Source: Pelomyxa schiedti
Taxonomy: Eukaryota > Protista > Evosea
DNA: 49,706 nt
NCBI GenBank assembly: GCA_020536535.1
Contig: JAHLWZ010000912.1
Location: 1-49,706 of the forward strand
Direction: 5' to 3'
The first letter of the stretch is position 1. The number at the start of each line of letters is the position of its first letter. The notes beneath the pieces are model-generated. The model searched no databases. It had not been told where the DNA came from and worked only from the letters and a program-made list of their open reading frames with translations. The position numbers and the translations under genes were made by a program. Shown here one piece after another: positions 1 through 49,706 of the stretch.

Positions 1-1500
1 TTTTTTTTTTTTTTCCCCATTGTCAATTGAATTGACATCATCCCCTTCGACATACTTCTTATTTCCTGTTGTTTTTTCAAGTGGGCGCTTGGACAGTCTT
101 TTGGAAGTGGCAACCTTTGAGCAGCAGTAAGGGTTTCTATGTTTGGTGGCTTGGTTGTGTGCCATGAATAAGCCCAGAAAGTGTTTTGGTGTAGGCTAAG
201 AACAAATTACTTGAAAGAGTTGGAGGTAACAGTTGGGCCTTTCTAACACATAGCTTTTCACTTTCTTCAATGACTCATTTTCTGTCACAATTTGTGCTGT
301 GCATGTGTTTGCACTTGATTCACAGCAACAACATGCAAGTTTTGTAATTATTTGTTGCTGTTGTTCTGGGTCACCTTTCACTTCATTCACCACTCAATTG
401 TAACCATTGCAGCACAAATCAACCCATTTTCCTGTTAAAATGATGATTTAAGCAACTCCTGCCCAAAGCTCCCTGAAAACAAGGTAAGTTTTGGTTGAAC
501 TGGTTTTTGAGTTGGTTGTATCCCCATAAGAAGGTTGAGCACTGTATTTCAGGACTTCCAAAGGTTTTTTCCCCTAATTCTATCATACAACTTGAGAAAG
601 AGCAGGCAAAAATTGTCTCAGAAAAAAAATATTCTTTTTTTTTATCAAGTCACTGAGTGACAGTGGTGGAGGGAGTTGGTAAAAAATTTCAAGGGTTGCC
701 CTGCAGGGTGCCAAGCAGTTGGAGCAGTTCCATCAATTGGGCACATCCACAAGTTTCTGGGTGTTTGTTAGGTGGTGTTTTTCATGCCTTGTTGCCAGTA
801 TTAATACTAGAAATACCTTCTGTCCTGGGCCTCTTTGGGTTGTTTGGTTGTTGGACAGGTTGAGTTTGGTAAGACAAGAAGCACACACAAAAAAAAACTT
901 ACTCTCAATGATATCACTCTCTGGTGGATCCAGGGTATCCAAGAGTACATAGGGACATCCAATGTATGATTCTGGTCCAGATATTACTACATATTGTGTC
1001 CAATCAGTATCATCAGGATCTGCCGGCTGGTGGAAATATTTTTGGAGGTGCTCTGGGAGGGAGCCTATCAATACCCAGTCCACAGAGGTGAAAATGGAGG
1101 CTCCTTAAATAGATGTCAATGCCTTGGCCTAAAACAAAGGAGAAGAAACAACCTCTTTTGTGAGTATTATACTGCCCAGCAAAGTATTCCTGGAATTTGC
1201 CTTCCAAGTGTGGGGACCTCATGGTTGTGAACTGGAACCGTGCTGAATGTGTGGTTGTTCAGTGGAAGTCACTTTGGAGTGGGAAGGATAACCTGTATTC
1301 TCATTACCACCTTGGTGCAGTGAATGAATATTTTTCAAAGGGAATTGGGGAATTACCTGGCAAACTCCTGGGACTTGGGGTAAAATGCCAAAACGACTGT
1401 TTTGTGCGGGGAGTCACAGTTTGAAAGTGGGGAAGTGTGGTGGGGGAATTCCCTTGTAATTTTTTTCCACAATCAATGTTCAGTGACATTTCTCAAGGTG
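1..1500 (-). pseudogene. Degenerate intron-containing hypothetical gene (unknown family)
   Basis: Exon-like minus-strand blocks (196-393, 733-1083) are bounded by GT..AG intron-like AT-rich segments. Reading 400-600 in frame with the 196-393 block hits in-frame stops. No recognisable domain. Confidence 0.3.
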
Positions 1501-2300
1501 TCGCCAACAACACTGACCAACCACACCCACCCACGCCATTAACCGTCATCGAACCACACGCTCCCGCACTCCAAGGCTGAGCAAAAACAAAATGATGAAA
1601 TTTTCTGAGGAAAACGGGAAGCACTGGCGTGAAAAAAAACACCAGCGTGTGCGAAAAAGCGCAGAGATTTTTGGTGAGTGTGTGGACGCACCAAAAGTGA
1701 AAAGTGCGTGGGCCTGGTTCTCCGCACTGGGGCCTCCAAGTTGGCGGGAAATCCGCAGCCCAGGCAGACGATGGGGCTGCCCGGGGAGCGTGTTTCCAGA
1801 ACACACAGGCTCCGTAGCCGAGAAAAACGACGCACAAAATCGAATGTTTGGTGTAAAAATCGGAGGCCGAAAACCCAATCACAAAAACCCGGCTGGGTTT
1901 CGTTCGTGTATGACCATGCTTTTGTTGTTGGAGGGAGAAAAACGGGGAGTGTGTGGCCTCGATCACGGTGGTGCGACAGCCTTGTTTGGGTGTCAGGACA
2001 AGTCCACCACTGTTCTGGGGTGTGACGTCTATTAAAATCACTGCAACACGACAGTGTGGGCAACACAGTGTTCACATGTGTTTCTTGTTGTCACTCAGGA
2101 GGAATTGATCAGCTACAAGTGTAGACAACATACTTTTTTAACAAGTGTTAGTAAGTGGAACAGTAGAAAGAAAATAAAAGTGGGGAGTGAAAACCTGTAT
2201 ATCACAGGAAAATAGGTGTGTCCCTTGATCGGGGAAAAAAAAAATTCGTGAAACAGGCAGTGGTACCATCAATTTGTAGCAGGCAAACGCAATCAAAAAT

Positions 2301-2582
2301 TCAGCGGGCCCCGACAGGGGCGTAGCGCCAGGCCGATGCGCGCCATGCCTTCGTTAGATCTAAATTTCGCGTGCAAGACGCCCGGAAATTGTCGAGCCAA
2401 GCGGGCCCCATCTTCGCCACGATTTCCTCGGCCCTTCTGGCCGCATGCTCGTCGAGGGGCATTACCTTGTCGCAGTTCCGCTCTCCCCAGCCGAAGAGCT
2501 CCTCTGGGAGACCCGACGTATCGTTCGGGTCGGCTTCGCGTCGCTTGAAGACGAGATACGCCCCTGCAGTTTTCTTCAACAT
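2301..2582 (-). CDS. Small intronless hypothetical protein (93 aa, MLKKTAGAYLVFKRRE...)
   Basis: GC-rich ORF with coding-like codon usage, ATG at 2582 and AT-rich flanks. No homology recognised. Confidence 0.45.
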   Translation of the reverse strand: MLKKTAGAYLVFKRREADPNDTSGLPEELFGWGERNCDKVMPLDEHAARRAEEIVAKMGPAWLDNFRASCTRNLDLTKAWRASAWRYAPVGAR

Positions 2583-2741
2583 CTTGGCGTGCTTTGGAAG
2601 CGTGGGTGCAGTGGCGTGCCGAGAGACACGGCTTGGTTCGAGCGGAAAAAATACAGCAAAGTCGCAGAAAAACAAAAATCAGGACCTCAGTCTGGCCAGT
2701 CATCCGCCGACCAGCAGACACCTGTGTGTTGTGGTTTTGGT

Positions 2742-3770
2742 ATGCCCAGTGGCGCCACGACGATGTGCATGGCGTGACACATCCCCGGTTACAACGAGCA
2801 CCACCTCGACGACGTCTTGTGTAAGACCAAACCACGACGACGACTGGTACTACTAGCACATCGAGTAGCAGCGGATCTGGTGACGGTGGCAGGGGCGGTT
2901 GTTGTCCGGCGGTTGGCGGGACCCATAAGTTGGCTGGCACCAAGAGAAAGCAGGTCGGCGCCTTTCCTGATGTTCCCACGGCTCAGTCTGTGAACCACAA
3001 CAAACTCATCACTGACATCCTGGAAGGTTTGTTTTTGCGTGGAGCATGATGATGGCGGGGTGGTGGTTTTGCAAGTGTTAATACTTATGGGTGACTCTTG
3101 CTTGGCAGAGGTGGCGATAAACGAGAAAAACAACGGACAAGTCCACAAATACACCCTCAACCAGTTCGTTTTGTATAATGCATCCCGTTTGTGCTATTTT
3201 AAATATAACCAGTTTTGATTTAATTTCTATAGGGTGCATAAGCATGGGGTGATCTTCGAAGAGTTCAATATTGTGTATCACAGTTCTCATAGATGAAAAT
3301 TTAGAATGACAGAATTTAATTTTATAAACACTATTCTGTTCAAAATCAGTAACAAATCTCTCAAGTCATAAATCGGGGAGAATTAATTAGTGCACTTGCT
3401 CCTTTGCACAAAATGGAAGTTGTTGGGAGCTAGTGTTTTACAACCTCATTCATTCAATTTAGTGACTAAAAACTTCACACAGTATGTCTTCTATGGAAAG
3501 ACTCCAGAGGCTTATGTCCAACATTGTAGAAAGCCTTGTGGAGGCAAACATTGTGGCTTTATGTAGTTCATACTCTTCAAAGGTGCTCATCCATATCGGA
3601 GAATTGAAATCGAGCTCTTTCCACTGTAATACCTGTGAGAGTTTCTCAGTCTGCTAACTGTGTTCCAAGTTATTGTGCCCTTCTACATTTCACTGGGAGT
3701 GGTGCTATTTTCCCTGTCGTTGCCATTTGTAATCAAGGCTTTTTCAACAAGTATACTAGCCACCACAGGT
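2742..3770 (+). pseudogene. DNA polymerase beta (family X) pseudogene
   Basis: Pol beta-like fragments in the correct order: NHNKLITDILE|EVAINEKNNGQVHKY (8-kDa domain start), HKMEVVGS, RLMSNIVESLVEANIV, HPYRRIEIELFPL*, YCALLHFTGSG, QGFFNKYT. Also frameshifts, an in-frame TAA and large internal deletions. Confidence 0.7.
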
Positions 3771-3912
3771 AAAAATCAAAAATATTCCAAGCACCCATAC
3801 TCATTGTGAAGTGCAATGGGTTGTTGTACAAGTTTTTTGAAGAAAAGAAAACATTTTTTTGCTTTTTTTATTTCACAATGTTAGTGGGGAAATTGTGCTG
3901 CGATAGTGGCAG

Positions 3913-6651
3913 TTAGCTGTGGTCACCCAGTGTGGGTTCGGAGATGGCGGACTCCCCAGGAGGAAGGAAACAGGACAGGTAGTAACTGTGGTGAACAACA
4001 CGGGCCCGTTTGAGCACAGAGTTCTTCACCCAGTGTGGCCCCTTGGGTATCTCCCCCTCAGGGGGTGGGAAATCCGCGTTGTAGTGCTGTGGAATACCGC
4101 GTTAATTGATTTCATCGATGTGAGAGGATACGCGGAAGGAGCCGGGAACACACAAGGCCAATGGATTCCTTGCGCTTGAGGGCACTGTCTATGATCATCT
4201 CGGCAATACTTGCCAAGTTCCTGAGCTCCACTAGGTCAGGGGTAATCCTGAAGTCCCAGTAGTACTGTTCGATCTCTTTGCGCAAAAGAACTATTCTGTT
4301 CTTTGCTCGGAGCAGCCTCTTTGTTGTCCGAAAGATTCCGACATAGTCCCACATGAAACGGCGTATCTCATCCCTTTCGTCGTAATTAATAAATTGGAAT
4401 TAGCAGGGAGGGGAAAGTTACCAGTTGTGGCTAATTACAACAGCTTCGTCAGAGTCGCAAGCAGGCCCGCTGGACCACTTGGGGATTAACTCCACCAGAT
4501 CTTTTGGTCCTGTAATGGGACCACACGAGAATATAGGCGGAGTAATAACAACTGGTGATGCGGTAAGTGTGTGTTGCACTGCCTCATGAGCCATCACGCA
4601 ACACTCCAATAAACTGTTGCTGGCAAGACGATTTGCACCTGTTCACATTCAATGGCAGTTAGAGATATCATCAAATGAATGAGACTTGATCGTGTACCAT
4701 GCAGTCCTAAAGAGCATAATAAATACTATAAAGAATGCATGTGGTACATTGCACACCAGTCGAAGAGCACTCTCCAAGGGCATACAAGTTCTTTACGTTC
4801 GTAACACCTGCTACTGTGGCTCGAATGCCCCCACAACAGTAGTGTGCAGCAGGAACAACGGGGATCAAGTCATGTGCCATGTTAATTCCAAACTGAAGGA
4901 GTTTGTTGAAGATGTTTGGGAATCTAAAAAGGTCAGCAAGCAGAAAATTGGTGTTGTTGTGTACCTTGCTCGAAGGAATTCTTCGGTATGACAACGGATA
5001 TCAAGATACACACAATCAGCACCTGTTCTTTTGAGTTCTTTATCTATTGCACGGGCAACAACATCGCGAGGGGCAAGGTCGGCCATTGGATGATACTGAA
5101 GGAAATGAACTTGAAGTCTTTACAAAAGGAAGGAGGTTACCTGTGACATGAATTCAACAAGGTCACCAGTTGCATTCCTAATTTTTAGTTTGGCATTTTC
5201 CCCACGGAGTGCTTCGCTAATCAAAAAGTTCTTTGCATGTGGATGGAACTTTTGGAGGATTAATAACCAAAAAAAAAAGCCTGGTGAGCCAACCAGGCAA
5301 GTGGGATGGAATTGATAGAATTCCATATTGTTAATCTCAGCATAGACACTTTTGCGGAATGAGAAGAAGAGGGTGAAACGGATAAAGCATACCGATATGC
5401 CATGGCAATGCCATCGCCTGACGCCACATCAGGATTGCTTGTGTATAAATATACCTGATAATGATGTTACCAACAACGCCTGGAAAGTGGTACCATCTCA
5501 CCTTTCCAGCGCCACCAGTTGCCAGGAATGTGTACTTGGAAAGGACGGTATGAACTTTATTTGTAAAACGTTCGAGAACATAAGCTCCAACGCATGCATT
5601 TTGGCCTGGCCAGCCGAACTTTTCTGTTGATATCAAGTCAACAGCCTATTGCAAAAAAATGAATTTCTCAGGGGTTGAAAATGATTGTTGCATACAATGT
5701 GATTTTGGAGAATCTTCAAGTTCTTTTTGCCGGTGCAGGCTTCAATCAAAGCTCTCATAACCTCTGTTATTGGTTACGTGCAAAGAAAAAAAAACCGTAG
5801 AAAATGGACTGTACCCTGGCCTGTGATATCACCAGCATGTAAAATCCGACGACGTGAGTGTCCACCTTCTTTCCCCAAGTCATATGAATCGGCAGATACT
5901 CCTGTAATCCCTTAAGACAGAAGGAGGAAAGAAATGGAATATATACCACACTCTGTATCTTCAACTTCACCCTGGCGTACTGCCTGTCTCTGTGTGAACT
6001 TGACGCCAAGTTTTATCAAGTCTTCAAGTCTAGCAGGAGCAGTACGTGCAATATGTTCCACTGCTTCTATATTGCAAAGCCCAGCACCAGCTCGCAGCTT
6101 ATTACGTCAACAAACATTACCCATAAATACATTTACAACGAGAGGGAAAACGGTTAGTTACCGTGTCATTCACGTGACTTTCAACAGTATCAGTTGGTAG
6201 AGTGACACAGGCAATTCCACCCTGAGCGTGCATTGTATTGCAGTCTTGTAACGTCTTTTTAGTAATGCAAATTACATCACCGTGCTCAGAAGCCTTTACT
6301 GCAGCAAGTAACCCTTTAACAAAGTCAGTCCACAAGATATAAAGCCAAGAGTGGAAGAAGGGAAGGAAAAAAAAAAAAAAGCAAGTTGCAGTGCGAAACC
6401 GAAACTAAAGAGGTACCAGCAAGGCCAGAGCCTATCACGAGATAGTCGCAGGTGAAAGTTTCACCAACCAAAGGATCGGGTGTGCTGCCCGTCGCGCTCG
6501 TCGAAGTAGAAGTAGACGTGGCAGTGGACGACGACGCCGAGGTGGTTATGGGAAGCGCCTCCAAGTGAATGGCAGACATAGACTTGGTCGGGGGCTCGGG
6601 CTCGGAGGTAGCAACCGGAGGGGACGGCGACCGGCGGATTTCCGTTGACAT
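3913..6651 (-). CDS. nadB: L-aspartate oxidase (de novo NAD biosynthesis), multi-exon
   Basis: Motifs [105 protein letters not shown]. Ser/Thr-rich N-terminal extension. Stop TAA at 3913-3915. Confidence 0.92.
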
Positions 6652-6823
6652 TATAGGTTACCTGCTTTTTTTGAACGGGGATGAGATTGATTGACTTGCT
6701 GGGACGAAAATTCCCTCTGTAACCAACTTGGTTGTCTATGATTAAGTTTTTCATTGAAGGAGCTATTTTCACGCGGCGGGAAAAGAAGAGAACAACGGGT
6801 GTGTGTCCAATAGTATTATATGA

Positions 6824-7706
6824 CTAGCCCCACTGGGGGGATTTCTTTTCGGGTTTGTGGAACCAACCTTTTAGGATGAACAGCTGTACCCAGGTGGCAA
6901 CAACCATTACGCAACATATTGCACTGCTGTACCAGTTGATGCGAGATAGGGTACTCTCTGTGGCTAGGGTTCTTTGTTAGTGTAGTTTGGTGGTGTTTTA
7001 GCTTGGTACTTTTCTGGTGTCTCGTTTCTCTTGTTTTAAATACCTCCTGAGATTCAGATATGCTGTGGAGTGATTCCTCTATGGTTTCGATGGAGGAACC
7101 AATCACTACAATTGAAGTTAGTAAAAGAATTACTGTAACAATATTGTGCACTTAGATCCATCGGGTCGGCCCTTTCAAGTGCACCTTCCATCGAAACTTC
7201 AAATTGCACGACATGGGGTGTCATGCGAGAGTGTCTATTATCAAAGCATATCTTTTTGTTGTTTTGCAAGCTTTTCAGTGAGGAGCAACGAAAAAGAGGC
7301 AGTGAAGTTACCCTATAAAACCCAGCCTCAATGGAACTCAAACTCTCAGAGGCAGTTTCCATCTCAAATCGTCGCCGGATAACAGGTTTCTCATCAGTCC
7401 CATAAATCTGTGCTCACTTCACCACCTCAAAAAGTAGAAGCAAAGGAAAGCCAAAGAAAAAAAAAACCCAGAAAGAAGTGCTGGTAACACTAACACCCAA
7501 ACATAACATACGTCCACGTAAACGTCAGGTGCAGTCCAAGATATGAGAACAGTTACTTCCACTGGCACGAAAAACTCCATGCACTCCTCCATCCTCGCCG
7601 GAACCTCGAAAGTCAGGCCCGACACCCCAGGCCCAAACGTGGGCACTACTACGACAAACAATGCACAACACGCCACGACGCACGCCCATCGTCTCCCGCC
7701 GCGCAT
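6824..7706 (-). CDS. p24/emp24/TMED GOLD-domain cargo receptor
   Basis: Signal peptide, then LTFEVPARMEECM (GOLD start), FYRVCFDNRHS, coiled coil SIETIEESLHSISESQEVFKTRETRH, and a C-terminal TM RINWYSSAICCVMVVATWVQLFILKGWF with short basic tail. Confidence 0.85.
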
Positions 7707-7896
7707 CTCCGGTTTATTTGATTGGAATGAAGGCAAATCTCGCCTGTCACCGCAGCAGTGACACGCCGGGGAATTAATGTGTCTCTGGGATGTTTCGTCT
7801 CTTTCCGTAGGAGCAGGGGCACTCCTTTCCCCTTCATTGGTCCTCTGATTCCGGGAATGTCCTCGAGAATCGAAAAACGGACAACTTGTCGCTACA

Positions 7897-10471
7897 ATGT
7901 CGGGGTCCTACGAAAGAACGACGCACAAGCGCCTGTGCCCAACGCCGGACCAAGTCGACTGGGCCCTGTCCCACGTCCTCGGTGGCGTGCCCCTCTACGA
8001 GCTGGTGGAGGAGGAAGCTCCCCTCTTCCGCGTCTTCTCCGGGGCCGTGGCCTGCCTCCGCCCGTCGGACCCCGGTCCCGCCGCCGCCGCCGCCGTCGCC
8101 GTTGTCCCCGAGGTGGTCCCGCCTGCTGCCTCGGCGGCGTCCTGGGACGTGGGGAGGCTTGGGGCGCTGGAGGAGCGTGTGGTGGACTCGGTCTTTGCCG
8201 TGGCGACGCGCGAGTGCAGGGTGCTGTATACTTATAAATCGTTTCTGGTCGATCTGATGCTGGGCCTGTTGCGGCTATTGGGGGCTCCGAACCGCGATGA
8301 GGGCGCGGCAGAGAATGTGGGAGGTACTTATGGGAACCGCGATACTGGCTCCACGGCAAGATTCAGTACTAGTGCTAATTCTGGTTCTAGTTCCAGTGGA
8401 TTATAATAGTTATGAGAATACTATTGCGATTGCTAATTTGAATGCTACAGAAGTGGGAAGTACACCCAATTCGATACTGTCAAAATTGCTAAGAATACCG
8501 CCTGCATTTTTTGCGAAGAATATGGACAAACTGCAGGAGATATTTATGGGCCCATATCCACCAGAATGGAAGTCATTCCTATGCCAAGCTCTAGTTGATT
8601 CAGTCTCAAGTCGTACTGCAGCTCTTGCACCCAAAATGTACACCAGTAGGTTGTCCTCTTCATGGTCTCAAGGCATTGAATCAATCAAAATATTGCAGCA
8701 ACTTTTATGGAATGAATCCTTCAGGTTGCTTGTATGTCCCCTGGAGAGCCGCCTCATGGAAATCATCACTGTAGGATTGAACCTCTGTTCGCAGGGTAAG
8801 TTGATTCCAAACGTAGTGGAGCTATACACATCTTTACTGCATGCTAGTGTGGAACTCCCACTGGCTACAAGGAAGGCAACTGAGTTAGTGCTCTTCCATC
8901 TTTCTACTATTTCAACATCAAATTACTCCGTCTTGTATGCTCTCAAGCATTGGCAGACCCTCAGTGACATTAAATATGCAGAAGACGTTACTCCACAGTT
9001 GCTAGAAGCGATTCTAACCAGAATGCCTTACCTCAACTGGTGGAGCGAGACTTATAGCTGCAATTTTGCCTTGATAGAGTGTATAGTGTGCATTCTCCAC
9101 GGTTTTTTGGAGGTCAAGCCCTCAATTCATTCAACGCTTGCCCTCTTCACTGAATCGAACCTCTCCTCTGATTCTCCAGTGAGGAAGGCATCAGCAGTAG
9201 TTTCTCTGGCTGCCCTTTCTTTAACCTGCTGTAAGTTCTCCAGTCATTTGGCCGAAAAAAGTATTCTGTTGTCTTTTTCAGGAGACAAAGGCCTTCAAAT
9301 ACTTGGGTCTTCTCTCTTTTCTATTCACAATATTCTCCAAAATATTGACGGCTTTATCCCTGCTGAGGAGTTGTTCCACAAAGCCATCGGCAGTGTACAA
9401 AACGAAACTTCTTTCTTACCTGCATTGAGTATAATGAGGAATATGATCAAACTTCCGCTGGGACAGCAGTGTATGGGAGATTTTTCCTCGTTTTTATCTG
9501 TTCTCCTAGAACACTCTCTTCTACCTACCATAGTTGATTTGCATTCGACTATTCCTGATTGGTCTACTCTACTCACTGAAAAGGAACTGCACCGAGCTGG
9601 AAAGACCTTCAAAATTAAATCAAAACATTATCCACTGGTGCAGGATAAAGTGAGTGAGATAATTGTTGATATTATAGGGGTTGTAATACTGCATATTGAA
9701 GACAGGCAGGATCTACTTCTATTAAAGCTTTGTGAACTCCTGAGAAGAAACCCAGATCCAAGTATCCCAGCTATAGTTAGGTACTTCTCTTCAATGAAGA
9801 AAGACGCGTCACTACTGAGGCTTTTCATTTCTCCCGATATGGAGGAGAATACCCTTAAATGTGCCGTTGAAATGAACTCTGCTGCTATTGTAGAGCACAT
9901 TCTCAAAAATCCGCAATGCCCAATAAATTTCGACGCCCATCTCAGTCTAGCCTGCGGTTTACCCAACACACTTACCTGTGCAAAGGTTCTACTCCAAATG
10001 GGTGCTAATTCAAACATGTCAGAAAAAGGAGTTACACTAATCGAATCGCTAGTGGGCAGTACAGTTGATGACCACTTTTCAGCAATTTCGCTCCTTTTGG
10101 AATTTGGTGCGCTTGTGGATAGCGCTATACTGGAAAAGGCTATCAGGAGTGGGAAGAGGAGGGTAGCAGACCTGCTGTGGTGCCACGGAGTACAAATTAC
10201 GCACCAGTTTTCAAGTGGTTTTCCGCAGCTTTCTTACATGTTATATGCACCAATGTGGTCACCATCACACCACCAGCTTTTCTCCCACAAGTTCAAGAAC
10301 ATCCTCAAAATAATTCTGCTTTGCTGGTACCGGAATGCCACAACATTCCATTCCTCCCAATTACATCAAAGAAATACCTTTGCTGAGTGTATTCATCCTA
10401 TTGGGAGACTGGCTTCCAATGAGATACACCACGTGATTGGCTTTCTGTCTCCTGTGGACTTTGCTTGTTGA
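7897..10471 (+). CDS. Hypothetical protein (~835 aa) with C-terminal ankyrin-like repeats
   Basis: Exon 7897-8323, then GT-AG intron 8324-8390, splices in frame to a 2.08-kb exon. Ankyrin-like segments LKCAVEMNSAAIVEHIL, LSLACG..CAKVLLQMGAN, LEKAIRSGKRRVADLL. Confidence 0.75.
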
Positions 10472-10830
10472 CCTCTTGTCTCGAGTTTGAGCAATCACTG
10501 CAAAAAGCACTGAGAGTGTTCTGTTTATTATCGGCTTCAACAATGGTATCACGAAAAATACGAGTGGCAATGGGCTCCTATCGAAAATAAATGCTTGTTT
10601 ACCATCCACATAGGCAGTATTACTGTGCTGTTCCCTCATGCCCCCAGGCACCACACGGCAAATAGAAGGCCATTCTAATCCCCACTTCTATTTTTCGTCC
10701 TTTCCTCAAACTTAATTTTTTCTCAAGAGGCGTTATCCTAAAAAAATTAAAACCCCACCGCAGACACCAAAATAAACCAGGAGGATTAAACCAACATAAA
10801 ACAACAAAAAAAACCGGGAGGTAACTTACG

Positions 10831-12231
10831 ATGCAGGCGCCACCGGCAGTGTGCACGTTTTTCCGGACGTTGTTAAAGAGGGCTGTTCCGCAGCCGTTGT
10901 GGGGGTACTACGTCGACAGGGAGGAGCCATTCCCGTCGCATTACTTTGAGTACGCTTTCTTTTTGTACCGCGACGGCACATGCAAAGTTGTAGAGTGCGA
11001 TGCTATGGTAAGGAAATTACTTCCCCCTTTTTTCCCCCTCGTTGCAAGGTTTTTGTATTTTTCCCTTATGGTACAAAGAACCCCGCAAGCGTCTCTCGTG
11101 TTCAACACTTTGGCATCTACACCATCAATGCTAATCTGGAGGTTTCCTTCCATCAACAATTCAACCTGCATTTGACACTAGGATTTGTAGGTAAAAACTG
11201 AAACAGGTGTCTACTCAAGGGTACTGACATCGGCCCCAGAACCGGACATGAGTAACCCCCTTTTTACTTTTCCCCCTCTACTCCAGCACTGGACTTAATG
11301 CACTTAGACACTTTCCGTATTTTGTCTGAAACGGAATTGAAGACAATGGAACCAGTGAAGTTCCGTATCGTGAAGCCTACTCGCCTGAAGCGCACAGGTG
11401 ACACACCCGAACCCTATTGGCCTGTTGAATTGGGTATCCCAAGGAGCGAACCCGTTGTGGCCCCACCTAAACCTGAACGCATCCGCAACCTTCCCCGTAT
11501 GAGGGCTGAGAGCGCATGCCTTCTGTGTGGTGTAGGTGATGGCAGTGACCCCTCACACGAGCATCTTTGTCAAACATGCTGGAATAGTGTTCGTCTCCCC
11601 CAAAAGCACACCACCGCTGCCCCTCCCACTCAAACAGAAATGCTCAAGACTGGGAGGTGGCCGTGGTTCCCTCTCAACTTGCCTGCTGACGCAGACAAAC
11701 TCGTTACAGTACCTAGGTGGGCTCTTAAGAACGGTAGGGTTTCCTAATCCTCTAAGCCGGGCTTACCTTTTCTATTAGGCGATGCATTTGCCATTGATGT
11801 CGTGCCTGGCGATCACCCAGTCCGTATTGCCATTGGAAATCAACCAGTGGACCTGGCTGTTTTTGAAATTGTTGTCGAAGCGGCCAAAGTTGTATCCCCA
11901 GTGAAAGCCATCTCTTAATTTACCCTGCATAAGATTGTTCTCAAAACAGTGCCTACACCTCTCGTCGAAGACAATCAATCAGCGAACTACATCTACCAAC
12001 ACGAAGAGAACATGATTGTCATCCAAGTATGCAGTTTTATTTAAAAAAGCAAATGACACTCACAAATACTCAAAGACCTGGAAAGACAAGACTTCCGTTT
12101 TCGTCAATGGGAAGAAAGTCTATGTGTTCAACAACAGCTCAATCTCTCTCACAGATTGCAAACACATTTACTTCCAGGGAGAGTCTGGAGTTATTTCTCG
12201 CGTTGTTTACAACACCTATAGCCACTCTTAG
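10831..12231 (+). CDS. Hypothetical multi-exon protein with a CxxC...HxCxxC zinc-binding motif
   Basis: ORF pieces join through GT-AG introns (e.g. KNG|DAFAID, EAAK|IVLK, VIQ|TWKDK). Motif CLLC...HLCQTC. Stop TAG at 12229-12231. Confidence 0.6.
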
Positions 12232-12399
12232 ACACCAATACAATACCAGTAGCAAAAACACATTTCATTGAAACCAAAAAAATAAAAAGAAAACCAGTTC
12301 ACACTAAAAATTTCTATTTTCGAATAGTGTATTTGAAAACCCTCACCGCTTTTAGTGGTTGGGAGTAGAATTACAGTCCGCCCTAGGAACTTGGCTGGC

Positions 12400-13622
12400 T
12401 CAAGGGGAGGAGAACATATATATTTGTTGATCTGGGTAAGACTGGTAAGGGTCATCCCCTGTAAAAACGGGGCTATAGTTGTAAATTAGCACTGATTGCT
12501 CATAGTCTTGGGATGCAAAGAAATGCCGGCTATTCCTCACTTGTGATGCGAATGCCTTGGTGGGTGGTTTTAATACTTGTATTGTGACAAATGGGGATAG
12601 AAACCTGTGCTACGTAGTTCATTGCTTTGGAGGCAAGGTATGAGTGATCAAGATTTTCGGGGAGATCCCATTCGTACAGATTTCTTTCGCCATGCCACTG
12701 TGTACCAAAGAACTATTCAAGGTCATTTCATGGTAATACTGTCCACCTCACCATACAGGATATTTCTTTCCTTCCATTGTGCTTACAAACGGTAGCCCTT
12801 GCCTATCAACATTTGTTGAGAGTACAGTGTACATGTTCGTAAGTGCTTGATTGGAATAGAAAACGTCAGGAATTATGCCATTGACATGCAGGTTCATGGT
12901 GGATGCCTGTCCAGAGAGTGCTTCTATTACGTCAACAGGGGCATTTCCTAGAAGAATGCTTGTGGAATACTCTGGTGTCAGTGCAAGTGGCAGGGCGAGG
13001 TTTTCTGCATCATAGGCATCATATTGGAGGACACTTTCATCATTTGCAGTTAATATGCACAGTATTTCAAAACCAAGGCAGGTTCCTTTGAAAAGTGAAC
13101 AAAAAGCTAGGAAAATGCAAGCAAGGTAATAAACACTACCCCAAATAGGAAAGGGATCCCCAGAATCAAACGATGCAATGGCACTGTCATAAATGTGCTT
13201 TGTTGCTTGCATGAAAGTACTGTTCATTGCCAATGAGGTTCCCCCACCAGGAAACAAGACACCGTTCAGTCCTGCCAATAATCTTCGCGAAGAAGAGCGG
13301 TTATTCCAAACAAGCAAGGAATAAGAAAAGAAACATGTCCATATCCACAAAGTCCATATTGTAAGGTATAACAGCTACCCTCAATCCAGCCGATTCCAGC
13401 CATTTCTACCCTCGTAATATAGATAAGCAACTGCAAAAGGCAATTGTTGTTGCTTACAACATATCCGGCAGAAATCGATTGGTCCCCGTACGGCGTCAAC
13501 GTGGGGTCGCTCTCGGGCTGCGTAATGATTCCCACAATGGGCCTCGTGGTGCCCCCTCCAATAACTGTTACAACACCCAAGCAACAAATCCAGAACAGAA
13601 GCCATGACAACCGACACCCCAT
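12400..13622 (-). CDS. GGH: Gamma-glutamyl hydrolase (peptidase C26, folylpolyglutamate hydrolase), secreted/lysosomal
   Basis: Signal peptide, RPIVGIITQP, SISAGYV, NGVLFPGGG, FPIWG|TCLGFE (catalytic Cys), NLHVNG, FVSTMEGKKYP. Confidence 0.9.
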
Positions 13623-13778
13623 TCGCCAGAGAATCAGCTTCGTCGAATTGATATCGAAATTCTGATTAGCTGTGGCATCGAAGCTGATCGGAACCACGCA
13701 CACGCTTTTTTCAAGTTGAGGCACCTCGCACCACAGAGCACAATCTTGAATCTTCATATACAACGCAACTACAACAAG

Positions 13779-15468
13779 ATGCAGGACGACTGCAACGCAT
13801 CCGCGTCCGCCCTCGTACCCACCAACAGCGACGATGCCGAGGGCCAAAATCTAGCGGGGCACAAGAGGCCCAAGGAGGAGAAGGAGGCTGAGGCGGAGGA
13901 GGAGGCCGTGTGCTCCACACCAGACACAATCTCCCCACCCTCGCCAACAGGCACAATCTCGAGCACCGCCACTACCGCCGCGGCCGCCCCGCCGCGCCGC
14001 CACAAGCCACGCCGATGTCGCCAACATCATCGCCGCACATCCAGCCCCGCGCCCCCGGCCGAACCCTGCACCCCCGCTACCACTACCACTACCACGCCCC
14101 CGACCACGACCACGCCCACGAGCACGAGCACGAGCACGAGCACCGCGGCTACCACCACGACGACCAGCACCACGTCTGCGGCCGCGGAGGCAGAGGAGCA
14201 GGCGGCACCAGGCCCGGCAAAGCGTAGACGCAATCACAGGCATGTCTCCAAGCCCAAGATGGAGAAGCTCCCTGGGAGCGATGGCAGACGCGGCACGCAG
14301 GAGCTGATATTGCCCCGTGGTATCATATATCTGGTTTACATTTACTATGAGATACCGCACTCACGTCGCGCCTGGCACCTGGCGCATCGCACATGCGAAC
14401 TTGATTGTACACGGGACTTCCATGGTGACTTGTTGTTATCCCAGATAAATTGTCTATGTCAGTTCTCTCCTCGCGTAGGGATCGCAAGAATTGGGGAAAA
14501 CTCTTCAAGCATAAGTATCGGAACCACAAAAAAATTCAGATCTTCACTGCCCAAACCAAAATGTCTGCGAGGATGTATGTGTTCGTCTCTTTGTCTGTCT
14601 GTCTGTCTGTCTGTCTAATCCAAAATTACAGGGAACCTGACGAAAATACAAAGTACAATGAAAGAATTGCGGCTTTTCAGAAACTGAAGGGAAATGGTGC
14701 TGAGTATGCACTATGAGCCTCAATCAGCTTTAGGAAAACTGACGCCCTTCTTAGGTTCACTTCCTTTTGGTTACAGGCCTTTGTTGGAAAGAAGCCACGC
14801 TCACGTTTAAGCAAGGTCGTTATACTATGTGCGGAAGGTTCCGAGGAACCAGGAACCACCCGCTGGCGTGGCTGGTTGGAGGGGAACATCAGCGTAGAAA
14901 GGATATTGCTGGACATGTCAGAATACTTCCCAAGGGCTCAACTGTTCATAATTAGCTGCCCTCACGCTTTTGGGAACTCTGAGAGGGTTGTGGCTATGCA
15001 AAGGGCCCTGCAAGAGGTTGCAGACAAGCGGCAAACCCCTGTTTGGTTGGCTGGTCACATTGGGGATGGGGGAAGTGGCGAAGGGCTGGTCGGGCCCATT
15101 GGACCAGTTGGACGTGACAAAGAGTATGACCTCGTGACTACATTTATCCAGTAAGGCAGCAGCATTTCTTCTCTTTGAGTGACACTCTTCAGGTACAGTG
15201 GAAAAATGATCCCAGAGTTTGAGGTCCCCGATGATGCCGTTATGATTCTGCTGAAGGCCACTCCACAGCTGTCACCATCTACAACCACAAATACTTCTGT
15301 CATTTGTAAAGCCCTATTGGAACCAGACCAACCCAGACCAGCCCACCCCAAACAACAATGACAATGCTCATGTATGATTTTCTGTTGTTGTCTCTTCAAT
15401 TTGGGATAGACACGAAGTTGGGCTGTGTGCATTTGGATCATCACAATCCACAACAAACAACCTCTTTG
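13779..15468 (+). CDS. Hypothetical protein with low-complexity Thr/Pro/Ala N-terminus and basic NLS-like motifs (3' end uncertain)
   Basis: ATG at 13779 and GC-rich first exon (PAKRRR). Several downstream exons are separated by GT-AG introns. Confidence 0.55.
14592..14616 (+). repeat. (TGTC)6 microsatellite within a predicted intron
   Basis: tgtctgtctgtctgtctgtctgtct seen directly. Confidence 0.85.
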
Positions 15469-15736
15469 AAGAGGAGGCGTTTAGGGCCAAGTGACTGCGA
15501 AGTTGGGAAAACGGACTGGGCCCTTCACTGGGAAAGAACTCGTTGGAAGAACTTGTTGAAAAATGGCAACTCCATGACTGTTTACGACTCCTTGAGCTGA
15601 AGTGTACTGTGACCTCCGCAGTCCCACCATTCTTCCTTTTTTTAGGTTTCATCTGAAACAGCCCTGGCGCTTTGCGTCGTCTGGGTGGAAAACGAAAACG
15701 AAAAACCTAAAAAAAAATCGAAACCAAACGAGCTTG

Positions 15737-17098
15737 ATGAGTTCGACAAGTACTGGGCGCAACAGCGAGTTCCACATCGTGCAGGGCAAGGAGTACGAGG
15801 AGGAGGTGATGAAGATGGCCAGGCAGTTCTCTACCCCGTCGCGGCGCCACGTAGCCTCCCCTTCCTCCAAGTTGGTGGCCTCCTCGCCCCTGGCGTCCTC
15901 GCGCGCGCCGTCCGTGTCTGCCGCCGCCGCCACCACGACCACCACGACCACGGCGGCAACCAAGCTGGGGGGCTCGTCGCCGGCCCCGGCGCACCGCGGC
16001 GGCGGGGGAGGGGGCGCCGCGGCGGCGTCCAAGCTGGGGTCGCCGGCGCGCACAAAGTCGGCGGCGGCGATGGCCGCGGCGGCGGCGTCCTCGTCGTCGC
16101 CGGCGAGGAGCGGCAAGGCAGGGCCGAGGACGCCGACGGCAGCGACGCCGTCGTCGACGGCCAAAAGGAGGAAGTCGATCTTTTCGGGCATGAGGTTCGG
16201 AACGCCAAGTAAAAAAGAAGCCGACAAGGTAAAAGGGAGAGGGGGGGGCTTAGCTGATTTGAATTTGTGGAAATGGATGTTAAATGTCTCCACACATACA
16301 TAACTCTGGGGATGGATTCTTGTGTTTTCCTCTCAATGGTTAATGCTTAGGTTGCTCCCCCAACACCCTCGATGATTACACCACCTACACCAGGCGCTAC
16401 CCACCTACTACCACCATCAACACCAACAACGGGGTCAACTCCTGAGAGCAATACCATACCAGAACAGATGGCTCAACTCATACAAGAAAATGAGCGACTT
16501 GCCAAAGAAAACGCCAAGCTCAAGGCAATGTATTCTGACCTCGATACAAAGTTTCGGCACCAGGTTATTCCTCAGCAGGATTTGATTAATTTCACCCAAC
16601 AACCAATTCAGAGAAAGAAGTTCAAGACACAAGCTACAGAGCTGGATGAGGCAGTGCACAGGGCAGAGGAGGCTGAACTAGCAGCAGGAAGTGCCGCTGA
16701 GCAAGTGAAAGCAGCAATGAAGGCAGCTGCCAATTCAGCCGAAGCTGCTGCTTCAGCCGCCACTGCAGCCAGTCTTGCAACAGCCGCCGCTGAGGAGCTG
16801 AAAGCCAAATTCAAACTACTGCAAAACGAAAAACCAGCAAACACATCCGCATCCGCATCCGCATCTGCATCAACACCTCGCACACCAACTCGCACCAAAC
16901 CTCTGACACCCAAGATGGCTTCCAGGAGAACTCTCACCCCCACTTACTTTGGAAGGTCACCAAGCAAGCGGTTCAAGGTACACCCCATTGAACCTTCAAC
17001 AGGGTTGACAGCCATACTCACTTTACACACAGTTCCACCAAGTTGAGGTCACTGATCCCAAGAGCTACAGATCCCTAGACGCAATCACTGGCCTGTGA
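15737..17098 (+). CDS. Hypothetical coiled-coil, S/T-P-rich protein
   Basis: GC-rich exon 1 with many SP/TP sites, coiled coil QLIQENERLAKENAKLKAMY...AEELKAKF, and last exon FHQVEVTDPKSYRSLDAITGL*. Confidence 0.65.
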
Positions 17099-17256
17099 TG
17101 ATTTGATTGTATTGTAAAACCACCAATGCCCCCCCCCTCCTGCCTCCTGAGTGTATCACCCCACAACCAACAAGGTTCTCTTTTCATTTAAAAAAAAAGA
17201 CAAGCAAACGAAAAGGAAAACAAAACAAAAAGAAAAACCTCTAAAGGCCACAACAG

Positions 17257-19012
17257 ATGTCTGGCGTCACGGCGGTGATTTTCGACATGGACGGCGTACT
17301 TGTGGACTCGAAGCGGGCGCATTTCGAGTCGTGGGCGAGGCTGGCCACCGAACACGGGCTCGTGCCGCCGACCGAGGCCGAGTTCGAGGCCACGTTTGGC
17401 CGCACGTCCGTCGATGTGATGACCAAAGTGGACGCTCCTAGGTGGAGCGCTGCTCTGCAGACCCACACCGCGCAGCAATTGGATGACAGGAAGGAGCAGC
17501 TGTTTAGGTGAGACTGATATCATTCTCTCTCTCTCTCCATCTATCTCTCCCTTTTCTTCGATGGAACTTAATGACGATTGTGGCGCTGGGGATGGTGGGG
17601 CAGGGATGCGATGGAGAATAACTTTCCGGCAATGCCACGTGTGGATGAGGTTGTGGGGGCACTTCATGGCAGTGGATTGGCTTTGGCAATAGGGTCATCG
17701 GGCCCTCCTATGAATGTCCAACTGGTCCAAAGAAAGCTCCCTTGTGGGGGGTTGTTTCATTGCATTGTCGATGCTTCACAAGTTAGTTGCAGCAAACCAC
17801 ACCCACAGGTTATCCATGTCCTCGTCGCCTCTTACCTATTGTACTTTTTCAAACATCTTAACTCAGGTTTTCTTGACAGCTGCAAGCAAGTTGGGTGTAC
17901 CACCTACCAAATGTTGTGTAATTGAAGACGCCTGTGTTGGCATACAGGCAGCAAGGCGTGCTGGTGTGAATACTCGCTCACTTTCAGTATTCCTCCTTAC
18001 TCATTCATCTCAGGAATGTTTGCTGTGGGAGTTGTGGGCACAACTACAAGGCCGGAATTAATTGCAGCCGGTGCCCATCTTGTCGTTGCTGCACTCGGTG
18101 ACATTACACCAACTCTTATCCAGAATCTTTGCCGTGTCCCACGTAGACGGTTCCCATACAGACCATACAGTCTTGGACACCGAGGCAAATCCTTTGCTCC
18201 CTAAACTTGTGCTGACGTACCATGCCGACTAAAGCGTACATCAGGTGCTAGATCACATGCTCCGGAAAATACACTGCTCAGTTTCAAGCAGGCACTGGCA
18301 TTAGGTTGTGACAGGGTTGAATGTGATATAAGGCTTACACGGGATAATCAGTTAGTTGTAATTCATGACGCTGCGGTAAACAGAACCTCAAACGGTACTG
18401 GACTTGTGGTTGCATTAACACTTGAGGTTTTGATGAGCTATTGTTATTAAGACGGCTTATAACTACACAACAGGAATTGCTTGCATTTGACTTCGGGTCT
18501 GGCGAGAAGATACCAACGTTGGACCAACTGCTTGAACTGGTGAAACCTTCAGGCAAAACTCTGCACATCGAATTGAAAGGTTTTTTTTTCTTCTTCACCT
18601 CCGGTCTATTTACTTTCCACTCCAACTAGAGCCTGGTTGTGAAGAGAAGATGGTTGCAGCCATATCTCGGCATGGCATGAGAGCCCAGATCCTTGTGATA
18701 AGCTTTTTCACTGAGCTACTCTCAATCACCAGGAAGCTCGATCCAGGAATTGCCTGTGCGGCCCTGTATTCTGGCCATCCCCCTTCTCCCTCAGAGGCAC
18801 AGTCTCTTGGTTTCAAGGAAGTAGGATGTTTCCACAACGAGATTGATGCTCCATATGTTGCTGATGCACACAGACATGGTTTGCTGGTTCATTGCTTTAA
18901 TCCTGATACCCCAGACCAAGTGAGGCGTGCAGTTCAAATCGGTGTTGATGGTATTGGGTCAAACAAGCCAAAGATGCTTATTGACACTCTAGACGAGTTG
19001 TCAAAAATGTAA
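17257..19012 (+). CDS. HAD-superfamily phosphatase (beta-PGM/CbbY-like) fused to glycerophosphodiester phosphodiesterase (GDPD)
   Basis: HAD motifs IFDMDGVLVDS, IGSSG, SKPHP, IEDACVGIQAARRAG. No stop before the GDPD motifs GHRG|ARSHAPENT, VECDIRLTRD, VVIHD, IPTLDQLL, HIELK, GVDGIGSNKP. Confidence 0.85.
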
Positions 19013-19043
19013 AACAAACAGAAGGAGCATATAAACTCTTAAT

Positions 19044-20214
19044 TTATATCCAATGGCAAATTGGCCCCAAGAAGATGAAGACTCCCAACTCAAATAGTAA
19101 AAGAGAAACCGGGAGTGCCACTTTAATAACGGGATACGGAATTCCATGCATCCAGCACGCAAGAACGAAAGCACTGAGATATCCTAGTGCAGGTATCAGT
19201 TGAATTCTTTGAAGGAGATGCGTACCAAAGAGCATCACGTTACTCATTGAGAGGAAGTCAGCGCCTCCCCACCTTGAGTACTTAATTTGGGTTTATAGGT
19301 GCTGGGCAAAATACCAGGAGTATTTGAAAGTGATAATTCCCATTGGATTCAAGAGAAATAGTTGCAAGGCAGCAGCAAAAATTGCGCCCATAAATGCCCA
19401 CATCAAACGGGCAGGAAGGCAGAAGAAAATCATTTTCTTGGATGGTATGAATAAACTGAAAACAAAACCCAGGAGTAGAGTAAGGAACACTGATTCCATA
19501 TTGAGGCCAACCTAAAGTTCAACATTAAGGGTATGTTTCTTCAGTGGTGTGTCTTACAGTCAATTGCATTTGAGTCTTAAGAGGATTTGAAATCCAAAGA
19601 GGACTGTAGTGTGTAAAGTGAAAAAATAAGGCATTCAGCAGCTCGCTGGCAAATATAACAGCTAATACGGGATCAGAGTGACAAGAAGATAGCATAAGGT
19701 TCTACCAGAGAACATCAAGCCGCCTGCAATAGTACTAAAATCTGAGGATTTGAAAGAAAACCCATAGAATCCTAAAGTGATCAAACACATGAAAATGGGA
19801 GAATCCTAAGCACAAGGTTATCGGCATTTCACATCACCACTAGCAAGGTGCCAGTCAAATGCACACATCCAGTTTAGTGGCATCGAATTTTCTGCTGGCG
19901 TCAAATGCAGCCTTTGCCAGCGGCAATTCAGAGCGCGATGGCATTTTGTCGATCTCCTCGCGCACGCGTTGTACGACGCCGACGTAAGCAGCATAAACGT
20001 AGACTGAGAAAAAGACTATCCACACACCGGTCTCCCACGCACGCCGCCACGAGATCTTGGTGTTGTTGTCGCGACTTGTGTCTTCGTCGGCGTAGTGGTG
20101 CAGTCGCGGCGACACCTTTGTTGACTGGTTCTTCATTGCGTGCATCCTTGGGAACTTGATTGTCGACTTGTTGGTGACCTCACCACCAACTGTGCTCTTC
20201 GTAACCGTTGGCAT
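19044..20214 (-). CDS. Polytopic membrane protein of unknown function
   Basis: Spliced exons give about 7 hydrophobic segments (WIVFFSVYVYAAYVGVV; IAGGLMFSAVIFASELLNALFF; VGLNMESVFLTLLLG; ...) and end GPICHWI*. Confidence 0.7.
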
Positions 20215-20416
20215 TACTCCCCGGTCGCCCGTCGTCCGATCGCTCAAACACAAAAATCTGGTTGTTATGATCTATGCAGAATGCCAAATACAACTGTTCT
20301 TGCTTACTTCCCAGTAATTTCTTTTGTTTTGTGTTGTGTGCATCCCTACAAAATTGATTGTGGTTGTTTGGTTGTGGGATAAAAGATTTTCAAGGGCATG
20401 TTTAGGTGCCCTGATC

Positions 20417-22626
20417 TCAAGGGTCTGATACAAGCTGATCCCAGTCTGCCACTGTGAGTAGGAATTGCCCCAGTGTGTAGGAGCTGCACACCGTGGTTCC
20501 GTTTACCAATGGCCAGAGGATCCTGAGCATAGGCCTGCTGATGTCAGCCGGTCGGAAAAGGCTGAGAACCTCCCGCCACTGATCTGCAAGTCTTGCTGGA
20601 GCCTTTTCGCGCGGACCGATACTGAACTCTATGGTACTCAGAACCTGCATGTGCATGAGGAGGAATATCCAAATATAGAAAAAAAAAAATACATACCGAA
20701 GTAAGGCTGATTTGGAACTTGTGCCAGACCCACAGTGCACAGCCTCGCTTATTGTTCTCGATCAATCCAACAAAGAGAGAAGCTGCGTCCTCCAGGTTGG
20801 AACTGTTAATATCAAATTCTGACACTAACCACTTGACAACTTTGCTGGAGAAACATGTGTACTTTGTCAATATACTTGAAATTTCTTCCCGGGAGAACGC
20901 AGCGAGTGACACCAACTCCTTTACCTGTGATAAGGTACCGAATGTCGAGAATGATTTCAGCACAGTAAGGCACCACACCTGTGGCAACACCCCGGCTTTC
21001 AGGAGTGACAAGCCGGAGTTGATGAGTGTAGGACTGTCCTGCTGCACCTCTTCAGCCATGGTCGGTGAGAAAGTCACATCGCACTTGCCACCGCACTTGT
21101 CAAATAGCCACTTTATGCAATCGCGCTGGGTTAAATAACCTCTGTATTTGTGTATCGGAGCAAACACATAACACACAGGTTTCAGAAAAACGACTGGCTT
21201 AGCACTGTATATCCGGAGATAGAGCGCAATAAGCCACTCAACGATCTTTTCGTTCTGCAAACAAATTGCCCTCTGAAGTGAATCCAAAAGTATCTTAGAG
21301 CTAGGGGTAGTGGCGGTGTCAATAAATATCTTTTGGTACAACCACTTGACAAAGTTCAAGTTGTCTTCTCTGTTTCCACACGCAGCAATGAGGTCTTTGG
21401 AACTAAACGTGACAGATTTCTCTTCATTGAACCACACTGCAAGTTCAATACTTGGAAACATCTCGCACCAGGCAGTACAAATCTCCTTGCTCTCTTTTTC
21501 TCCAGACTTTGTAAAAATCCACTTGAAAACTTCTGGGTGCTTTGGTATTCTCGAGTCATCGACAAAGAAGGATCTAAATTCGAGATGGAACTTATTTTTG
21601 AGCCACTTGCACACTGAGAGAACTTCATCTGCTGATGATTTTTTGCAGCGGGCAGCTGAGACACAGACCACCGAAGAGGAGTGTCTCCACTGGGGGAATG
21701 CCTCCACAAGTCTCTTAATGTCCTGAACTCCATGCTTTGGCTTTAGCAAAGAGCTTACTTCCCAATTTGTGTCTGCAAATGAGAACTGGCTTGTGAGCCA
21801 TAAAAGGAGGTCCACTTGAACACCAATGATTGCATTCAGCAGTGCCCGCCGGTTCCACCGTTCCTCATCAATGGGAAATGCGGAAAGTACCCACTTGAGC
21901 ACATCCAGGTGCCCTCCTTTGCATACTCCTTCAATTAACTCAATAATGCCCCGCTGACTCCACACTTCGTTAACGAACACTCTAATGTCATCATTAGACA
22001 ACGCCAGGTCGCGGGTCAACTTTCATATGGTAAGTCAGATTGCCAAGGGAAAAGAAAATGAGAACCTTTGGATAGTCAGCTCCAGAAGAGGAGTAACCGG
22101 CAGGGAAGAATTTGGCAGTAGGGAGCAGCCACTTAACTGAGCCCCAAGTTACACCCCTCTCCACAAAAGACCTGGCGTCCTCCAAATGCCCACCATGACA
22201 CAGTCCAACTAACACAGCAACACTCTCCTTGGCTTCCCTCATTGCCTTACGTGTCCTGCTACCTAAGATATCACCACAGTCACTGCTGTTACTGTTGCTA
22301 TTGACATTGTGATTGTGGTGTAACAGCCACGAGGCACAACGTGGGCACCTTGACATTGCACAGCACCTCAGAGGGAAGTAGTGCGAAATTGGGCAGTTGG
22401 TGCGGTGACGTAACATCGACGTCACCGCACTGCAACACAGCGCCACGAGGGGGAACATGGCCTCGCCGACGCTCAGCAACGTGATTATGGGTTTGGCGGT
22501 CACCCTAACCACCACGTCGCGGTCCGTTGGAGGGCACAACCACGGGCGCACGACGTTGTCCCACACAAGACGGGACACTCTCAGCACCAGTTCTTTCTGG
22601 GACTCCTTGTGTGTTGCCGTGATCAC
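20417..22626 (-). CDS. Degenerate ankyrin-like repeat protein (expanded lineage-specific family); start codon not identified
   Basis: Repeated motifs LCHGGHLEDA, VCKGGHLDVLKWVLS, AACGN..NLNFVKWL, FSSKVVKWLVSEF. Three exons. Confidence 0.65.
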
Positions 22627-22717
22627 GGAACGATCAGTTTTTTTGTGATGTCACGTAAAGTTGTACTCCCTTCCAACGGAAAAAATTTTTGAAAGGATAG
22701 TGGTTGGTGGGGTTTGA

Positions 22718-25700
22718 TTATCTGGAGGCCAAGGCGGCGAAGAGCCACTGGAATCCTTCAATAAGGCCATCACCGGATATGGCGCAGCATCCTTGTATGT
22801 ACCACAAGGGGTGTGAATGGCCGAATATCTTGTTGAGCTCGAGGCGCTGGGCAACTTCATACACACAAAGGGCGTGTGGCAAGTCCTGCTTGTTGGCTTG
22901 CGGTGATTGGAAGTTAGTTATGGGAGGGAGGGACCGTTATTGATATATATCATTAACAATTACTGAAAATGGTGCTTAGTTGAGGGAATATTTTAGACAT
23001 ACTAAAAATGAGGATTGGGACCCCACGGAGCAGTTCCTCGTGTGCCACCTGGTTGTTGTTATGAAATTGGGATAGGAGGCTAATTTATAATTTCTTACAG
23101 TTGCAAGATGATGTCTGCATTCTTCCATTCGGTCTTGGTCCTCAGAATCAACGACCCATATATAAGCGACTGTATTCTGGTAGTCTGTGCCGTTGATTGA
23201 GTGGGGATTTTGAATGACAATACACTACTTACAGTGCTTCCACAAGGCCCTTATTTTATCCTCTGTATCGTGATTACTTCAATGTTTGATTTTGAGGTTT
23301 GTTTTATTTTACATGCCTCCTCCCACATCCTTTAGGGTTTCAGTTTTGTTTTAAATTTGATGGATCATGTACCCATATGACCATGTTCCAATTCTTGTAT
23401 TTCACATACTCAACACCTTAAACATTCAATCCAACAAAAATGAAAGAAGGTGCAAACAAAAGCCAATTTGGGGTACAACAGAGGTATCTGGCTCAAGCTT
23501 AAGCCGGTAAGTGATAGTTGTTTTCCCTAGTTGATACTGAAGACGAAGAGGAACTGTGGTTTTTTACCTGCTGCATCGAGGCCATGCATTAGGATCCGAT
23601 TTTCAGCCTGGGAGGAAAATATCTTAGGTACCCAACTCAATGTCTTTGAAAGAAGGGATCCCCACAGGCTGGCATTCTCAGGCGGCGCTACAGAAGCGAT
23701 CTTTACCTTCTTCATAATTTCCATTGCTTGGCTTTATTCAAGTTAAATCTTATTTAAGCCAATAACTAATTGACTTGGATCCGAATGAAGTCTTAGAAAG
23801 CTTCTTTGACTCTCGGAGTGCAGTACGAAATATTTGCTTCCAATCACCTAATGGTCTAAAGCCGGTGGGCACGGACTTTTCTTAGAAATGAAACATACCC
23901 AATTTGAACGGAAATCATAGCCTTCTTGATTCGTGGATCCCAGTTTTCCCTTTGATACAACGCCTGCCATATCTGGTCGTCTGATGCTACACAGAACAGA
24001 GAACGGCATGCTTGTGATACTGAGCAAAGTGCTTCATAATCAAGAAATCCGATGATGGTGCTTTTTGTGGGGAAAAACAAGTGGGTTTTAAAGCATTTCT
24101 TTCTTTAACATACAGCAAAACGTCAATGGGGAATACACTGAAATTCCCTTGTTTCTTGTGAGAAAAAAGAAATGGAAACAAAATTACCTAGCGATACCAA
24201 AGAAGTGATCCGTCTACTAGTAAAAGACGGAGTGGGCAATCCAATATCTTCCTCAACGACACATGCACTGGCAAGCCATCCACATGCGATATTCTTTATT
24301 TTTTTGCTTGACAGAAATGTTATCACAGTCGGAGTATTACGATCACATCTGTCTCCAAGACCTGAAGAAAAGTCAGTGGAAGAGGAGGGGGAAACTGATA
24401 CCAAGTTGCCCTTGGTCATTCGAGCCCCATGCAAAAAGAATGTTGGTTTCTGTTAGTGCAAGGGAATGAGCACTTCCATATGCACCGCCTGCGGCAATTT
24501 GACTTATCCGTTCTGATTTCAATGACACTACGGCCCTAGGAAGATTGCAATTGATATTATCTCCAGTGCCAAGTTGCCCCCTCCTGTGCAAGACCTAAAA
24601 AAAATTACCTAGAAGGACACTGCATACTTATTTTCCCCAAAGGTAAACAATAATCCAGTGTCTGTTGTAACAAGAGAGTGTTTGTCACCACATGCGACCC
24701 GGGTTAGCCTCGTCCCATTGAAATAAGAGACTACTTGTGGAGTTGCATGAGAGCACTGGAAAGGTCAGTTCAGAAGGATTATTACAACGCAACCTCATCA
24801 CCATGCCCTAGTAGAGTGACTACATCATTTACAAAGTCAAAATGGTACCAAGTTGGCCCTGGATTCCAGATCCCCAACTGTAAAGTTGTCCAGTATCAGA
24901 GACTGCCAGGGAGTGCTTCCCCCCTGCTGCCACAAACGTAATTCGAACCCCAGGTTCGAAGATGCAACCTGTAAATTCAAATCTGTACTATTTCAGACTT
25001 TTCCAAACCAGGGATGTAGACCTTTCTTTACAATCACCAACACCAAGTTGACCCATCTCGTTTGAGCCAATAGCATGCAGTTCTCCATTTTTAAAAACAA
25101 CCAACGTGTGCAGTGCACCAGCAGATATTTGCACTGGTTCCTTGTCTAAATAAAAAGAGATTGGAATCAGTCTCCTCGTCAAATTTTACAATACATCGTA
25201 CCAGGATAAAAACGAGTGGGCTTCAGTACGGCAACCCGTACAACGTGAGAGGGATCAGTAGCACAAGGAGCATCAAGCCTCCATCTGCATATGCACCTAC
25301 AAGATGGAGACATAGCCCAAGTGTTTAATGCCCCACAAGAGACACTATTCAAAAAGAGTAAGTACTTACAGGGGGACAAGAAAAAAAAAAAAAAACCTGG
25401 TAGTTTCAGATGCGCCAAAGACAAGCCACTCCGGACCACCAATAGCATACAATCCACCCCAAGAGAACACTTGTCCATCAATCAGAGCACTCATGTGCCT
25501 AGTAAATTTTGTTCAGGATAGAGTGGAGCCACAAAGTAGCCACAACAAGCTTCTTCCTATTCCCCAATGTATATACACACACATATCTACCCCCAAAGCA
25601 CACAGACCAGACAGGTTGCCAAGTTCACACGTACCCGCCACCACAAGATATGCACGTGATTGCATGAGAGGGTCCCGAAACATCCTCGACAAGCACAGGC

Positions 25701-25942
25701 ACGCACGAGCACGTCCCTGGTGTCGCTCTTATGCCTGTCGTGGCTGAGTCTGTTGCTGTTGCCGTTGCTGGGGTAGCTGTGGATGTGGGGAGCGAGGTCC
25801 CAAGTTGGCCGTGGGAGCCGCACCCCCACGTGAACAACGACGAAGATGTAACGCCTGTTTGTTGTGCTCCGTCCCCAATACCCGCAGCAGGGGCTACTGC
25901 TGACAGCACAGAGGTTGGCAACCCTTGTTCGACGTGGGTCAT
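22718..25942 (-). CDS. RCC1-repeat / F-box / Arf-family GTPase fusion protein
   Basis: RCC1 repeats (FTWGCGSHGQLG, ISAGALHTL, GSNEMGQLG, AWGSNDQGQLG, IACGW). F-box (FPIDVLLY|IIGFLDYEALCSVSQACRSL). Arf domain (RILMHGLDAAGKTT, WDVGGEDKIRALWKHYY, WVVDS, ANKQDLP, WYIQGCCAISGDGLIEGFQWL). Stop at 22718. Confidence 0.8.
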
Positions 25943-26070
25943 TGAAAGGCAAAACAAAAACGGCAGTACGGTCTGTCACTGTTTCCTTTTTAGTAACTTA
26001 AAGAAAAAAAGCAGCTGGTTTTTCTTTTTCTTTTATTCATTTACTCTGGAATACGGAGGAGACAAACAGT

Positions 26071-28467
26071 TTAATGGCCGTGAGTTGGTGTGGTGGTAGC
26101 GGGCTTGCTGGACTTGAGGATGATTCTGCCGTCGACGACGAAGATTCCTTGGCCTTGCTCGTAGACCATGATCGGGTTGGCGTCAACCTCGGCAACTTCG
26201 TCGCTGAGGTCGGTGACGAGCTGGGAGATGCGGGATACGGCGACAGCGAGGGCCTCGACGTCGCGGGGCTTCTCGCCACGGGCGCCAGAGAGCATTGGGT
26301 AGCACTTGATCTCGGGGAGCATGACCCTGGCCTCCTCGACGGTGAAGGGCGCAACCCTGAAGGTGACGTCCTTGAGCACTTCCACGAAGATTCCTCCCAT
26401 TCCGAACATGACTGTGGGTCCGAATGTGGAGTCGTTGACAGAGCCCACAATGACCTCCTTGCCCCAGTCGGCCATGCTGCAGACTATGATGCCGTGAATG
26501 TCGGCGGCGGCGTTGTAGGCAAGGGCGTTCTCCCTGATCTTGTTGTACCAGAGGCGGGCTGTGGCGTCGTCACGGATGTTGACCTTCACACCGCCTGCAT
26601 CAGACTTGTGGATGATCTATAGGGGATAGGTAAGACATCTCATCGTTAGAGAGGAAGGAGCGGTACCTGTGGGGAGACGATCTTCATCACAACGGGGTAG
26701 CCAATTTCGTTGGCCTTGGCAACAGCATCATCCTCGGAGGTGGCGACCAAGAACTTGGGGACTGGCAAGTTGTAGGCAACGAAGACAGACTTAGACTCTG
26801 GCTCAGTGAGTAAATCACGGCCCTGAGCACGGGCACCAGCGATGATGGCCATGGCCTTAGCCTTTGAGGTCACGGTGTCGGGGAAGGGTGTGAAGGGGAC
26901 GTAAGGTCGAGCCTGGAATTGACCGTACTTGCGAAGAGCACCGAGGGCGCACATTGTGCTCTTGGGATCGGCGTAAACGGGGATGGCCTTGTCCATGAGG
27001 TAGTAGCTGGCATCGACACTGAGTTTGCCACCAACATAGCAGCAGACCATGGGCTTCTTGATGGGAGAGTTCTTGTAAGCACGCTCGATGGCCTCAGAAA
27101 TGGCCATGGGGGTTGTAACGGCGGTCTCGCAGTAGAGAACAGCAATACCGTGTACCCATGGGTGCTGAAGAGCAATGCCAATTGAATCTTCATATCCCTT
27201 AGCACCGGAACCACCAGTAATATCGACTGGGTTCTTAGGGGAGCCGAAGCTTGGCATGCATTTGTACAACAAATCCTAGGAACGTTAGGTGGAAAATGCT
27301 AGAGTGAGGGATCGAGACCTGGAGATCTTGGGGAGCAGACTTCAGAGGAATACCACAGAACTCTGCGGAATCTGTTGACAAGACACCAATACCACCACCA
27401 TTGGTAATAACCAACACGTTGTCACCAAGCATGGGTGGCTGCATAGAAAGAGCCTGGGAGGAAACCAAGAGTTCTTCAAGGTCCATAGCTCTGATTACTT
27501 TAGCCTAAGAAGAATGAGCACCACAGGTGTCAGAAATAATAACAAACCTGGTTGAATGCGGCATCGTAAATCTTAACGGCACCTGCAAGAGAGCCAGTGT
27601 GGGAGGCTGCGGCAGCTGCACCGTGGGCGGAAACACCGCTCTTAAGACCAATAATGGGCTTGGTGCATTGTCGACCAGCATCAATGAATGCGCGGCCGTT
27701 CTTAACACCTTCAACGTAGAGGGCGATGCATTGAGTGCTCGCGTCATGAGAGAGGTAGTTAATGGTATCAGCGAAGTCCACATCCGCCATGTTACCAAGG
27801 GAAACCATGCTGCTGCAGCCGAAGTGGCGCAGGAAAGTGGTACCATCCAAGGCAATGAGTAAAGCTCCACTCTGAGAGACCAAAGCTGTGCCACCACGGT
27901 ATGGCAAGTAGGGAGCAAAGCTGGCATTTGCGTTGCAGCTGTTCAGCAGGAGACCAACAATGTTGGGTCCAACGATTCTACCGCCAGAAGCGTGAGCAAT
28001 TCGAACCATCTCTTCCTCCTCAGCGTGGTTTCCTACCTCACTGAAACCAGATGTGATGACAACGTGACCCTTCACGCGCTTAGCAGCGGCTTCGCGGCAG
28101 CAGCCAACAACGAACTTGGCGGGAACTGTGTAGACAGCAAGGTCAATTTCTTCCAAGGGCACTTCACCAATGGTTCGGTACGCCTTGATACCATTGATCT
28201 AATTCACAGTTAAAAACCACTCAAAGCGTGATCAAACAGCAGAGTTCGAGATTGCATGTGGTGTGGCGGTGGCACCGAAAAAAACGAGGAGTCGACGAGT
28301 GGTCGATAGGAAAGTGTACGTACATCGGGTGCTGTAGGATTGATCGGGAAGAGTTTTCCGGTGTACTTGCTGTCAATCAAGTTTTGGACGACCAAGTTTC
28401 CGATGCTGTTGGGCTTGGACGAGGCACCAATAATCGCGATACTTGTTGGGTTGAAGATGCGGTCCAT
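26071..28467 (-). CDS. Acetate-CoA ligase (ADP-forming acetyl-CoA synthetase), fused alpha+beta subunits
   Basis: FNPTSIAIIGAS, ITSGFSE, IVGPNIVG, LVSQSGAL, SLGNMADVD, AAASHTGSLAG (phospho-His), ITNGGGIGV, NPVDITG, ATP-grasp GYPVVMK..HKSDAGGV, FGPTVMFGMGG, EVDANP. Strong codon bias. Confidence 0.95.
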
Positions 28468-28700
28468 GTGTTATGTGGCAAAAAAAAGTTGGTGCTGCTG
28501 CCGCTTACTTGGGAGATCTTGGGTTTTTTAGGTTTTATGTTATCAAAAAAGTAAAGTTTTAAAGCCGAGGAGAAAAAATTAAGATCGTGACGAAGCAACT
28601 GCAATTGCAGATATTTAGAGTAGAAATGCTAAATCTCTAAAGCAACATAATTGAATTCGTTCATTCAAATTAATTAATGGTCGTTCTGTCAGTGTCTGGC

Positions 28701-29237
28701 TCAGTGGCAAGTGTATCCAGTTGTGGAGTTGCCCTTGATTATTATGTCTGCGCCGCAGTATTCACTTACTGGTGTTCCTATTTCATCAAGTTAGCTAACC
28801 AAGTTGGGTGTTTCCTATTTAGCATACCAGTGTCACACAGTGCCTTGTTTGTGTTTGCTTCATAAGCATATATGGTATACCAGACCCAGTCTAAAAGCGT
28901 TATTAACAGTGGGGAAAAAAGAAATTGGCTTAAATTAGGGCGGTACCACATCCCAGAAGTCCCTCCTACGGTTAGCGGTAAGTTTTCAAGTTGATGTGAG
29001 AGGATAAAATGACCATATTACGCTCCAGTGCCATGTCGTTGTAAATGATCCCAGTGATTTCCATTCTCAACAGTATGGTTTTGTCACACATGTTGTACAC
29101 CTTTTTTTTTTTCCCTTAGCAACAGCACCCTCGTGGAAGCACAAAAAGAACGCGGATCGCACGTAGAAGTTTCCACCCCATGCTTCGGTCGCGACCACCA
29201 ACAACAGCACCGCAGCCAACACCGAAACAGCTTTCAT
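28701..29237 (-). CDS. Small secreted cysteine-containing protein
   Basis: Signal peptide MKAVSVLAAVLLLVVATEA. Terminal exons WVWYTIYAYEANTNKALCDT|GTPVSEYCGADIIIKGNSTTGYTCH*. Internal exons uncertain. Confidence 0.55.
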
Positions 29238-29496
29238 TTTTTGTTTTTTTGTTTTTTTTTCGTGTTGTGATCTTTCCACAGAAATTTCGTTTCGCCGGCT
29301 GTTTCTCCTAACCTGTGCTTCACCTTTCTTGCATTTCTCCAGAAACACTCAGTGGGTGCTTTTACTTATGGTATACAACACTCCAGTGATTTGCTTGAGC
29401 CTCATGCATGTGGTCTTTACTGACAAACAACACTAGGAACAAAAGAATAGAAATAGAAAGCTAAAAAGAGCTGACAAGGCGAAAGAGGGCGAAGCG

Positions 29497-30523
29497 ATGA
29501 ACGGGGTTAGCGACGTGGACCGTAGTTTGATCTCGGCCATTGAGGGACTGGAGACTGAGATGAAAGAGGCCATCCACGACCTCTCTGTTTGTTGTTGCGT
29601 TTCCTTACTCTCCCATCATTCATTACCACATACCTCATTGATGTTGTACTTTGTTTAACAAGGGAAAAAACGCAACCCAGGTGGCATTGCGGATTCCGTG
29701 CTAATTAATGGGAGAATAAAAGTTCTTCTCGAAAGGCTCAAAGGGCTTTGCCACGTATTGCCTCTGTAAATTAGTCTCTATTTTGAGCGTTTTCAGGACC
29801 TCAAAGTGGAAGCTTTGGAACAGGATTCGTTTCAACTGGAAGAACAAATCGCACAAATGGCGAAGGCACACTCTTCGATTTACCGCACGTAAATGAAACT
29901 ACACTCTCTGTTTAAGTACCTAGCAATTTTCACATCGAGGGGATTACTGATGTGAGGCCACCAAAATAGACTAGAACGTGAATGGCGCTCGGCCAACCTT
30001 AAATGCAAATCAAATGTGGAAAGCCAGTGCCCCAAGGACAGTGCTGTACTAATGACATTCAGTAACCTTAACTCCAACAATCTGCGAGAAGTCAATAGAA
30101 TTCAAACAACCAAAGATAAAACTGATGAACTGAGGTTGCTCTTGTCAGACCACAACAGTAATCTTATCTAAAATACAGGCGCACTAAAGACATGCTTGCC
30201 ACAGAGTTAGAGCGCAGCAATGCCGCTCTGGAAGTTATAGGTATGAATCCTCCTGGACAGCCACCAAAAAAATTCATTTCCAACAAGGAAGCTCTTCAAA
30301 CGTAGTAAGAAGGGCCCTACAACAGCACTCTGTTCTGAACACAGGAATACAAGAAGCACACACACTCACGAGGCATGCGTGGTGGAAAGCCTTCAAAGAA
30401 AAACTACAGCTCCGCTTTGCACTTGCCTTCTTCATTGCTGTTGTGATATACATCTTTTTGATGAGATTTCCACTGCCATCGTTCGTGCGGTTTTCTGGCG
30501 CAGGAAATGGCACAAAATTGTAA
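29497..30523 (+). CDS. Sec20/BNIP1-like ER SNARE
   Basis: Absent from the ORF track. Spliced coiled-coil protein ...DELR|RTKDMLATELERSNAALEVI|EGSS... with C-terminal TM LRFALAFFIAVVIYIFLMRF. Confidence 0.7.
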
Positions 30524-30591
30524 ACTACATGCACCAGACAAAAGTAAAAGAAACACTTAATACATTATTGCCTATTGTTATACAACAATAA

Positions 30592-33535
30592 CTAGTTTTC
30601 CAACTGGGTGTTCCAGTTTTCGAAGTTCTGGAAGGCTTGCTCCTCGAGATGTTTGAGATCAGGAAAAACCTTTGAGATAGAGTGAATAAGTGGTATTACA
30701 ATAGCCGGTATGAAGGTGCTCTGTTAAAGTTTGTGACTATTCACTGTAACAACAAGAAATAAACCTGGATTTGTGCAGCACTGGCTTTGATCGCCTGGGA
30801 ACATATTTTGTGCGTACACTCGTCTTCTTCTTGGGCGTGGAACTCCTCCATCTGCCGAAGACTCCACATCTCACATTCGTTCCACTCTCTGAAGGAATCA
30901 GAGAGGTCGGCAGCTTTGACCAATATCTGAAGTATAAGCAATTTAATCTTTCCGTCAATTGGTCTGCTCAGCGGTTCCTCACTTTGTGTACTCCATGAAT
31001 TAAAAGTCTTTAGGAATGCAACGTGCCTGTTGTAATATTAGTTGAATGGAAATTTGACACTGCTGTTACTTTGCCATATCAGTTGCCAGCACCAAGCTTG
31101 TGCATAGCGAATGCAATTCTAACTGTTGAGATCTCGGCATAGAGCTCAGTGCCATACAGTCTGGATCGGACCACAAAAGTTCGAAGGCTCTGTGAATGTG
31201 AAACCGCTCCAATGCGGATTCCCCATGTTGAATAAAAATTTTGTGCTGAGTCGAGGCAAGGAAACTGTTATTTCTGCCTGGGTGCCCGTAGTCGTGTATC
31301 AGGGCTGTCAAGAGACATGCAAACAATTCCATTGGTGTGATGAGAGATCGAAGTGTTGCTGAAGCTTGTCTCACTTTGTCGATTAAATAAAATAAGCTGT
31401 GCGTCACAGCAGCGGCATGCATTTTATTGTGATAAGGATTCCCTGAACTGTCGGGATTCTCAAATTGGTGAAAGCAGTAGCACTTATCGAGTCGACTGAC
31501 AAACTCAAGTAGTTTGTTTAGGTCTATAGGCAGATAGTCCAAATTCCAATGCTTAATGACCGCAATAGTAAGCATGGGAAGTAAACCAATGGAGTTTTCC
31601 CCTGAACCATTGTTTTTAGACTTCGTCTGGAGGACTTATTAGATGTGTACAACAATGTAGCCATACCTCAACTTCAAGTACATTGAACCGCCAAGAAGTA
31701 ATGTCAATGTCAATGCTGGGGGAATTTGCAGTCAAAACCTGGCTCCAGTGTTCACTGGGAGTTTTCTTGTTTTTACATTCCCCTGCACTCTGCTCCTTGA
31801 GATCGATTCCAGCTAAATGAAGCAATTGAATTTGTGAGTGACTAAAGTTTTCCCAGTTCCCTGCAATTGCAGATCGGTGTTGTTTGGTTTCATTACTTTT
31901 TTTAATTGACGAAACCAGCTGTGGCGAATTAGTAAATTCCAGAAAAAGAAATGCATAGACCTCTGTAATCTTATCACCGCCAGAATTACACTGGACACAC
32001 TCTCTGGAGGAGTTAAAGACTCGCATTTCAACATGGGAGTCGTCTATCTTGTTACCAATTCGGAACAGTTTGAGTTGGAATGCCGCGTAGACTGCAACAA
32101 ACTAGTCCAAATAAGAAAAGTAAGTAAATAATAGACAAACCATTGCAGATATGACTACAACACAGCCAAGCAAAATGGAAACAAGTAAGACCATTGTCTT
32201 TGCTTTACGTTGTTCATGCAGTGCAGATTGCTGGTCAACAACTACTAGGACTATCCACTTTGCTCGCTCCACCCAATTCCATGATATCAACCGTACAGAA
32301 GTTCCATTGAAAGAAACCTTGCCTTGTCCAGAAGAAATAGCGCAATACGTCATATTTCCAGCACAGATGAGGGATGCAAGTTCAATGTAATCTGGGTTTT
32401 GAAAAAAATTCCATCTCTTCTGGTTGTAGTTCATTGTATCCTGACACTCTTTCGTATAATTGAAATTATCATATTCTGGAGCCCAGTCTTTAGCACCAAT
32501 GGAAGGAATTTCCAGCAACGTTCCATCCTGAGACGCGATCACAACATAGGCACTGAAAGGAAGAGAGGTGCTCAAATCTTCAGCATATGTAAGGAACTGT
32601 GCTGTGGAGATATCAAAGCCCGCTACACCCAAGTATGCATCGGTTTCAATGTCGTATACTGGGGCGGAAGCGGTCACCATCCACACTCCTGTCAGTCTGT
32701 CACGATAGGGATCGGTCCAGACTTGCAATCGGAAGGGATTGTGGATTGGATTCAATTGCAAAGGGCGGGTGTTATTTGGAAGGTAGAGATATGTTCTGAA
32801 TAGTGGTTGGAAGGGGTATAGGAACAGGTATGCGTTAATTTTTGAAAAGACATCCAGTACTGTGCCGTTCCATGCTTGCATGATTCCTTTGAGGATGCAG
32901 CCAAGTCCTCCCGTCCTTATAAATAGTTTTTCAATAATTGCATCATAGGTGGGTGAGGTGCTGTTGTTGTATCTGGAGAAAAATAAGAGGTAGGAAAATG
33001 GAAGGTACAGAAAGCCTACAGATTAGCTTCGTAGAGTACTGCCGATGGGCCACCAAAGTCTGTCCATGTAGCAAACACTGAAACGTTAGGGTGCGACGGA
33101 TAGGACCGCACAGATGGACCGTAACAAGACATTTCCGATGCAGTAGGTATTCTTGGCGTTGCCATTGCGGACGCAAAGGCTATCTCGAAAGAGTCCAGTG
33201 CCACTCCAATTCCATAAAGTTGAGCGTCAAGATGAGCACTGGCATCAATCGTAATACGGACAATAGCATCAGAAGATGCCTTCACAAGAGTGTTGTACCT
33301 TTTTTTGGAAAAAAAAAAAGACACAGTCAGCAAGAGGGCCAAAAAGGTGATGTTATGGGAGAAGAAGAACTTGCATGCTTTGGCTGGTTGTAACAACAAT
33401 GGAAATGAGCGCAACGATAATAACGGTCGAGACGGCACACATGAGCCCAATCACAAAGTCCACCATGCAAGCACGTGTGCGTTCCGACCTGAACAGTGCA
33501 TCAACATCGCTGGTCTCGTCATCCTTGTGTGGCAT
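30592..33535 (-). CDS. Transmembrane Cache-domain class I 3',5'-cyclic nucleotide phosphodiesterase
   Basis: TM1 (FVIGLMCAVSTVIIVALISIVV), extracellular Cache-like region (VWTDPYRD..GVWMVTASAPVYD...YLGVAGFDI), TM2 (VLLVSILLGCVVVISAMVCLLF). PDE core: SWRFNVLE, NPYHNKMHA, IHDYGHPGRNN, VLATDMAKH, LVKAADLS. Confidence 0.85.
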
Positions 33536-33932
33536 AGTTCTTCTTGTGAGATCTCCGCCTCTTTCTTCGTTTGTTGTGACTGACGGCAGCCAGCCGCGGC
33601 GAAACTTTCCTGCTTTTTTATTTGTGTATGTCACGCACTTCAATTCCTAGTGTTTGACTACGCCTAAATACGCATCGGCTTGTTGATGCCCTTCTTTATT
33701 TGTGCATGTCACTTTTATCTACCGAACTTGACTTCTTCTGTGGTTGAACAGCCCCGGCCGATCTTGAACAGAAAAGAGAAGGTTTGGCGTACTAGGGGCG
33801 AGATCCCTCAATACCCAGAATACGCTATTCTATTCTCCCCAATCACCATCACAGCACGCCTCAGTGTTTTAAATCTCCAGTATACCGAAGAACCGGTGCC
33901 GGTACCGAGAGGACCCAGATTTAGCCCTTTGA

Positions 33933-35687
33933 ATGGCCAACGGGCTTGCGTTGGGCTTGGTTGCGTGTGTGGTTATTGTTGGGGTAGCCTCACTGTGCTA
34001 CGACGAACTGCCCGCCGCCATTGATGAGATCTTTGACGACTGTGGGGCTGAGTGCGACCGGGAGCGATGGGGTGTTTTGGCACAAATAGCTGGCCCCACA
34101 ACTCTGTACAGCCTCGACGCAGACAATGTTGCCTTTTTTTTTTTTTTTACTCTTTATTTCCTTCTTTGTTTCCCCAACTAACTCACACACAAAACAACAA
34201 AACAACCCACAACAAATTGTTTGTTGTAGTACTTCGTCCCTGCATCGAATAATAAGCTCTTGACATGTGGTGCACTGTGGAGCTCGGTTGGGGGTGACTT
34301 TGCGTACAGAACTCCTTTGTACTACTCACCAGATGAACAAGCACTCTGTCTCGTTGGTTTCTTCCCTGTCTCTTTATCGTGCTCTTATTTGAAAGTTCAG
34401 GCAGTGGGGACCCCACAATAACGACGGAAGCTCTTCAGTCTATGACCTCTTTTGTGGCAAGCCAGTTTGGCCTCCTTGTCATTTTATACCCTAAAAACTC
34501 TCCAGGGGCATTTCTCCTGTTAAATTAAAGGTTGATCCATCTATATTCGCGCCGTACGCGTATTTCTTCTCCTGGGAATGGGAAGACATGTCTGCCGATT
34601 ATGGAGCCCTTCCTGTTTCACTCATTGTCAACGGCAACACAATTGAAATTAAGGTGATTGGCGGGGATACTGAAGGGTCTCCAGCACAAGTTTTTTTTAC
34701 CGACTCGGCAGAGGAAAACTTGACGGAGGTTACATTTGTTAAATTACTTTAATGTATTTCACAGTTTTTTTCCTTTCAAAGTATTCTAAATCGCACAACA
34801 GGTTGTAAACTTAGTTCAAACTGTGGGGTATTCACACGCAGTCCCCCTAGGTGTATGGGGATCATATAAGCTCGGTACAAATATTCTGCAAATTGTAGGG
34901 TTTGTGGAACCTCGCACCACACACGTTATAGCAGTTTCAGCATTGCCTCCAGAGGAACACTTTTTAGGCCTCTTATCAAATTTGATGAAACAATCGGGAG
35001 TATGCTCATTGCAAATTTGAATAAAAGCTGAAAATTTGAAGGTTTCCATAACTGGACAAGAACTTGAGGCATGTAATCCAGATGGCAATCCCTCCTGGAT
35101 TAAACTTTATGATATCGTATCTGTACCACTGGCCACAATTATGAACGATACCCTTCAAAATTCTGTTAATATTAATGCTGAGTGCTTTCTTAACACATAT
35201 GGGGCAATGTACGCACCAAATTCATCCGCAACAGATGCTGTTAAATCGAAGCTGGAGACTCTGTCAGTGGATCCCAGTGGTTTGTTCTTCCTGCAGTGAA
35301 TTGTGAAATAACAAACAACAAGGTTTCCACCAAACAGATGGCTCTGGCCTCAGTAAAAATAACCTAGTGTCACCAGAATCACTTGCCCAACTCCTATGGG
35401 CACTATCCAAAGACCAGGAATTCATAAGTATGCTCCCTGTAGCAGGGGTTTCAGGCACACTACAGGACAGGTTTATTGGCACTCCAGCAGAGGGGGTGGT
35501 TCACGCCAAAACTGGAACAGTGACTGGTGTATCAGCATTGAGTGGCTATGTGATAGGAGGTGGAGATGGTGATGGTGAGATGGTTGTGTTTAGTGTTATT
35601 GTGAATCACTCAGCCCGCACCACTGATGAGCAGCATGAAACCATGGACCAAATTGTAGTTTTGTTTGCAGAAATGGTTCCATGTTGA
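33933..35687 (+). CDS. dacB: D-alanyl-D-alanine carboxypeptidase/endopeptidase (PBP4/DacB, peptidase S13), secreted
   Basis: Signal peptide. All three penicillin-binding motifs: SxxK (PASNNKLLT), SxN (NSVNINAE), KTG (HAKTGTVTGVSALSGYV). Also GSGDPT and DGSGLSKNN. Several introns. Confidence 0.9.
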
Positions 35688-35800
35688 AGGAACGTTAGAA
35701 AACAAGGATAAAAAAGGCACTTTTTCTATTTTCTTTCGTTTTCTTGTAGTTTACTTTTTTCTGTGTGTGTCACCACACACAGGGCACCAAACAACACCAA

Positions 35801-37167
35801 TCACATAACCTGCAACTTTCTATCCTCCCAGCCAACAAGGTGCTTGTGATCCTCAAAAAGTCTGGTTATCTCAGCAACGAACCTCGTGTGTACTTCGGCG
35901 ACTTGTTGGTCTGTTGGTGATGGTATGTGTGGAACTTTCAGTGGCCGGCCAACTACTTCAATTACGCGGGCTGGGAACGGAATCGGGAGACCGTAGCGGC
36001 CCCAACACAGAGGTATACTCACACGCAGCTTACGGGATAGCCATGTTAGAAATGGTGAATCAAGCTGGTGCAAAACCTAGGGGGTGTGATCAAAAGGCAA
36101 ATGGTGAAGTTGCGGAATGACCTGGGAGTTCCCAAAGTGATAGCATGGTAATAGGTCACAGCCGTGCACCATGGCTAGCTTAACAAAACCTGTGCGAGAT
36201 GCGAGGAAGACTCTCTCCACTTTGTGTGATGTCAACATTAGCTCGGCAATCCCCCCTGGAATTACACAGACATGTCTGCCAGCCTTCAGCTCATTTCCAA
36301 GTGTTTTCCAGTCGGCGCGCACCACTCCCAGCCAACCAAAAATATGTCTCCATAAAGGTAATCTCACAACCACATCAGCGGCCGCTCCTGCAAATGGACG
36401 ACCCCCAAAGGCAAGGGTATCCAGGCTCTCCCTGTAGACCAAGTTGGTGGCCATAAACAGTCCAACAGGAAATATCCCATGAGGCACTTCAGGGATTACA
36501 TACGGCTATTGGAAGATTATGAAATAAGTTGGGAGGGAAAAAAGAAAAAAGCCTCACCTTGTCGGATTTTAGGGCCGAAACATCTTCAATCACCAAAGAG
36601 AACCTGAAATATGCACACCACAACCTGAATATCGGATTTGCGCAAAAAGCCCGCCACTGCTTCACCTTTCTTGGGAATATAGTAAGCAGCACAAAACAGC
36701 ACAGTACTGCTGTCCACATCCACCTACAATATCCCAGCACCCTAGGGAAAGGGGGGGGGAAAAAAAAAAAAAACCCAAGTTGTCAATACAACGCAACCAC
36801 CTTCAGGGGAGAGAGAATTATGGTGCCAAGACAACACAACGAAAATCACAAACGGGGTGTGGGGTGCACAGTGTGTTTGGCGCAAACAAGTCAGAATCCG
36901 AGTCCTAATCAACAACCACACGCACAAGCAAGCGACGGCGACGACAGGCAGGAAGGGGACCCACGCCAGCACCATCCCGAACACCACCATCGTGCCACAC
37001 GCCCCGAGGGTGACGTACCACCGCGGGAGCCGGTCTCCCTGCCCCCCGCGAGCAACCCCGTGCCCGTACACCACAACCCCCGCGGCCGCCGCCGCCGTCG
37101 CTGATCCGTCGCCTTCGTTCTCGTTGTGCTCCTGCTGCTGGAGCCTGTTGGTTGGGGAGCCCGACAT
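35801..37167 (-). CDS. Diacylglycerol/monoacylglycerol O-acyltransferase 2 (DGAT2 family)
   Basis: N-terminal TM, AYFRF, PHGIFP, VIPGGIAE, RTGFVKLAM..GCDLLPCYHFG, VVGRPL. Confidence 0.88.
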
Positions 37168-37354
37168 CTCGCGAACGAACGGTCAGAAACGGTGCCCTGG
37201 GTTTGGCTCCGGCGTCTGTCTGGGCTGTGGAATTTTTGCTGGGAGGTTCAACTCGCTTCTTTTGGTTGGTGCGAGGATGCCCAGTGACACACCGTCGCGG
37301 GGGTGGAATTGCAGATCAGATCGAGTGTAAAACCGGGAAAAAAAAAAACAGGTG

Positions 37355-40300
37355 ATGGCGGCTGTGACACCAAGTGGGGGGATGAAGGCAGTGGAACTGC
37401 ACAAGTAAGCCCCCTGTCGAGGCGGCTTTGTTTTGATTGTTTGTTTGTTTTTGCCAATTTGTGTTGATCATTTTGCAAGTGTTGAAGAGCCCAGGACATA
37501 CTTCGAGGCAGTTAGCAGTAGCTTGTACTCGTACTTGTCGGCGTCGTCGCTTCTTGGGGGTGTGACTGGCGCCAGCGGGGCGAGCTCCGCCGCGTCCGCG
37601 AGTGGGGCGCCGTCGTCAATTATGGGAGGGGGCGGCAGTGCTACCTCAGGGGGCACGACAACCTCATTGAGCGCAGTGAGGCCTAAATCTTCGTCTGACG
37701 TGGATGTTGTGCTGTCATGTCATTTCGATGTGTGTCCGGATGGATGCCTTGCTTCATCGTATACACCCCACTCCCTTTTTCTTTCTTTAACATTATGGGA
37801 GGCTGTGGTTGTTGTCATCGTAGTTATAATTATTATTGTTTGGGGATTTAAAATCCTTTTCTGATTGTATAAGGTTGACTCGTACTCAGGCATCTTTGTC
37901 TCATTATAATGTACACTACTGGATTTCAAGTGTGGGATATAGATAATTTGAGTAATATTCAAGAACTCTTCTCCAAAAGAGAGGCAGCCATAAAATGTGC
38001 TAAGGTGCATTTTTCACATGGCTTTACTTTCCTTTTTTTTCACATTTGCCTTCAGTTTTTGCCTAGTCCAAAAGAAACTGAGACTGTTCAATCTCCTTTC
38101 TTCCAATCGAGGCCATTGCTGGCTTTAGTGTATTTCTTCTCTCTCTGCTTCCTTTTCTCACTCATTTAGTGCAGGGGAGAATACTCAAAATATCTCAAAA
38201 AATAAGCTGCGAATTTTCTCTCTGAAACAAAATGATGTTGTGAATGTTATTACTTTTAATTCCGATATTTATAATTTGTACCCTTCATCTCGGATATTCC
38301 TTGTGGTACCTCTAAACATCGAAATAACGCAAAGTAATATCACATAGGCGTTAAAAGATCGTATATTTGGATTTAATCCCTGCTCATTGGAAAAAGAATT
38401 TACATTGGAGACTTATCCGAGCCCATTCCTTGATCAAGTAGTCGCCCTGTCGTCACGCTGGTTAGCGTGAGTGTTAACCTCTCTGAAGATGCCATCTAAT
38501 ATAATCCAGGTTTGCTGGCAATTCACCAGTTCAATACGAGGTGAAGCCAGATAAAGGTACTCTTGTGAGAGTTGCAAGGGAAGTTGTTCGTGGTGCCTCC
38601 TTCTTGGGTCTGTCGTTCATGTGTTCTTGATACCAATTAACCGTGAGCAGGCGACTTGGCAGGTAAATCGGCTTCGTCTCTCTTGGGATATACACCAACT
38701 GAAAACACGGATTCAATACAGTCATTTGTTGAGGTTGCTGCCTCCACAGCAAACGAGCATGCGGGTTCAGTATGACTGCCTGGAAATGGCATCCCTATAA
38801 TGATTTTTCAGGTCATAGTCCATGATGTTTGTGCACGTCGAACAATTTCTCAGTTTTATGCTCATGCCCTTCCCTTGGCTGTTCTAACTTGGGATCTCAG
38901 TGGGACATTGGTACGAAACTGTAACTTCATCCGTTTTCCCATAAAACTACAGCTTGTTACCGCTGATATAGAGTGTCGATCGTTTCATGTATATAAATTC
39001 AGTAGGTCAAGTGCAGAAATTTCCAAACCTCAGTTTATGTATTTGCCATTGTCTCAAGTTGGCAGTTTTTACTCAAATATCCCCCAGTTACACCTTACGT
39101 CGTGGGGTCACGGCTGCGGTTGTTCAGGTTCATTTCTCTGCGTTTCAATATATTGTCACCTCTTCTTCAGGATATTAGTTTCAGTCCAGATGGCAGATGG
39201 GTTTCCGCCAGTTCAACACATGGCACTTCACGTACTTTTTTTTCTTTTATTATTTTTTTTTTTTCCAACAGGGAAAAAAAGATATTTTTGGAGTATATCC
39301 TGCAGGTGGGCCGGTGAATGTCTATACACATGTACCTGAGCACGTTTCCAATAGACCCCCTGATACCCTGGGATATGCCAATACATTTAAAGTAAAATTG
39401 GAACTTATGCTCCATTTTGATTTTTTGAAATTATGCAGGTTCCTCATGTAGAAGTGGGCTCTCTATCCAAAATTAGGCATATATCTGGCCGTCCCCAACC
39501 AGAGATGGCTGCTCGAGTTAGTTGCTTCCTGTGTTGCTATCTATTCACCTTTCACATAGGTTAAGTTTCTTCACACCGACTATACCCCCAAATCTGGACG
39601 TCCTATCACATCTAAGAGTGTGAGTGTTCTTGTATCAACAGATGGTATCTTATCTCTACTTGTGCTGAACCCTCATGGCCCAAATTGTAGAAATCTCACT
39701 GCTTTTTTTCCCCTGCCAATAATTATGAATAGCACCAGACATAGAAAAATCACAACTGGAGTTATCTTTAACTAGAGTCACGCAATGGGATGTATGCAGG
39801 AAGGCTTCTGCACCAGATTATGTATCCCCGTCCTTCCAAACTGTGTCACCAAGTATACCACGTGATGCAATGTAATTCCCCATCCACATTTAATGAAACT
39901 GTAAGTAATTTTATTATAGTTGGCTCAGTAATATTGAAATTACTTGCCATTCCGATATCTTCAAGTTTACGTGGGCCATTCCTAAGTACACATTTTGTAC
40001 CTTCAAGTCCACTGTATGGAACCCATATGGTAGGAACGACTTAAACATTAACAGGACAGCTGTGATGAATCGACACCAAATGACCCTGTTGTTGTCATTC
40101 GGGAAACTCCGGCAGCTTTCCACGAAGGGTTTGCATTCCCAGAATTTTGAGGCAGTTGTAACCTTGGGCAAGACCCGAATCCGTTCATTTGTTTTTTCCT
40201 AAAGTAACGGGGAAGATTCCATCCACTTCCAACACTATCGACTTGCGAGGTTCTTTCACTCTGTTCTATTACTTAGTTTTCCACTGATGCCTCCGCCATA

Positions 40301-40627
40301 TTATTAGGAACTATACAAGCAGCACTTCAATCGAGCGTACTTAAGTCCCAATTGGGTAAAACCATTTCCATTTTCCCTCTCGTATTGATTCCTTCTTACC
40401 CAGATGAATCGCGGCAAAACGCAGCACCTCCAAACACACTCAACACCATTCCCGTTGACCCAGACTCAACACCACCCTTTGCTTTCACTTCCAATTCCAC
40501 ACCCACAAGTACTCAAATCCCACCACCAACGGCCACGCACATAACAAAGCAAACAACACCAACAACTAGCACTAGCACCACAGTATCCCTGCTCTCTACA
40601 GAGGGGTGGTCCACTGTAAATTTGTAG
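37355..40627 (+). CDS. BCAS3/ATG18-like WD40 phosphoinositide-binding autophagy protein
   Basis: GFQVWDI, ALSSRWLA, ISQFYAHALPLAVLTWDLSGTL|LVTAD, YTLRRGVT (L/FRRG), DISFSPDGRWVSASSTHGTSH, WLSNIEITCH (BCAS3-type). Many introns. Confidence 0.8.
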
Positions 40628-40711
40628 CAAAACAAAATCAAAAATCAGAAATTCTGATTGATTGGCAGCGTTTTTGTCTTTCCAGATCCGAAATGATTCG
40701 GCCACCGAAAA

Positions 40712-43038
40712 ATGTTTAAGAAAGCACACGCGGTACGCAAGCGGCGTTGTTGTCGTTGTTGTGGGAGATCTCACTGTGGGTTTTAGGTGGACAAGAAGCT
40801 CCTTTTGTCTTCATCCGAGTCACGAAAATTACGGCAGCAGATCTCCACGCAGTTCGCACGTGCAACGCAAGCAGATGTGACTGATTTGTTACCACCAAAG
40901 ACACCCATTACCAAGGTACATAGTCCCCCCCCATTAATGTAATGATGGGTTTCTCACATTTTTGTTTCCCTGAAGGTGTTCATTACAACGTTTACTGGGA
41001 AGACGGGGAGAGTGTATTTTGTAGCCGGGGACCCACTCTTTTTTTCTATTGAAGAGTCGGAAAAACTATACCCAACAGGTAAGCTTCACATCAATTAGTG
41101 AAAACCTCATTGTCACAGTGTACTCACTGTGGCGTGCACCACATTTAGTGGAAACCATAAGTGTCTTTCCCAAAGTGTTGGATTTTGTTCAAAATGGGGC
41201 AGGTAATGCAAACCTATTAAAACCTGAGCCTTTGGTATTGACTTATTTCAGATATAATGCTGCCTGGCGTAGCCTCTGGCTTTCATGATGAAAATAATCA
41301 TTTACTATCATGGAATCTCGGGGATACACGTTCTGTTATACTACATCCCTCATCCCCTGTTATGTGTGTGGGGACGTTGGTGTGCCAGAAGATCGATGTT
41401 GCTCAAAAAAGGGGCAAGTGCCTGCAAGTTCTTCACTCCTACAAGGACCACCTCTGGTTTGTGGGTACGATGTGAACGAAGAAATTAACGTCTTTAAAGG
41501 GCTACTGGATCGAAAACTGATGCTCCGGACCACCCATTGCGGGACACATCATCAACTAATCCACAATGCACATCACCTTCTACTAGCCCTGCCTTAGAAT
41601 CACCTGAGCGAGCGTGTTCCCCATTATCCACTTCAAGTCAGTCCTCCTTTGGAGAAGTGGACCAAGCAGACTTGGATAGTACAGAGCACACCACAAGTGC
41701 ATCACCGACCCCAACTGCGACTACCACAACAACAACCTCAACAAGTCCCACATGTAATTTAGATGAACAGGCCATCTCGTACATAGTTCTTTGTCTTGCA
41801 ACTCTCATACCCCCTCAGAATAATCACTATTGCTCTGTCGAAGGTTCCAGATGATTCTCTACCGATTTTGGCATCGAAATTCCATGCGACTTACCTCTCA
41901 TCCTCAATGTTTCTTCCTCTCCTCCCCTTTTTTTCTCTGATCAACATTTTCAGCCCCCCAGGTGTGACTCTTGACCTGACCAAAACTTCTTTCAAGAAGT
42001 TATCCCAACTTCTCAAGCACATGTGCACTAAAGGGTTTTTGTCCTTAATGACTGATCCTCATGGCACCCTGTTCATCATGGCTGTTGATAGAAGTAAACT
42101 CAAGTATCACTTCCAAATGCGGTACGAAGTTTCATCCTTAAACAGGGAAGTAGGAACCCCTCAAGTGGAGGAGGCCGCACCAAAGGAAGTGCAACCAATC
42201 GCGGAGCAAGTCTACACACTACCTTCCGCACTGTTAACTTGGTTTCATCAGTTTGGTTTGTCTGCCAGGTTTTTCCCATGGGATATTTTTCCTGATTAAA
42301 ATATGTGTACAGTAAGGTTGATCCAGTTCGTAAGTCTCAGATTCGGGATGCAATTAATGCCTGGATCTCACGGCAGCACAAAGTAAACCCCTTTTTACTG
42401 GATAATACTCACTCTGTCCAGGGAGAATCCCCACCATTCGTATTGGGCCCTGCCCTTGGTGCTGCTCTGTCAACAAATCCCCATACAGCAGTTGATTTAG
42501 ATGAACTCGAATCAATGCAAGCATTTGTATTTTACAACGCCGCATGGCTAATTTAACAAATCTGCAGGATACTTAAGAAGTTACAGCCTTGTGTGCTTAT
42601 TAATAGACCTGGCATTCCTGCTTCAAGAAGGCTCAGGTTGTTAATACCTTGTTAAAACGAAGAGTAACTCTAAGTAGTCCCGGGAAAATTAAGACCATCA
42701 CGATTTCAACAGCAAGGAGCAAAGGCTATAGATTCGTGACACTGGTCACCAATTTAGATGTTTGCGAACTACTTCTGTACTTATTATTCACATTAAAAAC
42801 AGTCATTTGGGTATGAACTTGAGGCACTCGTACCTACATTTCAAGCACACTTCGCCGCTAGTTGTGTAATCCAAGAAGCAGATGACGGCTCATCTGTGCT
42901 GTCCGTCCAAGGGAAAAACGTTAATGTAAGCTTAACAGAACTTCCAGACTTTAAAATAACTACAAACAGAAAATGGTGGAATTCCTGGTTGAACATTTAC
43001 GAATACCTCGCGACTCGATCACCATCAACAGTGAATGA
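40712..43038 (+). CDS. EIF2D: Eukaryotic translation initiation factor 2D (ligatin)
   Basis: MFKKAHA|VDKKLLLSSSESRKLR, PTVYSLW, NGADIMLPGV (PUA), DHLW, DLTKTSFKKLSQLL, and C-terminal SUI1 (RFVTLVTNL...AASC...SVQG). Confidence 0.85.
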
Positions 43039-43114
43039 GGGGTGCAAAATCCTACCATGGCCTCAGTTACCACACAAGTCCAATCTACCCCAACGCTACA
43101 GTACCTTGAACTTA

Positions 43115-45385
43115 CACCGGTGTGCAAATGACCGGAGAATTGAGCGTTCAAAATGACAGGTTGATGAGGCGTTTTTTGAAGATACCACCATCAAAAAATC
43201 GGAGTTTGGGGGGCTCTTTGCACTTGGCAGGGTTCGCGATTTTGCGGTTGGAACTTAGGGAGAGAAAACAGAAAAACAAAGAAAAATAACGGGTGTGTTG
43301 GTGACACCATGCTGGTGACGCATCGTGTCAATGTGTGTGGGTGTTGCGGAAGTACAACGTGGTGTTTATATACGGTGCATGTTACCTCAGGCATGCTTTT
43401 TTTTCTTTTTTTTTCCCTCTCCAAGTTTCCCACCTCACAACAGAGAGTTGGTGACATGACACCGTTGGCTGTGGGACTTCTATGGACCAAGCTGGAACTG
43501 CATGTACCTTCTCTGTTTTTCTTTTTCGCGTTCTTACATTTTAAAACCAGCTGGTGTTGGGGGGGACATTGCAGACACAGACAGGAACAGGGAGCTGAGC
43601 TGACAATCGAGCCCACAGTTATCCAATCACTCTCTACTTCATGCCACTGATCTTCCCTTTAGATGACCTAATCCAGAGGACCACATTCATTTCCCGCAGC
43701 TTGGCCACTGGTATATTTCTTATTTCTTCTTTTTCCCAGTTTCACCTTGTGTACTAGATGATGGACTTACCAACTGCTGAGATGACAGCTGAGGTCACCG
43801 TTCCTGTCCCTTTGCGTCGGCATACCACACTCAGGGCTATTAGATACAGACAGTGCATGCCAGGTCCTGGAAACATGTGGGCTCCTCCACCACATCCTTT
43901 CTGCATTTCCGCACCTTGTCACACTGGTATGTGTGGCTTCTTTTTTATTTCTTCAGTCTCACATACTTTATTTAGGTTGTGGGATTTCCGGCTGAGAATA
44001 GGATGTCACCAAGGTACTGTCTCCCTTTTTATAATCGCCCAACTCAGCAATAACAGTTACCTCCACTGCTGGAATGAGCATCACACCAGGCCAGACTTCC
44101 ACTCAACGACCCACATTCTCACTCTACTTCCCCACACCTCTCCCTCTATCCCACACTCCAATCCTGCTCTAAAGTGGGAAAAAAACGATACCAATTTGGA
44201 GAAGGTGGAGTTTAGATCCTTAATGTCTTTTTTTTTTTTTGCCTGAAGTCGAAAATTGACTTCAGGCCAGGGCACATCAGGGGAGAAGTGGACTCTGGCA
44301 TGTAGGAAGGTGCTGGAAATGCATCGAAGACGTTTGAATGCAGGAAAAAAAACCTGGGAGTGGGGGTGAGGCCATACTGGGGGGACACTGAAAGTGAAAA
44401 CCTGAGGAACGCGGAGCAGAGCTGCACACCATTCTCCTGAGCGGCGTCAGTCCAGGGTACCTATTATGTTTCAGTGGGGTGATGATGAAAAGGGAGAGGG
44501 GATTTACCATGGTACAAGTAGGACAAGGTGAAACGAGGAAAAGAAGAAACATACCAGCGGCCAAGCTGCTGGAAGTCAAAGGGCTCCAATGCCAGCACTC
44601 CCATACAGGTTGAGTGCGGGAAAGGATCTAGAGATTGGAGGTGAGTATATTGGGTAACTCAAAGAAGAAGAGGAATACCGCTGGAATGGAGCTGAGCTGC
44701 ACACACATTCTTCTGGGTGCGTGCTCGCTTCTGCCTTCAGGTCTCCCTGCTCCTGTCTGCCTCTCAACTAACATCTAAAACACCACCTGGTTATCAAATG
44801 TGAGAAGTCGAAAAAGAAAAACAGAGAAGATAAATGGAAACCCACCAGAGCACCAGCACCCCTGCATCATTATCTTCAAGGACCTGTGTTGATGTTGGAA
44901 TAAAAAAAAAACAAACTTAAATAGCAGGAGACAAAGTGAGAAACAAAAAAAATACTGACTGAGGTGTTTAAATTAAAGTAAATTACATTAATAAATAATA
45001 AGCATACCAATGGCGGAGCCCTTTCAGGAGGAGAAACTTGAAAATGGTGGTACGCTGCTGGGATTGAGAGGCCGAAACTGCGAAGTATGAGATGAAGAGC
45101 GAAAAGGCGTTAAGAAGGGATGTTGTAAATTGTGCAAGAGGGAAACTGGCAATAAGTGGGAGTGCATACATCCTCAAGCACTTGAAACGCCGGCATAGTG
45201 GACCCAAACCATAGATTTTTTGTTTTTTTTCCTTTTTCCTCCCCAACGCCAACCGCAAACAAACGACCCCTCCCAAGTGTAAAACCTCCTGCCCGCTCCA
45301 GTTTTTTGTACGCGGTTTTTCAAAATTTGGGGCTTTATGCCTGACGAAATGAAGGGATCATTCTCATCACATTTGCACACCGGTG
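43115..45385. mobile_element. Non-autonomous TIR DNA transposon (2271 bp), TA-flanked, Tc1/mariner-like ends
   Basis: Perfect 16-bp TIR CACCGGTGTGCAAATG at 43115-43130, with its reverse complement at 45370-45385. TA on both outer sides (43113-43114, 45386-45387). No transposase recognised inside. Confidence 0.75.
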
Positions 45386-45405
45386 TAGTCTCAAAAAACT
45401 GGCTG

Positions 45406-46095
45406 AAGTACGGTTCTAATCACTGATGGATTTCTGGGATTCGCGAATCTGTTGGGACCCTGGGAGATACAGGCGACACCGAGAACTGATTCTGGTGCCT
45501 TTAAGGCGGGAACGACACCATAGTGGCTCAGGCTAAAGCTAAAGTAATAAACAATAAACTCTTGTGTTTGTATTAGGGCTTCTTTCTCCCTTACTACACA
45601 ATTAAAACAACAACCATCAACACCCCAGCACACCTCACAGTGTGGTGGTCACTATCCAAACCCAATCTACCTCGGTGGGTGCCTGGAGGGAGTGTGGTGT
45701 CCCGTTTCACGTTCACCGACCGTGTTCATTCCACGAGCAAAAACCCCAAGTGACGGGCGTTGGTATGTCGGTGCCACCTTGTGGCGAGGTGACTTCGCGT
45801 CGCTGTAGTTCTAAGTACGGTTCGAATCACTGATGGATTTCTGGGAAAACTACCGCGAATCTGTTGGGACCCTGAGGGAGATCCAGGCGACACCTAGAAT
45901 TGATTCTAGCGCCTTTATAAGGCGGGAACAACACCATCGTAGTTGTAGCAAGCAAAAGCTAAAGTAATAAACAATAAACTCTTGTGTTTGTATTCGGGCT
46001 TCTTTCTCCCTTACTACACAAGTAAAACAACAACCATCAACACCTCAGCACACCTCACAGTGTGGTGGTCACTATCCAAACCCACTCTACCTCGG
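45406..46095. repeat. Diverged direct repeat, ~270-283 bp units (45406-45675 and 45813-46095)
   Basis: Both copies run from aagtacggttc..aatcactgatggatttctggg to ...ggtcactatccaaaccca.tctacctcgg, with small indels and a 137-bp spacer. Confidence 0.9.
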
Positions 46096-46799
46096 CACAC
46101 ACCTTCACATTTTTTTTCTTATTTGTATTTTTTGTAATTGCCACGTTGTTTGACCTCTGTGTTGTCTGTATTGCTTTGGAAACTGTTGTACAATGCTGTC
46201 CTTTCACTGTTGTCTGCACTGTTGGATTCATCGACTCTACAATGATGGCGTCTGTGATTCTTGGTGATTGTGGTTTCACTGTTGCCACGATTGTTGCCAC
46301 GACAGTAGCCAACGGTGCCGGCCATTTCCGTCGATCGTCGCCGACATTGTCACCAATCGTCGCCAACATATTCTGCCTCCTTTTTTTTTTCGTGACTGTG
46401 ATCCTTTGCTTTGATTATCCCGCTCTTGATTGGCTTTGTTGTTAGTTGCTTGTCACCACTTTCGCGGACTCTGTGATAATCTATCATTGTATATATGTCG
46501 AGGAGAAGAAACAGTAGGACTATAAGTAAGACAAACCCTAAGGAGGTTCAGATACCAGGTAATTATTTTTACTACTATGTCCTTCAAATAATGACTGCAG
46601 TCGACCCTGAACCTGTTAATCCAAGATGTTTTCACTGCACCCACCCAGTGCAAGTGTAAAAAAGAAAAATCTGCAAGGTTTTTCCCTGTCTCTTCAAAAA
46701 ACCTAACATATCAACAGCTACCTGGTGAACCAACTGGGAGATATTCATGGTATGCAGAATGTCGTTGTAGTGGTCACTGCCGGAACCCATGTTTAGGTA

Positions 46800-48524
46800 A
46801 TCAACACCTCTACTGAAGTGTGTAATTGACAGTAATTTTTATAGGGTGTGATGACTGTGTGGACTTGGGTTACTGTGCATGCAAGAAGCAAAATCGAGAC
46901 CAACAAACATGTAGTATTTGTGGCAAAGGTTTTTGCTCTAACTGCCCGTATGAACACACTTTTTCTTTTTATTTTTAAGTGTCTAGAAAATGCACTTGTA
47001 TTTGCAGTGATGAAACAAAAGAAGAATCTCACAGTGCATGGCCATGGAAGAGGTTTACCACATGGAGTCAAAAATGGCAAAAAAAACTGAATGAGGAAGA
47101 TACTGAGGAAATCTTCAATGCCTCAGCTAGCAGTGACCCCTGGCAGCGCGATTTTGCAATGCATCATATGTTATTCAGGTCAGATCTCCAGGATTCCCTG
47201 CGACAGCAATACCAAAGGCCACAATTTTCAGGTTGTTTTTGTTTCTTTTTCTTTACAACTCATTACTAAACAGGAACAACAACATCACAATCGACAACAA
47301 CTATGACTTCTGTGAGGAATGCAAGGCAAGGTGGATGTGACAGTGGAGGAAGAAGAAGAGACCCACAACAGGAAGAAAAGCAACAAAGATGACACTTCCA
47401 ATGGAAACCAAGAGTTGGAGTTTCTAGACCAGGATGAGGATGACCAAGACTCAGGTCTGAACCAAGGTTTATCATGCAGTAATCAACATCAAACTTATTT
47501 TAAAAAAGGTACTGATGCTCAGGAACCACCAATGAAAAAAGGCCGGGCACAGATGCTTGATGCTTTGAAAAGTATTGTATTCTTTCACTTTCATTATCTT
47601 CATGGTGTTTCAGAATTCATTCTTTACATGACACCATTATGTGAGAGTACTGATATAACCAAAGCAGTCCTTTCTTTTTTCTGTCATGCAGGCTTATGAA
47701 GGCACAGTTTTCTATCAACAGTCTAATGACATGATGATCCACAGGCTGTTGGAGGCTGCTTCAACTTTCCATCAGACTACAGGCGAACCAGATGGTTTTT
47801 AAAAAGTGTTAATTCTCTTACAGGAGGAGATTTGTTCCACAGAATAGATACAAGTTTCCCCTCTCCATTATCCAAACAGACCTGCCCCCCTCAACACCAG
47901 GGGTACCTGTATCAATGGAACCAGGAGTAGCAACAATCCCCAAAAGTGGACTCACAGCAACAGCACTGGGGAATAATCTAGCAGTAACCACTGGAATCAA
48001 AGCAATAGGGAATGGGTCTTCTACAGAAGTTACTAATGGACTAACCAATCAGCTTCCTTTCAATCAAAACAGTGTGCACATTAACCAAAATTTAACAAAT
48101 ACTTACACACCTGCCACAAATACTTCCGCACATGGAACATATACTTCCGCACCTAAAACAATGGCACCGGCACCTGTTGCAAATACTTCCGCACCAGTAA
48201 CAAACACATCCGCACTTGTAACAAACACATTCGCGCCTGTTGTGAATACTTCCATGCCTACAACACCTGGAAGTCATACTGGGCACTTTGTTGCCACTGC
48301 CACTGCAGCTGCAAGTGACAGGACAAGCCAGGATAATGATGTTCCTCCAAGCACTTGACCCATTTGATCCTTCTGTGTTTATTAATGACTGCCCACCACC
48401 TCCACCAGGGCCTCCTACATACTCATTCCAAATTCCCCCTGGTTATGTATTGGTACCTAAAAAGATCATCGAGATACCCAAGGCCTTTCCTTTGACTTTG
48501 GAATCCTTTATAAACGCACAGTGA
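46800..48524 (+). CDS. Hypothetical multi-exon protein (possibly degenerate) with acidic tract and Thr/Ser-rich repeats
   Basis: Exon-like ORFs 46979-47230, 47319-47570 and 47915-48358 are separated by AT-rich GT..AG segments. Frame continuity not established. Confidence 0.35.
48095..48262 (+). repeat. Coding minisatellite, 8 x 21 bp (7-aa TNTSAPV-like repeat)
   Basis: acaaatacttccgcacc-like units every 21 nt: TNTYTPA TNTSAHG TYTSAPK TMAPAPV ANTSAPV TNTSALV TNTFAPV VNTSMPT. Confidence 0.8.
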
Positions 48525-48592
48525 GTTCACCTCATTTCTATACAAAAATATACAAAAACACAAATACAAAATCCCAACACAAATACCTACAC

Positions 48593-49706
48593 TCAAATGT
48601 ATCCATTCATTCCAAGATGAATAAAATACTTTGTGCCTCTTTGTTCTCTTTTGGTGCAGTTTCCCACCCAAGGAAACAGTGCATCCTGTGCATGCAGGGG
48701 ATAGTGAAGGGAGCTGAATAATTGGTCCTGTGGACCATGTCCATGTCCAGGAAGAAGCATGCCAATCTCAATGGATCTTACCCACTGCTTAGCCACCAGC
48801 ATTCCACAGTATAAGAATGAGGTCATGCATTTATTTACAGTGGCGTTTTCAAAGGTCAGGTACAGTTTCTTGTATTGAAAGCGGTTCTTGGCTGTGCCAG
48901 TCTGCCTGGCAAGGGGGATGGGTAAAAACATCCTGGTAAGATTCTGATGGAGAATTGAAAGAACTATGTTGGAATTGTTATTCCATATGTCCGGGTATAA
49001 TAGCCCTGTCTTGGTTCCCCAAATCCTGGATGCCCATGATGTGCAAAGCATACTTTGCACAACCCTGAGAGAGAGTCGTACACCTCCGAAAATGAGGCAG
49101 AACGAGATGTTGCTTAGCATCCATGCACACAGCACCCAATTCAGCTGGGAAGTTTCTTGCCTTGGCATATTTATGGTCTTGGTACCAAGGTGAAGCTTGG
49201 TGTGTGCATCAATGGTCCCAATAAGACTAGAAGTTATCCACTCCATGGAACTCCTCTGCTTTGCAGATTCTCTGGAACAGCGGAGATCAAGAGCCCCTCT
49301 ATTCCCAAAGTTAACAAATTTGGACAAACACTGCCCTCACTCTCACCTGTTTTACCTGGACCCATCTATGTATGCATGGAGATTGGTAAGGCGCTCATGT
49401 CCAATTCCATAAAAAAAGCAAAATGCTGCTCGCACACAGTCCTCCCTGTGTTGACTGGTGTCAAAACGAAGGGAAATTGAAAATAGAGATCGTAATGGAA
49501 ATGAGAGTGATAACGGAAACACCTTTGAACATGTACATGTGGTGAGTGAAATTTTTGCAGTTTTTCCACCAAGTATGTATCTTGATCAGCTTTTATTTTG
49601 GAGTGTAGTTTCACTCGGTGTTGTTCAATTTCAGCAGGAGTAAAAGCTGTCACACAATTCCTCAGGCAGCACTGTATTACAGCTTGAGCGGCGCACGTTG
49701 CTGACA
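48593..49706 (-). mobile_element. Degenerate DDD/E transposase (Sola-like), running off the window end
   Basis: NSNIVLSIL...KKLYLTFENATVNKC..FLYCGMLV...IEIGMLLPGHGHGPQDQLFS resembles the LYLxxDN..NK..GHTH..DQxFS transposase core as I recall it. Upstream frames are broken. Confidence 0.6.

What the first reader, a model, noticed from the sequence alone, without database searches (positions are those of the whole stretch)
22718..25942. RCC1-propeller + F-box + Arf GTPase in one polypeptide
Exons chain RCC1 repeats, an F-box and a full C-terminal Arf domain, and I saw no separate gene start between them. An Arf fused to ubiquitin-ligase machinery is known in TRIM23/ARD1 (RING-type). An SCF adaptor with an internal F-box between an RCC1 propeller and an Arf domain is an architecture I do not recognise. 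It could couple membrane-traffic or GTPase partners to SCF ubiquitination. An amphipathic-looking helix (SLWGSLLSKTLSWVPKIFS) precedes the G domain.
Basis: partly seen in the sequence, partly recalled or inferred. Interest (0 to 1): 0.75.

Follow-up and report, generated by a model that had tools for sequence, protein, structure and literature searches.

The report
F-box adaptor with crippled Arf switch
This amoeba gene encodes one predicted protein that joins an RCC1 propeller, an F-box and an Arf GTPase domain lacking two key switch residues; it likely acts as a targeting subunit of a ubiquitin ligase, and the same domain combination was already tabulated for other amoebae in 2021 but, in the searches made here, never studied.

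Summary
Confirmed. A 20-exon minus-strand gene (25942 to 22718) gives a 738-residue protein, identical to an annotated Pelomyxa schiedti protein: seven-blade RCC1 propeller, F-box, helical linker, Arf domain. RNA contigs support 12 of 19 introns and bridge RCC1 to F-box. The F-box-to-Arf join is not covered by RNA; it rests on an open frame, paralog conservation and a diplonemid transcript. The architecture is not new: the supplement of Vargova et al. 2021 lists RCC + F-box + Arf proteins in Mastigamoeba, Acanthamoeba and Thecamonas. New here: at least 8 paralogs in this amoeba; none of 10 family members keeps the switch-II glutamine (Arf1 Q71), against 78 of 80 control Arfs; this copy has also lost Thr48. 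Skp1 binding, nucleotide state and substrates are untested. One ancient family across Amoebozoa, apusomonads and Euglenozoa is neither rejected nor shown.

The parts
22718..25942 (-). Whole gene, 20 exons, 738 residues. Exons (low-high): 25635-25942, 25397-25498, 25202-25344, 25022-25145, 24849-24982, 24794-24807, 24628-24755, 24402-24583, 24188-24361, 24114-24147, 23899-24060, 23775-23855, 23568-23731, 23458-23526, 23373-23416, 23317-23329, 23233-23262, 23099-23184, 23003-23048, 22718-22896
   Evidence: Model; identical to P0001; 12 of 19 introns seen as joints in RNA contigs
24249..25846 (-). RCC1-like beta-propeller, residues 33-416 (exons 1-9), predicted complete seven-blade ring
   Evidence: Pfam PF25390 E 2.8e-63, PF00415; model aligns over 33-415 to HERC2 RLD2, Z 46.1, rmsd 2.1, 338 residues, and to RCC1, Z 45.2
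23949..24145 (-). F-box, residues about 438-485 (exons 10-11)
   Evidence: Pfam PF12937 35.4 bits over cut-off 24.3; best solved-structure matches of the exon are beta-TrCP F-boxes, E 0.001, and 1fs1; four helices predicted but pLDDT only 55-72
23671..23948 (-). Helical linker, residues 486-549, containing the two inferred introns 23856-23898 and 23732-23774 that join F-box to Arf
   Evidence: No RNA cover; 43-base GT-AG introns keep the frame open; linker 35 of 60 and junction 11 of 18 residues identical to paralog P0002
23614..23670 (-). Hydrophobic helix before the G domain, residues 550-568, in the place of the Arf N-terminal helix; internal, so no Gly2 myristoylation
   Evidence: Model residues 556-738 align to human ARF1 2-180; moment 0.55, shuffle p 0.24
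22718..23613 (-). Arf G domain, residues about 570-738: G1 and G4 motifs intact; switch I and II altered
   Evidence: Pfam PF00025 E 4.1e-56; Z 23.3, rmsd 1.8, 178 residues to 1hur; 27 of 97 near-invariant Arf positions changed
23468..23470 (-). Codon of Gln603, which replaces the G2 threonine (Arf1 T48); unique to this paralog among 10 family members
   Evidence: no other letter listed here in RNA or DNA contigs
23261..23317 (-). Codon of Glu626 (replaces Arf1 Q71), split by a 54-base GC-AG intron at 23263-23316
   Evidence: Joint seen in RNA contigs of X1, X2 and X3; alignment

Best explanation
The gene encodes one predicted 738-residue RCC1-F-box-Arf protein that likely works as the substrate-targeting subunit of an SCF ubiquitin ligase, with an Arf domain that is predicted not to cycle GTP normally and likely serves as a fixed binding surface. 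Shown: domain order, folds (as predictions), loss of Q71 in all 10 family members examined and of T48 in this copy, intact G1 and G4 motifs. Inferred: the F-box docks on Skp1-Cul1-Rbx1; the Arf domain, which lies C-terminal to the F-box and linker where most F-box proteins carry their substrate receptor, captures targets (plausibly Arf effectors or regulators, or unrelated proteins, as FBXO4 does with TRF1); the N-terminal propeller supplies a second binding surface for localisation or a second target; the internal helix may add weak membrane or protein contact but cannot be myristoylated. Expansion to at least 8 paralogs with diverging switch regions would diversify the targets.
For: Three domains above curated Pfam cut-offs in all 8 Pelomyxa paralogs found and in the diplonemid protein. 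F-box 35 of 48 identical between P0001 and P0002, G domain 93 of 166: the F-box is conserved, the G domain drifts. Position 71: E in 5, P in 2, G, G, A in 3 doubtful models, Q in 0 of 10; Q in 78 of 80 control Arf loci. Q71L is the GTP-locked Arf1 mutant and T48S lowers activation (PMC5540999, section 5 read). [quoted passage not shown] FBXO24, an F-box + RCC1 protein, co-precipitates SKP1, CUL1 and RBX1 (PMC10932545, passages). The 2021 survey reads F-box and BTB fusions as recruitment of ARF domains into ubiquitin circuits.
Against: No Skp1 binding, nucleotide binding, hydrolysis or substrate was tested. The F-box and linker are weakly modelled (pLDDT 45-72, pTM 0.54). Loss of Q71 is not specific to this family: 2 of 80 control loci (R, K) and two other stored Arf proteins, P0271 (R) and P0274 (E), lack it. 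The five E residues are all from one species and may be one inherited change. TRIM23 has measurable GTPase activity in its ARF domain (PMC12075517, passages) although, as I recall, it also lacks this glutamine, so Q71 loss need not mean a dead enzyme. Nine of 10 family members keep T48, so the family as a whole may still sense GTP. The Atlas scores are under 0.9, a level that shuffled proteins reach a third of the time. The F-box-to-Arf splice is not seen in RNA.
Confidence: 0.5

Rival explanations
1. SCF adaptor in which the RCC1 propeller is the substrate receptor and the Arf domain is still a nucleotide-controlled switch that places the ligase on membranes, as the ARF domain does for TRIM23.
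For: G1, G4, D67, G70 and the W66/Y81/F51 positions are kept in P0001, and T48 in 9 of 10 family members. The helix sits where Arf1's membrane helix sits. The RCC1 domain of FBXO24 binds its substrate MIWI; HERC2 RLD2, the best structural match, is solved with a peptide motif bound (entry title). TRIM23 GTPase activity moves it to autophagosomes.
Against: This copy lacks both T48 and Q71 and has a rewritten switch I. No N-terminal glycine is available for myristoylation. Helix moment is below the mean of canonical Arfs (0.55 against 0.67) and above shuffles in only 1 of 10 members.
Confidence: 0.27
2. The F-box is not used for SCF; the protein is a scaffold that joins a propeller and a divergent Arf.
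For: PF00646 scores 19.2 bits, under its 20.5 cut-off, for P0001; the F-box of P0273 is not seen by Pfam; the F-box is internal.
Against: PF12937 passes its cut-off in all 8 Pelomyxa paralogs and PF00646 in the diplonemid protein; 73 percent identity between paralogs, more than the G domain.
Confidence: 0.1
3. The propeller is a built-in nucleotide-release factor for its own Arf domain or for other Arfs, like RCC1 on Ran or HERC1 on ARF proteins.
For: HERC1 RLD1 may act as GDP-release factor for ARF proteins and RLD2 interacts with ARF1 (review PMC6692442, passage). The propeller has the RCC1 fold.
Against: The fold is shared by many non-GEF proteins (UVR8, RPGR, HERC2); sequence identity to RCC1 is only 25 percent; an exchange factor is of little use to a switch that has lost T48.
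Confidence: 0.08
4. Two genes: an RCC1-F-box gene ending at 23750 and a separate Arf gene starting at the ATG at 23724.
For: No RNA contig crosses 23709-23983; without the splice at 23774 the frame stops at 23752-23750, and an in-frame ATG follows. The Pelomyxa paralog models come from one annotation pipeline.
Against: Only 25 bases lie between that stop and the ATG; the ATG is followed by Glu, 47 residues before G1, unlike the Met-Gly start 23 residues before G1 of canonical Arfs. Residues upstream of the ATG are conserved in frame in paralogs. The diplonemid protein P0272, a Trinity transcript ORF, has all three domains.
Confidence: 0.05

Closest known systems
RCC + F-box + Arf proteins of Vargova et al. 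2021 (PMC8358228, supplementary table 1): MbaArf1e, MbaArf1f (Mastigamoeba), AcaArf1g (Acanthamoeba), TtrArlX1 (Thecamonas); EgrArf1h (Euglena, listed with RCC1 only)
   Same: Same domain set; the visible first 400 residues of MbaArf1e, MbaArf1f and EgrArf1h show the same insertion in the penultimate blade and the same GW motif in the last blade as this protein (read by eye).
   Different: Acanthamoeba and Thecamonas proteins add Kelch repeats. The table cells were cut at 400 residues, so their Arf domains could not be seen. The paper's main text does not mention RCC1, glutamine, Q71 or hydrolysis, treats such fusions as generally lineage-specific, and reports no function.
FBXO4 (Fbx4), animal SCF adaptor
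   Same: F-box followed by a small-GTPase-fold domain that engages the substrate (review passage); first Atlas hits for the F-box + Arf half, one mollusc cluster with PF00025 on 65 percent of members.
   Different: No RCC1 propeller in the Atlas clusters; its G domain is far more degenerate (recalled; the primary structure papers were not held), whereas this one is about 48 percent identical to ARF1. Common ancestry was not tested.
TRIM23 / ARD1
   Same: C-terminal Arf1-derived domain in a ubiquitin-ligase protein.
   Different: RING-B-box-coiled-coil ligase with its own catalytic RING; here no such domains were found and the link to ubiquitin is an F-box.
FBXO24
   Same: F-box and RCC1 domains in one SCF adaptor, shown to bind SKP1/CUL1/RBX1; an Atlas hit at 0.76.
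   Different: No Arf domain; F-box precedes RCC1 (order recalled).
Stand-alone Arf1
   Same: Fold, G1, G4, length and N-terminal helix position.
   Different: No myristoylation site; T48 and Q71 replaced; 27 of 97 near-invariant positions changed.

Membership tests
F-box proteins (SCF adaptors) | F-box motif | tested here: met
   PF12937 35.4 bits, cut-off 24.3; best PDB matches are F-box proteins; PF00646 just under cut-off
F-box proteins (SCF adaptors) | Binds Skp1 and joins a Cul1-Rbx1 ligase | not tested
F-box proteins (SCF adaptors) | Separate protein-binding domain for substrates | tested here: inconclusive
   Two candidate domains are present; neither is shown to bind a substrate
ARF-family domain | Arf fold and family profile | tested here: met
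   PF00025 189.6 bits; Z 23.3 to human ARF1 over 178 residues
Canonical Arf switch (Arf1 type) | G1 P-loop and G4 NKxD motifs | tested here: met
   Positions 24-31 and 126-129 match the consensus
Canonical Arf switch (Arf1 type) | G2 threonine (T48) | tested here: not met
   Gln603; T in the other 9 of 10 family members
Canonical Arf switch (Arf1 type) | G3 glutamine (Q71) | tested here: not met
   Glu626, splice supported by RNA; Q in 78 of 80 control loci
Canonical Arf switch (Arf1 type) | N-terminal myristoylated Gly2 | tested here: not met
   The domain is internal, starting about 550 residues from the N-terminus
Canonical Arf switch (Arf1 type) | Amphipathic helix before the G domain | tested here: inconclusive
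   Right position; moment 0.55 within the canonical range 0.48-0.77 but shuffle p 0.24
RCC1-like domain proteins | Seven-blade RCC1 propeller | tested here: met
   PF25390 214.9 bits, cut-off 150; predicted model aligns over 338-341 residues to HERC2 RLD2 and RCC1, Z 45-46
RCC + F-box + Arf proteins of Vargova 2021 | Domain set RCC1, F-box, Arf | tested here: met
RCC + F-box + Arf proteins of Vargova 2021 | Orthology (one clade with the tabulated proteins) | not tested
   The tabulated proteins did not come back from the searches as stored sequences and table cells were cut; shared blade motifs seen by eye only
One ancient RCC1-F-box-Arf family (Pelomyxa, diplonemid, unnamed P0273) | Monophyly of propeller and Arf domains | tested here: inconclusive
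   Propeller tree: 6 of 7 Pelomyxa rows group at SH-aLRT 96, three rows unresolved; AU test p 0.556. Arf tree unresolved with long branches
TRIM23 / ARD1 | RING, B-boxes, coiled coil | tested here: not met
   None among Pfam matches at E 0.01
FBXO4 | Homology of F-box + G domain to FBXO4 | tested here: inconclusive
   Atlas feature score 0.82-0.83, lead only; FBXO4 not among the rows shown, which were filled by RCC1 and Arf entries

The most novel reading that the evidence does not exclude
RCC1-F-box-Arf proteins are one ancient, overlooked family of SCF adaptors, shared by Amoebozoa, apusomonads and Euglenozoa and so possibly present in the last eukaryotic common ancestor, in which an Arf1 copy was stripped of its catalytic glutamine and turned into a locked bait that delivers Arf effectors or regulators to ubiquitination; animal FBXO4 would be the fully decayed end of the same design, and this paralog (T48 and Q71 both lost) an intermediate.
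Probability: 0.22. Interest if true: 0.72.

Novelty: new member of a known kind. Interest (0 to 1): 0.42.

Why it matters
The architecture is on record only as entries in a supplementary table, with no function. If the reading here holds, it links membrane-traffic GTPase surfaces to SCF ubiquitination in protists and offers a series of natural intermediates, from near-canonical Arf (14 of 97 conserved positions changed in P0202 and P0210) to a double switch mutant (this copy), for studying how a GTPase becomes a ligase substrate receptor as in FBXO4. If the family proves to be one clade across Amoebozoa and Euglenozoa, it adds a candidate to the list of ancient ARF-family proteins that the 2021 survey took for lineage-specific fusions. 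Homologs tabulated in Acanthamoeba and Euglena make it testable in culturable cells.

Tried and rejected
No whole genome was held, so paralogs were counted from protein searches only; 8 is a lower bound, and P0002/P0003 and P0210/P0269 are close pairs that could include alleles. A second laying of RNA contigs at 85 percent likeness did not bridge F-box to Arf; low-depth contigs cannot show absence. The profile-free search of 1.84 billion representatives was swamped by long RCC1-repeat proteins: 5 of the 150 rows were family members, so it says nothing about the family's range. The metagenome scan returned 80 Arf loci, none with an F-box and none with RCC1 on the Arf frame; they served as controls. 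One of its two search patterns contains the T48 motif, so T48 conservation in these controls is partly built in; Q71 is in neither pattern. Complex prediction of propeller against Arf domain gave no answer (score 0.00, alignment not used): no evidence either way. A profile of Pelomyxa propellers alone did not pick out the diplonemid or unnamed member (ranks 204 and 255 of 265; last two blades 155 and 117); adding the F-box lifted them to ranks 2-3, which reflects architecture, not ancestry. The blade signature (8 of 10 family, 0 of 262 other RCC1 proteins) was written after seeing the family and the controls are mostly bacterial-type and HERC proteins, so it is suggestive only. The Arf tree finished only in quick mode. 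The wide structural search was not obtained; the second-look search was used. Primary FBXO4 structure papers were not held. Rejected: TRIM23 membership; a wholly new architecture; an assembly chimera (one DNA contig of run X4 spans 22697-26138, though it may be the window's own source).

Full report
Gene structure. The region is a eukaryotic gene on the minus strand with many short introns. Three-frame reading and RNA joints gave a 20-exon model from ATG 25942 to stop 22718: 2217 bases, 738 residues, one terminal stop. A search with the F-box exon alone returned one protein, P0001, named by NCBI as an ADP-ribosylation factor subfamily protein of Pelomyxa schiedti; it matches my model at 738 of 738 positions. 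That annotation is itself a gene model from this contig, so it agrees with but does not prove the splicing. Twelve of 19 introns are seen as joints in RNA contigs, among them a GC-AG intron at 23263-23316. All three RNA runs are one sample of one study, depth is low, and they are contigs, not reads. Inferred introns are 38-52 bases, like the supported ones (40-56, plus two of 106 and 136).

Is it one polypeptide? RCC1 to F-box: yes; one contig joins exon 8 to 9, and an overlapping one joins exons 9, 10 and 11. F-box to Arf: no contig covers 23709-23983. The split alternative needs a stop at 23750 and a new start at 23724, 25 bases apart, and gives an Arf that begins Met-Glu 47 residues before the P-loop, whereas 56 of the 80 control Arfs begin Met-Gly 23 residues before it. 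The linker is 35 of 60 identical to paralog P0002 and the 18 residues around the second inferred intron 11 of 18. A diplonemid protein from a transcript assembly has all three domains. I put the fusion at about 95 percent.

Domains. Pfam finds RCC1-like 36-415, F-box-like 443-485 and Arf 563-733, and the same families on single exons. The AlphaFold2 model (10-sequence alignment, mean pLDDT 71.6, pTM 0.54) is confident for the propeller and the Arf core, weak for F-box, linker and both switch loops; domain packing should not be read from it. The propeller aligns over its whole length with HERC2 RLD2 and RCC1 (Z 46.1 and 45.2), and residues 556-738 with human ARF1 2-180 (Z 23.3, rmsd 1.8). The F-box exon's best solved matches are beta-TrCP F-boxes (E 0.001).

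Family. Searches found 8 Pelomyxa proteins with this architecture, this one included, one from the diplonemid Flectonema neradi (P0272) and one unnamed metagenome protein (P0273), whose F-box is not seen by Pfam and only weakly by a Pelomyxa-only profile (E 0.0022). From I left out P0271 and P0274, which have Arf but no RCC1, and P0275, a cluster mate of P0273. Searches are word-limited or were swamped by RCC1 repeats, so the range is unknown.

Prior record. Vargova et al. 2021 (PMC8358228; I saw passages, section 13, and rows of supplementary table 1 with sequence cells cut at 400 residues) names F-box and BTB fusions of ARF domains as recurrent recruitment into ubiquitin circuits. Its table has 12 F-box and 5 domain-column RCC entries: RCC + F-box-like on MbaArf1e and MbaArf1f, Kelch + RCC + F-box on AcaArf1g and TtrArlX1, RCC1 on EgrArf1h. 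So the architecture is on record. The main text has no occurrence of RCC1, glutamine, Q71 or hydrolysis. Four searches for a study of this architecture found only that paper; subscription journals are mostly outside the library, and supplements of other papers may hold more. The scan's own notes held nothing on this sequence, none with all the words, and one unrelated note in this genome.

The Arf domain is altered at its switches. Numbered on canonical Arfs, G1 and G4 are intact in P0001, but T48 is Gln, N52 Cys, Q71 Glu, A125 Thr, and residues 40-46 are rewritten; 27 of 97 near-invariant positions differ. Q71 is absent from all 10 family members: E in five Pelomyxa proteins, P in P0272 and P0273, and G, G, A in three whose models look garbled around switch II. 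Among 80 control loci 78 have Q (77, plus L076, mis-parsed there and corrected), one R, one K. P0271 (R) and P0274 (E) also lack it, so the change is not unique to the family, and the five E may be a single event. T48 is lost only in P0001. In Arf1, Q71L is GTP-locked and T48S lowers activation (PMC5540999, section 5); that T48 binds magnesium and the gamma-phosphate is from my own knowledge. The behaviour of E or P at 71 is not known from these calls.

Mechanism. I infer an SCF adaptor. The domain C-terminal to F-box and linker is where most F-box proteins hold their substrate receptor (established knowledge), and here that is the Arf domain. [quoted passage not shown] The Atlas ranked FBXO4 clusters first for the F-box + Arf half of two paralogs, at 0.83 and 0.82, a lead only. 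The F-box is better conserved between paralogs than the G domain (73 against 56 percent), as expected for a constant ligase dock with a variable binding surface. The main rival keeps the Arf domain as a localisation switch, as in TRIM23 (PMC12075517, passages), with the propeller as receptor, as in FBXO24 (PMC10932545, passages); it fits the nine members that keep T48 better than it fits this copy. A cis exchange-factor role has a precedent in HERC1 (PMC6692442, passage) but no support here. The helix before the G domain is in the right place, cannot be myristoylated, and is no more amphipathic than its shuffles in 9 of 10 members.

Age of the family. The architecture occurs in Amoebozoa, an apusomonad and Euglenozoa. 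A small insertion in the penultimate blade followed by a GW motif in the last blade is found in 8 of 10 members and 0 of 262 other stored RCC1 proteins (pattern written after the fact), and by eye in three tabulated proteins. In a propeller tree of 9 members (P0003 left out) and 36 others, six Pelomyxa rows group at 96 and the other three are unresolved; holding all nine together is not rejected (p-AU 0.556, likelihood 3.3 higher). The Arf tree of 85 rows is unresolved with long branches. One origin is open, not shown; gene transfer or repeated fusion remain possible.

Verdict. It is a new member of an architecture that is recorded but unstudied. What adds interest is the family-wide loss of Q71, the further loss of T48 here, the expansion in this amoeba and the parallel with FBXO4. 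Interest 0.42.

Noticed in passing
window 23317-23525: One RNA contig (X1) is spliced at both flanking introns but retains the introns at 23330-23372 and 23417-23457, which X2 and X3 contigs show spliced: partial splicing or intron retention in the exons for switch I and II.
   Followed up: no
window 23317-23329 and 24794-24807: Two micro-exons of 13 and 14 bases; the first is RNA-supported, carries part of the G3 motif and is followed by a GC-AG intron. Paralog models P0002, P0003 and P0265 look garbled at this spot and may be mis-spliced there.
   Followed up: partly
window 26071-28470, minus strand: Upstream neighbour with CoA-binding, succinyl-CoA-ligase-like and ATP-grasp domains, consistent with an ADP-forming acetyl-CoA synthetase; it ends about 130 bases before the start codon of the RCC1-F-box-Arf gene.
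   Followed up: partly
window 20544-22650, minus strand: Downstream neighbour: two long frames, one with a weak ankyrin match (E 0.00075, under cut-off), no other Pfam family.
   Followed up: partly
window 17714-19012, plus strand: HAD-like hydrolase frame followed by a glycerophosphodiester phosphodiesterase gene.
   Followed up: no
P0269 (paralog, 1083 residues): Carries about 400 extra N-terminal residues with no Pfam match; may be a fused gene model or an added domain.
   Followed up: no
L076:3-1913: An Arf with intact Q71 at the end of a 637-residue open frame with a long Gly/Ser/Trp-rich low-complexity N-terminal part.
   Followed up: no
PMC8358228 supplementary table 1, row EgrArf1h: Listed with RCC1 only, but the visible sequence after the propeller looks like an F-box by eye, as in the diplonemid protein; the table may undercount the architecture.
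   Followed up: no

Follow-up and report, generated by a model that had tools for sequence, protein, structure and literature searches.

Gene model and context of the locus

The window analysed here is the whole 49,706-nucleotide stretch of DNA from the anaerobic amoeba Pelomyxa schiedti, and its minus strand carries one gene with an ATG at 33535 and a stop codon ending at 30592. The first-pass annotation had marked this interval as a phosphodiesterase (PDE) wired to an extracellular Cache sensor; its limits coincide exactly with the start and stop of the gene, and the observation is real and wider in extent than was first noted. Removal of seven introns, each 39-76 bp long and canonical at its ends, yields a single 870-aa frame, in which TM1, a double-Cache ectodomain, TM2, a heptad coiled coil, a linker and a class I PDE domain follow one another. 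The features, all on the minus strand, are:

30592..33535, minus: whole coding span, 8 exons, 870 aa, one frame; agrees with the public protein P0001 except at intron 1
33535-33375, 33298-33020, 32972-32141, 32101-31961, 31918-31667, 31626-31070, 31026-30765 and 30720-30592, minus: exons of the 870-aa model
33386..33466, minus: TM1, about residues 24-50, a predicted signal anchor (hydropathy), running into the Cache stalk helix (AF2 helix 10-95)
33299..33374, minus: intron 1, read as GC-AG, which keeps a short stretch common to the paralogues; without RNA cover
32207..33385, minus: predicted double-Cache (dCache_1-type) ectodomain; it bears 8 N-glycosylation sequons and retains Y231 and D262 of the distal pocket
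32283..32300, minus: 18 bp, in frame, coding for 6 aa of the proximal Cache module; the contigs of RNA runs X3 and X4 lack them
32078..32194, minus: TM2, about residues 407-432 of the 870-aa model, spanning intron 3 and followed by basic residues
32015..32077, minus: predicted juxtamembrane heptad coiled coil continuing TM2 (AF2 helix 394-449)
31697..32014, minus: helical linker, conserved in the family; P0001 lacks about 19 residues of it (the second helix)
30595..31696, minus: class I PDE catalytic domain (Pfam); introns 6 and 7 are spliced in an RNA contig

Searching with exon 3 recovers P0001, a Pelomyxa schiedti protein of 865 aa annotated only as a cAMP-specific PDE4, whose numbering is used below unless the 870-aa model is stated. 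Its intron 1 is drawn as GT-AG (33370-33280) and drops the stretch common to the paralogues. The public gene model likely misplaces this intron; the GC-AG reading restores the shared stretch, and GC-AG introns are given as 1.59% of introns in the genome report for this species (PMC8887013).

Among the RNA contigs of runs X1-X4, one from X1 has the last two introns (6 and 7) spliced, the sole introns confirmed by RNA, and X2 reaches two exon pieces within the ectodomain. None of the contigs from these four runs joins the Cache half to the PDE half; the contigs are shallow, so the missing cover is evidence neither way. This partial cover of each half is what speaks for two adjacent genes having been joined by gene prediction, an explanation that is very improbable, as the short introns keep one frame with no room for a second promoter and the fusion occurs on single transcript ORFs in seven Mastigella genes. 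Because the same fusion is found in four more Pelomyxa proteins, in those Mastigella genes and in further records, it is not an artefact of the gene model, and fusion of the two halves on one ORF is supported. The 18-bp-shorter form comes from X3 and X4, which represent one sample; since the form in the window matches the paralogues, the shorter one probably reflects a derived allele or else an artefact of amplification.

The neighbourhood is varied. Divergent from the PDE gene, an intron-containing gene on the plus strand (~33930-35690) encodes a D-Ala-D-Ala carboxypeptidase of the Peptidase_S13 family (PBP4/DacB type), hydrophobic at its N-terminus. It is an enzyme of bacterial cell walls residing in an amoeba, and may have been acquired by lateral transfer for use on prey or symbionts. 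On the minus strand, ~26070-28550 encodes CoA-binding, CoA-ligase and ATP-grasp domains, the set known from the ADP-forming acetyl-CoA synthetase of anaerobic protists. Pfam further identifies a Diacylglycerol acyltransferase exon (35804-36076, minus), an eIF2D winged-helix exon (41796-42296, plus), DUF7869 (48596-49327, minus) and a weak ankyrin match (20547-22019, minus), and an ORF of 724 codons (8297-10471, plus) has no Pfam match.

Ectodomain fold and membrane topology

Two hydrophobic segments flank a region of ~350 aa. In P0001 this region matches MCP-like_PDC_1 (E 2.1e-7, 31.8 bits, cut-off 27), whereas dCache_1 (E 4e-4, 20.4 bits) stays below its cut-off of 45. NCBIfam gives no family above cut-off for seven proteins.

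The fold is better seen in structural models. An AF2 model of the protein (16-row alignment, mean pLDDT 76.9, pTM 0.44) predicts that TM1 runs into a long stalk helix, followed by two mixed modules, TM2 extended as a helix to residue 449, a low-confidence linker (435-534, pLDDT under 50) and a confident PDE domain. A stalk helix followed by two PAS-like modules in tandem, with a TM helix on either side, is the Cache architecture, and the model predicts it. For a model of exon 3 only (256 aa, pLDDT 77.0), the top Foldseek matches are all double-Cache domains (E down to 1e-11), and VIA puts 3li8 at the head of its list (198 residues superposed at an rmsd of 3.5 A, Z 13.4). PscC, PctD and further domains of the double-Cache kind come next, and PAS entries begin only at Z 8.4. 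The Cache fold that had been proposed from the letters is thereby borne out.

Basic residues precede TM1 and follow TM2. Across 16 proteins, N-glycosylation sequons number 65 in 5417 ectodomain residues and 35 in 7992 cytosolic residues, a density 2.7x higher outside (p 1e-6, a value to be read with the paralogues not being independent). From the flanking basic residues and the sequon density we infer that the ectodomain is extracellular and the PDE cytosolic. Together with the hydrophobic segments and the AF2 helices, this agrees with the TM-Cache-TM-PDE topology suggested initially.

Coiled coil and linker

In the model the last TM helix runs on as a coiled coil towards the PDE, the layout expected of a receptor-type class I PDE with an Rh-PDE-like mode of action. 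Heptad positions 431, 434, 438, 441, 445 and 448 of P0001 are hydrophobic in 15-16 of the 16 family rows, and P0001 itself carries a Ser at 441. The linker of this copy scores 60 bits against 107-170 for its full-length paralogues and is the lowest of the full-length members.

A UCR2-like linker was also considered. The profile alignment ran into PDE4 UCR2 with a gain of ~3 bits, which is not significant, and the claim was dropped; the linker profile ranks sponge PDE4 UCR2 12th of 132, a rank reached by 23/200 shuffles. Among the 25 of 38 families listed for 16 members, PF18100 (PDE4_UCR) is absent, so the public name "PDE4" is unsupported.

Catalytic domain

PDEase_I (PF00233) matches residues 615-850 of P0001 (E 3.1e-53, 181.4 bits, cut-off 24.8), and the AF2 PDE domain matches PDE4 and PDE8 (Foldseek E 1.5e-15 to PDE4D). 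The metal ligands and catalytic His are intact, as in 14/14 paralogues (H616, H620, H661, D662, H665, E690, H693, D733, D776), and the metal ligands, the invariant Gln (Q823) and the clamp Phe (F826) agree with 12-14 of the 14. All motifs picked out in the first-pass annotation are present (YHNKMH, HDYGH, ATD, AD, HAAAV, LERFH and DLSD). It had named three of them as deviations: HAAAV and DLSD are indeed unusual, whereas LERFH is no defect, LERxH being the family norm.

Four positions, chosen after the deviations were seen, are rare outside the family: A623, Ala for the Asp of HAAD (0/137 non-family domains); D779, Asp for the Asn of DLSN (0/141); Q794, Gln at the second clamp position (1/139, with V, I, L or M in 134/139); and E802, Glu for the Gly of QG (0/138). 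The M-loop is also three residues shorter, which is unusual. For comparison, Asp occupies the position of PDE4D Asn321 in active PDE2A, and Ile336 of PDE4D is what we take to be the second clamp residue. The roles of Gln369, Phe372 and Asn321 in PDE4D, the equivalents of P0001 residues, are described in PMC11311937. An unbiased count finds that P0001 departs from consensus at 3/28 conserved columns, like several siblings; 15/158 domains have three or more such departures. The other polar or aromatic clamp substitutions occur in five domains, three of which are the first domain of tandem-PDE proteins, and two of those three lack metal ligands.

These observations bear on whether the family consists of receptor PDEs of which this copy has eroded, being weakly active or uncoupled, a modifier, a heterodimer partner, or a gene in decay. 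The lowest linker score among full-length members, the four rare substitutions near the substrate pocket with the shortened M-loop, the association of clamp substitutions with tandem-PDE first domains and the in-frame deletion allele all point in this direction. Set against them are the intact metal ligands, invariant Gln and clamp Phe, a sibling-like number of column departures as opposed to four positions picked post hoc, a gene that is transcribed and spliced, and a short ectodomain branch (0.65) in the tree described below; this reading of the copy is held to be unlikely. Its PDE domain probably retains activity despite an altered pocket, and is no clear pseudo-enzyme, because the metal ligands are kept and the departure count resembles that of the siblings. 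The changes suggest lower affinity or changed specificity of the substrate pocket in this copy.

Separately, P0026, P0059, P0112 and P0066 are tandem two-PDE proteins whose first domain lacks metal or pocket residues; these first domains are probable pseudo-PDE regulatory domains.

The amoebal family and its exchanged sensors

The gene is part of an expanded family in these amoebae. Relatives were drawn from the best 150 of 8953 hits of an exhaustive search, 30 of which were looked up, and the paralogue counts, taken from protein collections, are lower bounds; word-index searches matched P0001 only. The same ectodomain and PDE combination occurs in at least four more Pelomyxa proteins among the matches listed (five with P0001), in at least seven Mastigella eilhardi Trinity genes that carry both halves on one transcript ORF, and in at least five ENA/JGI records, one of them incomplete. 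All members with this ectodomain have the heptad pattern directly after TM2 and the conserved linker.

In a quick PDE-domain tree (67 hand-picked domains, isoforms left out, two dropped for coverage, SH-aLRT only), the Cache-PDE family forms a 19-row clade (SH-aLRT 98) within a 41-row clade (93, unstarred), whose 20 species-labelled rows are all Pelomyxa, Mastigella or Mastigamoeba. Within the larger clade, a second, distant Cache-like ectodomain, with weak Pfam matches only, is carried by P0028, P0032, P0037, P0038 and kin, and further ectodomains are NMT1-like, SBP_bac_3, Peripla_BP_6, Ig/cadherin and VWA. Outside it, P0045 and P0093 bear a further Cache-like domain on a PDE. Given these other ectodomains and the separate clade of P0045 and P0093, the coupling of sensors to PDEs arose more than once. 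The first-pass annotation had neither placed the gene in a receptor-type PDE family whose sensors have been exchanged nor recognized P0001 as one of its more eroded members, with a missing linker helix and pocket changes.

Membrane PDEs with other ectodomains of bacterial type (P0030, P0024, P0025, P0071, P0029, P0039, P0064, P0085, P0093, P0098 and P0060) show NMT1/THI5, SBP_bac_3, Peripla_BP_6, SBP_bac_1/8, VWA with Cache-like, PBP with Cache, and Ig/cadherin types. The Chloropicon PDE P0039 is the bearer of SBP_bac (SBP_bac_1/8) domains, and in P0090 an Ion_trans-like membrane domain is fused to a class I PDE.

Bacterial relatives and probable origin of the sensor

A tblastn search with exon 3 against plasmid records detects sensor kinases in 11 records, covering up to 96% of the query (best E 4e-14), and the amoebal-bacterial alignment spans TM1 to TM2, family-specific insertions included. 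A pattern scan of genomes finds at least 556 relatives among 600 candidates, 80 of which were kept. The amoebal ectodomain profile matches 85 ORFs across all 84 bacterial loci (L001-L084; median E 1.2e-41), and the bacterial profile matches P0001 at 1e-22; its match to the second Cache type is not significant. All 18 ORFs scanned for domains (4 from plasmids and 14 from genomes, chosen for varied length) are dCache_1-HisKA-HATPase kinases. Judged by these alignments, the whole TM-Cache-TM module is homologous to a family of bacterial sensor histidine kinases. Pattern scans for relatives of the amoebal ectodomain itself confirmed 0/58 candidates on genome contigs and 0/249 on metagenome contigs.

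The scaffold residues are common to both groups, and pocket residues near-invariant in bacteria vary among the amoebal paralogues. Mean identity among the latter is 27% in the distal module and 34% in the proximal one; the bacterial figure of 70% is too high, since it was this region that supplied the scan patterns. An unrooted ectodomain tree of 17 amoebal and 23 bacterial rows, the latter picked by patterns derived from Proteobacteria, separates the two groups and names no donor. We infer that the sensor module was transferred from bacteria because of the narrow eukaryotic range seen within the best 150 of 8953 hits.

The loci L001-L084 represent a subfamily of dCache sensor kinases that is widespread in bacteria and hardly varies in its distal pocket, a good target for ligand screening in itself. 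A search for a solved structure of this subfamily found none, the best match being partial (E 1.9e-7).

Ligand motifs and the role of the pocket

The dCache_1AA motif is given as YxxxxRxW[YF] ... Y[27-34]D (PMC8915833). P0001 contains its amino-group half, Y231-x30-D262; the N-terminal half fails, with no Trp/Tyr pair after R211 (L213 and Q214 stand there) and R211 not conserved in the paralogues, so that P0001 does not match the amino-acid motif as a whole. Candidate distal-pocket residues kept in P0001 are Y231, D233, W239 and D262. The amine-sensor motif (dCache_1AM) is described as an aromatic cage, a pocket Asp and an insertion with an R/D pair (PMC10589655); D262 and an insertion are present, and PctD, PacA and McpX match at the level of the whole fold (Z 11-13). 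The purine motif dCache_1PU comprises five residues according to bioRxiv 2023.10.26.564149, and a position that is Gly in the purine sensor McpH is Asp in P0001. That P0001 binds an amine-bearing or other nitrogenous compound is only a guess; the ligand, the direction of regulation and the preferred nucleotide are not predictable.

The variability of the pocket among paralogues fits diversification but also loss of binding. It enters into another reading of the protein, as a constitutive membrane-anchored PDE in which the Cache domain serves folding, dimerization, localization or a partner protein, with no gating by a small ligand. The bacterial pocket residues are poorly kept while the scaffold residues are invariant, and membrane class I PDEs for which no sensor is known are common, as described for apicomplexan PDEs and Dictyostelium PDE4 (PMC11988041, PMC10865986). 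Simple anchoring would nevertheless require neither the 350-aa ectodomain and in-register coiled coil kept in all paralogues nor the different ligand-binding folds found in the same slot of related PDEs, and a constitutive anchor has only a small share of our belief.

Proposed mechanism and its meaning

The reading we lean towards, with modest confidence, is a ligand-regulated, dimeric, one-component receptor PDE, in which a small molecule outside would change cAMP/cGMP breakdown inside. An amoebal ancestor would have taken the TM-Cache-TM module from a bacterial kinase, and the HAMP-kinase output would have been replaced by a coiled coil and the amoeba's own PDE. The ligand would bind the membrane-distal pocket of a protein acting as a dimer; TM2 and the coiled coil would then move, re-packing the linker and PDE dimer and so changing the PDE rate. 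Paralogues with varied pockets may sense different ligands. Cache signalling is reported to pass through the C-terminal TM (PMC8915833), and Rh-PDE is presented as a class I PDE controllable across the membrane via a dimeric helical linker (PMC7644710). Counted against the receptor reading are the absence of any matching ligand motif, the variation of bacterial pocket residues among the paralogues, the missing linker helix, the four rare pocket residues, the 6-residue-deletion allele and the lack of an RNA bridge.

On a wider view, which could equally hold or fail, Archamoebae possess a chemoreceptor repertoire built from PDEs, with bacterial sensors (Cache domains of two or more types, and several that bind solutes) on a common TM-coiled coil-class I PDE chassis, so that metabolites outside the cell would switch cAMP/cGMP breakdown without G protein or kinase. 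The present gene would be one member, its sensor derived from a bacterial histidine kinase.

The known regulation of class I PDEs, which are drug targets, acts from inside the cell, and their known receptor form responds to light. If the receptor reading is true, the Pelomyxa protein would be the first class I PDE at a cell surface to be gated chemically. Such an enzyme would be to messenger breakdown what receptor cyclases are to synthesis, and would give eukaryotes a new way of sensing the surroundings, in which a bacterial two-component sensor has been re-wired to a eukaryotic second-messenger output. Its modular build would also lend itself as a chassis for the chemogenetic control of cAMP/cGMP. 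Since ligand screening of Cache ectodomains is routine, the claim can be put to a direct test. In Mastigamoeba, expanded cyclases and PDEs are described with their architecture not given (PMC8136499), and the same reading would provide a function for that unexplained PDE expansion.

Comparison with known systems

The bacterial dCache_1 histidine kinases share the whole TM-dCache-TM module with the amoebal proteins, family-specific insertions included, and differ in output (HAMP/PAS-HisKA-HATPase, as opposed to coiled coil and PDE) and in the distal pocket, near-invariant in the kinases and variable in amoebae. Structural neighbours of the ectodomain are mmHK1S-Z2 (3li8), PscC, PctD and Mlp37. 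Human PDE4, PDE7 and PDE8 have the same catalytic fold (TM-score 0.80-0.88 on target for catalytic-domain hits), metal ligands, Gln and clamp Phe, but are soluble and regulated by cytosolic UCR, PAS or REC modules. Receptor guanylyl and adenylyl cyclases with extracellular sensors follow the order ectodomain-TM-coiled coil-cyclic nucleotide enzyme; they make the messenger, whereas the Pelomyxa protein is predicted to destroy it.

Among eukaryotes, Cache domains are recorded in alpha2delta, in histidine kinases and in a cyclase, including a Naegleria Cache-adenylate cyclase, and the available sections of that survey give no dCache_1 in Amoebozoa (PMC4822843). No published account of a eukaryotic Cache-class I PDE receptor was found, within a search whose scope ended at subscription papers and bioRxiv supplements, and "PDEase" is absent from the available portions of the supplements of PMC8915833 (6 files) and PMC4822843 (files 1-14 and 18, some in part). 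The architecture may still be listed, uncommented, in domain databases.

Bacterial Cache-EAL and Cache-HD PDEs likewise place a Cache sensor on a messenger-degrading enzyme; as described in PMC8915833, their catalytic domains are unrelated or distant and act on c-di-GMP, whereas the Pelomyxa enzyme is a eukaryotic PDEase_I. Dictyostelium PDE4 and apicomplexan PDEs are protist class I PDEs with N-terminal TM helices, and the word Cache has 0 occurrences in either main text (PMC11988041, PMC10865986); Dictyostelium PDE4 differs further in being modelled there with an extracellular catalytic domain. Of the known systems, the closest analogue is Rh-PDE of Salpingoeca rosetta, portrayed as a membrane sensor whose last TM enters a dimeric helical linker and a cytosolic class I PDE, giving one-component control of cAMP/cGMP (PMC7644710). 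Its input is light, received by an 8-TM rhodopsin, whereas for the Pelomyxa protein a chemical input is predicted because of its two-TM double-Cache ectodomain.
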